Positions 1-64,000 of a DNA stretch of 64,000 nucleotides are shown piece by piece. Every line of letters starts with the position of its first letter. Position 1 is the first letter of the stretch. The position numbers were made by a program, and so were the translations under genes. This DNA is from a virus. Lineage: Duplodnaviria; Caudoviricetes. The stretch spans positions 96,001 to 160,000 of the IMG/VR virus record IMGVR_UViG_3300021254_000021. One strand, given 5' to 3'. The notes beneath the pieces are model-generated. The model was not told the DNA's origin. It worked only from the letters and a program-made list of their open reading frames with translations, and made no database searches.

Positions 1-50
1 AAGACTGGATTTCAAGAGATGATTCTACTGGTATTATCCCTGACTATATT

Positions 51-743
51 GTGGCTGATCGTGGTGGGTTTGACCCTTCCATAGAGCCTACGGATTCCTC
101 TCAATATCTTTCCTTTGCCTACAATTACCATATTTATAAAGGAATACACCAAGTAGGTGGACAGCCTGTAAGTGAAGTGCCATTAGGTTTGTTATCCTTT
201 ATCCAAGGCTCTGCCCAGTTTGTAGAGCCACTAGAAAGAGAAGAATCTGATACACCACTAGACACTATCCGTACCTTTAAATATGGTTCTCATTATTGGA
301 GAATTGTACAGGACTCACAGATAAACAGAAACAACCTGCCTCACTTTGTTTTATTGACTGTCAGTGTATTTCCAAATGAATTAGTACTGTCCTCTTTAGT
401 GGAAAACCAACTGCCTGTAAGACAAGTTACCGTATTTAAATTCCCTGATTCCCTCGTACAGACTTTAAATTTAAATATGACTCCTTTACCAAGAAGCTCT
501 CAGGTTTTACGTAGGGAGAGGATAAATATCGTGACACGTGATCCCTCTACGGGTAATCCGTCCTACCAATATTCGGATGGTAATCCTGATGGAATTGTGA
601 ATATCCCCATTCATTGTCAGAATCCTTTAGACCCTAATCTTCAGAATAGTGATACCGCAGAGATGCTTATTAACGATTATATGACAGCACGTAAGCGTGA
701 TGTGCAACAAACAGATCGCTATGGCTACATTATAGGATTCTAG
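51..743 (+). CDS. hypothetical protein, probably virion structural; may begin upstream of the window
   Basis: 230-aa ORF, frame open towards the window start, co-oriented with a tail-fibre-like gene. Confidence 0.6.
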   Translation: MADRGGFDPSIEPTDSSQYLSFAYNYHIYKGIHQVGGQPVSEVPLGLLSFIQGSAQFVEPLEREESDTPLDTIRTFKYGSHYWRIVQDSQINRNNLPHFVLLTVSVFPNELVLSSLVENQLPVRQVTVFKFPDSLVQTLNLNMTPLPRSSQVLRRERINIVTRDPSTGNPSYQYSDGNPDGIVNIPIHCQNPLDPNLQNSDTAEMLINDYMTARKRDVQQTDRYGYIIGF

Positions 744-753
744 GGGGTTTGGT

Positions 754-1776
754 ATGAAGATTAAAACACCAGAATATATAGAATTAGCCACTAACTCTAT
801 ATTCTCTATGAAACAGGAAAATGAATATTCTACGTTAGTTATTAACTCTGATGCTGATTTACAAGTGTATCAGTTTGACTGTTATTCAATACAAAGTAGT
901 GATTATATAAATTGTGGCGGTTCTTTTACCTGTAATGGTAGTTTAAAGAGTGGTAGTGCAGAAGTAACATCATTAAAAGTAAAACAAGCAGGAAATGGTG
1001 TAACTCTAAGTAATTTTTCAAGTTCTTTAGTATCTGATGGAAATATAATTCCTAATACTACAGGAGCTTGTGATTTAGGTGGATCTAATTTTAGATGGAA
1101 TAATGTGTATTCTTTAAATGTTGATGCACAACAGATTGATATTATACACTCTATTGTTCCTACCTCTAATAATACAGCAAGCATTGGACAATCATATCAG
1201 AGATTCAACAATGCTTATATAAATCATATTGAAACAACGGATATTACAATACCCTATGGCAGTGATTCTTTTGTGATAAAGGTTGAGAATGGTCAATTCT
1301 CTGTAAATACCGGGATCTACCCAACAGGATCTTTTGATCTTGGTACAGTCTCTAATATGTGGCGTACCCTGTATGCACTGGAGATAGATTTAGATCCAAC
1401 CAATACGGTTAAATTGTATGAGGATGATGGAGATCTTATTCTACAGCCTAAAGTAAATGGAGCGGTCTATATTGGCACATCCACAAATACACATGGTGAT
1501 TTATACGCAAAAAAACTTCATGGATGTCTTGAAACACTTTATGATCCTAATTTTAGCGTAGGTTCATTGGCAGAAATCCAAGTTGCGAATATAACGGACA
1601 GTGCGCCCGTTACCCTAACTCGTGCCTATCTCGTGCAGAATGGCGAAATAACGGAGCTAAATAAACGCATTTCTGTCACCGTGGACGGAGTTGCTGCTAA
1701 TGGTAAATGGCGGATATTGAATAGTGTCACATTCACAGGAACACCTGCTAAAGTCATGGCTGTAAGGGTTGAGTAA
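754..1776 (+). CDS. tail fibre/receptor-binding-like structural protein
   Basis: Three repeats of type IxP....DLG....RW..VY (IIPNTTGACDLGGSNFRWNNVY, IVPTSNNTASIGQSYQRFNNAY, IYPTGSFDLGTVSNMWRTLY), typical of phage fibre shafts; S/T/G/N-rich. Confidence 0.6.
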   Translation: MKIKTPEYIELATNSIFSMKQENEYSTLVINSDADLQVYQFDCYSIQSSDYINCGGSFTCNGSLKSGSAEVTSLKVKQAGNGVTLSNFSSSLVSDGNIIPNTTGACDLGGSNFRWNNVYSLNVDAQQIDIIHSIVPTSNNTASIGQSYQRFNNAYINHIETTDITIPYGSDSFVIKVENGQFSVNTGIYPTGSFDLGTVSNMWRTLYALEIDLDPTNTVKLYEDDGDLILQPKVNGAVYIGTSTNTHGDLYAKKLHGCLETLYDPNFSVGSLAEIQVANITDSAPVTLTRAYLVQNGEITELNKRISVTVDGVAANGKWRILNSVTFTGTPAKVMAVRVE

Positions 1777-1843
1777 GTTTTTAGATGGTGGCGTTATTAA
1801 AAGATAGAAAGAATTATCCTCGCAAGAGATAGGAGTAATATAT

Positions 1844-3373
1844 ATGTCAATAGAAACACTCTCTACATTATTCCCTCTTATAGACGATCCTGCGAATATT
1901 TTTTATTCTAGGCTTAAGTCTTTTTTTCTTTCACAGTTCCCTTCTTTCCTGCAAGTAAAGTGCTTAAATAGAGTGAAGCGTTTGGTAGAGATTCACCTTC
2001 CCTACACTTCACAGATTTGGAAAGTTAAATTTGATAGTAGAAAACTCCCCACTTCTGTTAAGGAAGGGTTAGATCAAGGAAAGACGTATGGAGTTTACGC
2101 AGAGATTGTTCTTAATAAAACAAGACTTGCTAATTATGAAACAACCATGTCTGGTGAGGAAATTCCAGTAGATGAAATTATTTATAGCATTAACAATATA
2201 TACAACCGTCCAAAATATATAGAGTCAAAAGAAAGAGTTTTAGTAGAGGTACGTACAACCAGTATAAGTATCTTTGTTAGAATAAGTAATTCCTTAACAA
2301 AATATTACCGCTATTTCTACGAGGGGTTAGACAAGACCTCTTATAAAGATACATATACCTCTCTTTATAAGCCTGTTATAGGTAGAAAGATCAGATTTTA
2401 TTCTGAGGATCGTACAGACATCGAGCCCGGGCAAGTCGTAGAGTTATGGCAATGGGATCTTTATGATATAGACTCTGATTATAATGAGACTCTAATTGAT
2501 TCCTTCTCTGTTGATAAGGATGCTAGTAATAATATTATCCAAGATAGTTGTAAATCATGTGGATATAAGTATATGTGGCCTCTTACTTATGGCCCATCTG
2601 TGGATCACCCTATACGCCTAACATTCTGTAAGGAAAAATATAGTGCTACTCCTTATGATACATCAGAACCCTTCGAGGTAACGGTTATGGAACATTCATT
2701 TGCTTCTGCAAATGACCCTGTGGACATCTTTCTATACCCTCTAACCGATGCGTACTTTGATAATCGAGGTTTATGTACAGATCCTTTAGGTTGGGTTTGT
2801 AATCATATTCGTATAGGTACTAAAGGAGATGATGTAAGGAGACGATACTATAAAGAGGAGATAGCTTTAGCTCTTTGCTTCTTATTGAATATTAACTTTA
2901 GATTCCTTTATTCCTATTTTGATGCTCCTGATTACCTGTCCTGTATTAACATAAAGACCAATTGTGTTAATGTTCCTCAAGAGGACTTTGGTCGTAGAAT
3001 TACCGTACCTGATAATATGGATAATGGTTATGGATATACACAGTCTTATGCTTTAGCAGAGATGGCTAAGGTTTATTTTGAAGAACCTTTTGGTTTACAG
3101 AGAACGATAGACCCAACTTCCACAAATGTACCATTGGTACAGAATAGTTTGGTTTATGGTTATGAGTCTCCATTTACAAGGTTTAGACAGGAGAATCAAA
3201 ATCTTTTAAATAATATGAGATCCGCTTTTAGTAATGGTGATAATATTTACATTAAATGTAAATATCCATCTACCACAGAAACTCTACATACAATACAGGA
3301 ATTGATTAAGAGTAATCGTATAGAATCTCTCACGTCACCCAACTATATTAATAGTAGCCTTTTATTTGAGTAA
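1844..3373 (+). CDS. hypothetical protein (structural region)
   Basis: 509-aa ORF with AGGAG SD. Confidence 0.7.
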   Translation: MSIETLSTLFPLIDDPANIFYSRLKSFFLSQFPSFLQVKCLNRVKRLVEIHLPYTSQIWKVKFDSRKLPTSVKEGLDQGKTYGVYAEIVLNKTRLANYETTMSGEEIPVDEIIYSINNIYNRPKYIESKERVLVEVRTTSISIFVRISNSLTKYYRYFYEGLDKTSYKDTYTSLYKPVIGRKIRFYSEDRTDIEPGQVVELWQWDLYDIDSDYNETLIDSFSVDKDASNNIIQDSCKSCGYKYMWPLTYGPSVDHPIRLTFCKEKYSATPYDTSEPFEVTVMEHSFASANDPVDIFLYPLTDAYFDNRGLCTDPLGWVCNHIRIGTKGDDVRRRYYKEEIALALCFLLNINFRFLYSYFDAPDYLSCINIKTNCVNVPQEDFGRRITVPDNMDNGYGYTQSYALAEMAKVYFEEPFGLQRTIDPTSTNVPLVQNSLVYGYESPFTRFRQENQNLLNNMRSAFSNGDNIYIKCKYPSTTETLHTIQELIKSNRIESLTSPNYINSSLLFE

Positions 3374-3385
3374 GGAGATATAACA

Positions 3386-4081
3386 ATGATAAATTCTGGT
3401 TTAGAATTTACCTTTATTAGAGAAGGGGAGAATTACAACGTACAAGATGTATTCTCTTTCTCCCCACTAGGGAAACATAAAGGAAGTTTAAATTCAGCAC
3501 TAACAGATTCTTATTTTGAATTTCCTTTTTTCAACCTAGTGCAGAATACTCCATTTAAAGTAACTCTTTATAATGAAAAGCCAACAAGTATTGGAATGAG
3601 AGAGTTCTATTTAAGAGAGATTTCTAAGACATGGATAACTCTAGCTAGAATCTATAATGCTATGGTTAATAAAGGATTTACAATTCCTGATAGAATCTCC
3701 TATACTCCGTGCTTTGTACCAAATATTTACTATATAAATAAGTGTTATGAATCATACCTCTTTTTTGAAAATTATGTTGGTAGTGATGGACAGGTAGTAG
3801 CTAATAAAGCGGATTACTTGATCTTTTTTCCACTAATCTTTACGCATATTTCAAATGGATATATCTCTATAAACCCAATGTATATGTTTAAAGAACTAGT
3901 AGATACACTTAGTCCATTTTATTCTAATGTGGAAATGGATTATGAAGTATTCTTATTAACAAAGTCTAACTTTTCTCCTGATAGTTCCCCAGAGTTCTTG
4001 GGACTTCCTGTATTTGAGCTTTCTAAAGGAAATAATATTCCGAATATAATTCCTGATAAATTTAACTTGGATAGGTGGTAA
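3386..4081 (+). CDS. hypothetical protein
   Basis: 231-aa ORF with AAGGAG SD. Confidence 0.7.
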   Translation: MINSGLEFTFIREGENYNVQDVFSFSPLGKHKGSLNSALTDSYFEFPFFNLVQNTPFKVTLYNEKPTSIGMREFYLREISKTWITLARIYNAMVNKGFTIPDRISYTPCFVPNIYYINKCYESYLFFENYVGSDGQVVANKADYLIFFPLIFTHISNGYISINPMYMFKELVDTLSPFYSNVEMDYEVFLLTKSNFSPDSSPEFLGLPVFELSKGNNIPNIIPDKFNLDRW

Positions 4082-4084
4082 GCC

Positions 4085-5299
4085 ATGACAAAGATGAAAG
4101 GAAGACGAAAGAAGTTTACTATTTTAAATCAGCTTTATCGTCGTTTTACAAATAGACGGCGTGGGTACACTCCAAGAAAGATAGACTTAAAGAAAGTTAC
4201 ATACCCTTTTTCCTATACTGTAAGTTTGGGTGTAAAATCTTTTCCATTATTTAATGGTATAAATCGTATCTACTCTCTACCACAAACTCTTAATTTACAT
4301 TTGCGTGAAAAAGCATTTCTTCTAGACCAGTATAGCTTTAGTAATCCACAGTCTTTAATAACCTTAGCTTCTACTCTTAGTAAAGATAACATAGCTATAT
4401 GTACATATAGCTCGGATAGTGAGTATATATATGATTTTCCTTTTAGAAAGAAGAGTAGTCTCACTACAATACATTATGATCAACCTAAACAACAAATAAC
4501 GGAGAGATTGTTACCCGGTGTGTACTTTACAAGAGAGCATAGATGGGGGTATACATTGGAATATTCAGATACTATTCATCTTTATGAGAGAGATGTTAAT
4601 GAAGGCTTGGATGAGTCTATGTATTCTGTAAGAGAATCAGCTATTTACATTCCTTTTGATGCGATAGAAACTCCAATCTTACAAGCGTATGTTCCAATAA
4701 GATTGGGTACTAAAGTTAATCTTAGTTCTAGTAATATTAGAAAAACAAGTAATGGTTTTGATATGTGTGTTCCTTTAGATTTACATTCAGATGAGTGTTA
4801 CTGGATGGGAATTAATATTGACTGTAATAAAGAACATAAGGCATCACGAAACTATTCTGAACCTGTATATCAGGCTAAGGACTTCTTAGAAGTAGAATAT
4901 ATTGCTGAGATAGCTAGGCAATACTTTGTTACACAACAAACTACACCAACTTATTGGTTAATATACAGAAGTATAATTGATCCTATTATAACTACAAGGA
5001 CATTTAATTCTTATAAAATGCAAGGGTTTACTAACCTTAATGTTGGTAGTGATATGCAGAATCAGGGTAGTAATGTTAGATCAAAGTATATGTCTTCCTT
5101 AACTAATAGTGCTTATCTTTGTAGTGTTAGGCAGTATGTTTCTTATGGCACTCCAAAATTAGAGGGGTTTATTCTAGGTGAATATTCAAAAAGTTCCGTT
5201 ACTACGGCCTCTTATAAATACTTTAATAAGGAAGCTAGAGAGGCTTTAGAGAGACTTGCTGTACCCGTTGGAGAGCAATTCCCAATTTCTAACTTTTAA
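4085..5299 (+). CDS. hypothetical protein
   Basis: 404-aa ORF, tightly coupled to the previous gene. Confidence 0.7.
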   Translation: MTKMKGRRKKFTILNQLYRRFTNRRRGYTPRKIDLKKVTYPFSYTVSLGVKSFPLFNGINRIYSLPQTLNLHLREKAFLLDQYSFSNPQSLITLASTLSKDNIAICTYSSDSEYIYDFPFRKKSSLTTIHYDQPKQQITERLLPGVYFTREHRWGYTLEYSDTIHLYERDVNEGLDESMYSVRESAIYIPFDAIETPILQAYVPIRLGTKVNLSSSNIRKTSNGFDMCVPLDLHSDECYWMGINIDCNKEHKASRNYSEPVYQAKDFLEVEYIAEIARQYFVTQQTTPTYWLIYRSIIDPIITTRTFNSYKMQGFTNLNVGSDMQNQGSNVRSKYMSSLTNSAYLCSVRQYVSYGTPKLEGFILGEYSKSSVTTASYKYFNKEAREALERLAVPVGEQFPISNF

Positions 5300-5414
5300 G
5301 AAAAATTTTTAGATTTTATATCTACCTATATGATAGGGGTCTATTCATAAAGAAATTACCTTTTAGCCCTTCGGGGTTTTCTGGTGGCCTCTGTCTATCT
5401 TCTTTAAGGCAAGA

Positions 5415-6269
5415 ATGAGCAGTATTCTTATTGATACTTCTAATCTGTTGTATCGTGGTTATTATTCCTTCCCTAATCATCCTTGTGGAGAAGTTTTCTT
5501 TACATTGACCACAATACGATCTTATTTAACAAACCCTACCTCTCATGTTTACCTTTGTTTGGATGGAACACCTAAAGGTAAACAGATAAATGAGGCATAT
5601 AAAGCTAACAGGGATCATGGAGAGGTTTCCGTTTATCGTTATCTGCCCCAATTGGTTTATATGCTTCAAAACTTACACAGGGTGCATATAGCTTATAATC
5701 CTGATTTGGAAGCGGATGAGGTTATCTTTTCCCTTACACGTATATTAGAGGGGAACAAACTGATTGTATCTACGGATAATGACCTCTTACAGTCTTTAAA
5801 AGAGGACACAGAAATACAGAGACAGGATAAAATAATCAATGAACAGTATTATAGGACGGAGATGGTGCAGAAGTTCCATTCTGTCACGCCATCCCGTTTA
5901 CCTGTATATAGAGCTATTGTCGGAGATAGCTCAGATAATTTAAAACCCCCTGTACCCCGTTTCCCTAAAGAATTAGCCGCGTTAATTGCAGAGAGTATTG
6001 ATTATGATGGAACTGTCCCAACTAAAGAGAGACTGCAAGCTCTTTTTCAGTCTTTTGATAATCTTACTAAGTCAAAGAAAGAAAAGTTAGACCTCTTATT
6101 AGAGAACTATCACAGCTTTAGCACCAACTTTGAAATTATGAAGCTGAATGTGCATACCGATTTAAACTACCCATTCCTAAAAGAGAATCCCATAATACCA
6201 AACTTTCCCTCTGGCGTTATGGGTGTCTTTAAAACAATTAAATTATTGGATGCTAACCAAGAATGTTAG
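5415..6269 (+). CDS. 5'-3' exonuclease / flap endonuclease (T4 RNase H or PolI 5' nuclease family)
   Basis: Motifs LIDTSNLLYRGYY, YKANR, EADEVI, STDNDLLQ, GDSSDN. Confidence 0.9.
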   Translation: MSSILIDTSNLLYRGYYSFPNHPCGEVFFTLTTIRSYLTNPTSHVYLCLDGTPKGKQINEAYKANRDHGEVSVYRYLPQLVYMLQNLHRVHIAYNPDLEADEVIFSLTRILEGNKLIVSTDNDLLQSLKEDTEIQRQDKIINEQYYRTEMVQKFHSVTPSRLPVYRAIVGDSSDNLKPPVPRFPKELAALIAESIDYDGTVPTKERLQALFQSFDNLTKSKKEKLDLLLENYHSFSTNFEIMKLNVHTDLNYPFLKENPIIPNFPSGVMGVFKTIKLLDANQEC

Positions 6270-6529
6270 TTTATTTTATTGGCCTTATAGGAAATTTATT
6301 CTTCGGCTTTAAGTCTTTATTCCAAGTTATAGCCTGTATAAGGAAACATAGCACAAAGGGTTTGTCCACAGGAATGTTGATTACAGATTTCTTAGGGAAC
6401 ATCTTCTGCGCTTCCTTTATTTTTCTTACTACGGGCTTTACTCTCTGGCCTCAATTTGTGAACTATTTCTTTGCAACTCTATGGCTGATTATCCTTTTTG
6501 CTCTAAAGATTCTCTACAAATCTAAGTAA
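6263..6529 (+). CDS. PQ-loop/SemiSWEET-like small membrane transporter
   Basis: 88 aa with three hydrophobic helices; IGLIG...xQV...IR.HST.GLS pattern (FQ in place of PQ). Confidence 0.7.
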   Translation: MLVYFIGLIGNLFFGFKSLFQVIACIRKHSTKGLSTGMLITDFLGNIFCASFIFLTTGFTLWPQFVNYFFATLWLIILFALKILYKSK

Positions 6530-6553
6530 TATAGGGAGTCTTTTAGATGGGAG

Positions 6554-7039
6554 GTGCTTATGTCAGCTATCATCATATCCGCATTCTTTTGTTGTGGTAA
6601 AACAACATTTGCTAACAATCACCCAGAAATGAAGGTGATTGATATGGAAGGGGAAGATTGGCTTAAAACAAAGAAAGGGGTGTTTAATCCAAAGTGGCCA
6701 AACAACTACATTCAGGCTATAAAAGGAAACCTTAATCAGTACGATGTTATCTTTGTTTCCTCGAATGGTAGTGTAAGGAGTGCATTGGCGAAAGAAAAAA
6801 TACCTTATGTTTTAGTCTATCCAGAGAATACCCCAGAGTGCTATAATGAATGGAACAAGAGGTGTTGCTCTAGGGGAACACCACGTCTTTGGGAATGTTT
6901 TATCTCTACACACTGGCAGAAAGTACTGCATTACTTTAAACAAGACCCTTCGGCAATAAGACACTATAAATTACAGGCTAATGAGTATTTAGACACTGTG
7001 GTTATGAAAGAGTTGGAACTTAGGAATACAGGAAAATAA
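6554..7039 (+). CDS. P-loop NTPase, nucleotide-kinase-like
   Basis: N-terminal IISAFFCCGKTT Walker-A variant; WP.NYI and PY.LVYP blocks seen in phage kinase-like proteins. Confidence 0.6.
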   Translation: MLMSAIIISAFFCCGKTTFANNHPEMKVIDMEGEDWLKTKKGVFNPKWPNNYIQAIKGNLNQYDVIFVSSNGSVRSALAKEKIPYVLVYPENTPECYNEWNKRCCSRGTPRLWECFISTHWQKVLHYFKQDPSAIRHYKLQANEYLDTVVMKELELRNTGK

Positions 7040-7040
7040 A

Positions 7041-9494
7041 ATGGCTTATACACTATACCCTACACAGGAAAAGGCATTAGAGAAACTTTACACTATGAGA
7101 TCTGCGGTAATTGCTCTAATGCCTGGTAATGGCAAAACGATTATCTCTTTACATTTAGCAAAACACCTTCAAGATAAAGAAGCTGTCTGCACAATATTCT
7201 GTATTCCTAAATCAGCTAGGGCGGCGTTTGAAAAAGAGATGAAGCTAAAGTTGGAAGCTCCATACCTTATGATTAATACAGACAGTCCCTTAGAGGATCG
7301 ATCTCTCTTATATAAGTATTCCTTTATCTTTATCGAGTTTTCTGTCTTAGGCAATTATATTGATGATTTGGTTGAGCTAACTAAAGTAACTCCCTCTTAC
7401 ATATTCATAGATGAGGCTCATGCCTTATGTTCACCTAAATCAGCACAAACTACATACATGAGAATGATACGGCAGAATTGTAGAGGATGTTATGCTATTA
7501 GTGCTACCCCTTTAGTCACTTCTATAGAAGGATTGTTCCATCTTTACAGTTTTACTTTCCCAACTGTAAGAATATTTCAGTCTTGGTTTAAATTTCGTAA
7601 TCAATACTGCATTACGCAGGATAGAACCATAAGGATGATGGGGAAGAAAAGAATCATAAAAGAGATTGTTGGTTATAAGAATATGAAGGAGCTGAATGAT
7701 ATTCTGGATAAAATAACGATAAAAGGAGCTACTGAATATGATGTAGATTACCAATTTAAAAAAGTTCCATTAGATGATGATAGATTAGAGCAATATAAAC
7801 TAGCGGCTAAAGGATTATTGGTTACAGAGGAAGAGAAGGAGTGGGGGCCTCGACTTCATGATCTTCAACGTGTCGTAGATGGTTTGCCACAAAATGAAGA
7901 GCCTGTTAAGGAATACAATAAAACACGCTTACTATTAGACACTGTAAAAGAGATAATGGGTAGGAATGAAGCTACTCTTATTTATGTAGAATATATGGAC
8001 ACCATAGATTACTTAAAAGAGATACTAAGTAATCATAAGGATGAACTGAACTATAACTCTATTATGGTTTTGTCTGGTCAGGAAAAAGAGGACAAAAGAC
8101 AAAAGATTGAGCAGGAATTATCGGACAGGGATATTGTTATTATCACCAAAGCAGGAAGACAGTGTTTTGGTAAAGGAACAGAAATATTGATGGCAGATGG
8201 AACTATAAAGAAAGTGGAGGATATAATAGTAGGTGATCAGGTAATGGGAATGGACAGTAAACCTAGAGTAGTTAAGGAGTTACATTCAGGAATTGATGAT
8301 CTTTATATAGTACATCAAAATAAATCTAGTGATTATGTAGTAAATTCTGAGCATATTTTAAGTGTACGAAATACTATAAGATATAAAGTGAGGGTTAATA
8401 AAAATTCTTATTTACATCAAGATGTTTTGGACTTACCTATTAAGGAGTATATGAATCTTTCTTCTTATAAAAGAACGGTATTACGTGGATTTAAGACAGG
8501 TTTTTTAGGAGAAGAAAAAGATTTACCAATACCACCGTATATTTTAGGTATATGGTTAGGTGATGGTACGAAAAAACGTCCAGAAATAACCATAAATAAT
8601 AAGGATATAGAAATATATAATGAATGGAAATTTTATGGAGAATCTATTGGACTAGAAGCTACAATAGAAGATAAACGAGAGAAATCTTTTAGGAGTTATT
8701 TAACCTCACATATAAATGGAAAGACAAATCCATTTACACAATTAATAAAAAAAGTAATTGGAGAGGAAAAAAATATCCCTGAAATATATTTAACATCTTC
8801 ACGTAAACAAAGATTGGAGCTACTAGCAGGTTTGATTGATACAGATGGTAATAAGCATAGAGAAGGGTTAGCTATATCTAGTGTATTTCCACAAATAGCC
8901 TTTAGCATAAAGAGACTTTGTGATGGGTTAGGGTATCATACACACATAAAAAAAAGTTATAAAAAAACAGCATATAAAGAGTCGTATATTTATACTATAG
9001 GCATCTCCGGGTATTTTGATGATTTACCTCTTAGGATAAAAAGAAAGATTCCTGAAAAAAGAAATCCCAAAACGGACTATGCGGCTTCCTCTTTAAAGAT
9101 AGAATATAAAGGAGTTGGAGAATTTTATGGTTTTGAAATAGAAGGTGATCCACATTTTCAGTTAGCTGATGGAACTATTGTACATAATTCGAGAAATTTG
9201 CAAAGGTCGAATAACCTTATTATGTATAACATTCCTTATTCCTTATCCGACTTTATTCAATTATCAGGACGGATTTGTCGTGTAGATACCACCTTCGACA
9301 AACAACACTTTTACATCTTAGAGGTGGAGCAAACTATCGACTCTTATCGTATAGCACTCTTTAAGGATCATCTCTCTTTATTAGATCGTCTTTTAGGTAA
9401 AGAGTGTAGGGGAACATTAACCTGTGATTACGTAGAGATAGACCGTATGAAGATGAAAGATTTGAAACGGTCTTTATTATGGAGAACAAGATGA
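7041..9494 (+). CDS. superfamily 2 (SNF2-like/DEAH) helicase containing an intein
   Basis: Walker A MPGNGKT, DEAH, SATP; motif V restored after splicing (KAGRQ|SRNLQ); motif VI QLSGRICR. Confidence 0.9.
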   Translation: MAYTLYPTQEKALEKLYTMRSAVIALMPGNGKTIISLHLAKHLQDKEAVCTIFCIPKSARAAFEKEMKLKLEAPYLMINTDSPLEDRSLLYKYSFIFIEFSVLGNYIDDLVELTKVTPSYIFIDEAHALCSPKSAQTTYMRMIRQNCRGCYAISATPLVTSIEGLFHLYSFTFPTVRIFQSWFKFRNQYCITQDRTIRMMGKKRIIKEIVGYKNMKELNDILDKITIKGATEYDVDYQFKKVPLDDDRLEQYKLAAKGLLVTEEEKEWGPRLHDLQRVVDGLPQNEEPVKEYNKTRLLLDTVKEIMGRNEATLIYVEYMDTIDYLKEILSNHKDELNYNSIMVLSGQEKEDKRQKIEQELSDRDIVIITKAGRQCFGKGTEILMADGTIKKVEDIIVGDQVMGMDSKPRVVKELHSGIDDLYIVHQNKSSDYVVNSEHILSVRNTIRYKVRVNKNSYLHQDVLDLPIKEYMNLSSYKRTVLRGFKTGFLGEEKDLPIPPYILGIWLGDGTKKRPEITINNKDIEIYNEWKFYGESIGLEATIEDKREKSFRSYLTSHINGKTNPFTQLIKKVIGEEKNIPEIYLTSSRKQRLELLAGLIDTDGNKHREGLAISSVFPQIAFSIKRLCDGLGYHTHIKKSYKKTAYKESYIYTIGISGYFDDLPLRIKRKIPEKRNPKTDYAASSLKIEYKGVGEFYGFEIEGDPHFQLADGTIVHNSRNLQRSNNLIMYNIPYSLSDFIQLSGRICRVDTTFDKQHFYILEVEQTIDSYRIALFKDHLSLLDRLLGKECRGTLTCDYVEIDRMKMKDLKRSLLWRTR
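8163..9188 (+). mobile_element. intein with LAGLIDADG homing endonuclease (342 aa)
   Basis: Begins CFGKGTEILMADG and ends GTIVHN followed by Ser; blocks YILGIWLGDG and LLAGLIDTDG. Confidence 0.95.
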
Positions 9495-10864
9495 CAATAC
9501 CAGAGAATATTGTTCCTAGCCCAAAGGATGTCGGTACATTATTAGGTATATCAAAACTCTTTAATATAAATGATGATCCTTATAATAAGAAACTTACTAT
9601 GCTTTATAAGCAAGTAGGGAAAATGAGGGACATCTTTATCAAAGGCCCTAGTAAATCTGTTAAGAATATTCTTACTATGGATGAGAGTTGGGGCGAGCCT
9701 TTTGAAAAGACTAAAAGTAAGCTGATTGATAAAGGTGTCTATGCCTTTGTTACTAAGGCAGACGGTGAAGGAGCAACTATATGGGGTTTAATTCCAGATG
9801 ATTCTTTTTTAGGTGATAATGAGGCTAAAACACATTCTACTAAGAAAGTAAAGTTAGAGGATGATGGTGATGTCTCACAGCTTAATAAAGAAGCAGATAG
9901 AGAGTTAGCTGATAAGAATGCAGAGACAAATAAAACTAAAAACGATAAAGACAAAGAGGATGATGCGAAAGATGATGCAAGTAGAGAAGATCAATCTTCC
10001 TCTTTAGGGAAACTTACTAAGTTTAATAATACCGTTAAGGGAGATATTAAAGGCCGTCGATGGATGACCGCCTTTAATAATGCACAGAAAGAAATGCCTG
10101 TTGGTGAGAATGGACAGAAAGGAGCGCCTTTTGCCATAGCTTTTGTAGCCAGTTATACCGAGAACTCTATACCTTGGTTTGGTAAAGTAGCTTGGGGTGT
10201 AGCTGTAAAGAATGATGTTATCTCTTTAACACAGATTCCTTTAATGTTACAGGGTAATAAAGATCAATACTTTGTTTGGTCTTTCGTTGCTAAGATTCCT
10301 ATTACTGATTCAGAATTAACTGGTAAATTTGGTAAAGGTGGCGGGGAGTCTAATTATTCTAATTTTAAGAAACTCCGTGACTACCTTAATAAAGAATGTG
10401 AGCCATTAAATGAAAGGGGGGAATACTCTTTTGCTAAAGGTGGTGAGAAAACAACTCAGAGTCCAGATAAGAGTAAGTCTAGACCTGATGAGAAAGGTAA
10501 AGAGGACAGTAAAAACAAGACTGACACACAGAATAAGACTGATAATAAATCGGAAACAAACACTCAATCTAAAACAGACCCTTTACATGCCGCACAACAG
10601 AAATTAAATCAAACCAATACTCAATCAATCAACGACAGCTACATTCACTCTGTTACAGAGTCTATAGAAATAGCTCAATCCTTCTTAATGGATGAAACAT
10701 ATAGGATGTATGAATATAGTGGTTTTGGTAGAAGTAGTGACGACGATGACGGTAAAGCAGATGTTGGATCCGATAGAGCTACATTCCCGTCTGGATCTCC
10801 ATACTTAAATAAGATTAAGAACTCTGGGTATAATGAAGTGCCAATGTTAGGCCCCCTTTATTAA
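9479..10864 (+). CDS. hypothetical protein with low-complexity K/D/T/N linkers
   Basis: 461-aa ORF (likely start ATG 9491) followed by a terminator. Confidence 0.7.
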   Translation: MENKMTIPENIVPSPKDVGTLLGISKLFNINDDPYNKKLTMLYKQVGKMRDIFIKGPSKSVKNILTMDESWGEPFEKTKSKLIDKGVYAFVTKADGEGATIWGLIPDDSFLGDNEAKTHSTKKVKLEDDGDVSQLNKEADRELADKNAETNKTKNDKDKEDDAKDDASREDQSSSLGKLTKFNNTVKGDIKGRRWMTAFNNAQKEMPVGENGQKGAPFAIAFVASYTENSIPWFGKVAWGVAVKNDVISLTQIPLMLQGNKDQYFVWSFVAKIPITDSELTGKFGKGGGESNYSNFKKLRDYLNKECEPLNERGEYSFAKGGEKTTQSPDKSKSRPDEKGKEDSKNKTDTQNKTDNKSETNTQSKTDPLHAAQQKLNQTNTQSINDSYIHSVTESIEIAQSFLMDETYRMYEYSGFGRSSDDDDGKADVGSDRATFPSGSPYLNKIKNSGYNEVPMLGPLY

Positions 10865-10871
10865 GGATGTT

Positions 10872-10900
10872 AAGCTCCTCTTAATGAGGGGCTTTTCTTT
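10872..10900 (+). terminator. intrinsic terminator
   Basis: AAGCTCCTC-ttaat-GAGGGGCTT followed by T-tract. Confidence 0.8.
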
Positions 10901-11076
10901 TGCCTTAAAAAATAAAAGACTGTAAAGGTATTATGGTATAACCTTTTTAGGGGAGGTTAAATACTAGTATCATATTTATTAATATTTGTTAAATATTTTT
11001 AACTTTTTATACTTGATTTTTGTATAAAAAGTGAGTAAATTCTCTAATCAAGGAGGCGGCTTATGCCGATAGTCTT

Positions 11077-11670
11077 ATGTACTTACCTAGTCGTAAGGCT
11101 TGCCTTGAGTTGGGAGTCCATGCTAACACGCTGAGGAGATGGGCAGATGAAGGGAAAATTCGATACATCAGAACAGCAGGTGGTAAACGCCTCTATGACT
11201 GTTCCAGCGTCGAAGAAAATAGTAGCACGAAAAAGAACTACTGCTACTGTCGTGTCTCCTCGTCAAAGCAAAAAGACGACCTTGAAAGACAAGTCAGTTT
11301 TATGCAGTCAAGATACCCAGACTATACCATTCTCAAAGATGTTGGGTCTGGACTCAATTTCAAACGAAAGCAACTTATCTTCCTGCTTGAAGAATGTGCA
11401 ATGGGAAGAGTCGGAGAAGTTGTCGTTGCCTACAGAGACAGACTTTGTAGATTTGGATTTGAATTGCTTGAGTGGTTCTTCTCTAAAAACTCTGTTAAAC
11501 TCGTGGTTCTCGAACAACAAGAATTATCGCCTCAACAGGAGCTTGTTGCAGACTTGCTTTCCGTTATCACAGTGTTTTCATGTAGAGTTCACGGACTCAG
11601 AAAATACCGTACAGCGGTCAAGGAAGATAAGAGTTTATCCAAACAAGGAACAGAAGCAGATTTTGAATAA
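11077..11670 (+). CDS. tnpA: IS607 transposase TnpA (MerR-like HTH + serine recombinase)
   Basis: LGVHANTLRRWADEGKI HTH; YCRVSSSKQKDDLERQ catalytic Ser motif; DVGSGLNFKR; RDRLCRFGFEL. Confidence 0.95.
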   Translation: MYLPSRKACLELGVHANTLRRWADEGKIRYIRTAGGKRLYDCSSVEENSSTKKNYCYCRVSSSKQKDDLERQVSFMQSRYPDYTILKDVGSGLNFKRKQLIFLLEECAMGRVGEVVVAYRDRLCRFGFELLEWFFSKNSVKLVVLEQQELSPQQELVADLLSVITVFSCRVHGLRKYRTAVKEDKSLSKQGTEADFE

Positions 11671-12703
11671 TTGGTTTGGTGCTTCTAGGTTTGCTTATAA
11701 TAAAGCTGTAGCTTTTTTAAAGCAACCTAATACGAAAGCACAGTGGAAATCTATTAAGACTCCATTGTTGCATGAAATGCCTGAATGGTCAAAAGAAGTT
11801 CCTTATCAGATTAAATCTGTAGCAATTCGTGATTGTTGTCATGCTGTGTCTAATGCAAAAAAGAAATTCAAGCAGACTGGTAAATTTAACGAAGTCAGGT
11901 TTCGATCAAAGAAGCGCGGTGATAATAATTTATTTATCCCACAAAGTGCAGTTTCAAAGGATGGTGTTTATTACACTATCCTAGGTAAACTTAAGACGGC
12001 AGAACCTTTGTGGAAACCTAATCATGACTGCCGTATGTTTTTAGAGAATGGGCGTTATTTCGTCTCTATACCAAAAGATATTTTTGTAAAAAGACCTGAA
12101 AACCAAAGGCTTTCTGCATGTGCATTGGATTGTGGTGTTAGAACGTTCCAAACCGTTTTTTCTAAAGAACTTATTTTAAAAGTAGGCGAGCATGATTTCC
12201 AACGAATCTTTCGTTATTGCTATGCTTTAGACAAATTGGTTTCTCGAAAAAAGAAAGAGAAATCAAACAAGTTTAATAAAGCAATGCATAGAATCCGTTG
12301 GAGAGTCCATGATCTTATCGACGAAATCCATAATAAGCTAGCTTTAACGTTGTGTCGAATGTTTGATGTGATTTACATACCAATATTTGAGACACGGTAC
12401 ATGGTTTCAAAGTTGAAGCATAAGACATCCAGAGCAATGCTTGGGTGGGCACATTATCGCTTTAAAAAGAAACTTAAGTCTAAAGCAGAGGAGTATTCTT
12501 GTAAAGTTATTGATTGTACAGAAGAGTACACGTCAAAGACTTGTGGGAATTGTGGAGAGATAAGTTCGATTGGTGGAAAAGAAGTTTGGACGTGCAAACA
12601 CTGTGGTTGTGTACATGACAGAGATATAAACGGAGCAAGGAATATTCTGTTAAAGCAGTTATTTCTTGCGCTGAGAGATCCCTCCACACCTTGTTTGGTG
12701 TGA
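11147..12703 (+). CDS. tnpB: IS607 TnpB RNA-guided nuclease, Fanzor2/pro-Fanzor-like; true start uncertain (between 11147 and about 11570)
   Basis: KIRVYPNKEQ HTH; RuvC-I ALDCGVRTF; IYIPIFET; EEYTSKTCGNCG zinc finger; RuvC-III DRDINGARNI. Confidence 0.9.
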   Translation: MKGKFDTSEQQVVNASMTVPASKKIVARKRTTATVVSPRQSKKTTLKDKSVLCSQDTQTIPFSKMLGLDSISNESNLSSCLKNVQWEESEKLSLPTETDFVDLDLNCLSGSSLKTLLNSWFSNNKNYRLNRSLLQTCFPLSQCFHVEFTDSENTVQRSRKIRVYPNKEQKQILNNWFGASRFAYNKAVAFLKQPNTKAQWKSIKTPLLHEMPEWSKEVPYQIKSVAIRDCCHAVSNAKKKFKQTGKFNEVRFRSKKRGDNNLFIPQSAVSKDGVYYTILGKLKTAEPLWKPNHDCRMFLENGRYFVSIPKDIFVKRPENQRLSACALDCGVRTFQTVFSKELILKVGEHDFQRIFRYCYALDKLVSRKKKEKSNKFNKAMHRIRWRVHDLIDEIHNKLALTLCRMFDVIYIPIFETRYMVSKLKHKTSRAMLGWAHYRFKKKLKSKAEEYSCKVIDCTEEYTSKTCGNCGEISSIGGKEVWTCKHCGCVHDRDINGARNILLKQLFLALRDPSTPCLV

Positions 12704-12753
12704 TTTAATAGTAGCTATTAGTAATAATAGTGAATAAAAATGGATCGGCTTTT

Positions 12754-13293
12754 ATGGATAAAGAGAATGAGTTAAGTATACAGGATAAGAGACTTGTGAT
12801 GCGTATGGCTGATTTATGGCCTTTACAGGATAAACTGGTAAAGGAGATACCACAGATAAATGCCATCCCCGAGTTTTCCAAAGTAACCACCTTTATTACA
12901 CAAAGACCAATCTTACGGGAAGTAGCATTCTATTACCTGTACCATAATAAGGTTATAGATTATGTTAAGGTGTTTACGGCTGAGAATATTAAAGACATTT
13001 ATTTCCATGAGCATCCTGATTATAACTCCTTTTATGAAGTAGGTGTACCTATTGTGGTTATTCTGTTAGGTACGGAGATGTATAATCAGCAGATGATTAC
13101 GATCCTTAATTTGTTTTCAGACAACTTTCTGTCTAATGCAAATGCTAAAGCCTTAATCTTTTGCTTTGAAGGCAGTATGCAGGAATTTAAGAATAAATAT
13201 AAGAATGTCCAAGAAAGAGGCATTCTTAATACAGGTAAAACCTTTTCTTTAACCAAGACTTCTTTAAAGTCTAAGGACAAATTTGAAATGTAG
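12754..13293 (+). CDS. hypothetical protein (replication region)
   Basis: ORF; ATG 12754 lies just outside the IS607 right end (track start 12730 is inside the element). Confidence 0.7.
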   Translation: MDKENELSIQDKRLVMRMADLWPLQDKLVKEIPQINAIPEFSKVTTFITQRPILREVAFYYLYHNKVIDYVKVFTAENIKDIYFHEHPDYNSFYEVGVPIVVILLGTEMYNQQMITILNLFSDNFLSNANAKALIFCFEGSMQEFKNKYKNVQERGILNTGKTFSLTKTSLKSKDKFEM

Positions 13294-13301
13294 GAGAAAG
13301 T

Positions 13302-14273
13302 ATGAACAGAATTAACTTTTTAGAAAACAGGGATTTCCTTATTCACTCTACGGCAAGACCTTATGTAGTAGAGCCAGACCATTTGGTTAATCTTGAAATT
13401 ATGCAGGATATGACCATGCTTGTTACTACACAGCGCCAAGAAATCTTTGTTAAAGAGACACCCTTTAAATCCTCTGTTTTACCTATATTGGGGATTACTG
13501 GTTTATTAAAGAAAAAGATGATTGATGGAGAGTCCGCTACTTTAACAGACTCTTTATTAGATTTAATCACACCCATAATGAAGCAGAATATTCAGTCCTT
13601 CATTTTCTTTTTGGACACGGACGAAAAAGAGGCAATCGCTGTCTTTGTTACACCCGTCTTTGATAAGCTCGAACCAGTAACCTTACATAATGGTTATAGT
13701 AATCTTAAACAGTTTTTATGCACTTCATATTTCCCAGTAGAGGAAGATAAAGATTATCATGTTATAGACTTTAACCATGAGCCTAAAGATAAAATCTTTA
13801 AATTAAACTTGGCTCATAAAGATGATCAAACAAAAGAATTTTATCCTATTATTCATAATAATGCACCGATAGCATGGAAAGAGAATTGGGATCAGCGTGC
13901 GTCTATTTATGACAGGGAAAGAGATTTATACATGACCTTACCTAGAAACTATGGTAAGGGTGGGTATAAGGTAGTGGATAAGATTATTCAGCATATAGAC
14001 CACATGATTTCTAAACTGGATATTACACAAGATTACGACAAAGAGTTTAATGAAATGCTAATGGCCAAGTTACCCAATAAGGGTATTGAATATATGATGG
14101 AAGCCTCTTTTGAGGATCATAAATTAGTAACCATCTTAGATAAAATATCATCATCTAAAGAGGATTTAAAGCCATCCGTCGTTCATGCGTTATATAAATG
14201 TTTAGGGTACATGGTAGCTCAAAAATTACATTGCTGTCCTGAATGCAGACATCTCGACGAGGAAACACTTTAA
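13302..14273 (+). CDS. hypothetical protein with C-terminal CxxC
   Basis: 323-aa ORF with AGGAG SD; ends HCCPECRH. Confidence 0.7.
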   Translation: MNRINFLENRDFLIHSTARPYVVEPDHLVNLEIMQDMTMLVTTQRQEIFVKETPFKSSVLPILGITGLLKKKMIDGESATLTDSLLDLITPIMKQNIQSFIFFLDTDEKEAIAVFVTPVFDKLEPVTLHNGYSNLKQFLCTSYFPVEEDKDYHVIDFNHEPKDKIFKLNLAHKDDQTKEFYPIIHNNAPIAWKENWDQRASIYDRERDLYMTLPRNYGKGGYKVVDKIIQHIDHMISKLDITQDYDKEFNEMLMAKLPNKGIEYMMEASFEDHKLVTILDKISSSKEDLKPSVVHALYKCLGYMVAQKLHCCPECRHLDEETL

Positions 14274-14309
14274 AATAATCATAGAGTTATCAATCTCTTA
14301 GCCGTATAT

Positions 14310-14340
14310 ACCCCTGTCTGACCCACAGGGGTTTTCTTTT
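14310..14340 (+). terminator. intrinsic terminator
   Basis: ACCCCTGT...ACAGGGGT plus T-tract. Confidence 0.7.
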
Positions 14341-14363
14341 CTGCACAGGAGTGGAATATTGTT

Positions 14364-15800
14364 ATGCTGACAATAGTAAAGTCTATATTATCCTCTACTG
14401 AAGAAAGTAAAGCACTCATTATTTCTTCTATCTTAGAAGAAGCAAGTAAAGATTTAAATCCTCAAGAATTAAAAGTCTTTCAATTCCTTAAACAGGGATA
14501 TGATACATTCTCTCAATTCCAAACTGAGGAATTATTTTTACAGCAGTTCCCAGAATATAGAGCTTCACTTAAAGATATAGCACCCTTAGAGCAGGAATCC
14601 TTAGATTATTATAAAAGAGAGTTTATAGAGAAGCATAAAAGAATTACCCTCTCTAAGAAACTACTTACTATGGCAACTACCATACAACAATCTGGTTTAA
14701 CACCAGATATGGTAGAGTCTCTAAGAGGGGAAGTAAATAATACACAGGAAAACTTCTCTTTGCAGACCTCTAACGTTTTGGACATCTATGATGAGTCTAA
14801 GAAAAAGGGGAACTGTGGAATAAAGACGTATATTCCAGAGATAGACCAATTAGTCGGAACAATAGAGCCCGGCACACTCACCACAATTGTTGGGTATAAT
14901 AAACACGGTAAAACAACGTTTGCTTTAAACATGGCTTATAAAGCCGCTAAAGAAGGAAAGCACGTTGTTTACATTTCCCTTGAGGTGGCAGAGAAGTTTC
15001 TGCTTTATGATTTAATCTCTTTGCATTCTACGGATATGCGATTTGGTATTGACCCGATACCTAGTGATGCAATCCGTTTACTTAATTTAAGTGAACAGCA
15101 GGAAGCAAACTTTAAGAGAGTGGCAGAAGATTTTAACCAGACTATTCGACCAAACTTTGTTATCCTGACAGAAAGGAACTTTAAGGATTTTTCTTACGGG
15201 GAGATTCGAGATGTTCTGTACAGGGTAGATGAGAAAAGAAAGATTGATGCTGTATTTGTGGATCAAGCCAGTTTATTTAAGTTTTACGCTAAAGGGAATA
15301 CAAATAATCTCTATGACGTAATAAATGACTATGTTTCTTTTTTCAGAAAACTTGCTATTTGCTTTAAGGTAGAGAACGGTGTAGATAGACAGATGATTAT
15401 TGTTTTGCTTGCTCAATGCAATAGATCTGGATTTATTAAGGCTCAACAGGCAGGAAAGAAAGATCCCGCTATGGAAGGGAAGTATGATGATACCGCCGTA
15501 GCAGAAGCGAATGAGCTTACTCGTTCTTGCTCTTATCTTTTAACTGTGTATTCCACAGAAGGTATGAGATTATCACATGAAGCTCGTGTTCAGCTACTTA
15601 GAAGCAGATTTGGTCAAACACATGAAGACCCAATTACGGTCAACTTTAATCCAGAGTTTAAACAGTTCGGGGAGATGGAAGATTTAAACCAAACCTCTGT
15701 AAACAACTATTCTTCTGTTTCCTCTTTTGGTTCATTCGTGGACATTAATCCGTCTGACTTAGGATTTAATTTGGGTTCAGTGAATTTAGATGATTTGTAG
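14364..15800 (+). CDS. DnaB-like (SF4) replicative helicase
   Basis: Walker A GYNKHGKTT; VVYISLE; Walker B AVFVDQ; LLAQCNR; RSRFG. Confidence 0.85.
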   Translation: MLTIVKSILSSTEESKALIISSILEEASKDLNPQELKVFQFLKQGYDTFSQFQTEELFLQQFPEYRASLKDIAPLEQESLDYYKREFIEKHKRITLSKKLLTMATTIQQSGLTPDMVESLRGEVNNTQENFSLQTSNVLDIYDESKKKGNCGIKTYIPEIDQLVGTIEPGTLTTIVGYNKHGKTTFALNMAYKAAKEGKHVVYISLEVAEKFLLYDLISLHSTDMRFGIDPIPSDAIRLLNLSEQQEANFKRVAEDFNQTIRPNFVILTERNFKDFSYGEIRDVLYRVDEKRKIDAVFVDQASLFKFYAKGNTNNLYDVINDYVSFFRKLAICFKVENGVDRQMIIVLLAQCNRSGFIKAQQAGKKDPAMEGKYDDTAVAEANELTRSCSYLLTVYSTEGMRLSHEARVQLLRSRFGQTHEDPITVNFNPEFKQFGEMEDLNQTSVNNYSSVSSFGSFVDINPSDLGFNLGSVNLDDL

Positions 15801-15861
15801 TTCTCTAGACCTTTAGCAGTACTGTTGGTTTTAGTGCCCGATGCGGGTTATTCGGTATACC

Positions 15862-15905
15862 AGTTAAATTAACTTTCTTTGTCGAGGTATGTCACTTAAA
15901 TGAAA
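15862..15905. repeat. bipartite conserved motif, copy 1: AGTTAAWTTAACT-N12-GTRTGTCACYTAAATGAAA
   Basis: Recurs at 54791-54834 with identical spacing, and rearranged at 47038-47076. Confidence 0.7.
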
Positions 15906-15928
15906 TGATCTTTCAAAAGACTTGTGGT

Positions 15929-15975
15929 AAAAGAACCTCATTGGCGGGATTACCCATCCAATGAGGTTCTTTTTT
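15929..15975. terminator. bidirectional-type intrinsic terminator
   Basis: AAAAGAACCTCATTGG...CCAATGAGGTTCTTTT. Confidence 0.85.
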
Positions 15976-16023
15976 AAGTACACTACTAACTGTACAGATT
16001 TCTTTGACCAAAAAGTGATCCAC

Positions 16024-16056
16024 AAGCTCACATGGCTGTATCCCGTGGGTAGTTCA
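16024..16056 (+). mobile_element. degenerate IS200/IS605-family end relic
   Basis: AAGCTCAC..GGCT....CCGTGGGTAGTTCA; 12 nt are the exact reverse complement of the IscB element end at 35486-35497. Confidence 0.5.
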
Positions 16057-16057
16057 A

Positions 16058-16123
16058 TAGGGGATGAATTTAAACACTCAAATCCCCTCACACCAATTTT
16101 ACAAAAATCTTTAACCAACTTTT
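16058..16123 (+). repeat. hairpin-leader element, copy 1
   Basis: TAGGGGAT-N16-ATCCCCT-CACACCAATTTTACAAAAAT-CTTTAACCAACTTTT, then SD and ATG. Confidence 0.9.
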
Positions 16124-16136
16124 ACGGAGACAGACT

Positions 16137-16361
16137 ATGAAGTGCTTAATTAAGGATATGTACGAAAAAGATTCAAATGGCCTTCCTTTGATCATAGCGG
16201 AAACCAATTCTTTAAAGGAAGCGAGACTCTGGATAGAGGAGAATCGTCGGGGGTGGAAAAATTCTTGTTACGTTGTTTATGGCCGTAACTTTAAAAAGAT
16301 GGCCAAGTTTTCCCAACATTTTCGAGACTCCAAGGGTAACATGAAATGGCTGTATGACTAG
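16137..16361 (+). CDS. hypothetical protein
   Basis: 74 aa, GGAG SD, between two leader elements. Confidence 0.7.
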   Translation: MKCLIKDMYEKDSNGLPLIIAETNSLKEARLWIEENRRGWKNSCYVVYGRNFKKMAKFSQHFRDSKGNMKWLYD

Positions 16362-16369
16362 TCACCATT

Positions 16370-16434
16370 AAGGGGATAGAGTTAAATACTTAAATCCCCT
16401 GACGCCAATTTTACAAAAATATTTAACCAACTTT
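16370..16434 (+). repeat. hairpin-leader element, copy 2
   Basis: AGGGGAT-N16-ATCCCCT-GACGCCAATTTTACAAAAAT. Confidence 0.9.
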
Positions 16435-16448
16435 AAAGGAGAGACATC

Positions 16449-17717
16449 ATGGCCAATTACACAATCCTCACTAGCATGGTTAATGACTTCAGCAAAAAGA
16501 TCAATCACATTGCCAATAAGTGCTACAAACAGGGTATCCCTTACACCTTCCTTATGAGCGATCCCTATGACAAAGTGGTTGAAGATCATGAGGGTAACAG
16601 CTTTGTCATTAGTGTTACGGACATTGAATTGGACATTCAGTTCAAATTTAACGGTTGGAAAGCTCTTGGTTTGATTCAGAGAAAAGATGGGATTACACAG
16701 TGCTATCTTAAAACACAGGAGTTGATTCAGCAGTATGGAAACACCGATTTTCATTGTGATCATTGCCACAAGCATGTACATCGTAATTCTGTCATTGTCC
16801 TTGAGCATGACAATGGCGAGCGTAAAGTAGTGGGAACATCTTGTGTTAAAGAGTTCACGTGTGGTTTGGACGGAAACCTGATTGCTCAGTTTAATGAATT
16901 TGAGGTTATTTTAGCCAAACGTAATAGCGAATTGCAGATTCTTTTGCAGGGCGAATCTCTGGATGATCTCCCTGTGAGTGTTTTCTGTGAGCAGAATGGT
17001 AGTCCCATTTATAATGTAGAGAGGGTTGTTTCCAGTGCCGTCCGTATAATCAATGCTTATGGTTTTGAACCTTCAAATAGTCTTAATGCTACATGGAAAT
17101 ACATCCATGATACTTATAAAGAGACACATGAGAGTGAGCCTGAAGCTGTTAGGGCTATTGAGTGGATTAAGTCTCTGTCTAATGACGACTTCACAAAGTC
17201 CTCTTACCTGTTCAATCTTAGACAGATTATTGATGCTGATTATTGCACACCCCGTCATTTCGGTTTGTTGGCGTCTTTAATCCCTTCGTTCCGTAAAGAG
17301 GAAGCTAAGAGATTGCAGGCTGAACGTGCTTCTGTTAGTAACCATGTTGGTAACATTGGTGACAGACTTTCTCTCACACTCACTTATACCAAGTCCATCT
17401 CTTATGATTCCCAGTTTGGTGGTGGTTATTTCCACTTTTTCTCTGATGCTGATGGCAATGTGTTTAAGTGGTCAACGAATAAAGGTATGTGTTTCCGTAT
17501 GAATAACCGTACATACAGTCTTGAACAAGGTGCTACGGTTAAGCTGACAGGAACGATTAAAGACCATGATGATTACCGTGGTATGAAACAGACTATAATC
17601 ACTCGTTGCAAGTATGAAGTGCTTACTTCGACGGTTCGTGATGATGCTGAACAAGAGACATCTGACAATAATTCCAGTAGTACAGACCTAGATTCTTTGA
17701 TGCTTTATTGGGCATAA
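16449..17717 (+). CDS. phage protein with CxxC..RN..VG..C zinc motif and C-terminal OB-fold-like domain
   Basis: CDHCHKHVHRN...VGTSC; S.HVG.IGDRL...FKWST...LTGTIKDH..Y.G.KQT..TRC. Confidence 0.7.
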   Translation: MANYTILTSMVNDFSKKINHIANKCYKQGIPYTFLMSDPYDKVVEDHEGNSFVISVTDIELDIQFKFNGWKALGLIQRKDGITQCYLKTQELIQQYGNTDFHCDHCHKHVHRNSVIVLEHDNGERKVVGTSCVKEFTCGLDGNLIAQFNEFEVILAKRNSELQILLQGESLDDLPVSVFCEQNGSPIYNVERVVSSAVRIINAYGFEPSNSLNATWKYIHDTYKETHESEPEAVRAIEWIKSLSNDDFTKSSYLFNLRQIIDADYCTPRHFGLLASLIPSFRKEEAKRLQAERASVSNHVGNIGDRLSLTLTYTKSISYDSQFGGGYFHFFSDADGNVFKWSTNKGMCFRMNNRTYSLEQGATVKLTGTIKDHDDYRGMKQTIITRCKYEVLTSTVRDDAEQETSDNNSSSTDLDSLMLYWA

Positions 17718-17723
17718 CCCTAA

Positions 17724-17773
17724 TAGGGATTAGAGTTAAATACTTTAATCCCTCACACCAACTTTACAAAAAT
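17724..17773 (+). repeat. hairpin-leader element, copy 3
   Basis: 12-bp stem AGGGATTAGAGT/ACTTTAATCCCT (one G-T pair) with TAAAT loop, then CACACCAACTTTACAAAAAT. Confidence 0.9.
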
Positions 17774-17808
17774 CTTTCCCTAATGGGGGATGTTTCGGAG
17801 ACTGAATT

Positions 17809-18105
17809 ATGGAACACAACACAAATTATTATGGTGGCGAGATTATTAACCTTATCCATAGCACTCTTGGTCATTCCTACTCTATGAATAGAGGGTGGAC
17901 ATACATTTGGGTTATTGGTGATAAAATAGTGTTTTGTGACTTGAAAGAGAATAATTATGGTGGATGTTTAGAGGTGCATGAGGATGGCCAGTTTAAAGAC
18001 CAGTTTGACTACAATGGGATTTTGGTTGAGGGTGATACCGATTTCACTTTTCCAGAATCACAGAAACAAAGGATTGTGTCTTTCTTAAATCGGTATAAAG
18101 GTTAA
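17809..18105 (+). CDS. hypothetical protein
   Basis: 98 aa, GGAG SD. Confidence 0.7.
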   Translation: MEHNTNYYGGEIINLIHSTLGHSYSMNRGWTYIWVIGDKIVFCDLKENNYGGCLEVHEDGQFKDQFDYNGILVEGDTDFTFPESQKQRIVSFLNRYKG

Positions 18106-18111
18106 ACCTAA

Positions 18112-18177
18112 TAGGGGATGAAAAACTTAAATCAAATCCCCTGAGACCAATTTTACAAAAATATTTGACCAACTTTT
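18112..18177 (+). repeat. hairpin-leader element, copy 4
   Basis: TAGGGGAT-N16-ATCCCCT-GAGACCAATTTTACAAAAAT. Confidence 0.9.
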
Positions 18178-18192
18178 AGAGGAGACTGTGTT

Positions 18193-18516
18193 ATGGCATA
18201 CATTGAAGATCTTTATGATTGGGTTTGTGAGGCACGTAAACAAATAGAGCAAAGGTTCTCCACCAGTTGTTTGCATGTTAGAAACTTGGATATTTCATCT
18301 AATGATTTTTATGTGCTTTCTTTTGTGGACTCCTCTTACATTTATAAGGTGGAAATATTGGCACAGCCTTTTGTTCCATCTTTGGGAGATCCCATAGATG
18401 AGATTAGATCTATTTATATTACTCGTATTGATATGGATAATGAAACCTTCGATAAGGTAGTGTTTGATAATTGGGAGACTTCCATTGAGGATGCTCTCAA
18501 TTACTTAGCCTCTTAG
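18193..18516 (+). CDS. hypothetical acidic protein
   Basis: 107 aa, GAGGAG SD. Confidence 0.7.
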   Translation: MAYIEDLYDWVCEARKQIEQRFSTSCLHVRNLDISSNDFYVLSFVDSSYIYKVEILAQPFVPSLGDPIDEIRSIYITRIDMDNETFDKVVFDNWETSIEDALNYLAS

Positions 18517-18526
18517 GGGGTGTGCT

Positions 18527-18979
18527 ATGGGTTTTGTAGTTGATTTAACAGGACAGAGATTTGGTAAACTTACTGTCTTAGAGCGGGCAGAGGATAGAGT
18601 AACCAAGTCTGGTAAAAAACTCGTGGCATGGTTGTGCAAATGCGACTGTGGTAAAAAATGTGTGATTAAGTCAACCAACCTTAAAAGTGGGAATACCAAA
18701 TCTTGCGGGTGTATAGCCCGCAAGATCAGACGAACAAAGCGTGATACACCCAATAAAAATGCAGAGGACTTTATAGGTAAACGGTTTGGTGTTTTAACCA
18801 TAGAGAAAGAGATTAAGCCTTATCGTTCCCCTAAAGGGGATAAGCACCGTCGTTTCCGATGTAAGTGTTATTGCGGGAAATATAAGGATGTCCGCATAGA
18901 TGAGCTGACTAATGGATCTGTTGTGTCTTGCGGTTGCTTATCTGCGAGGGATCTAGATAAGCTAAGAACCATTTTATAG
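18527..18979 (+). CDS. tandem GxRFGxLTV..CxCxCG..SCGC zinc-binding repeats (N-terminal module of HNH/AP2 phage proteins), no nuclease domain
   Basis: Two copies: DLTGQRFGKLTV..CKCDCG..KSCGC and FIGKRFGVLTI..CKCYCG..SCGC. Confidence 0.8.
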   Translation: MGFVVDLTGQRFGKLTVLERAEDRVTKSGKKLVAWLCKCDCGKKCVIKSTNLKSGNTKSCGCIARKIRRTKRDTPNKNAEDFIGKRFGVLTIEKEIKPYRSPKGDKHRRFRCKCYCGKYKDVRIDELTNGSVVSCGCLSARDLDKLRTIL

Positions 18980-19026
18980 GGATAGGAAATAAATCAAATT
19001 TCCCCTGAGACCAATTTTACAAAAAT
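18977..19026 (+). repeat. hairpin-leader element, copy 5
   Basis: TAGGGAT...TCCCCTGAGACCAATTTTACAAAAAT; its TAG is the stop codon of the preceding gene. Confidence 0.85.
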
Positions 19027-19042
19027 TTCAAAGGAGTAAAGA

Positions 19043-19333
19043 ATGAAGAAATGGCAGAAAAATCCGTGGGCAGTGCCTAATTGTATACCTCCTTATGATG
19101 TTGTGGAATTTGATGAATACGGAAAGAAAATTTATGCTCATTCATACCGTAAGTTTGAAGATGCTTGGGCTCGTTTTCAGAAAGAACCAATAACTAATAA
19201 AGGTTGGATAGAGTTTCGTCGTCTTAATAAAGTGGATGCGGATATGACCACTATTTTTATTCATAATAATAAAGGTATAGAGAATGTAGTTGAATGGCGA
19301 AATCTTGATAAAGTTGGCAAAGTAAAAATTTAA
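19043..19333 (+). CDS. hypothetical protein
   Basis: 96 aa, AAGGAG SD. Confidence 0.7.
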   Translation: MKKWQKNPWAVPNCIPPYDVVEFDEYGKKIYAHSYRKFEDAWARFQKEPITNKGWIEFRRLNKVDADMTTIFIHNNKGIENVVEWRNLDKVGKVKI

Positions 19334-19359
19334 CCATTCATTTATAAAGGAGACTATTT

Positions 19360-19602
19360 ATGAAGTGGCATAAAACATCCTCTAAGGATAGACCGGAACG
19401 ATTACAGAAGTGTATTTGTTTGCAGGACTTAAAGACACGTTATTGCAGGTGTTTTATTCGTATTTTTCGGTATAACTACATAAAAGAAATAGATAAAGAG
19501 TATTGGGAAGATGATGATAACCTGTATGCGTTTTCAGACTTTGATGCTTGGGCGGAGTGGAAAGAGGTAGAAGATGACTATTTAGAAAAGTATGGGGGAT
19601 AG
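19360..19602 (+). CDS. DUF551-like small protein (MKWH family)
   Basis: MKWH...RPE start and xAW C-terminal motif. Confidence 0.6.
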   Translation: MKWHKTSSKDRPERLQKCICLQDLKTRYCRCFIRIFRYNYIKEIDKEYWEDDDNLYAFSDFDAWAEWKEVEDDYLEKYGG

Positions 19603-19605
19603 GTT

Positions 19606-20043
19606 ATGAGATGGTACAGCACTAAAGAAAATGTTAAGATAACACAAAATCCGTACTACCTAGTTAAATATATTGACCAGTTTGGTAGAGAAGATATAGC
19701 TGACTGCATTTATAAGAATGATAAATTTATTAATTTGGATAAGATTATTCCAGAAGAATTAAATGAAGTTATTGCATGGTGTCCATTTGAAGAAATAGAA
19801 GAATACCTTAACTCACATAATCTTTGGAGAAACCGAGATGATGAGTGTGATTACTTTAATAACCTTGGAATAATTGTCTCTACTACAGATGATGGAGAGT
19901 CAGTAGTAGCTATCCCGGCCATAGGTAAAGTGATAAACGGTGAAAGAAGATTCTATGAGTTGTATGAAGATGGATTGCCTGTTGGTGTAGTTTATGGTTG
20001 GGTAGAAATTGGTGATATTTGGACAATCTTAGATAGAGGTTAG
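19606..20043 (+). CDS. DUF551-like protein, tandem domains
   Basis: MRWY start; VIAWCP and VYGWVE motifs. Confidence 0.55.
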   Translation: MRWYSTKENVKITQNPYYLVKYIDQFGREDIADCIYKNDKFINLDKIIPEELNEVIAWCPFEEIEEYLNSHNLWRNRDDECDYFNNLGIIVSTTDDGESVVAIPAIGKVINGERRFYELYEDGLPVGVVYGWVEIGDIWTILDRG

Positions 20044-20044
20044 T

Positions 20045-20287
20045 ATGATTGATAAGAACCACTGGAAAATAGCTTTTGCCTTCAATCCTAAGAAAACTTA
20101 CACAGAATTAAAATGTAAATTTTTCTCTGATCCAGATTTCCGTAATGAGGTATTAGATTCCATTCCAGAAGATAAAATGAAAGAGATGAAGGAAACTTAT
20201 CTGGCAACTTCCAAATTTAAAAATTTAACTTTTGAAGAATGGTTTGACTTTGTTAGACGTACAGGAATGATAATTCCTTCAGCATAA
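20045..20287 (+). CDS. hypothetical protein
   Basis: 80-aa ORF in operon. Confidence 0.65.
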   Translation: MIDKNHWKIAFAFNPKKTYTELKCKFFSDPDFRNEVLDSIPEDKMKEMKETYLATSKFKNLTFEEWFDFVRRTGMIIPSA

Positions 20288-20298
20288 AGGAACAAATT

Positions 20299-20577
20299 AT
20301 GAAACAGTTTCGATATTGTTTGATGATCTTTAAAAGATCAGATATGGACACACCAAACATTAAGTATGAATACATCCACTTTAAGAAAGCGGATGATGAG
20401 GAGGCTATTGCGTATGCAGAGCAATACAGCAAAGAGCATATAGGTTATGTTATTAGGCTAAGATTAAGAAGATGGTGCAAAGAGCTAAATAAAGTAGAGT
20501 GGAGTACAATCATTAGTTTTTACAATGGTCGTATCTTCAGTAACAGCTTAATCTTTAAAACAAAAGGGTATTGGTGA
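20299..20577 (+). CDS. hypothetical protein
   Basis: 92-aa ORF with SD. Confidence 0.65.
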   Translation: MKQFRYCLMIFKRSDMDTPNIKYEYIHFKKADDEEAIAYAEQYSKEHIGYVIRLRLRRWCKELNKVEWSTIISFYNGRIFSNSLIFKTKGYW

Positions 20578-20584
20578 ATAAGAG

Positions 20585-20779
20585 ATGAAATGGCATTATA
20601 CAGAAAATGAATTGCCTGAGCAATATGAAGAGTGTTTTTGTGATACTGGAGAATTTCATGGCTACCAAACACTTACTTACAGTGACACAGAATTTTATGA
20701 CAAAGAATGTGTAGAGTTTGAAGTAACAAGATGGGCACGGGTTTCTGAAATCGTTACTATGCTTAACAAGAACACATAA
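20585..20779 (+). CDS. DUF551-like small protein
   Basis: MKWHYTENELPE...VTRWA. Confidence 0.65.
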   Translation: MKWHYTENELPEQYEECFCDTGEFHGYQTLTYSDTEFYDKECVEFEVTRWARVSEIVTMLNKNT

Positions 20780-20825
20780 AGAAAATTATGATATGAAAGA
20801 GTCTGACTACTAAGGAGAATAAGCT

Positions 20826-21092
20826 ATGAAATGGCATTATTTGAAAAATGAAGGTTATCCGAAATGGTATGCAGAAATAATTGTGAAATGTGAAGATGGT
20901 GACGTGTTGAAAACGGGTTATTCATCTTATGACGATGATAAAGACTATCACCATAAATCTTTTGAAGTGTCTTTTTATGATGATGAAGGTTTTGATGCTG
21001 ATATGGGATCTCTGAAGTGGATTAATGTTGTTGCATGGTGTTACATAGAGGATGTCTATGAAGAACTACAAAAACAGGAGGTACAACCATGA
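20826..21092 (+). CDS. DUF551-like small protein
   Basis: MKWHYLKNEGYP...VVAWC. Confidence 0.65.
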   Translation: MKWHYLKNEGYPKWYAEIIVKCEDGDVLKTGYSSYDDDKDYHHKSFEVSFYDDEGFDADMGSLKWINVVAWCYIEDVYEELQKQEVQP

Positions 21093-21265
21093 AAATAAAA
21101 GAGCTGATTGATTTGTTATCAGAATATGATTCTGATTTGGAAATAGAGTTTGAGTTTGAAGAATATTATGATGATTTTGGGACATGGCTATTAGAGTTTG
21201 ATAAACTTTTGAAACGTGTCTATGATAAAGAGTTTCTTCTTTTTAATTTGAAAAAGCGAAATTAA
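21089..21265 (+). CDS. small acidic protein, MKxKELI family (not in ORF track)
   Basis: MKIKELIDLLSEYDSDLEI, 58 aa; GGAGG SD and ATGA overlap. Confidence 0.7.
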   Translation: MKIKELIDLLSEYDSDLEIEFEFEEYYDDFGTWLLEFDKLLKRVYDKEFLLFNLKKRN

Positions 21266-21316
21266 TAAGTGGTTATTACTGAAGTCACCTGATCATAGAA
21301 ATAAGGAGAACAAACT

Positions 21317-21487
21317 ATGACAGAGAAAGAACTAATTGAAATATTACAGCAATTTGACCCAGAATGCAAAGTAATGATAGAAGCAGACAGGTTGGATATT
21401 ACATACGGTGGCATAACTTCAGTATATGAAAACTTGTTTTCTAAAGAACCTATAGTTGAAATAACATTTGACTGTGGTATAGTATAG
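21317..21487 (+). CDS. small acidic protein, MxxKELI family (not in ORF track)
   Basis: MTEKELIEILQQFDPECKV, 56 aa; AAGGAG SD. Confidence 0.7.
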   Translation: MTEKELIEILQQFDPECKVMIEADRLDITYGGITSVYENLFSKEPIVEITFDCGIV

Positions 21488-21498
21488 GGGACACTGCA

Positions 21499-21717
21499 AT
21501 GAAAAATGAAGAGTACAGAAAATTTCTTAGAGACTTAGAGCATGATATATTCAATAGATGTCCCATTATTGGAACCACTAATGCTAAAGCAGTGGTTAGT
21601 AAAGCTGATATGGAAAAACACAGTTACAGTGAGTACGAAGTTGAGCAGTATGCTTATGAATTGGCAGATTTTGTAGAAAACTGCATTAAAGAATATATAA
21701 ACAACACAATGTTATAA
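21499..21717 (+). CDS. hypothetical protein
   Basis: 72-aa ORF. Confidence 0.65.
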   Translation: MKNEEYRKFLRDLEHDIFNRCPIIGTTNAKAVVSKADMEKHSYSEYEVEQYAYELADFVENCIKEYINNTML

Positions 21718-21768
21718 ATTAAGTACAATACATGAAAGAATTGTATTGTACTTATAGGAGAAAGAACA

Positions 21769-21945
21769 ATGACAGTAAAAGAGTTAATAGAAAAACTAGC
21801 ATTACTAGATTCTGATTCACAGGTTCTAATTCAGTATATGGATGCTGATGCTTATGGTTCGTGTTGGAAAGATCTTGAAGACTTTGACGAAGACGATGTT
21901 AGAGCAAAAGATGATATTGTAATTATTGATATTTCTGATAAATAG
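21769..21945 (+). CDS. small acidic protein, MTVKELI family (not in ORF track)
   Basis: MTVKELIEKLALLDSDSQV, 58 aa; AGGAG SD. Confidence 0.7.
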   Translation: MTVKELIEKLALLDSDSQVLIQYMDADAYGSCWKDLEDFDEDDVRAKDDIVIIDISDK

Positions 21946-21955
21946 GATGTTTCTA

Positions 21956-22117
21956 ATGACAGCTGGAGAATTGATTGAAATGTTAAATACAGTGGATCCT
22001 GATATGGAGGTTGTCATTGAAGGACGTGACTCCACTGGTGAGTGTTGTGATGCTTATGAAATGACTGAGAAACATATTTATATTGGTGATGAGCGTATTG
22101 TCATTGTTGCGGAGTAG
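21956..22117 (+). CDS. small acidic protein, MTxxELI family
   Basis: MTAGELIEMLNTVDPDMEV. Confidence 0.7.
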   Translation: MTAGELIEMLNTVDPDMEVVIEGRDSTGECCDAYEMTEKHIYIGDERIVIVAE

Positions 22118-22119
22118 TT

Positions 22120-22326
22120 ATGAAAGAGAGAATAATGTACGTTATTCAGAGAGCTGACGGTAAATTTTATTGGAAGCATCAGAGTATTTCCTCATATTAC
22201 GGATATGAAAGTTTCGACAAAGCACATTTGTTTTCTACCGAAAGGGGAGCGAAAGCTAGGATCGGTTATGGTAATGAAGGACAGGAGTGCAAAGTTAAAC
22301 AGGTTAAAATAGTGCTTGTTGACTAA
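22120..22326 (+). CDS. hypothetical protein
   Basis: 68-aa ORF with GGAG SD. Confidence 0.65.
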   Translation: MKERIMYVIQRADGKFYWKHQSISSYYGYESFDKAHLFSTERGAKARIGYGNEGQECKVKQVKIVLVD

Positions 22327-22386
22327 AGAGACACTTGCACCACTTTCGTAAAGTTCTCAATCTGCATTTGCTAAGGAGAATCGGCT

Positions 22387-23043
22387 ATGACAGACAACTT
22401 TAAACTTATTAAAGACTTTATTCAATCTCAATGGGGCGGCCAATTTGATTCTTTTACAAACGTATTCTATATGGTAGACATTATTGGGCGTGCTAAAGAT
22501 AATGCTCGTATTATAGCAGGTAATCATAAATTCAAAACATACTATATCAGAACAATAGAAGATTTTGATAAGTACGAGAATGAAATTAAGTTGCTTTGTG
22601 ACACTCTTCAGATGCGAGCTTATATTTCAGTCAACCATAAGTCGATGAAGCATGTAACACTAAACACTATGGCAGAGTATGCTAATCGTATTGCACAAGA
22701 AAATTTTGATAAACCATATTCTGTGTTTGATTCATGTGCTGCAAAGTATGTAGAACGCTCAGAACAGCTATGGATTATTGATGTCGATAAAGAGGATGTA
22801 GAACATTATAGCTTAACTGCACCCATGACAGTAGATGATCTTGTTGAACTTTACATTAAGATTATAGAGTCTTGTGAACCTAAAAAGAAAATCGTTACTG
22901 TAATTCCAACTAAGACAGGCAAACATATTATCACACATCCGTTTAATACAATAGAGTTTTGTAATAAAGCACCACATTGTAAGTGTATGGAAGGTCTTAT
23001 AAAGAAGAACAATAACACCCTTCTCTATGAGAACATTAAATAA
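22387..23043 (+). CDS. hypothetical protein with AEP/primpol-like motifs
   Basis: WIIDVD (hhhDhD) and IPTKTGKHII (TxxGxH). Confidence 0.5.
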   Translation: MTDNFKLIKDFIQSQWGGQFDSFTNVFYMVDIIGRAKDNARIIAGNHKFKTYYIRTIEDFDKYENEIKLLCDTLQMRAYISVNHKSMKHVTLNTMAEYANRIAQENFDKPYSVFDSCAAKYVERSEQLWIIDVDKEDVEHYSLTAPMTVDDLVELYIKIIESCEPKKKIVTVIPTKTGKHIITHPFNTIEFCNKAPHCKCMEGLIKKNNNTLLYENIK

Positions 23044-23060
23044 GGTAAGGAGGGCAAGCA

Positions 23061-23390
23061 ATGAAAGTTCAGGAATTGATTGATGTATTAAAGAGACTCA
23101 AACCTGATAGTGAGGTTCTGATTAGAGCTTGGTATGAAACAGTCATTCAAGATGAAGACACAGTGGATGAGAGAGTGGTTAAGTTTAATGAAGATTATTT
23201 TAGTACAGATTATGATTATGACGGAAATTTTGTAATTTTTACTAGTTTAGAAGATGATGATGAAGAAGACTTTTATGAAACTCCAGAACAACGAGCTAAA
23301 GAGCATCGCCGTTCAGAATTGTACAGAGAGTATTTAGAAAATGGTGGTACACTTTCGTGGAATGAATTTCACGAAGGGAAAACAGAATAG
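23061..23390 (+). CDS. MKVxELI family acidic protein
   Basis: MKVQELIDVLKRLKPDSEV. Confidence 0.7.
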   Translation: MKVQELIDVLKRLKPDSEVLIRAWYETVIQDEDTVDERVVKFNEDYFSTDYDYDGNFVIFTSLEDDDEEDFYETPEQRAKEHRRSELYREYLENGGTLSWNEFHEGKTE

Positions 23391-23428
23391 GCATGTAGTA
23401 TATCGGTAAGCATAAAGGAGAATGAGAA

Positions 23429-23830
23429 ATGAGTTTAGATTTTTACGTAAATGTCCCGGAACAAACATATTATACACGTGAGAATGGTAGTACTGTAAGA
23501 AAACCTGCACCAGATTGTAATTATGAGAGTTTGCTTATTGGTAATATTACCCATAATCTTAATCAAATGGCAATGCACGTTCCTGTATCAGACACATTAA
23601 CCCTCTATAATGTGTTATGGCGTCCAGATGAATCAGACCTTAAAACCACTGATGATATTCTGGAGTATGTGACAATCGGTGTTAAATATCTGATTGACCA
23701 CAAAGAAGAATTACTGCAATATAATCCAGATAACGGATGGGGAAGCTATGAAGGGCTATTAAACTTTTCAAGACGTGTTGGTTCTGCTTGTCTATTTCAT
23801 CCACATTGCGAGATTGAAGTGAGTAGATGA
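23429..23830 (+). CDS. conserved-type phage hypothetical protein
   Basis: MSLD..NITHNL..MA..LWRP..YNP.NGWG.YE pattern. Confidence 0.7.
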   Translation: MSLDFYVNVPEQTYYTRENGSTVRKPAPDCNYESLLIGNITHNLNQMAMHVPVSDTLTLYNVLWRPDESDLKTTDDILEYVTIGVKYLIDHKEELLQYNPDNGWGSYEGLLNFSRRVGSACLFHPHCEIEVSR

Positions 23831-24276
23831 TAAGGAGTAGGGAGATGGATACTGGTTGGAAAGAATTAAAATATACTCTACTAAACCTATATAGAAGGTG
23901 TTATGAACATGATAAAAAGTATAGAGAATACCTTGAGAGTACTCATAACCTTCAGAATTTAGAAAACTATAGAAATTCCTTTTCTAATCATAAACCTGCA
24001 CCCTACATTGTTCTTCAACACGTTAAAGATTTATCGGAAGATGGTAGAGATAAGCAAGATAAATATATTCTTTATTATCTTTTGCGCATAGATTCTACGC
24101 TAGATAGAATACCCATTGTTCATAAAATGTTGTCTATTATAGACGCTGATTATGAGAAAAAAGAAGAAACATTAAGGGAATCTATGAGTTCCTTTTGTGA
24201 AAACAAGAATGATCTTGAACTATTTAAGCGTATGATGATAGATTATAACAACCTAATAAGTGACAAAGTTTACTAA
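23827..24276 (+). CDS. hypothetical protein
   Basis: 149-aa ORF. Confidence 0.6.
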   Translation: MIRSREMDTGWKELKYTLLNLYRRCYEHDKKYREYLESTHNLQNLENYRNSFSNHKPAPYIVLQHVKDLSEDGRDKQDKYILYYLLRIDSTLDRIPIVHKMLSIIDADYEKKEETLRESMSSFCENKNDLELFKRMMIDYNNLISDKVY

Positions 24277-24309
24277 TCTTTAGGAGAAATAATAAGGAGA
24301 TAACAAACC

Positions 24310-24546
24310 ATGAAAGAACAGGACACTACACATGAAGACCGTATAGTACTAATAACTAATGATGAGCGTCGTATGATTGTTCGTGCATTAGGTTTGTTAG
24401 AAACAGCATTGAACATAGAAGATGATGTTTGTTCTGATGATTATAAAGAATCTGTAAGAGAACTAGCTCATGTCTTTTGTGAAGAAAACTGGATGCCTCA
24501 ATACTATATTAACTCCTATAAAGTTCGATCGTTAGATGAGGTTTAA
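24310..24546 (+). CDS. hypothetical protein
   Basis: 78 aa, AAGGAG SD. Confidence 0.65.
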   Translation: MKEQDTTHEDRIVLITNDERRMIVRALGLLETALNIEDDVCSDDYKESVRELAHVFCEENWMPQYYINSYKVRSLDEV

Positions 24547-24547
24547 T

Positions 24548-25261
24548 ATGTTAGACATCTACCTCTATCGTCGAAATAAGAAAAGAAAGAGAATCACTAT
24601 AAAGGATGCTAACAAGGAACTTATAGAACTACTAGAACAATCGCCAATAAAAGAGCTTAGAGAACTGAAAGAGTATAGCCAGTATATAGACAAACCATTT
24701 ATAGAGTGTTTAAAAGAAGCGATAAATGGTTATGTTGGGGTTATCTCTGGTGGCTTACAATCAGAAGAAGTCAGTCACAGTAAAGGTCTATGGAGTGTTC
24801 TCTGTATGTTTAAGGATTATACAGAGAATTGCTCTAATATGGTTTTAGAGCAAGACACAGTTAAAGAATTATTCGATCTTGTCACAAAATCATTATGTGA
24901 TGTCGAGAGACACTTTGAAGATAAGGGATTTAAAATAATTAAATCCCCAATAAGTGATGATAGTGATAACTTATTGTTATTACAAAGTGATGGGTATGTA
25001 GCCGTTTCTGTTATTAACAGAGGAAATTTTGAGTTTGAATCTACTGGAAAGATAGATCATACACTTGAGTATGAAGCTAATAAAGTTTGCTATGATAGGT
25101 TTTATTTTTACGACACGGATCCTTTAGACACAAGTAGAACAAAGAAGTATTATGATGCTTGGATTTATGAGAAACTAATTAAATTGTATAAAGATTTGAA
25201 AAAGATTATAGAAGAGACAGACTTTAGTAAACAGCAAATTGTACTTAACGCTTCTTGGTAA
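24548..25261 (+). CDS. hypothetical protein, paralog of 41191-41853
   Basis: Shared N-terminal LDxx(L/F)Y and C-terminal ETD(F/W)..xQIVLNA.W. Confidence 0.7.
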   Translation: MLDIYLYRRNKKRKRITIKDANKELIELLEQSPIKELRELKEYSQYIDKPFIECLKEAINGYVGVISGGLQSEEVSHSKGLWSVLCMFKDYTENCSNMVLEQDTVKELFDLVTKSLCDVERHFEDKGFKIIKSPISDDSDNLLLLQSDGYVAVSVINRGNFEFESTGKIDHTLEYEANKVCYDRFYFYDTDPLDTSRTKKYYDAWIYEKLIKLYKDLKKIIEETDFSKQQIVLNASW

Positions 25262-25265
25262 GTTA

Positions 25266-25370
25266 TCAACTACCAACAGTCTGAATAACTATGGATTTGC
25301 AACAGTCTTGTGGCAGTTGCTCTCAGTATAGAAGCGAACGTGACGTTGCATTCGGGTACATTGTCGAAAC
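25266..25370 (+). ncRNA. orphan, degenerate omega-RNA/HEARO-like sequence with no adjacent IscB
   Basis: 25 of the first 32 nt match the IscB omega-RNA start at 35484; GTTG, ACGTT and ACATTG.CGA blocks in the same order. Confidence 0.55.
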
Positions 25371-25444
25371 TACCATAGAGACAGTAAAGGAACAATTTTA
25401 AGTATTACAACCAATGACGGCTACCTGTTTAAGGAGACAAAGAT

Positions 25445-26044
25445 ATGGAAGATAGCTTAGACCAAATAATACGGCAAAAGAAATTCGAGAGTAACAAAGA
25501 GCAAATAAGGAACTTTATTATTCATTGCCTAGGTTTTCAACCAGAGGACATGACAGGCGGCGAGTTTGCAAATGACTTCATGTGGAAAACAAAGAATGCA
25601 GAATTTAGGATAATATTTTATTACGGCTGTACATGGAAGGATGAGAAGGATTACTTTTGGTATTTTCTAAGGATTAACGGTAATAAAACTGAAGGGGAAT
25701 ACCACTTCAATGATCCTTTATACTGTGAGGATGAGGAAGAAATAGTTAAGATTATACAGCCTTTTAAAGACTGTATAGAGAATAGAAAGACTCTTAATGT
25801 CACTTCAAACAGAGAGTCAAAACCATTCACATACAGGTACTATGTTATTCAGGCTTTTAGAGACAATCTTTGGAGTGATGTCTTATTTAGTAGAGGGAAT
25901 ATTTGTACGGCTAATAAAAAAGCAAGACATTACCGAAATCAGAATGATTGTGAAACCCGCGTGGTTGAGATACGAGAGAACATTGCATATTCCTATGAGT
26001 ATGAAGTAGTGGATAAGTATGATAGAAACAAGGAGAAGGAATAA
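25445..26044 (+). CDS. hypothetical protein
   Basis: 199 aa, AAGGAG SD. Confidence 0.7.
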   Translation: MEDSLDQIIRQKKFESNKEQIRNFIIHCLGFQPEDMTGGEFANDFMWKTKNAEFRIIFYYGCTWKDEKDYFWYFLRINGNKTEGEYHFNDPLYCEDEEEIVKIIQPFKDCIENRKTLNVTSNRESKPFTYRYYVIQAFRDNLWSDVLFSRGNICTANKKARHYRNQNDCETRVVEIRENIAYSYEYEVVDKYDRNKEKE

Positions 26045-26511
26045 TGGATAAGGATAGGAAAATGAGATGTAAAGTTTGCATTAAAGAGATTGTGTTTGGT
26101 TATGTTGATCCAAACAAAGATTATACCCTGTGTGAGAAATGTGCTTTTAAAGATGAGGATCATTCAGAGTATTATGAGAAAACGCATAAAATAAGGAGAC
26201 GAACAATGAAAGTTACTCTTGACAGAATAGAACAACTTCAAAACGGATCTGCCTACATTGTTTTTCTCACTGATATAAACACTCACTTCATTGGTAAGTT
26301 TTCATTCATTGTTCCTAAAGCGTTTGCTTCAAGGGTGTGTCGATATATTGTGGAAAACACATTTGGTTATGGAACAGAGTTGGATGTTAGCATAATTCCT
26401 TTAAGTAATGGTAAAGAGATGATGGAAATAACAAGCTACGTCTCGTATGATCCTAAATCAAAAACGGTACTTCGTTTAACAGAATATAGTCGTGATAAAA
26501 ACAATGAATAA
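26044..26511 (+). CDS. hypothetical protein (possibly two fused ORFs)
   Basis: N-terminal CxxC pair; internal AAGGAG SD before MKVTLDRI. Confidence 0.6.
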   Translation: MDKDRKMRCKVCIKEIVFGYVDPNKDYTLCEKCAFKDEDHSEYYEKTHKIRRRTMKVTLDRIEQLQNGSAYIVFLTDINTHFIGKFSFIVPKAFASRVCRYIVENTFGYGTELDVSIIPLSNGKEMMEITSYVSYDPKSKTVLRLTEYSRDKNNE

Positions 26512-26620
26512 CATTCTACTAACACTCTTAATATTCATCCCGACCGCACTTTTATTCTTTATTATCATTCCTCTTTTTCTAAGATGGTTTTTCGTGGATA
26601 GAAAACTGAAAGGAAAATAA
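26504..26620 (+). CDS. small single-pass membrane protein (not in ORF track)
   Basis: MNNILLTLLIFIPTALLFFIIIPLFLRWFFVDRKLKGK; overlaps the previous stop. Confidence 0.55.
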   Translation: MNNILLTLLIFIPTALLFFIIIPLFLRWFFVDRKLKGK

Positions 26621-26696
26621 GTGAGGATTATTATCTATAAAATAGGGTTGTTTCTTTTTATCTGTAAGAACAGATATTTTTAAGGAGAATAAAGAG

Positions 26697-27176
26697 ATGA
26701 GAAAAATAAAACGTAGTTTAGAGTCACGTGGTATTCGTCGTCGTTTTACTGAATCAGAAGAAAGTAATGTTATTTATACCGCAAAGAAAGCATGGTTTGA
26801 TTCAGAAGAGGATTCTTATGAAAAGGGTGTTATCGACAGCGGAGTATCTTGGGATATAAATTTAGACCTTTCTGCCAATTCATTGGAAGATCTGTTCAAG
26901 AAAGTACAGAAAAGTCTTTATATGAATGGTAAAGGCTATTCTTGGGGTGTTGAGCTTTCAGATATGAATGGTGAAACATGTTTTCTGGTAGAATATGAAG
27001 GTGATGAAGATAATGACTTAGCTTCTGATAGTCAAATTGAAGACTGGAAGAATGGTGACGAGAGGCTTTGGCTTGTTCGCGGTAGAGTTCGTGTTATGAA
27101 AGCTATTAAGCCTTCAAATGTTCCTGATGAAGAAATGAAAGCGTTTGCACGTGCAAACGGTCTTGACATCCTGTAA
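26697..27176 (+). CDS. acidic protein with basic N-terminal leader (candidate capsid cargo)
   Basis: MRKIKRSLESRGIRRRFTESEE; own SD and terminator. Confidence 0.75.
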   Translation: MRKIKRSLESRGIRRRFTESEESNVIYTAKKAWFDSEEDSYEKGVIDSGVSWDINLDLSANSLEDLFKKVQKSLYMNGKGYSWGVELSDMNGETCFLVEYEGDEDNDLASDSQIEDWKNGDERLWLVRGRVRVMKAIKPSNVPDEEMKAFARANGLDIL

Positions 27177-27197
27177 TAAAAAACTTCTTATAGAAAC

Positions 27198-27231
27198 AAA
27201 AAGCCTACTGAATTATTCAGTAGGCTTTTTT
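27198..27231. terminator. intrinsic terminator
   Basis: AAAAAGCCTACTGAA-tta-TTCAGTAGGCTTTTT. Confidence 0.9.
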
Positions 27232-27413
27232 ATTGTTGTTAGCTTTTGTGTTACGGTTGAGTGAGTTGGACACACTTAAAAGAAAATTGTCTAAGAGAAT
27301 CATTGAGTTAGACGAATCCATCCTAGGGGATGAAAAAAGGCTACCTTTTTGGTAGCCTTTCGCGTATATACCTCTTGGAAGTTGTTACTATTTATAGCGT
27401 AGGAGCAAATCAC

Positions 27414-27848
27414 ATGAAAGACCATCGAATCCTTTACCTTTCCATTTCACACTACAACACACCAAAAGACCCGACTATTTCTCGCAAAGTCCACTATCAT
27501 CCTGTCTCAGCCTCTACCCCAGTTTCTTTACGGTATGAGGTAAAAGAGCATAAGTATGTTGACTATAAGCCTGTCTTATTAGAGGTGTTTAAAATAGACC
27601 TTAATACTCTGACTATTACAGAGGTGTCTAAGGACACTATGACTCCGCCCACAGATAAACAACTTAGTTTCATAAAGGGTATTTGTGAGACTTTAGAGCG
27701 TCCGTATAATGAGCCTGAAACAAAAGTAGAGGCTTCCGCATGGTTAAATTACTATGTCCCCATATACCGTAAGAAGTGTGAGGAACAGGAATTAGAGTGG
27801 GAAGCTAATCATTCAGAGATTATGGATAACTGGGGAGACTGGCAATGA
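27414..27848 (+). CDS. hypothetical protein with PPTxKQ module
   Basis: AGGAG SD before ATG 27414; PPTDKQLSFIKGIC..TKVEASAWL. Confidence 0.7.
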   Translation: MKDHRILYLSISHYNTPKDPTISRKVHYHPVSASTPVSLRYEVKEHKYVDYKPVLLEVFKIDLNTLTITEVSKDTMTPPTDKQLSFIKGICETLERPYNEPETKVEASAWLNYYVPIYRKKCEEQELEWEANHSEIMDNWGDWQ

Positions 27849-28207
27849 AACCTTATTATGAGTGTACCTATTGTGGAAAGAAGTTATATGAGGGTGATGA
27901 GGCATATAAGAATGAGTACAATGAACTTTATTGTAGCTTTGAATGCCTTAATCACTGTGAGAAAATAACAGTCAGTAACATTACCTGTATGGATAATAAG
28001 TGTTATTGGGAAGAAGAGGAAGGTGATAGTGTAGATCCTCCAACAGAGAAACAGCTTAATTTTATAAAGACTATTTGTGCATATATGCCGTGGTTGGGAC
28101 AACCTGAATTAAAGACTAAATCTGCGGCTTTTCACTGGCTACAAAAACATGTTCCTGAATATAAAGAGCAGATGATATTAGATCAGAAATTCATAGCAGG
28201 AACATAG
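27845..28207 (+). CDS. TRASH/MYM-like zinc finger + PPTxKQ module
   Basis: CTYCG...YCSFEC; PPTEKQLNFIKTIC. Confidence 0.7.
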   Translation: MKPYYECTYCGKKLYEGDEAYKNEYNELYCSFECLNHCEKITVSNITCMDNKCYWEEEEGDSVDPPTEKQLNFIKTICAYMPWLGQPELKTKSAAFHWLQKHVPEYKEQMILDQKFIAGT

Positions 28208-28479
28208 TGGAGGAGATTATGGCTTTTAATAAAGAAACACTAGAAAAATTCCCAGTCACTAGGATGAAGTTATTGCATAGAAACCTTATTGGTGTTTCTA
28301 AAGAATTGTATGAATTAAGTGAAGCATTAGACTCAGAGAATACATACACTAATGATTTGAAAGATATTCATAATTCCTTAGAGGCTATGTGTAGGAATGA
28401 TATAGAAGGAACTTTAAGAAGAATTAGTAATATCTGTTCTTTATTAAGCCTGTACACCCTTTCAGATAAGGAGAATTAG
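28207..28479 (+). CDS. hypothetical protein
   Basis: 90-aa ORF. Confidence 0.6.
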   Translation: MEEIMAFNKETLEKFPVTRMKLLHRNLIGVSKELYELSEALDSENTYTNDLKDIHNSLEAMCRNDIEGTLRRISNICSLLSLYTLSDKEN

Positions 28480-28481
28480 TC

Positions 28482-28748
28482 ATGCCTTATTATTTCCCAG
28501 ATGACCTTAAAGAGTGCTACCGTTTAAGAGGTAAATTTAAAAGCCTTAGTAACGGTAAAATCACTTACCAAGAATACTTTGCCCCAGATGAAGAATCAAT
28601 GAAGGCTACTATAAATATGTGGCGACGGGAAGGGTGTTTTGAAGTAGCCATAGAGACTTTTCTTTGTAAGGATAAAAAGATTGTTTCTATGGTGGTTAAT
28701 GCAGAGGAAGTTAAAAAGAAAATTCTAAGTGATATTCTGGTTAGCTGA
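28482..28748 (+). CDS. hypothetical protein
   Basis: 88-aa ORF with SD. Confidence 0.65.
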   Translation: MPYYFPDDLKECYRLRGKFKSLSNGKITYQEYFAPDEESMKATINMWRREGCFEVAIETFLCKDKKIVSMVVNAEEVKKKILSDILVS

Positions 28749-28980
28749 AAGGAGAAAAGGGTCAATGGATGATACTCTATGGAAAGATGCCTTTAATGCC
28801 AAAACCGTTAAGATAATCTGGTTTTACTTTTATGACTCACGGTTTAAAGAGATTTGTCGGAGTAAGGAAATCTGTTTCACAGAGTATTTGTATAAACAGA
28901 GTTTAGAAAAGATAAAAAGACTGTATTCTCGATACGGAGATATAGAAGTACACACTTATGTATTGGAGAATAAACCATGA
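28729..28980 (+). CDS. hypothetical protein
   Basis: ORF in operon; likely start at MDDTLW. Confidence 0.55.
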   Translation: MIFWLAERRKGSMDDTLWKDAFNAKTVKIIWFYFYDSRFKEICRSKEICFTEYLYKQSLEKIKRLYSRYGDIEVHTYVLENKP

Positions 28981-29354
28981 ATACAGAAAAGTTTGAAGAA
29001 ATATCTTGGATACCATTTAACTTATCTGTTAAAATTGCAGGTTGTTTGTCTCGCCTACGATACCTACCAAGAGAACTTGAGTGCAAACATCCTATTAAGG
29101 TGGTTAAATTCTTAAATTTCTTTGTAATTACATTCCTTATGAATGATAGCGGACATTATAGACAGGATTATACCATAGATCCAGTGTTATTAGATAGATG
29201 TGTATTCACTAAGAAAGCGGATGTAACCGAGTTTAACAGTCTTATGAATGAAGCACTTTTTTGGGAAGAAGCTAAGATGGATAAAATTAGAAAAAGTAAG
29301 GGATTAAAGGATGATAATGTTCCACACTTTACCATAGAGGATGACGACGAATGA
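28977..29354 (+). CDS. hypothetical protein, tandem paralog of 29351-29713
   Basis: Shared W...LS.K...L..L..LP......PI.V.....VITF...M.EAL. Confidence 0.7.
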   Translation: MNTEKFEEISWIPFNLSVKIAGCLSRLRYLPRELECKHPIKVVKFLNFFVITFLMNDSGHYRQDYTIDPVLLDRCVFTKKADVTEFNSLMNEALFWEEAKMDKIRKSKGLKDDNVPHFTIEDDDE

Positions 29355-29713
29355 GCATTGATAATATTGCAGACTATGGATATAATTGGCTGTCCAAAGA
29401 ATTGTCAGATAAGGTAAATCACATACTTGCTGTGTTATACCTGTTGCCAACCAGTAAGGCTTTTCATACCCCTATAATGGTAAAGCAAACAGAGTGTGGT
29501 AATTATGTTATTACATTTAAATTTACGTCAGAGGGTAACACATTTATAGAAGATGTGATGATAAGAATAGATGCTATAATAGACCTAGCTCGTTTTAAGC
29601 CTGATGCCGTAAACGAATACTTCTCTGTGATGAAAGAAGCATTGGATTATTCAGATATGCTTAGAAATAAGCATAAGTATTTAAAGGCGTTTGGTAAGGA
29701 GAATAAAAAATGA
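29351..29713 (+). CDS. hypothetical protein, tandem paralog of 28977-29354
   Basis: Same shared pattern; ATGA overlap. Confidence 0.7.
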   Translation: MSIDNIADYGYNWLSKELSDKVNHILAVLYLLPTSKAFHTPIMVKQTECGNYVITFKFTSEGNTFIEDVMIRIDAIIDLARFKPDAVNEYFSVMKEALDYSDMLRNKHKYLKAFGKENKK

Positions 29714-29967
29714 ATAAAAGACAATATTTAAAACGTTTAAAGAAAGCGCTTTTGAAATACAGAAAACACAAAGGAAAAAAGTTTTATACTTTTAGAGGTG
29801 TGGATGAAAATGGAGTTTTTACTCTTTTGGGATTTACAGCAAAACCGAAGCAAAAATATTGTAAGGTTTATAATGAAGAATACATAACAGAGGTTAGACA
29901 CTATTCTGGTAAAAGAGCTAATACGATGTTTAGTGTCTTTAATGTTAAGTATGAAAGTCAGCTATAA
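29710..29967 (+). CDS. hypothetical basic protein
   Basis: 85 aa with SD. Confidence 0.6.
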   Translation: MNKRQYLKRLKKALLKYRKHKGKKFYTFRGVDENGVFTLLGFTAKPKQKYCKVYNEEYITEVRHYSGKRANTMFSVFNVKYESQL

Positions 29968-29987
29968 GAGATATAGGAGATTCCGTC

Positions 29988-30434
29988 ATGCGAACCGACT
30001 TAAATATTTGTGGGGAAAATTACACCCAAACTATTTATGTTATTTGTTTACGGTCTGAACAATTAAAAGATGATCCTAATGGATGGTTGCACCACCACAC
30101 TTATACAGACTTAGAGAAAGCAAAAGCAGGTTTAAAGAAATTACTGAAAGACAATTCTTATAACTATTCCTATAAGATAAGAAAGTTTGTGATTAAAGGA
30201 ATAGACCTTATCACTGATGAAACATTCCCGCTTATAGCGAATAGAGATACTTGTGATTGTTTCCATTGCGGAAAGATGATTCAATCTGGGGATGAATTAG
30301 TCTTTGGTGGAGATTTGGGAGAGGTTTATTGCTCGCATGAATGTGTGTCTTTGAATAGAGACAATGAATATTGGACAGCCATAAATAATCCAGATGAGTA
30401 TTTGCCTTGGTTTCCAGAAAAAGAAGGAGATTAA
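29988..30434 (+). CDS. hypothetical protein with C-terminal TRASH-like zinc finger
   Basis: CFHCG...YCSHEC. Confidence 0.7.
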   Translation: MRTDLNICGENYTQTIYVICLRSEQLKDDPNGWLHHHTYTDLEKAKAGLKKLLKDNSYNYSYKIRKFVIKGIDLITDETFPLIANRDTCDCFHCGKMIQSGDELVFGGDLGEVYCSHECVSLNRDNEYWTAINNPDEYLPWFPEKEGD

Positions 30435-30437
30435 ACA

Positions 30438-30710
30438 ATGGAAAACACAAAGCTGTATAAGGTAACGGTTGAAATTTCTTTTGGAGATTGTGAAGGACGC
30501 AGAGAACTGAAAAGAGAGACTAAAACACAAATCTTTGAGACATTAGATGATGCTATCCGCTTTTCTAAACGAGGTGGAATGGAAGGTTATAATTACGAGA
30601 TAATTAAAAAGCAGATATGGGAATATACAGTCAGTTCTGTTAGAGAGATGCAGGAAAAAGAAAGAGAGATTATCAGACAAGTGGTAGAGAAAGAGAAATA
30701 TTGGGAGTAG
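30438..30710 (+). CDS. hypothetical protein
   Basis: 90 aa, AAGGAG SD. Confidence 0.65.
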   Translation: MENTKLYKVTVEISFGDCEGRRELKRETKTQIFETLDDAIRFSKRGGMEGYNYEIIKKQIWEYTVSSVREMQEKEREIIRQVVEKEKYWE

Positions 30711-30713
30711 TCT

Positions 30714-30968
30714 ATGTTTGGTGAAGGATTAGTAATACCAAAAGAGCATACGCAAGAGAGCTATGAGGACTTTATTAAAACAGTAAGTAAAGCCTCTTTA
30801 GAGTACGACTATGAAACTCTTTATAATGCACTCTGGCCGCACATTAAAAATGTTTATAAAACAGCAACCATGTATGTGTTAGATGAGTGTATAGATGTAT
30901 TTAATTTAGCTTTTAAAAGCTGTATTCATGCCGCTAAGAGATGGAAATTTGATTTAGAGGAGAGTTAG
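30714..30968 (+). CDS. hypothetical protein
   Basis: 84-aa ORF. Confidence 0.65.
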   Translation: MFGEGLVIPKEHTQESYEDFIKTVSKASLEYDYETLYNALWPHIKNVYKTATMYVLDECIDVFNLAFKSCIHAAKRWKFDLEES

Positions 30969-30971
30969 ATT

Positions 30972-31493
30972 ATGTCAGCACTTAACCTTAGAGACTACAA
31001 CTTAGAATTAGAGTTAAGCATACCTGAATCCATACCATGTACTAAGAGAGATGTTTGGTTTCCAATAACCAATATAGACTTACCCACATTTGAGGTAACT
31101 AGGGATATAGTAGGCTTATTCCCTAACACATCTTTTGGCAGGGATTTAAGTAAAGGTGTTGAGGATGGGTATGAACCAAAGCCTTATGATTATTACTCTG
31201 TTCCGAGGGTTAATAAAAATGGAGTTTATAAAATCCATTGCTATATGTTTATTAAAACAGAGAATGATAAAGAAATAAAACAGTGTTTAGAGGATTGGTG
31301 TCAACGAATATATGATAATCTTTATGTTCCCTCTGTAATAAAGGGGTATTCTAAAGATAATGGCGAGCTTATGTTAGAAAAGATAAGGTGTACCAAGACT
31401 TTTATCAGTGGACTTAGAGAAGATTCTATGTGTGGAGAAAAGTATATAGACTTCACATTCATTTGTGATGAGATGATAGAAGATAAGGAATAG
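30972..31493 (+). CDS. hypothetical protein
   Basis: 173-aa ORF. Confidence 0.7.
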   Translation: MSALNLRDYNLELELSIPESIPCTKRDVWFPITNIDLPTFEVTRDIVGLFPNTSFGRDLSKGVEDGYEPKPYDYYSVPRVNKNGVYKIHCYMFIKTENDKEIKQCLEDWCQRIYDNLYVPSVIKGYSKDNGELMLEKIRCTKTFISGLREDSMCGEKYIDFTFICDEMIEDKE

Positions 31494-31496
31494 ACT

Positions 31497-31694
31497 ATGT
31501 GGCACATCTTTTATAAAGACTTATATAATGACAATCCATTATGGCTGTTATATGATGATTTCATAGATGCTCCAATATTTTACACTAAGAAAGAAGCATT
31601 GAATTTCCTTGATCAGGATAAAGAAGAATTTGAAGGTTGTAAAATAAAAGTTTTAAGGGAGAAAGAGAATGAAGTGGAAGTACACAAAGAATAA
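31497..31694 (+). CDS. hypothetical protein
   Basis: 65-aa ORF. Confidence 0.6.
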   Translation: MWHIFYKDLYNDNPLWLLYDDFIDAPIFYTKKEALNFLDQDKEEFEGCKIKVLREKENEVEVHKE

Positions 31695-31884
31695 TGAGAT
31701 TCCAGAACCATACACAATGTGTCTCTGCGATATGAAAGACCATTATGAGGTTTTGTGTTGGGAACAAAATAAAACTTATAGTAAGTGGTGTCTTAATACG
31801 CCTGATAATGAGTTCTATTATGAGCTGACAGACGTAATTCGTTGGATATATATTGATGAATTAGAAAAGACCCTAGCAAACTAA
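31669..31884 (+). CDS. DUF551-like small protein
   Basis: MKWKYTKNNEIPE...VIRWI. Confidence 0.6.
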   Translation: MKWKYTKNNEIPEPYTMCLCDMKDHYEVLCWEQNKTYSKWCLNTPDNEFYYELTDVIRWIYIDELEKTLAN

Positions 31885-31894
31885 AGGAGAGCTT

Positions 31895-32287
31895 ATGCCA
31901 TCTTATTATTCTATAAATGAGCAATTAGAGAAAATAAAGAAAGAATCTGATTACAGGGCAAAGGTGGATATTGCTGTGGACACTCTTATCTTAGTTTACA
32001 AAGAGCAAGATCGTCTGCGTACACACCCATATAATGATCCATATATAGCGAACTTGTCTTGTGAAGGTTATAAACAAGTAATGGCAGATATATTTCAGTT
32101 TGGTTGGGATGAGGAAAAGAAAGTGTGTGATGCGTTAGAATTAACGGATTCCAGAAAGAGAACGTGGCTTTGTGAGATGGCTAAAGAGAAAATGGCAACC
32201 ACATGGCCTTCTTTCCTTTCTACGGCGAAATGGTCTTGGAGACACACCAGTGCTTTTGGTAAATTCTGGGAGATAGACGAATTTTAA
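31895..32287 (+). CDS. hypothetical protein
   Basis: 130 aa, AAGGAG SD. Confidence 0.7.
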   Translation: MPSYYSINEQLEKIKKESDYRAKVDIAVDTLILVYKEQDRLRTHPYNDPYIANLSCEGYKQVMADIFQFGWDEEKKVCDALELTDSRKRTWLCEMAKEKMATTWPSFLSTAKWSWRHTSAFGKFWEIDEF

Positions 32288-32288
32288 A

Positions 32289-32358
32289 TAGGGGGGGGGT
32301 TAAAACCAACTCTGTTTTCCCCTCACACCAATTTTACAAAAATTTTTGACCAACTTTT
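32289..32358 (+). repeat. hairpin-leader element, copy 6
   Basis: TA-G9...TCCCCTCACACCAATTTTACAAAAAT-TTTTGACCAACTTTT. Confidence 0.9.
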
Positions 32359-32374
32359 AAAGGAGACTCAAAGT

Positions 32375-32980
32375 ATGCTGTACTTTAATCTGTTTGTTTA
32401 TGGCACATTACTGCATCAATTCAGAGGCAAACAATTCTTTAAGGGTTTAGTTGCAACAGAAGGGAAGATAACTGGGAATCTTTACCATCATTCCTCTGGT
32501 GTACCTGTGATTGAGATTCCAGATAATCCTCATTCTGTCTCAGGTTCAACCCAATACACCATAGACATAGAGGCACAAGACTCTATGCAAGACTCTGTAA
32601 AAATGAATTTCCTTCCTCTTAACATTAAATATGGAAGGGTATATGGGGAGCTATATAAGATTCCCTATACGGATGGAGAGATAAATAAAACATTGGATCG
32701 GTATGAGAGGTTTAATCCTAATGCTAACAGCTTATATAAGCGTTCCCTTGTTCCCGTCCAGACTAAAGAAGGAATAGTCTGGGCATGGGTGTATCACATG
32801 GAGACAATTCCAGATAAGAGTATTCGTATTCTTACGGGGGATTGGAGAGACTGTTTTTACCCTAATGCAGTAAACCACATACAGGAAGCACTAAACGAGG
32901 AATTAGACAAACTGGATGAGGAATACGAGGATGATGAATACGATGAGGAGGAATACGATGAGGAGGAATACGATGAGTAA
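32375..32980 (+). CDS. gamma-glutamylcyclotransferase (GGCT/AIG2-like) with acidic tail
   Basis: LFVYGTL, VYGELY, LDRYE, YKR, AWVY, I.TGDW. Confidence 0.85.
   Translation: MLYFNLFVYGTLLHQFRGKQFFKGLVATEGKITGNLYHHSSGVPVIEIPDNPHSVSGSTQYTIDIEAQDSMQDSVKMNFLPLNIKYGRVYGELYKIPYTDGEINKTLDRYERFNPNANSLYKRSLVPVQTKEGIVWAWVYHMETIPDKSIRILTGDWRDCFYPNAVNHIQEALNEELDKLDEEYEDDEYDEEEYDEEEYDE
32915..32977 (+). repeat. 15-bp tandem repeat (GATGAGGAGGAATAC), about 4 copies, encoding DEEEY
   Basis: Visible directly in sequence. Confidence 0.9.
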
Positions 32981-33524
32981 TAACGACATTATCCGAGAAG
33001 CTGTTAAGCGAGTATGGAGAGACTATATTCTTGAGCCTAAAGATTGGAGAGAGGATTTTGGATTAGCCCCACAGAACATTTACAACTCTTTATTTTGTCC
33101 AAAGCATAACCTAGGTGGGGAGACATTCCCCATTAGTTATATCATGCAGAATTACAGTAGAGAGGTGGATTGTTTGCTTGAGTGTGGTAATGCGGAATAC
33201 CTAAGAAAGATTTTTAACTTTATTAAAAAGAGGCTTAGTAGTGACATTAAGGAACTTATAAATAAAGGTCTTAAAGGCAATAACATTTGTATCTCAATTG
33301 TTCCTGCTGACTCTATACGAAACTTAAATAAGGAAGCAATGGAGAATGGAAACTCTTTGCACATTGTTTACAATGGTCTGGATGATTACATAGAATCAGA
33401 GGAAATTGCGGACTTACTACGATTTAAAGAGCTATCCTATTTCCCTGTTATTTTAAGCTATTATGGTTTGGGTAGAATAACAAACATGATACCTTGTGCT
33501 AAGGTACAGGTATCTTTCACTTAA
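32973..33524 (+). CDS. hypothetical protein
   Basis: Start MSNNDII uses the GGAGG inside the repeat as SD. Confidence 0.65.
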   Translation: MSNNDIIREAVKRVWRDYILEPKDWREDFGLAPQNIYNSLFCPKHNLGGETFPISYIMQNYSREVDCLLECGNAEYLRKIFNFIKKRLSSDIKELINKGLKGNNICISIVPADSIRNLNKEAMENGNSLHIVYNGLDDYIESEEIADLLRFKELSYFPVILSYYGLGRITNMIPCAKVQVSFT

Positions 33525-33537
33525 AGGAGAATAAACA

Positions 33538-33945
33538 ATGGAACATGAAGAATACAAACCTAAGTGCTGTAAGTGTGGGGCAACTTATGATGTCACCTTT
33601 TATCACATGGACGGAGTAAGAGGTTTTGATGACCGTATCCAGTGTCTTAAAGAGAATAAAGATGAACCAATTTTTATCTGTGATGATTGCTTAGAAAAGG
33701 TATTGGGGGTTAAAGCATTCGAACTTGGAAGATGTGAATGGTGTAAGGAATATATAAACCCAGAACTTATTTACACACAAGATGATATGCAGTTTTGCTC
33801 GTTAAAGTGTATAGCTTATTATTATGGTTTTAACTGTCTGGATGATTTGGATGAGGAAGATGAGTATTATGCTTCTTTAGATGATAGTGATGAGGATACT
33901 ATATTTGAAGAAGAGGGCGATGAGGAAGAGGATATAGATCTGTAA
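33538..33945 (+). CDS. zinc-finger protein with acidic tail
   Basis: CCKCG..ICDDC, CEWC..FCSLKC. Confidence 0.7.
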   Translation: MEHEEYKPKCCKCGATYDVTFYHMDGVRGFDDRIQCLKENKDEPIFICDDCLEKVLGVKAFELGRCEWCKEYINPELIYTQDDMQFCSLKCIAYYYGFNCLDDLDEEDEYYASLDDSDEDTIFEEEGDEEEDIDL

Positions 33946-33957
33946 GGAGAGAAAGTT

Positions 33958-34344
33958 ATGGTAGAATTTGTTTCATACGATGGGGAATACCCCAATCTTT
34001 GTTCGGGTGTATTGGTGTTAAAGATTAACGGTATCACACACTGTTTTATACAGTATAAAGATTATGATGGTTTTTGTACGAGAGAAGTGAGAGCAAACAG
34101 GAATAAACTTTATTCTGATCCAGAGGTAATTAAGGTGTATGGTTATTCTATGGAATCAGGCGGATGTGCAGGTGTGGATGATAACTGTGATGAGTTTATA
34201 GAGTATGGGTATTGGGGTGTAGATTTAAGTGATTGTACTTATGAAAATGATGTCCCATTTATTTGTAGTGACTCTTTAAAGAAAGAGATTGTAGACTGTG
34301 TAAATGCGAATGTTGAGCAGGGTTGCTGTGGAGGCTGTATATGA
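33958..34344 (+). CDS. Cys-rich phage protein
   Basis: YDG.YPNLCSG.L..SGGC..GCCGGCI. Confidence 0.7.
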   Translation: MVEFVSYDGEYPNLCSGVLVLKINGITHCFIQYKDYDGFCTREVRANRNKLYSDPEVIKVYGYSMESGGCAGVDDNCDEFIEYGYWGVDLSDCTYENDVPFICSDSLKKEIVDCVNANVEQGCCGGCI

Positions 34345-34751
34345 AAAAACTGATAGACTTTTATAGGGGAGAATTGAATGTTGAATTTTACAACATTCTG
34401 AAATCTTTAGAGAAGGTGGAGAGTATATTCTTAGAATTTTACTCAAGGGACTCCGAGGAATATGATCAGTTAGACACTCATTTAAAAGAGTTTTTAGACT
34501 GGCTGACACGGTTAAAGACAGATATTGACAACTATGATGAGGGAAAAAAGAATAAGTGTCATATCTGTGGCCGAGATGCCCACAATCTTCTTTACTATAC
34601 TAAGAATAACAAGACATATTGTGTGCTTTGTGTATTTGACTTTGTTAAGGAACAAATAGAAAAAGAAAAGGATGGTACTTCGGACAGTCTTACGATAAAG
34701 CAAGCATTCGAGAAATATGGATTCATACAAATTGAGAAAGAACCTAGCTAG
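34341..34751 (+). CDS. hypothetical protein with CxxC..YCxxC
   Basis: Start MKKLIDF via ATGA overlap. Confidence 0.65.
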   Translation: MKKLIDFYRGELNVEFYNILKSLEKVESIFLEFYSRDSEEYDQLDTHLKEFLDWLTRLKTDIDNYDEGKKNKCHICGRDAHNLLYYTKNNKTYCVLCVFDFVKEQIEKEKDGTSDSLTIKQAFEKYGFIQIEKEPS

Positions 34752-34761
34752 GGTTCTTTTC
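34737..34761 (+). terminator. possible terminator
   Basis: AAAGAACCTAG/CTAGGGTTCTTT palindrome plus T-tract. Confidence 0.5.
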
Positions 34762-34781
34762 TCTTATCTAGGGGCTGTATT

Positions 34782-35297
34782 ATGTGTGACCAAGTATTAG
34801 AATCAAACAAACGAACTTTTATAAACTACTTATTCCCTATGGTTATTCAACTGTTATTGGACATAGAAAAGATTGTCACAAACTTGAATAACAAGACATA
34901 CCAAGACCGTATTACAGTTACCGAGGAACAAAGGAAAGGTAAAACGGTAAAGGTGCATTCCGTCATTCCTCTAACTAAAGAGCAGATAAAAAATGAATTA
35001 GAGAGTCATAATCTTTCCATGACCATTTCATTCATTAAAGAAGGGTTAAAGCAAATTAACCATCAAACCATAGGTATTGATGAGATGTTTGAGTGTCTGG
35101 AAAATGTGTATATAGAAACATATTATTTTAAAGGATGTTGTGAGAATTGTAATGATATAGGTCTTTACATTATAGACATACTTGGTGCAATGCGTATAAG
35201 TATGGGAATAGGTTATGGTAAACCTGAGAAGTATAATAATATTTTTGCTTTCTTAGCTTTCCATACTCTTACTCTCTTTGATTTATTAGGGGTGTAG
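34782..35297 (+). CDS. hypothetical protein
   Basis: 171-aa ORF. Confidence 0.65.
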   Translation: MCDQVLESNKRTFINYLFPMVIQLLLDIEKIVTNLNNKTYQDRITVTEEQRKGKTVKVHSVIPLTKEQIKNELESHNLSMTISFIKEGLKQINHQTIGIDEMFECLENVYIETYYFKGCCENCNDIGLYIIDILGAMRISMGIGYGKPEKYNNIFAFLAFHTLTLFDLLGV

Positions 35298-35299
35298 TC

Positions 35300-35539
35300 A
35301 TGCAAGTAGGTATAGATTTCGACGGTACGGTAATCCGTTATGCCATTTGTGCTAAACAGATAGGTGGAGACGGACATACCATAATAACAACAGAAACTTT
35401 AGAAGGAGCGAAACACGAATTACAGATTATTTTAAATCGTGCAAAGAAAAAGAAGCGTCCCACAGACATAAAGTATTGGATTTTCAACTACCCACGGTCT
35501 AAAGACCGTTGGATTGTAGGCAACTGCAACCCAAGTTGA
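35300..35539 (+). pseudogene. phage ORF interrupted by the IscB element after ...KYWI
   Basis: Last 18 codons come from the omega-RNA; an orphan frame ending YEQDMRLARGW* follows iscB. Confidence 0.6.
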
Positions 35540-35758
35540 ATAGCCTAAGTTTTTTGAGAACTACGTTACCCAAGAATATATAGGTACTTTAGGATGTAGT
35601 ACCAAGTCCTAAACACTACGGCTTATGGTTAAACAATTCTGAGAGGTAGGAATAGTGCTGTAAGCATAGAAACCTTGGAATAACATTGGCGATGGTACAC
35701 AAACCACTCTTCGGAGTGAGTAATTAACTTTTAAGTAAGTTAAAAAGGAGACGGATTT
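35484..35758 (+). ncRNA. omega-RNA (HEARO-type) scaffold of IscB
   Basis: TCAACTACCCACGGTCTAAAGACCGTTGG..GTTGA..CTACGTT..AGTCCTAAACACTACG..TTAAACA..AACATTGGCGA directly upstream of iscB. Confidence 0.9.
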
Positions 35759-37000
35759 ATGGTTTACGTCATTAGTAAAAACGGACAACCTTTAATGCCT
35801 ACGGAAAATTATGCGAAAATCCGTGTTCTATTAAAGAACAAAAAAGCAAAGATAATTAAAAGATGTCCGTTTACAATACAGTTAGCTTATGATAGCAAGA
35901 ATTATACGCAGGATATTACGTTAGGTGTGGACGCAGGAAGCAAGCATATCGGACTTTCAGCTACTACAAAAGACAAAGTATTATTCGAGTCTGATGTAGA
36001 GTTACGAAATGATATAGTAGATTTACTTTCTACACGCAGACAAAATCGCAGAACCAGAAGAAATCATAAAACCAGATACCGTAAACCACGCTTCAATAAT
36101 CGCAGGCGAAAAGACGGATGGTTAGCCCCTTCAATTCAGAATAAAGTAGATACACACCTAACGGTAATCCGCAGAGTACATGAGATACTTCCGATTACTA
36201 AAATTATTGTAGAAGTAGCATCTTTTGATATTCAGAAGATAAAGAATCCTACAATAAGTGGGATAGAGTATCAACAAGGCGAACAATTAGACTTTTGGAA
36301 TGTCAGAGAATATGTATTATTTAGAGACGGTCATACTTGTCAGTGCTGTAAGGGTAAGTCAAAAGACAAAATCCTAAATGTACATCATATCGAAAGCAGA
36401 CATACAGGTGGTAATGCACCTAACAATCTGATTACCTTATGTGAAACGTGTCATTCAGGCTATCACAAAGGCATAGTAAAACTACCCAATACAATAAAAC
36501 GTGGTATGTCTTTTAGAGATGCTACCTTTATGGGAATCATGCGTTGGTATTTCTATAATAAGCTGAAAGAGGCATACCCAAATGTAAGCCTTACTTACGG
36601 ATATATCACAAAGAACACTCGTATAGAGAATGGTTTATCCAAAAATCACTATATTGATGCCAGATGTATAAGCGGCAATCCATTAGCTGTATCAGATGGT
36701 ACGGTATATTATCAAAAGAAAATAAGATGCCATAATCGTCAGATATATAAGAATACCATTCTTAAAGGTGGTATTAGAAAGCGCAATCAAGCAGACTACG
36801 AAATCAAAGGCTTTAGACTGTTCGACACCATTAGATATAAAGGTAATACATATATTATTTTTGGTAGAAGAAACAGTGGATTTTTTGATATTCGCACTCT
36901 TGATGGTATAAAAGTAAACAATGGTTCTGTAAGTTGTAAGAAGATGCAACTTATTCAGCCTAACAGTAACTATTTGATTGAAATTCGGAAATGTGCATAG
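35759..37000 (+). CDS. iscB: IscB RNA-guided endonuclease (OMEGA, IS200/IS605)
   Basis: PLMP motif; RuvC-I LGVDAGS; Arg-rich bridge helix; IVEV RuvC-II; HNH CQCC..HHI..GGN..NLITLCETCH; RuvC-III HYIDA. Confidence 0.95.
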   Translation: MVYVISKNGQPLMPTENYAKIRVLLKNKKAKIIKRCPFTIQLAYDSKNYTQDITLGVDAGSKHIGLSATTKDKVLFESDVELRNDIVDLLSTRRQNRRTRRNHKTRYRKPRFNNRRRKDGWLAPSIQNKVDTHLTVIRRVHEILPITKIIVEVASFDIQKIKNPTISGIEYQQGEQLDFWNVREYVLFRDGHTCQCCKGKSKDKILNVHHIESRHTGGNAPNNLITLCETCHSGYHKGIVKLPNTIKRGMSFRDATFMGIMRWYFYNKLKEAYPNVSLTYGYITKNTRIENGLSKNHYIDARCISGNPLAVSDGTVYYQKKIRCHNRQIYKNTILKGGIRKRNQADYEIKGFRLFDTIRYKGNTYIIFGRRNSGFFDIRTLDGIKVNNGSVSCKKMQLIQPNSNYLIEIRKCA

Positions 37001-37091
37001 TGCTAGGAACACTTATAGGAATGCCTCTGAAATTTATGAACAAGATATGAGGCTTGCAAGAGGATGGTAATTAAGAAATAAGAGGTAGAAT

Positions 37092-37331
37092 ATGGATTTT
37101 GATGAACCAATTGGAATTGAGGACACTAAAGTGTATTCCGTTAGTCTCAGTCACCCAGAGGGTTATAGAAAACCCTTAAAGTGGAAAAAGGTTGAGCGAT
37201 GTATAAAGAAAATCCAGAATGGATTTGATCAAGATCGTGATCATATAGAAAGATCAGGAACATTTGAGCTTGTAGGTATTGATTTTGAGGAATTTGTTAG
37301 GAGATTAAAGAAGTATGCAGAAAGTAAGTAA
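37092..37331 (+). CDS. hypothetical protein
   Basis: 79 aa, GAGG SD. Confidence 0.65.
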   Translation: MDFDEPIGIEDTKVYSVSLSHPEGYRKPLKWKKVERCIKKIQNGFDQDRDHIERSGTFELVGIDFEEFVRRLKKYAESK

Positions 37332-37569
37332 TGAATTAGCATGGCATGAAGGGAAAGAGACACCAAGTATGTCCTCTGGCAGTTTCCTTATTCTCACTAC
37401 ATTAGGTGATATAGCAGAAGCGGAATATCACGATTATGGTGGTAGTAAATATTTTCATAATTATAGTGGCCCTTATTGGCTACAATACAGATGGTCTTCA
37501 CCAATACACCCAAACAATGTGGTAGCTTGGTGCAGACTAAGAGACATTAAATTACCAGAAGGAGAATAG
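37315..37569 (+). CDS. DUF551-like protein
   Basis: AWHEGKETP...VVAWC. Confidence 0.6.
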   Translation: MQKVSNELAWHEGKETPSMSSGSFLILTTLGDIAEAEYHDYGGSKYFHNYSGPYWLQYRWSSPIHPNNVVAWCRLRDIKLPEGE

Positions 37570-37571
37570 TC

Positions 37572-37793
37572 ATGCAGGCGACATTAGAAATATTATCAGA
37601 CAAATCCGTTCGATATATGAATTATGACTTAAATAGAATTTGCGAAACCGCAGATTCTATTTATTGGACACTTGTACCAAAAGAAGTACTAGCAATTTGG
37701 AATATTCCATATTTAGTTCGTTTGCATAATGGTGATACAGTTGTGCAAGAACAAAAAGTAATGCTATGTAAAATGAGTAATTGTGTAGAGTAA
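37572..37793 (+). CDS. hypothetical protein
   Basis: 73 aa with SD. Confidence 0.6.
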   Translation: MQATLEILSDKSVRYMNYDLNRICETADSIYWTLVPKEVLAIWNIPYLVRLHNGDTVVQEQKVMLCKMSNCVE

Positions 37794-37803
37794 GGGAATA
37801 ACT

Positions 37804-38181
37804 ATGTCTGGCTACATCTTTACTAACCCAATCTTTAAAACCAAAGTGCTTACTTACGAGAGACTAGCTTTCCGTACAGATGATGTTTGGTTTAGAGAAT
37901 ATCATGTCTTTGCTTCCGAAGCAGAAATAGAAGAGGATTTAGCTCATTATAAAGGGAGTGTGAACATTCGTAATGCCGAAGTTTATGATGTTATTATAGA
38001 TCTTACTAAGCCTATAATGATGCAGACTTTACCGACGAGGACGTGTAAAGGTTGTGGAGAAAAAATAGACGGAAATAATAAAGATAAGCGACCAACGATT
38101 TGTGATAACGACTGGTATTGCGATTATGACTGTTATTGCAAGCATAATCCAAACAAAGTTAAAAGGCTGTTAGAGACATGA
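37804..38181 (+). CDS. hypothetical protein with C-terminal TRASH-like zinc finger
   Basis: CKGCG...YCDYDC. Confidence 0.65.
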   Translation: MSGYIFTNPIFKTKVLTYERLAFRTDDVWFREYHVFASEAEIEEDLAHYKGSVNIRNAEVYDVIIDLTKPIMMQTLPTRTCKGCGEKIDGNNKDKRPTICDNDWYCDYDCYCKHNPNKVKRLLET

Positions 38182-38633
38182 AAGCAGATAACAAATATAA
38201 AGTCTTTGTACCTAAGAATCCGAGATTGAATTTTGACTTTGAGGAAGTTCAGACCGTCTATTTTCGTGGCTATACAGATTTTTTAGATGGTGATGATTAT
38301 ATAGTCAACCGTAATACACGAAAAGAAGGCTACCTAGTTTCCTATTCCTTTGAATATTGGGGATTGGGTTATGAAGAACCTGATTTCGGCGAGGGTGATA
38401 TAGCCACATTCAGTTCTTTTAAATCTGCATTAGAGTGGATTAACCGTCATGGTGTAATAGGTCATAGAGTTAATTCCATGTCTTACATATATCTTATTGA
38501 ATCAGATAAGTATGTGTACACGGCTTATAACATACTGAAATCCACTAAGCGTTCAGAAAGATTCTATAAAGAGGAAGTGTGTAAGATAGAAAAGGATAGT
38601 CTCACTTTGGATGATGATTTAGATTATCTATGA
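38178..38633 (+). CDS. hypothetical protein
   Basis: 151 aa, ATGA overlap. Confidence 0.65.
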   Translation: MKADNKYKVFVPKNPRLNFDFEEVQTVYFRGYTDFLDGDDYIVNRNTRKEGYLVSYSFEYWGLGYEEPDFGEGDIATFSSFKSALEWINRHGVIGHRVNSMSYIYLIESDKYVYTAYNILKSTKRSERFYKEEVCKIEKDSLTLDDDLDYL

Positions 38634-38682
38634 TAATGTGGTGTATTATTCACCTTTAAATTTATTAGTAAGGAGACATAAA

Positions 38683-39573
38683 ATGAGAGAGTTAAGACGC
38701 GGCAGAGTGGATGAAAAAATTCAAGGTGTAGATGAGCATGACAATAGTGTAAAGATGGTGACGTTCGCTCAAGCCAATAAAGGTCTTTCAATGGAAGACT
38801 TTATAAAGAAGGCGGGTAATATATCATGGATTAAATCCCTAGGTGATACAGATGCACAATGCCTGATTGCCTTGGGGTGTGTTGTATTAGCTAAGCTCAA
38901 TGATACATCTCGTTTAAATGTATGGGACACCATCTTTGGGGTAGGTAAAGAAGATGGGTTACTTACGGATAAGGAAGCACATAGAATTATTTTAAATACC
39001 TACTATGATAAGAAATCCCCAAAATCTGCATTAGAAGGTGTTGTGTCTGGCCTGTACCATTTCTGGCATAACACTCCAATGTATCCTGCAATCAAAGATA
39101 CCTATAGTAGAACACAGTCAAAGGATGCGGCGTATGTCGCAGGTGTTTGTGGTGCAGGTAGTGAATTGGATGATGAGGGTAATCTGCACAGTAGTTCTGG
39201 TGATGTGTTAGATTTTGACACCATTTCTAAGGATGGTTCTCTTAAACGTAAGAAGAAATCAGAGTCTTTTAAATCAGGTATATTCCCAGAGAATGATTCT
39301 TATTCTAAGACAGATTTTGACTCGGATTTTCGTTGGCTTCATAGAGCATTTATTAGTAATATAGGTACATTAGAAGATAGATTAAGTATAGAAACTAAAG
39401 AGGATATAGAGTTTCTTATAGAGTATATGGAGAGAATGCTTAAAAAGATAGACTCTTTTGATATAGCAGGTAAAGAACATTTAAGGCAAGATCTATACAG
39501 TCAGATAGAAGAATTAAATAAATTATATAAGGAATACTCTATAGGGGAGAGTAGAAAAGGTCAACTACGTTAA
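38683..39573 (+). CDS. multi-domain protein with basic..E(S) linkers (candidate capsid cargo)
   Basis: AAGGAG SD before ATG 38683; MRELRRGRVDE, KRKKKSES, GESRK; followed by a terminator. Confidence 0.75.
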   Translation: MRELRRGRVDEKIQGVDEHDNSVKMVTFAQANKGLSMEDFIKKAGNISWIKSLGDTDAQCLIALGCVVLAKLNDTSRLNVWDTIFGVGKEDGLLTDKEAHRIILNTYYDKKSPKSALEGVVSGLYHFWHNTPMYPAIKDTYSRTQSKDAAYVAGVCGAGSELDDEGNLHSSSGDVLDFDTISKDGSLKRKKKSESFKSGIFPENDSYSKTDFDSDFRWLHRAFISNIGTLEDRLSIETKEDIEFLIEYMERMLKKIDSFDIAGKEHLRQDLYSQIEELNKLYKEYSIGESRKGQLR

Positions 39574-39585
39574 AGTAACGAAATC

Positions 39586-39612
39586 AAGCCCTAGCCAATC
39601 ACTAGGGCTTTT
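39586..39612 (+). terminator. intrinsic terminator
   Basis: AAGCCCTAG...CTAGGGCTTTT. Confidence 0.85.
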
Positions 39613-39801
39613 ATTTTGCTATTACCTTATCTCTCCATGCTACTACACCACGGATAGCTAAATAGACTGCAAAATTACCCATAGCTTTTCGTATATGGTA
39701 TTTAGCTTATTTAAGCTAGGAGTAGTTATACACAGATGGTGTATTAACAATAACGGAAATACCCAAAGAGGAACAAACAGCTTTAGAATGCAGGAGAGTG
39801 G

Positions 39802-40611
39802 GTGATGGGAATGTTTGATTTTAAAATGGCTGTGGTGGTTGTAAAAGACACAGAGAGTAAAACAAGGGATGTTTATATCACTAGACCTTTTAAGTATATC
39901 CCAGACCGCTCTCAATCCGATTTTATTAAATTCATAGACAACAGTATGTCTGCTTGTATTCGTGAGAAAAAGAAGGATAAAGAGTGGAGTCCTGTAAAGG
40001 GTATAAATGATTTACTAAGATTGGAGATGAGTGATAATGGTTTCCAGTATTTTGTTATAGAGAAGCATGGAGATAATATTTCCTTAGAGAACGAAATCAA
40101 TCTTCTCAAACAGTCCAGAATCTTTATCTTAGACTTTAGTAATCCGAATTATTATCATGCTTGGTCTTATGATTATTTAGAACCACAGAGATCTAGGAGT
40201 AGAGGTTATCTCTTAGTGGATGAGGATGATGTTATTAAGAATATGCAGATGATTAGTGATAATGTTACTTCATCCTGTATTAAACATTATCCAGAATCCG
40301 CCCATAAGGTAACGGATTATTCCTTAGAGATAAACGATTTACCAGAATTAGGAACTGGTATTCTTTCCGTATCCTGTATGATAAAAACAGGTATTATTTC
40401 AATATCGGGCACATGGTTTGTGGATGATGATAAAAGAAAGCTAATAGATGTGTTACCATTAGACACTAAGCACTATATTAAATTATATCGTCATATAGAC
40501 AGTAAGCCTGTGTATGAAGGGGAGATGGAAGTAAGTAAAGTAGAACTGGGTTTAGATGCTTATAAAGCTGAGGGTTATGCTACTATGTCCATAGTATTTG
40601 AAGGTGTTTAA
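39802..40611 (+). CDS. hypothetical protein
   Basis: 269-aa ORF. Confidence 0.7.
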   Translation: MMGMFDFKMAVVVVKDTESKTRDVYITRPFKYIPDRSQSDFIKFIDNSMSACIREKKKDKEWSPVKGINDLLRLEMSDNGFQYFVIEKHGDNISLENEINLLKQSRIFILDFSNPNYYHAWSYDYLEPQRSRSRGYLLVDEDDVIKNMQMISDNVTSSCIKHYPESAHKVTDYSLEINDLPELGTGILSVSCMIKTGIISISGTWFVDDDKRKLIDVLPLDTKHYIKLYRHIDSKPVYEGEMEVSKVELGLDAYKAEGYATMSIVFEGV

Positions 40612-40614
40612 ATT

Positions 40615-40815
40615 ATGCGTAAACGTAAACCATACACAGTATTAGTAGTAGAGGGTAATAAATTCCGTTATGTGGATGCTGACACAGAGATTGAAGCGAT
40701 AGACATTGTGAATGAGGAATTGTCTAAAAAGGCTACAACGTGTATCGCATATTATTGGAATCCTAACTGGAATGGTTATTCCCATCTTTTAGAAAAGAGT
40801 AAGGAGAATATGTAA
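40615..40815 (+). CDS. hypothetical protein
   Basis: 66-aa ORF. Confidence 0.6.
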   Translation: MRKRKPYTVLVVEGNKFRYVDADTEIEAIDIVNEELSKKATTCIAYYWNPNWNGYSHLLEKSKENM

Positions 40816-41063
40816 TGGTTTATTACACCATTAAGTTCATTCGTTGGGACGATAATAACCGAGCTGTATTTGTGGCAGAGCCAATAGACGGTTGTATTGA
40901 AATTAAGGCAGGGAATCTCGAAACTGAAAACACTTTATGGAATGTCGCCAAAGGATGTTACTCATTCTGCATTAAGGATGATATGACAGGTAAACAGGGT
41001 GTGCAGATTGTGGATAGCATAGCTATAAGAAAATCGGAAAACATTATTGAGGGTGAAGAATAA
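40815..41063 (+). CDS. hypothetical protein
   Basis: 82 aa with SD. Confidence 0.6.
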   Translation: MVYYTIKFIRWDDNNRAVFVAEPIDGCIEIKAGNLETENTLWNVAKGCYSFCIKDDMTGKQGVQIVDSIAIRKSENIIEGEE

Positions 41064-41065
41064 GC

Positions 41066-41188
41066 ATGAATTACGGTTCTACGGGAATAGCCTGTCTAAA
41101 CACAAATCGTAAATCCATAGGTATAGAGTTAAACGACAACTATTTCGATGTCGCAAAGCAACGAATAGAAAATCACACAGGAGACTAA
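41066..41188 (+). pseudogene. C-terminal remnant of an N4-C/N6-A DNA methyltransferase
   Basis: GSTGIACLNTNRKSIGIELNDNYFDVAKQRIENH, closely resembling the 42420-42629 C-terminus. Confidence 0.8.
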
Positions 41189-41190
41189 GT

Positions 41191-41853
41191 ATGGGACTTG
41201 ACGTACATTTCTATAACAGAAAAAAGATAAAGCCAGAACATAAAGTGGATGGCATAGATGTATTAAAAGAAGTGTCTGAATTATCTGCTGACACTGAATT
41301 ATTGCAAGCACTTAAGCGTCTAAAAGAATATACCTTACTATCAGAGGAAAGACTTAATGAATGCTTAGTAAAAGCAATAAATCAATTTGTAGAACGGGAA
41401 TCCGATTTCTATGATGATAGGCATTGTGAGGTAGCCTATTTCCGTAAATTCTGGTGGGTATTAAATTTCTTTGAATATACTGATTCGGATTATGCCAATG
41501 ATAAACCAGTATCAAAAGAGCAAATAGAAGAGGCTAGAAACCTTGCAGAGAAAACCATTAAAATGGTGATGAAACACTTTACCGATAAAGGATTTGAGAT
41601 TGAACATTCACCACTTGAATATACAGGCCAAACTTCTAGGTGGGGTGGAAAACAACCAGAATATCTAACTTTCAAAAATGGTATTCTGTCAGGCGAGTTA
41701 GAGCAAGAAGCAGATTCTATCTGTTCTGATATATTTGACTGTGAAGATACTTTCCTATTTTGTAAGGTATGTGAGTTATACACTCAATTTACAAATATTC
41801 TAAATGAGACAGACTGGGACTACGAGCAGATAGTCCTTAATGCAGACTGGTAA
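41191..41853 (+). CDS. hypothetical protein, paralog of 24548-25261
   Basis: MGLD..EVAYFRK..ETDW...IVLNADW. Confidence 0.7.
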   Translation: MGLDVHFYNRKKIKPEHKVDGIDVLKEVSELSADTELLQALKRLKEYTLLSEERLNECLVKAINQFVERESDFYDDRHCEVAYFRKFWWVLNFFEYTDSDYANDKPVSKEQIEEARNLAEKTIKMVMKHFTDKGFEIEHSPLEYTGQTSRWGGKQPEYLTFKNGILSGELEQEADSICSDIFDCEDTFLFCKVCELYTQFTNILNETDWDYEQIVLNADW

Positions 41854-41856
41854 AAG

Positions 41857-42629
41857 ATGGATCATATTATAACTAACTCTTATTCTTTATTTAATGGTGA
41901 TTGTTTAGAGATTATAAAACAAATACCAGACCATTCTATACAGCTTTGTCTGTGTGATCTTCCTTATGGTGTATTAAACAAATCAAATAAATCAGCACAA
42001 TGGGACAAACCAATAGATTTGCAACTTCTATGGAGTGAGTTTAGAAGAATAGGTAAGGAAAATTGTGCTTATGTTTTCTTTGCATCAGGATTATTCACAC
42101 ATGATTTAATAGAAAGTAATCGCAAGGATTTTAAATATACTTTAGTATGGGACAAAAAGTAGTAACAGGATTTCTTAATGCTAAAAAACAGCCTTTACGT
42201 AGGCATGAGGATATATTAGTATTTTACCAGAAGCAATGTGTTTATAATCCTCAATTTACAAAGGGGAAACCTTCTCATATTCGTGGTGAAAATGCTAAGT
42301 CTTGTAATAAGCTATGGGGATCTACTGAAGTAGAAGCACAGAAAATAGTAAATGTTAAAAAATATACAGATGATTAGTACCCGACATCCATATTACAGTT
42401 TGAAAAGAATATTCATGTATTGAATCATCCAACTGAAAAGCCAGTGTCTATACTAGAATACTTAATAAAAACTTATTCTAATGAAGGAGATGTGATATTA
42501 GATCCAACAATGGGAAGTGGAAGTTGTGGTGAAGCATGTTTAAATACAGGTAGAAAATTTATTGGAATTGAGTTAGACACAACTTGGTTTAACTTTGCCA
42601 AAGAAAGGATAGAAAATCATGTACAGTGA
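41857..42629 (+). pseudogene. N4-C/N6-A DNA methyltransferase (beta class), disrupted
   Basis: GDCLE..CDLPYG; frameshift in an A5 run near 42154 ([22 protein letters not shown]); in-frame TAG at 42375; HPTEKP, LDPTMGSGS. Confidence 0.9.
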
Positions 42630-43065
42630 TTTAAGAAAGGTATTTAACAAGTATAAAGACTATGATTATATAGACCCCGATTTTGCCACCTACTTCATTA
42701 AGTCACCAGAGGAATTTGATGAACAGCATGGTGGAATATGTTGGGACTTTGTAGTAGCCATAGCTAATGAGCTAAACAAATATGACATTCCTTATACCTG
42801 TTATTTCTCTGAGGTACAGAAAAGGGATAAAACGGTTGCTACGCATACCTATATAATTGCAGATGGTTATTGGATAGAGTGTAGTTGGCAGAAGTATAAG
42901 GGTATTAGAATGGTGGATTCTTTTACCAATATAGAGAATCTTTTATTAAGGTATTACAAGTGTAATGAGGTACATACAGTATCTTATAACCCTTTAAAGA
43001 CTGTTGGCAAGACGGATAACCAATTCTTCTTTCACCTTAATGAGTATGGGAAAGAATTATCCTAA
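42619..43065 (+). CDS. transglutaminase/papain-like fold protein
   Basis: GGICWDF..THTY..WIE putative Cys-His-acid triad. Confidence 0.55.
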   Translation: MYSDLRKVFNKYKDYDYIDPDFATYFIKSPEEFDEQHGGICWDFVVAIANELNKYDIPYTCYFSEVQKRDKTVATHTYIIADGYWIECSWQKYKGIRMVDSFTNIENLLLRYYKCNEVHTVSYNPLKTVGKTDNQFFFHLNEYGKELS

Positions 43066-43086
43066 AATTAAAAGAGAAAATATAAT

Positions 43087-43350
43087 ATGGTGAATATAGA
43101 AGATTTAGAATTAGAAGAAGGAACAATTGTCTTAGAACCACAATCATCCTATAATAAGGCAATTATAGGTGTATCCATAGACTCTAAGCATATCATTTAT
43201 AGTTATGACCTATTACTTTATACTCTTGTAGAAGGTGGTATGTCTTATGAGGATGCTATGGATTGGTTAGAATATAACACTTTTCGTTCTTTAGCTTATA
43301 TGGACGTAGAGTATAGACCTATAATAATTAGGTCTATAGAGGAGGAATAG
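43087..43350 (+). CDS. conserved-type phage hypothetical protein
   Basis: AIIGV..IIYSYD..GMSYEDA.DW.EYN. Confidence 0.7.
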   Translation: MVNIEDLELEEGTIVLEPQSSYNKAIIGVSIDSKHIIYSYDLLLYTLVEGGMSYEDAMDWLEYNTFRSLAYMDVEYRPIIIRSIEEE

Positions 43351-43351
43351 A

Positions 43352-43573
43352 ATGCAATATCTTTATTCATACAGATTTAAAGTAACTACAGATCCTAATG
43401 ATAAAGACTCTATTTATTTTCCTGATTTAATTGGCGCACAGTTAGGTATAGAGGAAGCTAAGGATAATATTAGACAATTCTTAGAGCGAGAGGAAACTAA
43501 AATTCAGAAAATAAAGGATGATATTCCTAATATGATCAATTTAATTAACGCTTACTTTGGAGGTAAACAATGA
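43352..43573 (+). CDS. hypothetical protein
   Basis: 73-aa ORF. Confidence 0.6.
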   Translation: MQYLYSYRFKVTTDPNDKDSIYFPDLIGAQLGIEEAKDNIRQFLEREETKIQKIKDDIPNMINLINAYFGGKQ

Positions 43574-45561
43574 GTGGCGGACACTTCGATTACCAAGACT
43601 CTCGCATCTATGACTTTGCAGAATATGTTGAATATTTTAAACCGAAAAATATTAATGATAAGACAACAGTATTAGAACATACATCAAAACTAAATAGATT
43701 ATTACATGACAATGGTATTCCTGAAAAACTTCGTAGTCAATTCGTAGGTACATGTTTGTTGGCTTTAAAGAATAATTTAACCTATAAAGGACTTAATACC
43801 AGTCAAATTATCGCTGGTATTAAGGATGTATTAGGAAGCCTTCTTGAGGGTAGTGTAGACAAGGCAGATAAAATAGCAATTTTACACACACAGATATTAC
43901 AAAGTCAAAGTGTAGAAAAGATTAAGTCGGAAAATTTTGAAAGGTTACTACTATTTATTGAGACTAACATTGTTCCTTATATTAACGAGTCAAGTAATGA
44001 AGGACATGATATTTTAAGTTATTTTTTTACAACATTTAATAAATATGTAGCCAGAGAAGATAAGAATCAAGCATTCACTCCAAACCATATTGCTCAGTTC
44101 ATGGCTACTGTTGCGGGTATTTATAGAACATCACGAATTTTAGACCCAACATGTGGTTCTGGAACATTTCTTGTGCAAGCTATGACTCAAGCACTTAACC
44201 AATGTGATACCAATGAAGAGCGTGATGCCATAAAAAGAGAACAAATCTATGGTATAGAGTTCGATAGAAATGTGTATGGATTGGCAACAACAAATATGCT
44301 AATTCATGGTGATGGAAACTCAAATATTCGATGTGGATCATGTTTTGATTTAGGTGATTGGATAAAGAAAAGTAATGCGGATGTTGTTTTAATGAATCCA
44401 CCATATAATGCGTCAAAGAATCAGGTAACAGATAGATTTGCTTCAACATGGAGCAAAACGAGTACAGACCCATCAAAGGGGTTTAGTTTTGTTGAATTTG
44501 TTGCTGATAAGGTTGGGAAAGGAAGATTAGTAACACTTTTGCCTATGGCATGTGCAATTCAAACAGATGGTGTAATCGGTGATTTTAAACAAAAGATGCT
44601 TGAAAAGCATACGTTAGATGCGGTATTTTCATTTCCAACTGAAATGTTTTATCCTGGGGCTAGTGCTGTTGCGTGTTGTATGGTTTTCGATTTAGGAAAG
44701 CCACATAAACCAGACAAAGAGACATTCTTTGGATATTTCAGGGAAGATGGTTTTGAAAAGCGCAAAGGTGTAGGTCGTGTTGATGTGTATGAAACATGGG
44801 AAACAATTCAAAAGGATTGGCTACACTTATATAATCATCGTTTAACAGTTGCTGGTAAGTCGATTAATCGTCATGTGAAAGCAACGGACGAATGGTGTGC
44901 GGAAGCATATATGAAAGCAGACTATTCTAAACTTTCAAAAAAGATGTTTTTGAATACAGTGCGAGAGTATATATCCTACCTCGTTAAAGATAATATGACC
45001 TTATCATTTCTACCCACTGGCCAAAATAATGGTGCATTAGATTGGATTAACGATTTAATTTGTAATTTGTCTGAACGTTCAATTAAAGATTCTTCGATTG
45101 ATACATCCTCTTGGGTGGAAATTGAAATCCAAAAATACTTTAATGTTAAGGCTGGAAAATACTATTATTCTTATGAGTATGACAATGGTGATACTCCTTA
45201 TTTATCGGCTTCAAATGAAAACAATGGGGTAAAAGAAAGAATTAGTATTCCTCCTGATTTTGATGGTAATTGTATTGTTACAGGAAAAGTAGGGTGTACA
45301 TCTTTCTACGAACCTTTTTCTTTTTGTGCTACAAGTGATGTAAATATTTTACTACCAAAATTTCATCTAAATGTAGAGATTGGTCTTTTTATAGCTACCA
45401 TAATTAACTTTAACGAAAACTTTCGATGGAATTATGGACGACAATGCCGTGTAGGTAATACACAGAGAATTAAGATCTTTCTTCCTTCAAAAAAAGGAGA
45501 ACCAGACTGGCAGTTTATGGAGAATTACATAAAGTCGCTCCCATACGGAGACAGGATTTAG
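43570..45561 (+). CDS. N6-adenine DNA methyltransferase fused to a specificity (TRD) domain, type IIG/IIB-like, lacking a nuclease domain
   Basis: AFTP.HI, LDPTCGSGTFL, YGIE, NMLIHGDG, LMNPPY; C-terminal TPYLSAS..NNG and LP...GEPDW.FMENYI S-domain motifs. Confidence 0.85.
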   Translation: MSGGHFDYQDSRIYDFAEYVEYFKPKNINDKTTVLEHTSKLNRLLHDNGIPEKLRSQFVGTCLLALKNNLTYKGLNTSQIIAGIKDVLGSLLEGSVDKADKIAILHTQILQSQSVEKIKSENFERLLLFIETNIVPYINESSNEGHDILSYFFTTFNKYVAREDKNQAFTPNHIAQFMATVAGIYRTSRILDPTCGSGTFLVQAMTQALNQCDTNEERDAIKREQIYGIEFDRNVYGLATTNMLIHGDGNSNIRCGSCFDLGDWIKKSNADVVLMNPPYNASKNQVTDRFASTWSKTSTDPSKGFSFVEFVADKVGKGRLVTLLPMACAIQTDGVIGDFKQKMLEKHTLDAVFSFPTEMFYPGASAVACCMVFDLGKPHKPDKETFFGYFREDGFEKRKGVGRVDVYETWETIQKDWLHLYNHRLTVAGKSINRHVKATDEWCAEAYMKADYSKLSKKMFLNTVREYISYLVKDNMTLSFLPTGQNNGALDWINDLICNLSERSIKDSSIDTSSWVEIEIQKYFNVKAGKYYYSYEYDNGDTPYLSASNENNGVKERISIPPDFDGNCIVTGKVGCTSFYEPFSFCATSDVNILLPKFHLNVEIGLFIATIINFNENFRWNYGRQCRVGNTQRIKIFLPSKKGEPDWQFMENYIKSLPYGDRI

Positions 45562-45631
45562 GTAGTGAAATATCTCAAAACCAAGTACAGTTTGCACTAA
45601 ATCGCATATCCAAATGGAACAAGGAGACAGC

Positions 45632-46261
45632 ATGAAGATTATAGAACCATATTATGAGATTCTTACACCTATTAATGGTAAAGAGGCTCTGCAAACAATA
45701 GAGTATTGTGCCCGCACTTGCTACCAGTCTTACGATAAACAGACGGATGATTCCTGTTTCCAGTTTGTAAAGATGCTTATGGGGAGAAACCATGAATCAT
45801 GTTTAGAACACTATTCATTCTCTGTTAAATTTGTAGTAGACAGGGCTATTCAGAATGAAATAGTGCGGCATAGACTTAGCTCATTCTGTTGCTCAAGTAC
45901 ACGTTACTGTAATTATTCTAAAGATAAGTTTGGTAATGAGATAACAGTCATTCGACCATTCTTTTATAAAGATGGTACAGCGGAATTTGAGTTTTGGAAA
46001 AAGGCGATGAAGGATGCAGAGGCTTATTACTTATTCTTAGTGTCACATTCCAAACCAGAGGAAGCTAGGTGTGTATTACCGCTATCACTTAAAACAGAAT
46101 TGGTTATGACAGCTAATATTCGAGAATGGCGTCATTTCTTAAAGTTGAGAACGTCGGCATTTTCCCACCCACAAATGCGTCAAGTCACTATCCCTCTTTT
46201 AAACGAGCTTAAATCTTTAATACCTGTGGTGTTTGATGATATAGAAGGTGAAGTAGAGTGA
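45632..46261 (+). CDS. thyX: flavin-dependent thymidylate synthase
   Basis: ARTCYQS, HESCLEH, RHRxxSxxxSTRY, ARCVLP, NIREWRHF..LR, HPQMR. Confidence 0.95.
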   Translation: MKIIEPYYEILTPINGKEALQTIEYCARTCYQSYDKQTDDSCFQFVKMLMGRNHESCLEHYSFSVKFVVDRAIQNEIVRHRLSSFCCSSTRYCNYSKDKFGNEITVIRPFFYKDGTAEFEFWKKAMKDAEAYYLFLVSHSKPEEARCVLPLSLKTELVMTANIREWRHFLKLRTSAFSHPQMRQVTIPLLNELKSLIPVVFDDIEGEVE

Positions 46262-47037
46262 TGAGAAGTCCGATTAAGTACTTTGGGGGTAAAATCTATA
46301 TGCAGGGAGAGATTCAATCTTGTTACCCGTCAAATCTTTATGATTACACTTTTGTTGAGGGTTTTGGTGGCGGGGCTTCCGCTTTATTTGCCAAACCCCC
46401 ATTTGGGGTAGAGGTGTATAATGACTTAGACGAAAACCTGTATGCTTTATTTAAGGTATTGCAGGATAAGGAATTATTCGCAGTCTTTAAGTCTAAGTTA
46501 GACCTCACACCTTATTCCAAACAAATCAGACAGGAATTTAAGGACAGCATAAAGCAGGATAACATTGACCTAGTTACCCGCGCCTTCATGTTCTTCTACA
46601 TTAACCGAACATCCTTTAACGGGGTAGGTGGGTTCTGCACTAATTTAAGTGTACGCAGGAACATGAGCAAGGCTGTTTCGGATTATCTGTCTATGGTGGA
46701 TTACCTTCCAGAGATACACGACCGCATTTCTAGAGTGATCATTGAAAAGGTGGACATTCTGGAACTGTTAGACAAGTATAATAAACCCTCAATTTTCTTT
46801 TACCTTGATCCACCCTATGTTCACTCTACTCGAAAATCCACGGCTCGCTATAACGTAGAGATGACGGACGATCAACACCGATCCATGATAGAGGCCATCA
46901 TTAACCATAGTGGAAAGTTCGTGATTTCTGGTTACGATAATCCCATCTATGACCCCCTGTTGGATAACGGGTTCAATAAGAAAAACTTTAAGTCTCCCTC
47001 CTCTGAATCCATAGAGACAGTTTGGTTTAATACTTGA
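46258..47037 (+). CDS. Dam-like (D12 class) DNA adenine methyltransferase
   Basis: PIKYFGGK, FVEGFGGGAS, VYNDLD, FYLDPPY. Confidence 0.9.
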   Translation: MMRSPIKYFGGKIYMQGEIQSCYPSNLYDYTFVEGFGGGASALFAKPPFGVEVYNDLDENLYALFKVLQDKELFAVFKSKLDLTPYSKQIRQEFKDSIKQDNIDLVTRAFMFFYINRTSFNGVGGFCTNLSVRRNMSKAVSDYLSMVDYLPEIHDRISRVIIEKVDILELLDKYNKPSIFFYLDPPYVHSTRKSTARYNVEMTDDQHRSMIEAIINHSGKFVISGYDNPIYDPLLDNGFNKKNFKSPSSESIETVWFNT

Positions 47038-47076
47038 GTGTGTCACCTGAATGAAAAGATTAAAGAGTTAATTTAA
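47038..47076. repeat. bipartite motif, copy 2 (halves in reversed order)
   Basis: GTGTGTCACCTGAATGAAA then AGTTAATTTAA. Confidence 0.6.
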
Positions 47077-47142
47077 GGTATGGAGTCCTCGGGTTAAACC
47101 TTCTTAGAAAGGTTGCCTAAATTTTCGTATTATGGTATGCAC

Positions 47143-47194
47143 TAGTGGGAGAGGATTTAGTAGGTGAATCCCCTGAGACCAATTTTACAAAAAT
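47143..47194 (+). repeat. hairpin-leader element, copy 7
   Basis: TAGTGGGA...ATCCCCTGAGACCAATTTTACAAAAAT. Confidence 0.85.
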
Positions 47195-47218
47195 TTTCCA
47201 AACTCTTGGAGGGTTGCT

Positions 47219-47875
47219 ATGATGCTTAATACGGATGTTATTGTTAAGCTGAACTTTGATCTGAGTGGTAACTGTGCTAGTTTTTTGCTAGCCTCTTACT
47301 TGGATATTAAACAGTTTATGCTTAATTCACTCTCAAAACAAGTTCCCTTCCTTGTTGACTTTTTACTCTGGCACAATTCACACAGCATTGAGGCTATCAC
47401 ACAGAAAAGCACGGAGTCTTACATTACAGAGCTTTATTCGACTAAGGCAAAGAGCTATGCTGATGTCATTCGTTCCTACCTACGTTCTTTTTGTGCATTC
47501 CTTTCCAGTAAAGAGATAATCCCAGACATTTCTTTTGACACCCGTCCAAAAGGTAAAGCAGAAGACCCAACCAAACTCCATAAGGTATTTAATTATTATA
47601 AGTATTTGGGTATCTCTAAGAGGGCTGACCTTTCAGAGATAAAAAAGGCGTATCATAACAAAGCCCGTACACTTCATCCAGACATGAATCAGGATGATCC
47701 CAATGCGACTAATCGGGTTATGGCTTTAAATAAGATGTATGACATTCTTAAAAATGAATCAGATAGGTTGGCGTATGATGTGGCTATGGGTTATTCTGAT
47801 TATGATGATGATTACTTGGACTCTTTAGAGGGTATATCATGGCACGATAAAGAGTTCTACTTCATTTGGATTTAA
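47219..47875 (+). CDS. J-domain (DnaJ) protein with an N-terminal integrase SAM-like/core-binding-like domain
   Basis: YYKYLGI..A...EIKKAY...A..LHPD..LN..YDIL.....R..YD; N-terminal part SY..DIKQF..YITEL..KS....RS.LRSF..FL. Confidence 0.8.
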   Translation: MMLNTDVIVKLNFDLSGNCASFLLASYLDIKQFMLNSLSKQVPFLVDFLLWHNSHSIEAITQKSTESYITELYSTKAKSYADVIRSYLRSFCAFLSSKEIIPDISFDTRPKGKAEDPTKLHKVFNYYKYLGISKRADLSEIKKAYHNKARTLHPDMNQDDPNATNRVMALNKMYDILKNESDRLAYDVAMGYSDYDDDYLDSLEGISWHDKEFYFIWI

Positions 47876-47913
47876 CCAATGCCTCGTTAAGGGGCTTTTC
47901 CTTTCCTTCATTT

Positions 47914-47938
47914 TCCATCATACCAACTTTCAAAAAAT
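47914..47938 (+). repeat. partial hairpin-leader element
   Basis: TCCATCATACCAACTTTCAAAAAAT just before an SD. Confidence 0.5.
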
Positions 47939-47953
47939 TTGGAGCAAAAAACT

Positions 47954-48514
47954 ATGAGTAAAGAGAACAAAGAGACCGTGGCAATTAAAGGGACAGTTAA
48001 AGTTAGACGTAACAAAGAGATTAAAAAAGACTCAATACGTATTCAGCAAGACCAGAATATGTATGAGGAGAATAAGCCAAAACAAGATAAAAATGGGCGT
48101 AACTGGATTGGAAACATTGTTAAAGACCTTCCACCTATAATATCACCAGAGGAATATTGGGCAGGTGTGCGTAAAGAGATTTTGCCAGAACACTTAGCTT
48201 TATTTGACTCAACTCAATCTACTATAGTTAAAGAGGTGTTAAAAGAAGTGAACGGTGTTTTACCAGAATACCGTTTTCAAATTTCCTTGCTCCAATTCAA
48301 GAAATTAACTGAGCAAGATTTTTTATCCCTCAAAGAAATAACAGACCACATTAAGATTCGTGCCTGCGATGCAGGAGACATCCTTAAAGCAATCTTATAT
48401 AAGAAAGAAGTAGAACATTATTCTTTAGACTTTAAATTCTCTGGTCAGTCTATAAAGGACATCTTTGGTACTAGTTGGGAACACTCTTTTTACACCCTCT
48501 ATCTAATCGGATGA
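47954..48514 (+). CDS. hypothetical protein
   Basis: GGAG SD before ATG 47954. Confidence 0.7.
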   Translation: MSKENKETVAIKGTVKVRRNKEIKKDSIRIQQDQNMYEENKPKQDKNGRNWIGNIVKDLPPIISPEEYWAGVRKEILPEHLALFDSTQSTIVKEVLKEVNGVLPEYRFQISLLQFKKLTEQDFLSLKEITDHIKIRACDAGDILKAILYKKEVEHYSLDFKFSGQSIKDIFGTSWEHSFYTLYLIG

Positions 48515-48537
48515 TCTTTTCTACTAAGGAGGGAATT

Positions 48538-48780
48538 ATGGATTTATTACCTATATTAGAAAATATTTCTGGCGAGATTGATGCAATTAAGCTGTACACA
48601 AAAGCCATAGAACAGAGTACTGATCCAACTGTAGTAGAGGTTTTAACGTCTATTAGGGATGAGGAAAAAGTTCACGTCGGCGAACTTATGTACCTAGCTA
48701 TGAAGGTGTCACCTGAATTAGCCTCTAAATTCCTTGAAGGGTGTAAAGAGGTTAAAGAGCTAGTTGGAGATATGAATTAG
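48538..48780 (+). CDS. short ferritin-like/rubrerythrin-family protein
   Basis: EIDAIKLY......DP....VL..IRDEEKVHVGEL di-iron motif; AAGGAGG SD. Confidence 0.85.
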   Translation: MDLLPILENISGEIDAIKLYTKAIEQSTDPTVVEVLTSIRDEEKVHVGELMYLAMKVSPELASKFLEGCKEVKELVGDMN

Positions 48781-48805
48781 AAAGCGGCGGTTATGCCGCT
48801 TTTTT
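48781..48805 (+). terminator. intrinsic terminator
   Basis: AAAGCGGC...GCCGCTTTTTT. Confidence 0.85.
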
Positions 48806-48856
48806 AGTCTTATTCGTATTATAGAGCTGTGTATTTATTCTAACAAAGGATTAAGA

Positions 48857-49387
48857 ATGAGGTATCATAGAAAAGCACCTAGGTTAAAAGGATGCAGAAT
48901 CCACAAGAAGCATTACTGGGATATTTTTGAGGCAATTAAAAACTACCATTACTGGATGTTTACCGATAGTGATGTAAGCAGGGTGGAGATTCTTCCACCT
49001 ACTTTAGACAACCTTAATTTAATGAAGGAGAGTCATTTATGGTGGGTCGTTAAAGGGTTTAAAAATCCTTTGGAGTTTAAAGTATGGGATAATCTTAGAA
49101 TAGAGCAAGGTGTCTATTCAATGCTGTATGCTTCCCGATCTGTGGGTAATGAGCTAATCTTTCGAGCTATAAATGCTATGTTAAATGAAGAACCTCTGCC
49201 GTCTAAAACAGAAATAGACCAGTATGTAGAGGCTAATAAACTCATTCCTATAATGGATGCCAAATCGGAGAAAAGAATCAAAGAGAGAGAACATTATAAA
49301 AGACTGTATGAGAAATATTCCATTCTTCTGCATAGAAGAATATTCCGTCTTATAAAGCAAGGTAGAGTCGGGTTAATTGAACAATGA
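48857..49387 (+). CDS. hypothetical protein
   Basis: 176-aa ORF. Confidence 0.7.
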   Translation: MRYHRKAPRLKGCRIHKKHYWDIFEAIKNYHYWMFTDSDVSRVEILPPTLDNLNLMKESHLWWVVKGFKNPLEFKVWDNLRIEQGVYSMLYASRSVGNELIFRAINAMLNEEPLPSKTEIDQYVEANKLIPIMDAKSEKRIKEREHYKRLYEKYSILLHRRIFRLIKQGRVGLIEQ

Positions 49388-49752
49388 GTAAAGAGAACTT
49401 AAGAGAGCTGTATAATCAGCCCATTATGGCCGATGTATTAGACTTTATTCAACGCCGTTTCCAAACGGCGAAAGATGACCCACAATGGGTATCTGGAAAC
49501 TGCTTTTATTTTGCGGCTATTCTTAAAGTACGTTTCCCACAAGGGTTTATCGTTTATGACGTAATTAAAGGTCATTTTCTTTTCCTGTATCACTCTTTAT
49601 TGGTGGATGCTGTGCATCACGAATACTTGAAAAAGAAAGTTGTTCCATCCAAAGACTCTTTTATGGTAACTTCCAATATTGTTGTTTGGGATTTTTTCCC
49701 ATTCTACGATAACCTTCAATACAGAAGAATCCTTCGAGACTGCATAGAATAG
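49384..49752 (+). CDS. hypothetical protein, possible papain-like fold
   Basis: GNCFYFA..GHF..LVD. Confidence 0.55.
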   Translation: MSKENLRELYNQPIMADVLDFIQRRFQTAKDDPQWVSGNCFYFAAILKVRFPQGFIVYDVIKGHFLFLYHSLLVDAVHHEYLKKKVVPSKDSFMVTSNIVVWDFFPFYDNLQYRRILRDCIE

Positions 49753-49762
49753 GAGAGACATT

Positions 49763-50461
49763 ATGTTTGCACTCAACATTTCACAGAACGGAAAAGACTA
49801 TAAGGCTTATTTTCAGAATGGACGTTTGCGGAGATACAAAGATTTACCACTAGCTAAGAATGCCTCTAAACAGCTTTTAAATAACACTAAGAATAACATT
49901 CATACTGTGGAGATTTTCCAAGTAGAGGATAACACCCCCATTATGTTTGTTACTAAGGAATCCACTAAGATTGTAGAAAGTAAATACAGCCCTTGTGTAA
50001 AAGACATAAATATCCCCGTTACTAAGAAAAGAGAGAATACCGTACCTTTAGAATCCTTAATTGAAAAGAAGGATATTCCTATTAAGAAGGAAGCACCTAA
50101 AAATAATACTGATAATGCTCTAGCCCTTGTACAGCAGGAGCGTAAAGACAGAATCCAATTCCTTAAAGACTGTCACGAAAAGCATAAAAAGAAGGTGGAA
50201 CAGAGACAGCAGGTAAATGTAGCCAACTCAATCAATAATCTGACAGATCCAAAAGTCTGGGAAAAATCCAAAGCATTCCTTAATTCATTTACGGCAAACG
50301 TGCTAGAAATAGCTATTAAGGATAATGATTATAAAACTCTGTTTAATACAGAAATTATGTTAGCTCAAAAAGGTTACTCTTGGTATCCTGATGAGAATAA
50401 CAATATTCAAATAGCCCCGACAGAAAAGGTGTTGGAGATAATCAATAAAAAAAATGAATAG
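49763..50461 (+). CDS. hypothetical protein
   Basis: 232 aa, AGGAG SD. Confidence 0.7.
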   Translation: MFALNISQNGKDYKAYFQNGRLRRYKDLPLAKNASKQLLNNTKNNIHTVEIFQVEDNTPIMFVTKESTKIVESKYSPCVKDINIPVTKKRENTVPLESLIEKKDIPIKKEAPKNNTDNALALVQQERKDRIQFLKDCHEKHKKKVEQRQQVNVANSINNLTDPKVWEKSKAFLNSFTANVLEIAIKDNDYKTLFNTEIMLAQKGYSWYPDENNNIQIAPTEKVLEIINKKNE

Positions 50462-50852
50462 GAATACCTTTGAAAGATATATCCAAGAGTTGTGTGAGGA
50501 TTTAGCATTAAAGCACAACTCGTATGCACACAGGCAAAAGCACGCCTGTGTGCTAACATATAACAATGCTGTTATAGCTACGGGGATAAACATTAACTTA
50601 AAGAATGATTTTACTCGTGTGTATAATGACCTTAAATGTCTGCACGCCGAGGCTGTAGCTATAATGAGAGCTATTCCTAAACACCATAATATACTGCATA
50701 AGACAGAATTGTGGGTATGTAGGAAGGGGAAGCTAAACAGTTACTCAAAGCCTTGCCCAATGTGTCAAAAGATAATCAGGACATTTAACATTCCCATTAT
50801 CCATTACACAGATGAAGTAGGAAACTGGATAACAGAATCCCTTTATTCCTAA
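50454..50852 (+). CDS. cytidine/deoxycytidylate deaminase-family protein
   Basis: HAE and SKPCPMC zinc motifs. Confidence 0.85.
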   Translation: MNRNTFERYIQELCEDLALKHNSYAHRQKHACVLTYNNAVIATGININLKNDFTRVYNDLKCLHAEAVAIMRAIPKHHNILHKTELWVCRKGKLNSYSKPCPMCQKIIRTFNIPIIHYTDEVGNWITESLYS

Positions 50853-50921
50853 TATCAAATTGTATAGCTCTTTATAAACCCTTACTACGGGTTTAACTCT
50901 CATAATATAAAGGAGAATATC

Positions 50922-51749
50922 ATGGTTAAATTAAAGAAAGATGAAAAAATGTCGAATAAGATTCTCTCTAAAGTTGGCCTAAAAGGCAAAAAACTGACTG
51001 AGGATGAGTTTACTAAGAAAGCTACAGAGGAATTAAAAGCCCTCTCTAAACTAACACCTAATGGTTGGGAAGCTAACTTAGAACTGAATAGTCATAATAA
51101 AAAAGATTCCCTTCAACACCGCCTGTATATGCAGGATAAAAAAGCACCTGATGATAATTATATTGTTATAACATTTGCTTGGTGGAAAGACTGGGATTAT
51201 GATGAATATGATCATACAGTCTATTACAAATCCAGTATAGATGGAAAAGAGGAAGAAGATGATATTCTACTAGGGTATGAGGGTAAATGGGATCTCTCTA
51301 AACTGAATACTTGGTTAAATGGCAAACTTGCCGAGATTAAAAAGAATACCAAACCAGAAAGCAGAGTGATTCGTAGAGAGTCTATCGTCACTGGGCATGA
51401 TTTAGATATGGTTTTAATGGATTTAGGAAATATTATAGAGAATTTAGATTATATAGAACAGCGTTATGATGTACCACAAGAAGTTTCTCGTTGTATCTCT
51501 TTAGCAGAAAGTTTATCAGAAGCTATTTCAAGTATAGTAAAAATGAATAATGGGGACTTTGAAAAATCTATACGGGATGATAGATTAAGAGGTATTCGAG
51601 GTATTATTGTTCGTTTTGGTAATGCCGCTGAGAAAGTTTTAAGGATGTTACATGACCCTATGGGAGATACATGGACAAATCATAGTCAACTTAAATACTT
51701 AGAAAGAGATATAGAAAATATCTTGAGTACATTAAGTAAAATAGGTTAG
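50922..51749 (+). CDS. two-domain protein with MVKLKK leader and ES linkers (candidate capsid cargo)
   Basis: MVKLKKDE..; KPESRVIRRESI; own SD and terminator. Confidence 0.75.
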   Translation: MVKLKKDEKMSNKILSKVGLKGKKLTEDEFTKKATEELKALSKLTPNGWEANLELNSHNKKDSLQHRLYMQDKKAPDDNYIVITFAWWKDWDYDEYDHTVYYKSSIDGKEEEDDILLGYEGKWDLSKLNTWLNGKLAEIKKNTKPESRVIRRESIVTGHDLDMVLMDLGNIIENLDYIEQRYDVPQEVSRCISLAESLSEAISSIVKMNNGDFEKSIRDDRLRGIRGIIVRFGNAAEKVLRMLHDPMGDTWTNHSQLKYLERDIENILSTLSKIG

Positions 51750-51753
51750 TTAG

Positions 51754-51784
51754 AAAGCCCCAACTAAGGGGCTTTTCTTTTTTA
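51754..51784 (+). terminator. intrinsic terminator
   Basis: AAAGCCCC...GGGGCTTT plus T-tract. Confidence 0.85.
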
Positions 51785-51795
51785 TAGGAGACAGC

Positions 51796-52266
51796 ATGAC
51801 AGACCGCATTTCATGGGATTCCTATTTCATGTCCATAGCGTATATAGCTTCATTGCGTAGTATAGATCCTCATACTAAGGTTGGGGCAGTATTAGTAGAT
51901 TCAGAACATCATATAGTAGGTACGGGGTATAATTCATTTGTGAAGGGTATAGATGATTCACAATTACCTTTATCCAGAGAGGGAGATTTTTTATCGACGA
52001 AATACCCGTATATTGTACATGCAGAGATTAACTGCATTCTTAATTCAGTTACACATTCTCTTACTGGTTCTACTTTATTCTGCACTTTGTTTCCATGCAA
52101 TGAGTGTATGAAGGCGATAATCAATAAAGGGATAACCGAGATTGTTTATCTTAATGAGCCTTCTACTAAAGACATATACATCGCTTCCAGACGGCTAATG
52201 GAACTATCTAATACCAGTTGTCGTCAGCTCACTAACTTTTCCATACATACTATTCTAAAGCAATGA
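51796..52266 (+). CDS. dCMP deaminase
   Basis: SWD.YFM.IA....RS.DP.TKVGA..GTGYN..HAE.N..LFPCNEC. Confidence 0.95.
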   Translation: MTDRISWDSYFMSIAYIASLRSIDPHTKVGAVLVDSEHHIVGTGYNSFVKGIDDSQLPLSREGDFLSTKYPYIVHAEINCILNSVTHSLTGSTLFCTLFPCNECMKAIINKGITEIVYLNEPSTKDIYIASRRLMELSNTSCRQLTNFSIHTILKQ

Positions 52267-53012
52267 GAATAACAGCTATATCCGATATTCATGGTGACTT
52301 AATTCAAATAAAACCAACTGATTTACTGATTATAGCGGGTGACTGGTCTCCATTAGAGATACAACGAAACCCATTCTTTATGCGGGAATGGATGAATGAT
52401 TGTTTGCTAGAATGGTTTAAAGAGATTCAGGCAGACAAGATCATCTTTATCGCAGGAAACCATGACTTTGTATGTGACCCAAACTATATCAATATGGGCT
52501 TTACAGAGCTTCAATTCCTTCTTAGTTTTGAAAAGGATTTCTTACAGCCTTTACTAAGAAAACATAATCTTACAAACAAGGTGAAGTATCTGTGCAATTC
52601 CCTTACTGTATATAAGGGTTATAGAATATATGGTTTTCCTAACGTAGAAGGGTGTCATGGTTGGGCTTTTAGTCAGGCTGAAATAAGACAGTCTTTTAGG
52701 CTGATTAAAAAGTGTGATATTCTGATTACGCACCAACCACCTTTATATAATCGTATAGGTAGAACGGTAGTGAACAAGCAGGATTGTGAATTTGGTTCAT
52801 ACCAATTGTTAGATGTCATTCAAAGGAAAAGACCGCAGTATCTTTTCTGTGGTCATATCCATGAGGGAGATCATTCTAAAACAGTATATAATCATCCCGA
52901 GGGCGGATTTACAGAGATGTATAATTGCTCTATAAAGGATGAGGAATACAATGTCTTTTTTAAACCACAAGTCGTAGAAATTCCAAACCGTACAGGAGAG
53001 AACAATGCTTAA
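52263..53012 (+). CDS. calcineurin-like metallophosphoesterase
   Basis: SDIHG, AGD, GNHD, ITHQPP, CGHIHE. Confidence 0.95.
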   Translation: MRITAISDIHGDLIQIKPTDLLIIAGDWSPLEIQRNPFFMREWMNDCLLEWFKEIQADKIIFIAGNHDFVCDPNYINMGFTELQFLLSFEKDFLQPLLRKHNLTNKVKYLCNSLTVYKGYRIYGFPNVEGCHGWAFSQAEIRQSFRLIKKCDILITHQPPLYNRIGRTVVNKQDCEFGSYQLLDVIQRKRPQYLFCGHIHEGDHSKTVYNHPEGGFTEMYNCSIKDEEYNVFFKPQVVEIPNRTGENNA

Positions 53013-54237
53013 TCCAAAGACAAACCAAAGAGAATTAGCTTATATTGTAGAGGTGGCGGAAACAAAACCCTTAGAGGGATATGACAAGGTACATTATATC
53101 AGGATAAATTTATGGTGGGTGGTTGCCACAAAGTCTTTAAATACAGGTGATAAAGCCATCTATTTCGAGATAGATTCTTTATTGCCAGAATCGGATAAAC
53201 GTTTTGCGTTTATGGCTAAAAAGAAATTTAGGGTGAAAACACAAAAGATGTGTCGTGTCACTTCTCAAGGATTAGCTTTACCTATAACGGAGTTTCCAGA
53301 ACTTAAGAATGCAAAAGTCGGAGACTTCGTTACCGATAAATTGAAAGTCTCTTTATATGAGCCAGAAGTTAAGGATTATAAACCACAATCTAAGGTATCT
53401 CCTTTCCAGAAAGCAATGGACAGACATAAAACCTTCTTTAGATTCCCACCTGTTAAATTTATGCTTCGCTTTAACTGGTTTCGATCTTTAATGAAAAAAG
53501 TCTTTATCCATAAGAAGGATAAGATTGTTTGGCCAAGTTGGCTACCTAAAACAGGTTCAGAGAGAATCCAGAATCTACCACACTTATTAGACAATTCTAC
53601 AATAACAGAGGTAGTTGGAGATAATGAGATTGAGGTAAAGGAAAAATCCCCCATCTCTTATGTATGTAGTGAAAAGGTGGATGGAATGAGTTCCAGTTAT
53701 ATACTGGATGAAAAGAATGTGTATTATGTGGGTAGTCACAATGTGATTGTGTATTCCTCTAAGGATAAAGATTCTAAGAATATTGCCGACGGTAATGCGT
53801 ACATTAAGAATAATATCTGGATGGATATGGGGGAGAAATACAATCTTAGAGATAAGTTAAAACAGCTTAAAGAAAAGCGTAAGGTAAAGACTGTGGCTAT
53901 ACAGGGAGAGTCTTACGGGTCTGGTGTACAGAAAAGGACATATTCTAAAAAGCATGGGGAGCAGGATTTCGTTGTTTTCCACATTTGGTTTGATGGCAAG
54001 CGTATTCCGATGCAGGAAATGACACATATCTGTGATGAAACCTATTTGCCTCATGTAAACATATTTAATTGGGATTATCATTTACCTTCTACGGTTGAGG
54101 AGATTATAAAAGACATAGACTCTAAACAGTCTGCAATAGATGGCGGGGATATTGAGGGATTTGTCTTTTATTCTCAAGACGGGCAACAGAACTTTAAGTG
54201 TGTTTCCCCCAATTATCTAATGAAGTATCATGGTTAA
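53005..54237 (+). CDS. RNA ligase (Rnl2/DRB0094-like, N-terminal OB-like domain)
   Basis: Motif I SEKVDG; IQGE.YG.GVQ; EGFVF; FK.VS..YL. Confidence 0.85.
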   Translation: MLNPKTNQRELAYIVEVAETKPLEGYDKVHYIRINLWWVVATKSLNTGDKAIYFEIDSLLPESDKRFAFMAKKKFRVKTQKMCRVTSQGLALPITEFPELKNAKVGDFVTDKLKVSLYEPEVKDYKPQSKVSPFQKAMDRHKTFFRFPPVKFMLRFNWFRSLMKKVFIHKKDKIVWPSWLPKTGSERIQNLPHLLDNSTITEVVGDNEIEVKEKSPISYVCSEKVDGMSSSYILDEKNVYYVGSHNVIVYSSKDKDSKNIADGNAYIKNNIWMDMGEKYNLRDKLKQLKEKRKVKTVAIQGESYGSGVQKRTYSKKHGEQDFVVFHIWFDGKRIPMQEMTHICDETYLPHVNIFNWDYHLPSTVEEIIKDIDSKQSAIDGGDIEGFVFYSQDGQQNFKCVSPNYLMKYHG

Positions 54238-54278
54238 GTTAAATTAACCATAAGGAGACATAAAAAGGAGAAACAGCA

Positions 54279-54791
54279 ATGGAAGTAAAGCGTGAATTAG
54301 ACTTTGATGATCTGGACAGCTTCTTTTGGTCTGGTGCTAGAGATCGTTGGAATGATGCAACAGATGATCAAAAAGAGCGTGTATGGGATTTAATCCAAGA
54401 AGTCTTTGCAGAGGAAATACCTACGGAAACAGAGGTAAACGACTTTGTTTGGTTTGAATGCGATGACATCTTTAATGAAAAAGATGAAGATGAGGAAAAG
54501 GATGAGTCCAGAAAGGTTGAAGTAAAACAGCCTCGTAAACTCCCAAGAAAGAATGCCCGCTGTGAAGCGGTTGATATGAATAAACCTTTATGGGAAGGTT
54601 GGTCGGCACAGAATTATGCTGATGAGAATGAAAAATTAATGGATATGATCATGTCAGGTCGTACTTGGCGTGACATTCCAAAGACTAAAGCGGAATTAAA
54701 AACTACCATAGCTAATGCTTGCCTCCCAAATGTTCCCAAACTCCAGAGAGCCGTTGTGGATTACTTCGCTAAGAAGTACGGCCTTAGATAA
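54279..54791 (+). CDS. two-domain protein: highly acidic N-domain, ES/basic linker, C-domain
   Basis: FWSGA..PTETEVNDFVWFE; DESRKVEVKQPRKLPRKNARCEA. Confidence 0.75.
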   Translation: MEVKRELDFDDLDSFFWSGARDRWNDATDDQKERVWDLIQEVFAEEIPTETEVNDFVWFECDDIFNEKDEDEEKDESRKVEVKQPRKLPRKNARCEAVDMNKPLWEGWSAQNYADENEKLMDMIMSGRTWRDIPKTKAELKTTIANACLPNVPKLQRAVVDYFAKKYGLR

Positions 54792-54834
54792 GTTAATTTA
54801 ACTTTTAAAGGTTGGGTGTGTCACCTAAATGAAA
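54791..54834. repeat. bipartite motif, copy 3
   Basis: AGTTAATTTAACT-N12-GTGTGTCACCTAAATGAAA. Confidence 0.7.
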
Positions 54835-54862
54835 AATGGGAGACATACTGAGTATAAATATA

Positions 54863-54894
54863 GAGCCGTGACATGACGTTGCGGCTTTTCTTTT
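54863..54894 (+). terminator. probable terminator
   Basis: AGCCG...CGGCT plus T-tract. Confidence 0.6.
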
Positions 54895-54916
54895 ACCATT
54901 CTCAGGACTTGTAACA

Positions 54917-55159
54917 ATGGATTACACAAAAGAGTTTGCACCCAATTCTTCTTATGGCATTTTCAATTACCAAACCGATAAGATGGAAGTAATAAGGATA
55001 AATTCCAGAAAGGGGGTTTGGGTAAATGTAACTCTGAACAATAGGACGTTTGATGTGCGTGTTACAACGATTACCAATCCTAAAGCAGAATCTTTACTAA
55101 TCGAAAATTATTGCCCAGTTTATTCGTATCAAAAGGAGATAGCAAATGAGTACAACTAA
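54917..55159 (+). CDS. hypothetical protein
   Basis: 80-aa ORF. Confidence 0.6.
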   Translation: MDYTKEFAPNSSYGIFNYQTDKMEVIRINSRKGVWVNVTLNNRTFDVRVTTITNPKAESLLIENYCPVYSYQKEIANEYN

Positions 55160-55598
55160 AATCGACTACACACAATACCCAGATGCCTCTATTCCTGTTT
55201 ATTATTCTACTCCTAAAGGATATATCACTTATACAGGCCAGATCATTCCACGCCATTGTCAAAGTAAGGTGTATTTAATGACACCTAAAAGGGCGTCTAA
55301 GGTATTGGATTTAATACCATACCAAGAATACTTAGATGGAGATATAACCAAAGAGGATAAATTTATACATGAAGAATATGGCAAAAAGATGAACTTTACC
55401 AAGCTCAATAGAGCTATACAAACATCTTTACACTTAGAGACAGGAAAAGACAGAGACATCCACACCCTGTTTAATAATCTAATTAAGAACTTTCCATATA
55501 CGGTTAAAGAGAAGCCTAAGAAGGTAGTTAAGCAGGAAGCAGAGGAAGCTAGGTTTAAGACAGATTTACAATATCGTTTTGATTTAGACTATGACTAG
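55146..55598 (+). CDS. hypothetical protein
   Basis: 150 aa, AAGGAG SD. Confidence 0.7.
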   Translation: MSTTKIDYTQYPDASIPVYYSTPKGYITYTGQIIPRHCQSKVYLMTPKRASKVLDLIPYQEYLDGDITKEDKFIHEEYGKKMNFTKLNRAIQTSLHLETGKDRDIHTLFNNLIKNFPYTVKEKPKKVVKQEAEEARFKTDLQYRFDLDYD

Positions 55599-55636
55599 AA
55601 GAAAAGCCCTATCTATTACGGTAGGGCTTTTCTTCT
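55597..55636. terminator. bidirectional-type terminator
   Basis: AGAAGAAAAGCCCTA...TAGGGCTTTTCTTCT. Confidence 0.85.
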
Positions 55637-56206
55637 ATGGAGATAACTATGAGAGTTAAAAAAGAGGTATTTGGTATTGGAAATTCCAATATGGACATAG
55701 ATCCTAAAGATGTTATAAAACAACTCCCCACATTGCTTAAAGTGAATAATAAAAAGATTAACCTTGACTGGGAGTTGGATAAATATGGCAAACCAACTAT
55801 CACATCCAGTCTTTCCATTCCTTTAAGGGATGGTAAAAAGGGTTCTTGGATTCAACTAATTACAGTATTGTCTTTAGGTCTTAAAGACAAGCTCTTTTCA
55901 CTAAAGCAGAGGCTTTCAATCGTATTGGATCATAAAGAGCAAATTAAGCAGGACATCCCCTTATTCATAAATGAGAAATTTAAGTCTTTAAAAGACTTGG
56001 TAGATAAGGTTAAAGATTCTCTAACATCATTCTCTACCACCAAACTAAAAGATATAATGAAAAAACTAGGTCTTACTAAGGAGTCTTTTACCATGCATTA
56101 TATGACAGAAAAAGAGGAAGGTGAAAGGACGGATGTAATTGTAAAGGTGGGGAACAAGTGGCGGATAAAAGGACGCAAAGTACATTTAAAAAGGAGTCCT
56201 ATATGA
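55637..56206 (+). CDS. hypothetical protein, C-terminal domain apparently truncated by the endonuclease gene
   Basis: Ends VIVKVGNKWRIKGRK, a motif that recurs at the start of 56959. Confidence 0.65.
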   Translation: MEITMRVKKEVFGIGNSNMDIDPKDVIKQLPTLLKVNNKKINLDWELDKYGKPTITSSLSIPLRDGKKGSWIQLITVLSLGLKDKLFSLKQRLSIVLDHKEQIKQDIPLFINEKFKSLKDLVDKVKDSLTSFSTTKLKDIMKKLGLTKESFTMHYMTEKEEGERTDVIVKVGNKWRIKGRKVHLKRSPI

Positions 56207-56949
56207 ATCAGAAAGAATGGAGAAAAGCTAGATATTCAATAAAAGATGGAGATAGAAATTCTTTCTTTTATTTTAGGAATTTGGCTTCTCAATTATTAGG
56301 TTTAAAGAAAGGTTATGTAATACATCATTTACGAGATTCTGAAGAAGCTAGGACATTTAATGATACCTATTATGAACGATGGGGAATAGACTTTGATGGT
56401 GTTTGTAAATATTGTATTTTAATGACTGAAGATGAACATAGAAAATATCATTCTTTTTCTGAAGAAACTAGAAAGAAAATTGGAGAATCTAATAGGATTA
56501 CTAAAGCTAAGAAAGAATATAAGGATAAAGTATCTGGTAAGAATAATTATATGTATGGAAAAAAGAGAGAGTTTACTGATGATCAGAAAAAAAGAATTAG
56601 TGAAAAGAGAAAATTATATCTAGCTGATCCTGAACATAGAAAGCAATTAAGTGATAGTAGAATTAGGTATTTTAAAGATCATCCTCTTACAGAGGATCAG
56701 AAGAGGACTATATCTGAAAAAACTAGAGAGGCAATGAAAGATCCTAAGATAAGAGAAAAGTGTAGTAGAGGAGTAAAGGGTAAACCGAGTCATCATAAAG
56801 GTAAAACATTATCTGCTGAATCTAGGAAGAAGATTAGTGAATCGAACTTTTCAAGAGAAGCGTCCCTTCTATATAAAGAATATAAGCGTAATGGTGGATT
56901 ACTAAACTGGAATAATTGGCAAAAAGCACATTATCCAGAGTATGATTAG
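56203..56949 (+). CDS. free-standing HNH-like homing endonuclease with NUMOD3 repeats
   Basis: VIHH..EH..YH; SEETRKKIGES, TDDQKKRISE, HKGKTLSAESRKKISES. Confidence 0.75.
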   Translation: MNQKEWRKARYSIKDGDRNSFFYFRNLASQLLGLKKGYVIHHLRDSEEARTFNDTYYERWGIDFDGVCKYCILMTEDEHRKYHSFSEETRKKIGESNRITKAKKEYKDKVSGKNNYMYGKKREFTDDQKKRISEKRKLYLADPEHRKQLSDSRIRYFKDHPLTEDQKRTISEKTREAMKDPKIREKCSRGVKGKPSHHKGKTLSAESRKKISESNFSREASLLYKEYKRNGGLLNWNNWQKAHYPEYD

Positions 56950-56958
56950 GAGGTTTAT

Positions 56959-57456
56959 ATGATAAAATTAAAAAGATTAGTAGAAAACGATGATACTGGT
57001 GTGATAAGGAAGGTAGGAAGTAAATGGAGGATTCTTAAAAAGAATCGTAAAGATTATTGGAATGCTAAATATGACACCAAAGCTGATGCACAGGCCGCAT
57101 TAAGAGCATACTGGGCGAACAAGCATGAATGTCTTAATCAGAATAAACCCATTATACTTGAAGGGTTTAATACCTCTATCGGTAGAGACCTTTTAAAGAG
57201 TATTCAAAGTTTCCTAATTAGCATCTTTGGGCACACTCTTTATTTTGATCATGTCACAGATAATAAAGCAGACCTTTATTATCACGGGGATGAGGTAGCC
57301 GAGTTGTTATATGATAATACCACAGAGGAAGTGGTAATTATGCCAGAGGATAATTCTCTAGCCCCAGTATCATTCTATGATACATCAGAATACGAGATAA
57401 AGGATTACCTTTCTGATTTAATCCTTGGTGATTTAACCCCTCAATATGCCTATTAA
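56959..57456 (+). CDS. protein with MIKLKRLVE leader (candidate capsid cargo)
   Basis: GGAGG SD; VIRKVGSKWRI..YDTKADAQAALRA module followed by a second domain. Confidence 0.75.
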   Translation: MIKLKRLVENDDTGVIRKVGSKWRILKKNRKDYWNAKYDTKADAQAALRAYWANKHECLNQNKPIILEGFNTSIGRDLLKSIQSFLISIFGHTLYFDHVTDNKADLYYHGDEVAELLYDNTTEEVVIMPEDNSLAPVSFYDTSEYEIKDYLSDLILGDLTPQYAY

Positions 57457-57461
57457 CCATT

Positions 57462-58064
57462 ATGTTTGATCTCTTTTGTAAAGCAATACTATCAGGAATA
57501 TTTATCGCCGTGGGCGGAGTGATAAACTTGAAAATTGGAGGGCCATTTGGAGCTTTCCTATTTTCTTTTGGTTTACTTTCCGTTGTACATTACTCTTTAC
57601 CTTTATTCACAGGTAAATCAGGTTTTTGTAAATATTCCCAAGACTTCAAAACACTACCTTTAATTCTGTTAGGGAATATCGTCGGTACATTCATTATCGG
57701 TGTTTGTACGCACCTAGCTTATCCAGAGTTAATAGAAAAGGCTAATACTATTACTATACACCGTCAAGAAGCAAGTGTCTTTGTAGCCCTGTTTTCATCC
57801 TTTATGTGCGGGCTTATAATGACTACGGTAGTAAAGTTCGCAAGACAAAAGAAATTTATACCACTCTTAGTCGGCGTTCCTTTATTTATCCTAGCGGGGT
57901 TTTGGCATTCAATAGCAGATGCTTTTTATTATTCTGTCTCATGGGATATTACACCATCTTTTTGGTATATTTACATCATAACCGTACTAGGTAATTTTAT
58001 AGGTTGTAATACCTACAATTTACTGGTAAACAAAACATTTAAACTAAAAGAAGAAGGAGAATAA
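57462..58064 (+). CDS. formate/nitrite transporter (FNT) family channel, compact
   Basis: AILSG.FIA.GG, FSFGL, LFTG, LLGNIVG, GF.HSIAD, LGNFIG. Confidence 0.9.
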   Translation: MFDLFCKAILSGIFIAVGGVINLKIGGPFGAFLFSFGLLSVVHYSLPLFTGKSGFCKYSQDFKTLPLILLGNIVGTFIIGVCTHLAYPELIEKANTITIHRQEASVFVALFSSFMCGLIMTTVVKFARQKKFIPLLVGVPLFILAGFWHSIADAFYYSVSWDITPSFWYIYIITVLGNFIGCNTYNLLVNKTFKLKEEGE

Positions 58065-58066
58065 AC

Positions 58067-58771
58067 ATGGTAAAATTAAAACGGTGCAATGAAATTTCTG
58101 ATTATGATTCTTGGGTTAAGTATGATTCCAATCCATATTGGAATGAAGATTGGAGGGAAGATGACGAGGACTCTGATGATTCAGAAGTATTAGTAGAAGC
58201 TACGCATACTTCCTCTGCACATTTTTATGATTCTTATGTTGATTATACTGATAGTATAGACTTAGAATATAATAATGGTGAGAAAGACAATAGATCTGAA
58301 AGTGTTAAAATAAAGTATGTAGATTTATTACCTGAGATAAAGGTACTGGATAAGAAAAAACTACAGGATTGGATTTCAAGAATTTCTAAAGGAGAGGAAG
58401 AAGGATTACTAGAGGACAATAAAGGTGGTTTTGATTACATTATATGTAGTTTCTTTAAAGGGATAGTAAAGAGAGGAGTTATTACTAATGAGTACAAATA
58501 TTCTTGGTATAATGATACCTCTAGTACATGGTTCCATGATGTTGGTTGGACTAAAGCAGACACTTTTGATAAAAATAAAGCTGCTGACATTTTCCTTGTA
58601 GATATAATGGATCCCGTTTTTGATAAACTTAAAATAGACTTTTCAAACTTAACTTTTGACGATTTCTGTTATTATATAGAATTTGGTCAGGGTAATTTCC
58701 ATAATCCAGAAGTGACTATAGTAAGTGAAGCTACTCAAGAAGACTTAGATTATATAGAAAGAATGTCCTAA
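58067..58771 (+). CDS. acidic protein with MVKLKR leader (candidate capsid cargo)
   Basis: MVKLKRCNE; AAGGAG SD. Confidence 0.7.
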   Translation: MVKLKRCNEISDYDSWVKYDSNPYWNEDWREDDEDSDDSEVLVEATHTSSAHFYDSYVDYTDSIDLEYNNGEKDNRSESVKIKYVDLLPEIKVLDKKKLQDWISRISKGEEEGLLEDNKGGFDYIICSFFKGIVKRGVITNEYKYSWYNDTSSTWFHDVGWTKADTFDKNKAADIFLVDIMDPVFDKLKIDFSNLTFDDFCYYIEFGQGNFHNPEVTIVSEATQEDLDYIERMS

Positions 58772-58878
58772 ATACTATATTTTCTTCTTGATTATATAGA
58801 AGAAAATTTTTAGTCTAAGCTATAAACAAGTATCTAAAAAATGAACCATGTAGGTATCTAATAAGTGCTAAATTGATG

Positions 58879-58901
58879 AGGCGTCCAAGAGACGCCTTTT
58901 T
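58879..58901 (+). terminator. terminator-like hairpin upstream of nrdD
   Basis: AGGCGTC-caaga-GACGCCTTTTT. Confidence 0.65.
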
Positions 58902-58944
58902 GTAACCTATACTATACCTAACTGAATGGACAGGGAGTAACATC

Positions 58945-61071
58945 ATGGTTCAGATTCGTAAAAAGACGGGATTGGTGCAAGCATTTGATTCTAATAAAAT
59001 AATAGAAGCTGTAAAAAAGTCGGCGGATAGAGTTAATGTAGAGATGCCACCCACTAAAAATAACCGTCTTATAGAACTTGTCTTAGAAGCTATACAGGAT
59101 AAGGAGATTATAGATGTTAAAGACCTTCACAAATATGTTGAATTAGCTTTGGATGAAGTGGATCATGATGTTGCTAAATCATATCGTGAATACCGTAATT
59201 ATAAAATGCAGTTCGTAAAAATGTTGGATGAGGTATATAGAAAGAAATTATCTTTAAATAATACACAGGATGCGTCTAATGCTAATGCTGATTCCGCTTT
59301 GGTTACAACACAAAAAGCTATCACTTATTCAGAACTGAATGGTGAATTGTATAGAAGATTCTTTTTAACAGATGAAGAAGAAAAAGCTATGAAGGATGGT
59401 TATATATACATTCATGATCGTGGATCTCGTCTGGATGCTAGTAACTGTTGCCTCTTCGATATGAAATCTGTTTTAACAGGTGGCTTTGAAATGGGGAATA
59501 TGCACTATAATGAGCCTAAAAGTATAGGTGTTGCATTCTCTGTTATGTTAGATGTTATATTTAATGCAGGATCTAGTCAATATGGTGGCTTCACTGTATC
59601 AGAAGTTGATAAGTTACTAGCGCCTTATGCAGAAAGGTCTTATAATGAATATATTAAAGAATATGAAAGTATTAAAGGAATGGATGACCTTAAAGGTGCT
59701 GATGAGTATGCTACTAAGAAATTAAAAAGAGAGATTGAACAACATGTACAAGCTATGGAGATGAAGCTAAATTCATGTGAGACCTCTCGTGGCGATTATA
59801 TCTTTACCTCTATTTCTTTTGGTCTTTCTAAGGATCGCTTTGGGCAAATAATATCCTCTGCTATACTTAAAGTAAGAAAAGAAGGACAGGGTAAAGATGG
59901 TTTTAAACGTCCTGTGTTATTCCCCAAACTTACTTTTATGTATGATGAAAATCTACATGGTGAAGGAAAAGAATTAGAGTGGTTATTCTTAGAAGCGGTA
60001 GATTGTACTATGAAAGCACAATACCCAGACTTTCTTTCTATGACAGGTGATGGGTATGCACCTTCTATTTATAAAAAGTATGGTGTTACTATTAGCCGTA
60101 TGGGATGCAGAGCCAATCTATCCCCGTGGTATGAGAGAGGTGGTATAGAGCCCGCAGATGAAAATGATAAACCTGTTTATGAGGGTAGGTTTAATATGGG
60201 AGCTATCTCATTGAATTTCCCAATGATAGTAGCAAAGGCTAAAGAGGAAAGTAAAGATTTCTTTAAAGTATTGGAGTATTACTTAGATCTTTGTCGTAAA
60301 ATTCATCTTCGCACCTTAGAATATTTCTCACACAAAAAAGCAGGTATAAATCCATTAGCTTTCTGTCAGGGAGGCTTCTATAAAGGTCATAAAGATCCTG
60401 ATGAAGAATTAGGAAAAGATTTTCTTAAACCTTGTACAGTGTCTTTTGGTATTACAGCTCTTAATGAAGCTACAGTAATGTATAATGGTAAATCAATATA
60501 TAAAGATAAATCAGAGTTTGCATCTCAGGTTTTACAGTTTATAAATGATTATGCAAATAAGCATAAAAAAGAAGATGGCGTACTATATGCTATTTATGGA
60601 ACTCCCGCAGAATCATTAGCTTCATTACAAGTAAAACAATTCCGTAAAAAGTATGGTGTTATTAAAGGTGTATCTGATAGGGAGTATATGTCAAACTCTT
60701 TTCACATGCACGTATCCGAGGATATAACCCCAATAGAAAAGCAGGATGCAGAATACAAATGTTTCCATCTTTGTAATGGCGGAAACATAATGTACAATAG
60801 GTTTACTTCCGAATATAACAAAGACTCTTTTGTAGCTTTAATTCGTAGAGCTATGAAACTAGGGTATTACTATGGATGTAATCAATCAAAAGATTATTGT
60901 AAAAATTGCGGTAAAGAGTTTATTGATTTAGACCAATGTCCTAATTGTGGTAGTGAGGATATTGTGCGTATAGAACGTGTTTGCGGCTACCTAGGGATGT
61001 CCAGAGTAGGTGATAAAACAAGAATGAATGATGGAAAATTAGCAGAAATAGCAGATAGAAAATCTATGTAA
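58945..61071 (+). CDS. nrdD: anaerobic (class III) ribonucleoside-triphosphate reductase with ATP cone
   Basis: ATP cone IRKK.G..Q.FD.NKI; YIHD..NCCL; MGCR; TPAESL; CxxC..CxxC; RVCGYLG glycyl radical motif. Confidence 0.97.
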   Translation: MVQIRKKTGLVQAFDSNKIIEAVKKSADRVNVEMPPTKNNRLIELVLEAIQDKEIIDVKDLHKYVELALDEVDHDVAKSYREYRNYKMQFVKMLDEVYRKKLSLNNTQDASNANADSALVTTQKAITYSELNGELYRRFFLTDEEEKAMKDGYIYIHDRGSRLDASNCCLFDMKSVLTGGFEMGNMHYNEPKSIGVAFSVMLDVIFNAGSSQYGGFTVSEVDKLLAPYAERSYNEYIKEYESIKGMDDLKGADEYATKKLKREIEQHVQAMEMKLNSCETSRGDYIFTSISFGLSKDRFGQIISSAILKVRKEGQGKDGFKRPVLFPKLTFMYDENLHGEGKELEWLFLEAVDCTMKAQYPDFLSMTGDGYAPSIYKKYGVTISRMGCRANLSPWYERGGIEPADENDKPVYEGRFNMGAISLNFPMIVAKAKEESKDFFKVLEYYLDLCRKIHLRTLEYFSHKKAGINPLAFCQGGFYKGHKDPDEELGKDFLKPCTVSFGITALNEATVMYNGKSIYKDKSEFASQVLQFINDYANKHKKEDGVLYAIYGTPAESLASLQVKQFRKKYGVIKGVSDREYMSNSFHMHVSEDITPIEKQDAEYKCFHLCNGGNIMYNRFTSEYNKDSFVALIRRAMKLGYYYGCNQSKDYCKNCGKEFIDLDQCPNCGSEDIVRIERVCGYLGMSRVGDKTRMNDGKLAEIADRKSM

Positions 61072-61084
61072 ATAGGGAGACTTT

Positions 61085-61567
61085 ATGAACTATCATAACA
61101 TTCTTCATTGTAATGAGAATAATGGTACTGGGTTACGTGTAGTATTATTCGTATCTGGCTGTTCTCATAATTGTAAAGGCTGTCATAATCCACAAACACA
61201 TGATCCTTGTTCTGGAATACCCTTCACTGAGGAAGCTAAGAAAGAAATATTCCAAGAATTAGAGCAGGAATGGTGTACTGGATTAACACTAACAGGTGGA
61301 GATCCTTTATTCCCTGATAATCGACCTATTATTCTTTCCTTAGTAAAAGAAATAAAAGAGAGATTCCCTAATAAAACCATTTGGATTTATACTGGTTATC
61401 TTTATGATTCCATTAAAGAATGGCTTGGAGTAAAGGAAATTCTAAAATACTGCGATGTTATTGTAGATGGCCCATTTATAGAGGAACAAAAAGAATATGG
61501 GTTACAATGGCGCGGATCAAAAAATCAACGTGTCATAGAATTAAATACAGGTAATTCACTCGTTTAA
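61085..61567 (+). CDS. nrdG: anaerobic RNR activase (radical SAM)
   Basis: NG.GLRV.LFVSGCxxxCxGCHN; TGGDPL; VDGPF; WRGS.NQRVI. Confidence 0.97.
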   Translation: MNYHNILHCNENNGTGLRVVLFVSGCSHNCKGCHNPQTHDPCSGIPFTEEAKKEIFQELEQEWCTGLTLTGGDPLFPDNRPIILSLVKEIKERFPNKTIWIYTGYLYDSIKEWLGVKEILKYCDVIVDGPFIEEQKEYGLQWRGSKNQRVIELNTGNSLV

Positions 61568-61580
61568 ATAATCCCCCTAA

Positions 61581-61629
61581 AGGCTAATAACCACCTTTCT
61601 AAATAAGATGGTTATTAGCCTTTTCTTTT
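61581..61629 (+). terminator. intrinsic terminator after nrdG
   Basis: AGGCTAATAACCA...TGGTTATTAGCCT plus T-tract. Confidence 0.85.
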
Positions 61630-61847
61630 ATATGGAGGTATTCATGCAAACATTAAGAAAAAGTGTGGACAAAGACCCGACACACCCATAACACTTATGT
61701 TCACACAACGTAGAACAGTACCGATTATTAAGGGGTAGAATATATTAACCATCTTATATGATTCTATACTTTCAGTTAATTACCTAAGAATATACACACT
61801 ATAAAATTCAAGGGTAATTAGAGTATAGTTTCAGAAAACACTGAAAC

Positions 61848-61887
61848 GACCCAGTGGGAAACCATCTTCCACTGGGTCTTGTTTTTT
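61848..61887 (+). terminator. strong hairpin / terminator
   Basis: GACCCAGTGG...CCACTGGGTC then T-tract. Confidence 0.75.
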
Positions 61888-62106
61888 ACTCAAAAAACGC
61901 CCTCAAACCCGCACCACATCTAAGAATCCGAGTGATTTTAAAAATTTGAAAATTTTGATCATTTTTTGTGTTACTATTGCAGGTGGGAGAGATACAGTAG
62001 TTCTAGGTAAATATACCTGAAGTATTGGGGTATTAATCCTGATGAGGTTGAAGGTATAGACAACCTAAAGTTATTCACGTTATAGAGGACTGGGGAGACA
62101 GCTTTT

Positions 62107-62490
62107 ATGAGTAATTCAGCAAGAAAAAAAGAAACAGAATTAAAAACCATTCATACACTTTCTTATGAGGTAATGGATTGTAGAACACATCTTGTGTCAG
62201 AGACAGTGGCAACGTATCCTAGTTATGATGCTTGTTTAGACAAGTTCTATGCTATACTCAATGAAGCTAAACATGCTAAAATTGATTTGGTTGTTCGTGA
62301 TGGATTAGGAACGCCTATATTTAGAACATCTCTTTTGGATATGAGTTTTGTTGATAGAGATTTTAAAGGTCAACTCTATAGTGATCCTTATGGTTGGTTT
62401 GGCACTCCATCTGTCTATAATGCTGATTATAAGGATGCACCTAATAGTGGTTATGAGTTTTACACAAAACCAACTAAACAATGGAGTTAA
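62107..62490 (+). CDS. hypothetical protein
   Basis: 127 aa, GGGGAG SD. Confidence 0.7.
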   Translation: MSNSARKKETELKTIHTLSYEVMDCRTHLVSETVATYPSYDACLDKFYAILNEAKHAKIDLVVRDGLGTPIFRTSLLDMSFVDRDFKGQLYSDPYGWFGTPSVYNADYKDAPNSGYEFYTKPTKQWS

Positions 62491-62495
62491 TTAAT

Positions 62496-62546
62496 AAGGT
62501 AGGTGGGTAGTTCACATAAATCCCCACAGACCAACTTTACAAAAAT
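62496..62546 (+). repeat. hairpin-leader element, copy 8 (divergent)
   Basis: GTGGG...AAATCCCCACAGACCAACTTTACAAAAAT, then AAAGGAG SD. Confidence 0.8.
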
Positions 62547-62560
62547 TAAAGGAGTTAGTT

Positions 62561-63271
62561 ATGGCAGGAATAGACAAAATATATTTAAAAAATTATACTG
62601 AGTATGAACATCTTAAGATTTTCTTAGAGAGATGTGATTCTGAGTTCTTAAAGGGATATAATTATAGCTTGTTCGGAATGTTATATGAGTTAGGCAGTTC
62701 TTATTTTAATGGGATTGATGAACATCCAGTCTCGAATTTCTCTCTAGCGGCTGATGTGTTTATTATTCATCACTTTTTAGATGAAGATATTAGCTCTATG
62801 CCTAATGTGTGGAATAGATTAAAAGAACAGTATGGTGATGATTTTGAGTTAATTAGAAATCACACTTCTTGTTATGATAAATATAGAGTAGATTTATCAG
62901 GATGTAAGATTAAATTAGTGAAGTCTTCTAATAATAAGACACTTAGACACATCAAACGGGAACATTGGTCACATTGTTCTATTCATTTTGTCGGAAATAA
63001 GACTGCTTTTAAAAAGAAAATAATCATAACTTATCCAGAGTTTAATTATTTCTATAGATGTTTCTATGATTGGGGAAATGGATGTAAGTATGACAGATAT
63101 GATCCAGTAAACAACAACTGCTTTTGTGAAGAAACGTCTATGAAACAAATTATTAAATATATAACAAATTCAGGTTTAAAGAAAGATGATACTATTCTTG
63201 TTCATTGTTGGGACTTAAATAATGATGGAGAATATGAGAAAGAAGCCGAGTATGAGTTTATTGTTGTTTAA
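62561..63271 (+). CDS. hypothetical protein
   Basis: 236 aa starting MAGIDKIY. Confidence 0.7.
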   Translation: MAGIDKIYLKNYTEYEHLKIFLERCDSEFLKGYNYSLFGMLYELGSSYFNGIDEHPVSNFSLAADVFIIHHFLDEDISSMPNVWNRLKEQYGDDFELIRNHTSCYDKYRVDLSGCKIKLVKSSNNKTLRHIKREHWSHCSIHFVGNKTAFKKKIIITYPEFNYFYRCFYDWGNGCKYDRYDPVNNNCFCEETSMKQIIKYITNSGLKKDDTILVHCWDLNNDGEYEKEAEYEFIVV

Positions 63272-63318
63272 GGAATTATCTTTGGTTAAAACACACCAAC
63301 TAAACAAAGGAGTTAGTT

Positions 63319-63552
63319 ATGCTTCATTATCCAACTCTGCCGAAACATAAATCCAAAAGAAAACTAAAGAAATATAGCCATTCTAAATTAAGAAAAGATA
63401 AAGCATTCTGTGGCAGGAAGGTGTACACCTATAATATTGGAGATTATTGCTACCTCACATCAAATCCAAAACAAAAAGGAGCAAAAGCATATCCCTATAA
63501 GTATGCTTTGTGGTTAATCAGATATTACAATGGCGTTATGGATAGGAGATGA
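63319..63552 (+). CDS. hypothetical basic protein
   Basis: 77 aa; leader AAAGGAGTTAGTTATG identical to that of 62561. Confidence 0.65.
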   Translation: MLHYPTLPKHKSKRKLKKYSHSKLRKDKAFCGRKVYTYNIGDYCYLTSNPKQKGAKAYPYKYALWLIRYYNGVMDRR

Positions 63553-63761
63553 TTATGGATGAAATGATAAAATTAAGTGATGAAGATTTTGAAGAATATC
63601 GTGAGATATTTCAGGATGTCCTAGCATTGCGTGGAGATTTTAGATTACCAAGAATTATCTGATGCCATATATGATATTCAGGAACCGTTAGATGCACTCT
63701 TTAAGGCTTTAAAGAAAATAGTTATTGATCAGAAACAAAAATAAAAAATAACAAAAACTGA

Positions 63762-63790
63762 TTGCAAAAATCGAAAATAAGCTGTATAAA
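63762..63790 (+). promoter_or_regulatory. sigma70/sigmaA-type promoter
   Basis: TTGCAA-N17-TATAAA preceded by an A-rich UP-like tract. Confidence 0.65.
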
Positions 63791-63891
63791 GAATAAAGAG
63801 AGTGATGGTTGACGTTATCTTCGAGAAACACAATCATCGTTTGAAACTAACTAATCAGTAATGGTGCTGATTAAACTAGGGAGATAAAGGT

Positions 63892-64000
63892 ATGAGAGAA
63901 AGGAAAGAGTTAGAAGGTGTAATTTCTTGTTGGAATGAGATATATCCAAATAGGAAAAATCAGCCAACTTTGTTATTTGTAACAGATACAATATTACAAA
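63892..64000 (+). CDS. hypothetical protein, runs off the window end
   Basis: ATG after GGGAG/AAGG; frame open to the end. Confidence 0.5.
   Translation, partial: MRERKELEGVISCWNEIYPNRKNQPTLLFVTDTILQ

Follow-up and report, generated by a model that had tools for sequence, protein, structure and literature searches.

The window, a stretch of 64,000 nucleotides from a 252-kb phage genome, carries an IS607-type insertion sequence of about 1792 bp (10957–12748; this and all other features are on the plus strand) that is surrounded by phage replication genes and occurs in a single copy within that genome. The element is bounded by GG dinucleotides, the recombination site of IS607 (PMC10711439), that belong to AGG in the left flank (10954–10956) and to CGG at the right end (12746–12748); the junctions read AGG/TTAAAT on the left and ATCGG/CTTTT on the right, with neither terminal inverted repeats nor target duplication. 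The close-range nucleotide analyses comprise the window and three copies (L006, L007, and L008) that share 84–85% of nucleotides with the element. The similarity begins right after the shared GG and ends exactly at ...ATGGATCGG, and the location of these copies in other genomic contexts implies recent mobility. Their left junctions read GAGG, GAGG, and AGGG, and the left flank of the window reads GGGGAGG (10950–10956), indicating RGG as a candidate TAM; both the left boundary and this putative TAM are deduced from the three junctions. The same GGGGAGG holds the probable Shine-Dalgarno sequence of a phage gene with its start at 12754, and the flanks, if rejoined, would read GGAGG-CTTTT-ATG; the inserted element separates this Shine-Dalgarno from its start codon. 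The rejoined flank sequence has no exact match among viral contigs, where the downstream phage protein has no relatives either, and a megablast search of positions 10000–14000 against the phage collection returned no match; a scan with a 16-nt right-end pattern gave mostly chance matches and its result was discarded. Lastly, the left end contains a promoter-like site (TTGTTA-16-TATACT, 10986–11013), a candidate drawn from a consensus scan match.

The first gene of the element, tnpA (11077–11670), codes for a 197-aa serine recombinase in which a MerR-type HTH is combined with a resolvase-type catalytic domain (Pfam PF00239 at 2.4e-16, PF00376, and PF12728; PHROG transposase at 6.5e-51). It is located directly upstream and represents the co-encoded IS607 serine-recombinase partner that belongs to the definition of pro-Fanzors. 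The strongest Shine-Dalgarno of the element, AGGAGG (11051–11056), is followed by a leader ORF of 23 codons in the tnpB frame (11063–11134) that ends at a TGA (11132–11134); in 51 of 120 close homologues, the leader ATG opens an unbroken tnpB ORF of 546 aa. In the window, the tnpB frame is open from 11135, its first ATG is at 11147, and this putative start is preceded by an internal Shine-Dalgarno, GAGGAG, built from the tnpA Arg-Arg codons AGG AGA (11133–11149, ATG included). The resulting ORF (11147–12703) codes for 518 aa, and gene callers assign either 518 or 546 aa to most close tnpB homologues. Moreover, 35 of 63 diverged loci have a +1-frame ATG at +64, +70, or +73 from the tnpA start, mostly with AGGAG or AGGAA upstream. 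The original prediction placed the gene start at 11560, which is not a start codon and has no ATG or GTG nearby; the sole starts in the vicinity are TTG 11543 and TTG 11546, both devoid of a Shine-Dalgarno. The true tnpB is about 140 codons longer than previously annotated, and the compact nuclease of ~380 aa that had been envisaged gives way to a less compact protein, whose N-terminal domain is overprinted on tnpA.

Specifically, the first ~158 codons of tnpB form an N-terminal extension (11147–11620) in the +1 frame of tnpA, and the two genes overlap for about 520 nt of same-strand double coding (11147–11670), an arrangement kept in 127 of 130 related loci. The extension frame is open in 44 of 44 loci, whereas shuffling of tnpA synonymous codons seldom leaves it open (P mostly <0.001), and the 4-fold sites of tnpA have diverged about half as much as those of the tnpB core. 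The extension includes an S-W-F motif (codons at 11501–11509), whose Trp and Phe are invariant in the family alignment, and the tnpA codons beneath it are fixed as NTG-GTT-CTC in 58 loci. These comparative patterns indicate that the double coding is under selection and that it freezes the synonymous sites of tnpA. It has to be weighed whether the extension is instead left untranslated, with TnpB starting near its core (at TTG 11543/11546 or at a non-standard codon) and the long frame arising as a by-product of tnpA composition. The longest ORF is indeed the default choice of prokaryotic gene callers, and disorder is predicted for most of the extension: the full-length model assigns low confidence to residues 1–111 and 130–151, and only residues 112–129, around SWF, reach a pLDDT of ~70. 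In addition, the Uabimicrobium copies L137 and L138 lack the extension and yet look recently mobile, so that the extension is not universally required. However, the synonymous shuffles and the frozen codons beneath SWF, the two TTG codons without a Shine-Dalgarno, and the alignment of the extension to a domain that cryo-EM resolves in Fanzor2 (see below) make such a by-product improbable, the more so as the frame and its PxW, LWLP, and SWF motifs stay open at loci where the tnpA frame has 2–20 stops or where tnpA is absent or inverted. A programmed frameshift leading to a TnpA-TnpB fusion was also considered and rejected, since the +1 frame is open from about tnpA codon 20, has its own ATG, and persists without tnpA.

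The predicted extension finds its counterpart in L79, the Fanzor2 of the mimivirus. The family profile aligns it to L79 residues 73–130, with SWF on NSWY, and the structural alignment pairs residues 77–515 of the model with residues 53–518 of the 9b0l chain, with only moderate model confidence in the N-terminal part; by both approaches, the phage protein has the N-terminal domain with the RuvC-R subdomain known from Fanzor2. In the mimivirus enzyme, the RuvC fold is complete only with this subdomain, which also reaches the omega-RNA pseudoknot through contacts of N82 and S83 of the NSWY motif (PMC11832414); as judged from sequence and model, the SWF motif would match this RNA-contacting part. 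Very probably, the Fanzor2 N-terminal domain, though described as unique to that enzyme of a eukaryotic virus, dates back to the whole prokaryotic pro-Fanzor lineage, where it resides in the +1 frame of tnpA; it probably originated by overprinting and has been retained across bacteria, phages, and giant viruses. The tnpA-tnpB overlap is not described in PMC10711439, PMC10530073, PMC11832414, PMC3627910, PMC10691335, or PMC11061315, nor in the titles and abstracts returned by targeted literature searches.

The TnpB core downstream of the extension (360 aa, 11621–12703) comprises the WED, REC, RuvC, and zinc finger domains, is modelled by AlphaFold2 with a pLDDT of 90.5, and matches the Pfam entries HTH_OrfB_IS605, OrfB_IS605 (below cut-off), and the Cas12f1-like TNB zinc-ribbon domain. 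All the motifs quoted in the original prediction (ALDCGVRTFQT, RPENQ, DVIYIPIFET, RAMLGWAHYRFK, TEEYTSKTCGNCG, and DRDINGARNILL) are in the plus-strand frame that ends at 12703. The RuvC-I Asp is D328 in LDCG (518-aa numbering; 12128–12130), which is invariant in alignments A2 and A5 and aligns with the Asp of L79 IDPG, D324 of PMC11832414. The canonical position of the RuvC-II Glu is occupied by Pro412 (12380–12382), that of IYIPIFE, which aligns with the catalytic Glu of ISDra2 TnpB (GTEHL) and, by HMMER, with a Gly in L79. Conversely, an alternative RuvC-II Glu is found six residues before the first CxxC: E459 (12521–12523), the first Glu of TEEY, is paired by HMMER with E467 of L79, the Glu in NEYLTTKTC (PMC10530073, PMC11832414), a residue of the catalytic triad in the mimivirus Fanzor2 structure (PMC11832414). 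A C4 zinc finger follows (CGNC...CKHC, 12542–12604; Pfam PF07282, 8.7e-21), and the RuvC-III Asp is the invariant D493 (12623–12625), the second Asp of DRD, which, by residue counting along the HMMER alignment, corresponds to the second Asp of L79 DRD, D501 of PMC11832414. The three acidic residues and the four zinc-finger Cys are all intact, and the predicted catalytic triad is D328, E459, and D493; residues and model together provide the RuvC D-E-D triad, the zinc finger, and the WED/REC/RuvC fold of a TnpB/OMEGA nuclease. With Pro at the canonical site and E459 in front of the zinc finger, where E-EYTSKT-CGNC fits the pro-Fanzor pattern ExxxxxxCxxC, the rearranged Fanzor2/pro-Fanzor active site proposed from the sequence is confirmed.

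This arrangement is shared by the family. Pro occupies the canonical Glu site in 144 of the top 150 representatives, RuvC-I reads DPG in 147 of them, and the position of E459 is Glu in 146 of the 146 that align there, followed, at the position of E460, mostly by Ala. A canonical active site in which E415, the Glu of IFE three residues after Pro, serves as the RuvC-II catalytic residue would draw on the near invariance of this Glu in close homologues and on its adjoining the canonical position. Such a role, which would speak against the rearrangement, is very improbable and is not borne out by the representatives, as only 87 of 150 have Glu there (the others having N, D, S, G, K, R, or Q) while the E459 position is invariant, and the mimivirus Fanzor2 has Asn at that position and E467 in its triad (PMC11832414). 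With E459 as the predicted catalytic residue, the one departure from the pro-Fanzor pattern in the active site is DCG in place of DPG at RuvC-I, a variant present in just 1 of the 150 representatives. The rarity of DCG, the presence of one element copy in the phage genome, and the existence of nuclease-dead TnpB derivatives (PMC10691335) could point to a TnpB that is decaying or has been repurposed, still binding RNA but disabled for cutting by the Pro-to-Cys change at RuvC-I. Nevertheless, the acidic and zinc-finger residues are intact, DCG is common to a group of homologues in many metagenomes with intact ORFs at 85–94% identity, and the copies lie in different genomic contexts, so that the loss of cleavage is unlikely and a functional nuclease is the preferred reading.

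Alignment, profile search, and fold, as well as phylogeny, uphold the identity of the protein as an IS607 TnpB. The best sequence match among solved structures is the mimivirus Fanzor2 chain 9b0l_P (6.8e-28, vs 1.3e-16 for ISDra2 TnpB), and the family profile widens the gap (6.8e-62 vs 2.5e-18), with an AI-designed nuclease as the next-best chain (4.3e-29). Likewise, the top Foldseek matches of the core are 9b0l_P (1.4e-20) and 8h1j, ISDra2 TnpB (5.7e-17), and VIA-align superimposes the TnpB model on 9b0l with a Z of 27.0. In two trees (FastTree, 136 rows; IQ-TREE quick, 69 rows), built with fast methods and read for the split and not for the deep order within the clade, the canonical-Glu TnpBs split off at 100% support, and the phage protein does not group with them, nesting instead in a prokaryote and phage clade with the cyanobacterial pro-Fanzors at 99–100% support. 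As judged from sequence comparisons, it is an IS607 TnpB of the relocated-Glu lineage (Ealt, TnpB2, pro-Fanzor), which includes Fanzor2. Since its nearest relatives (P0115, P0120, and P0121) are all DPG, as are nearly all representatives, DCG is recently derived inside a DPG clade; the DCG variant pointed out in the original prediction is real, but it is a derived state with no deep evolutionary signal, and the protein is a member of the pro-Fanzor clade by descent and stands outside it by the DPG motif definition.

More than 1000 protein clusters match the family at E <1e-30, and the relocated-Glu signature extends over many bacterial phyla, phage-like contigs, and giant viruses; it occurs in Planctomycetota, Desulfobacterota, Chloroflexota, Poribacteria, Latescibacteria, Pseudomonadota, Synergistota, an archaeal MAG, and many viral contigs. 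The view of a mostly cyanobacterial clade has therefore to be abandoned, and, as the clade is already broad and includes phages, this phage copy adds a member and not a new kind. Branches with a rearranged RuvC-II enriched in viruses were previously reported (PMC10691335). A search with the L79 peptide returned a Megavirus Fanzor2 locus (L087) without tnpA, along with six canonical TnpBs set aside as not relevant.

The right end of the element codes for a guide-RNA (reRNA/omega RNA) scaffold of at least the 3' 125 nt (12625–12749), made up of the last 79 nt of tnpB, 45 non-coding nucleotides of the right end, and the first base of the flank. This region has 94–95% nucleotide identity among the copies vs ~85% across the whole element, and a covariance model (R1) recovers this RNA in 32 loci, again at the 3' end of tnpB. 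In this alignment, 88.8% of the cells are paired, compensatory changes occur in 32 of 42 pairs, and covariation scores 0.467 vs 0.07–0.10 with slid pairs; the folding z-score is -3.1. The structured right-end RNA typical of TnpB/OMEGA systems is thus present by covariation in 32 loci. An Rfam scan of positions 10500–13500, with E up to 1, gave no match, which excludes RAGATH-18 or another curated RNA family. The guide segment TTTTATGGATAAAGAGAATG (12750–12769) is predicted, including its length, by analogy with the ISXfa1 IS607 reRNA architecture (PMC10711439) and from the right-end boundary, and it would include the phage start codon at 12754.

Taken together, the locus is very probably an intact phage IS607 element that consists of TnpA, a relocated-Glu TnpB of 518 aa with an overprinted N-terminus, and a 3' guide-RNA scaffold. 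In the proposed working, TnpA would move the element as double-stranded DNA with crossover at GG, and the first ~158 residues of TnpB would be translated from ATG 11147. The 3' end of the tnpB transcript folds into the scaffold that ends at the right end, and read-through into the flank would provide the guide. If it behaves like the TnpB and Fanzor2 enzymes characterised so far, the TnpB-RNA complex should cut genomes that carry the empty site, i.e., RGG followed by the flank sequence, and in a recombination-proficient phage this cutting would restore or spread the element during co-infection. The lineage ancestral to eukaryotic Fanzors is far broader than the cyanobacteria named in the literature, and its frequency on phages makes them plausible vehicles of its spread. 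The functional gene has a domain hidden in tnpA that annotated short ORFs miss, which matters for the use of these proteins as editors and for Fanzor evolution, since the single structure solved shows this domain in contact with the guide RNA. If this holds true, the phage enzyme is a protein of 518 aa and core-only constructs of the pro-Fanzor lineage may be crippled. Moreover, double coding couples transposase and nuclease evolution codon by codon, offering a concrete handle on how the two proteins co-evolve.

Compared with known systems, ISDra2 TnpB (PDB 8h1j, 8exa), the IS200/IS605 reference, shares the core fold (Z 25, rmsd 3.2 over 336 residues) and the zinc finger, and the 3' end of its gene likewise overlaps a guide-RNA scaffold. 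It differs in its canonical Glu (GTEHL), in its Y1 transposase partner, and in lacking an N-terminal extension; the structural alignment begins only at residue 153 of the 518-aa model. The cyanobacterial pro-Fanzors (Yoon et al. 2023, PMC10711439) fall in the same clade in both trees and have the same glutamate arrangement, serine-recombinase partner, and RNA family at the 3' end, as well as a +1 overprinted SWF extension in Lyngbya, Moorena, Oscillatoria, and Scytonema; in contrast, their identity to the phage protein is 43–47%, they carry DPG instead of DCG, and their hosts are cyanobacteria and not a 252-kb virus. The best match in sequence, profile, and fold is the Acanthamoeba polyphaga mimivirus Fanzor2 (ApmFz2, L79, PDB 9b0l; PMC11832414, PMC10530073), which has the relocated RuvC-II Glu at the same aligned position, an IS607 context, a length of 520 aa vs 518 aa, and an N-terminal extension with the shared NSW[YF] motif, which forms the RuvC-R subdomain in ApmFz2. 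Their identity is only 21–23%, ApmFz2 has DPG at RuvC-I vs DCG, and its RNA is 205 nt long vs the 125 nt modelled for the phage scaffold. In addition, the TAM-reading Arg194 and His215 of ApmFz2 are replaced, as read from the profile alignment, by Lys and Gln, so the TAM of the phage element may differ. A Fanzor2 belongs to a eukaryote or a eukaryotic virus and carries a nuclear localisation signal, whereas this TnpB resides in a bacteriophage genome, where no such signal is expected; it is not a Fanzor2, though it is predicted to work like one.

The motif strings on which the original prediction was built are all found in the + strand frame that ends at 12703, and the product of this tnpB open reading frame matches the TnpB helix-turn-helix and zinc-ribbon domains of Pfam and, below the cut-off, OrfB_IS605. 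The proposed linkage to an IS607 serine recombinase holds as well: just upstream, tnpA (11077-11670, +) encodes a MerR-HTH and a resolvase domain, typical of an IS607-type TnpA. The Pro noted at the usual RuvC-II Glu position is borne out by HMMER alignment to solved structures: the Pro of IYIPIFE pairs with the canonical catalytic Glu in ISDra2 TnpB and with a Gly in the mimivirus Fanzor2 (ApmFz2, protein L79, PDB 9b0l); likewise, the first Glu of TEEY aligns with the Glu of NEYLTTKTC in this Fanzor2, placing the RuvC-II residue just before the zinc finger. This arrangement is what Yoon et al. term Ealt, in which the Glu stands six residues ahead of CxxC (PMC10711439), and what Jiang et al. 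describe as 'rearranged' (PMC10530073); cryo-EM confirms it in the mimivirus Fanzor2 (D324/E467/D501; PMC11832414). The equivalent residues, in 518-aa numbering, are D328 (12128-12130, +), E459 (12521-12523, +), and D493 (12623-12625, +), respectively.

The top solved-structure match by sequence is the Fanzor2 9b0l_P (HMMER, 6.8e-28, versus 1.3e-16 for ISDra2 TnpB), which Foldseek also retrieves (1.4e-20, TM 0.76; query model at pLDDT 90.5). Searched exhaustively, a set of 1.84 billion cluster representatives yielded 1050 proteins with E < 1e-30; among the best 150 of these, the alternative Glu is present in 146 of 146 aligned rows, Pro occupies the canonical Glu position in 144/150, and RuvC-I reads DPG in 147/150, while the Glu of IFE is retained in only 87/150 and Ala mostly takes the place of the second TEEY Glu. 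Trees were built with FastTree (136 rows) and IQ-TREE quick (69 rows, rooted on canonical-Glu TnpBs). In both, canonical-Glu and relocated-Glu proteins split at 100% support, setting the window TnpB apart from the former, and it lies inside a bacterial and phage clade with cyanobacterial pro-Fanzors at 99-100% support. Hence, neither a grouping with canonical TnpBs nor a catalytic Glu near IYIPIFE, the outcomes named as contrary to the prediction, was found. The DCG noticed in place of DPG at RuvC-I is restricted, within the clade, to the window protein and its nearest relatives; since the next branches (representatives P0120, P0115, and P0121) carry DPG, it is a recent Pro-to-Cys change. In the 69-row tree, giant-virus Fanzor2 rows are basal and prokaryote and phage pro-Fanzors form a crown clade at 99%, a topology that runs opposite to the simplest prokaryote-to-eukaryote picture; this tree was made by a fast LG+G4 method, and its backbone is weakly supported. 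Many clade members, e.g., P0127, P0131, P0149, and P0157 (TSKTVSWTG, TSKTNSFNG), have lost the first zinc-finger CxxC and retain the three catalytic acidic residues.

The description of the clade as mostly cyanobacterial proved too narrow, with relatives in many other bacteria, phages, giant viruses, and one archaeal MAG. Specifically, relatives at 36-50% identity occur in Candidatus Uabimicrobium, Desulfobacterales, Latescibacteria, Poribacteria, Dehalococcoidia, SAR202, Allochromatium, Thiomargarita, and a Synergistaceae MAG from goat abomasum, besides the cyanobacteria Lyngbya, Moorena, Oscillatoria, Scytonema, Spirulina, and Dapis, and at 30-31% in Campylobacterota and one Woesearchaeota MAG. 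In the viral collection, relatives are encoded by at least 496 pattern-matching stretches (496 of 573 among the matches listed), which lie on phage-sized contigs, giant-virus MAGs, and one 344,691-bp record, putatively chlorella virus AR158 as judged by its length. Because certain rearranged RuvC-II branches were already noted to be enriched in viruses by Altae-Tran et al. (PMC10691335), the phage-borne copy is of a known kind. It does contradict the published claim of pro-Fanzors as exclusively cyanobacterial.

Position 11560, originally given as the beginning of tnpB, is not a start: the frame is open from 11135, its ATG at 11147 sits 8 nt after GAGGAG (11133-11138), and no further ATG or GTG occurs in this frame ahead of the conserved core (RKIRVYP, from 11621). 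From this ATG, the product has 518 aa. The first 524 nt of the gene lie within tnpA, in the +1 frame of the latter, and no alternative-frame open run in the whole 252-kb genome is longer. The +1 frame has an open run of 120-241 codons at every one of 44 metagenome loci whose tnpA is complete (TnpA identity 41-100%), compared with 1-70 codons for the +2 frame, and shuffles of synonymous tnpA codons rarely match this openness (P mostly < 0.001 per locus). Moreover, tnpB lies in the +1 frame with an open overlap of at least 300 nt in 127 of the 130 non-duplicate loci having a full upstream tnpA. The overprinted extension is alignable across proteins at 31-92% identity, with the motifs P[FY]W, LWLP, and S-W-F, the Trp and Phe of the latter being invariant; beneath W-F, the tnpA codons are NTG (58/58), GTT (56/58), and CTC (52/58), their synonymous positions being essentially fixed across the 58 loci. 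Four-fold site divergence in tnpA is about half that of the non-overlapped tnpB core in the same pairs, e.g., 0.21 versus 0.41-0.43 between the window and the homologous loci L006 and L007. Where tnpA is decayed or absent, 2-20 stops interrupt its frame and the extension remains uninterrupted over 86-134 codons, motifs included; four giant-virus loci whose tnpA lies on the other strand retain it as well. Counted from the start of tnpA, a +1-frame ATG falls at +64 to +73 in 35/63 loci, usually preceded by AGGAG or AGGAA derived from tnpA Arg codons. The predicted translation of the extension is well supported by these sequence patterns. The exceptions are L137 and L138, near-identical chromosomal copies of a pro-Fanzor-type TnpB from Candidatus Uabimicrobium (50% identical to the window core), which have no extension and a tnpA that does not overlap tnpB, so that lineage either dispenses with the extension or has replaced it. 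No description of tnpA/tnpB double coding was found in the article texts and the titles and abstracts searched.

The strongest Shine-Dalgarno of the element (AGGAGG, 11051-11056) serves a tnpB-frame ATG 14 nt before the tnpA ATG; this leader frame (11063-11134) stops after 23 codons in the window and, in 51 of 120 close homologues, continues as the open frame of a 546-aa TnpB, with tnpA wholly inside it in another frame. In a Dehalococcoidia MAG (L168), tnpA and tnpB share one frame, owing either to fusion of TnpA and TnpB in frame or to a frameshift introduced by assembly. Two metagenome loci, L014 and L015, have TnpAs 98% identical and TnpB cores only 68% identical, a difference suggesting that tnpA plus the extension and the nuclease core are exchanged as separate modules.

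Matches to three copies located in other contexts (84-85% nucleotide identity) begin right after a common GG (10955-10956) and stop exactly after ...AAAAATGGATCGG (12748), thus delimiting an element of 1792 bp. Each of its junctions has a GG, in keeping with IS607 (PMC10711439). The left junctions of the three copies (GAGG, GAGG, AGGG) suggest RGG as a candidate TAM, near the GGG of ISXfa1 and ApmFz2. Since the flanks rejoined in silico read GGGGAGG-CTTTT-ATG, the insertion is predicted to lie between the Shine-Dalgarno and the start codon of a phage gene at 12754. Identity among copies is 94-95% in the last 125 nt, versus about 85% over the whole element, and a covariance model derived from them matches an RNA at the tnpB 3' end in 32 loci, ranging from phages to Lyngbya and Thiomargarita. 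In the RNA alignment, 88.8% of cells are paired, compensatory changes affect 32 of 42 pairs, and the covariation score is 0.467, versus 0.07-0.10 with partners slid; because the alignment was fitted to the model, these values are biased somewhat towards the structure. No Rfam family matches the RNA at the element. With the first flanking base assigned to the scaffold, as in ISXfa1, the predicted guide would be TTTTATGGATAAAGAGAATG (12750-12769).

The host record is a virus genome of 252,372 bp with an estimated completeness of 94%, in which a helicase gene with a probable intein and a DnaB-like helicase gene neighbour the element. The former (7041-9494, 817 aa) matches helicase PHROGs at residues 1-360, and its insert of about 290 residues (about 370-660) matches intein-typical parts of terminase and primase PHROGs; it probably encodes an intein-containing SNF2-type helicase. 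The genome also has two canonical-Glu TnpB genes (ICLEDL, VLENLKG) and one split into two fragments; these lie at genome positions 92743-93849 (-), 184663-184932 (-), and 240060-240724 (+), all outside the window. Beyond sequence, conservation, and predicted structure, we infer the mechanism from characterised relatives: TnpA would cut out and insert the element at GG, TnpB with the right-end RNA would cleave genomes with an unoccupied site, and, in a phage replicating by recombination, the break would be mended from an occupied copy, so that the element would be kept and could spread in co-infection.

The long-form profile matches the Fanzor2 structure 9b0l at 6.8e-62 in an alignment that begins at its residue 73 and sets SWF on N-S-W-Y. 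The N-terminal domain of Fanzor2 has two parts: the RuvC fold is completed by RuvC-R (65-91), which touches the guide-RNA pseudoknot through Asn82 and Ser83, and the target DNA is gripped by a basic 'thumb' (109-130) (PMC11832414). In the 518-aa AlphaFold model, residues 1-111 and 130-151 are disordered, with a helix and a strand around SWF at pLDDT of about 70; VIA-align superposes model residues 77-515 onto 53-518 of the 9b0l chain (Z 27.0, 402 residues). Giant-virus loci, including the putative AR158 record, likewise show a +1 overlap with tnpA, of 534-633 nt; therefore, the Fanzor2 N-terminal domain appears to be an overprint on tnpA that either came from the prokaryotic lineage or is common to both. 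In length, the window TnpB nearly equals the mimivirus Fanzor2 (518 and 520 aa), and, in VIA-align, TnpB structures align with the 518-aa model only from residue 153, whereas Fanzor2 9b0l does so from residue 77.
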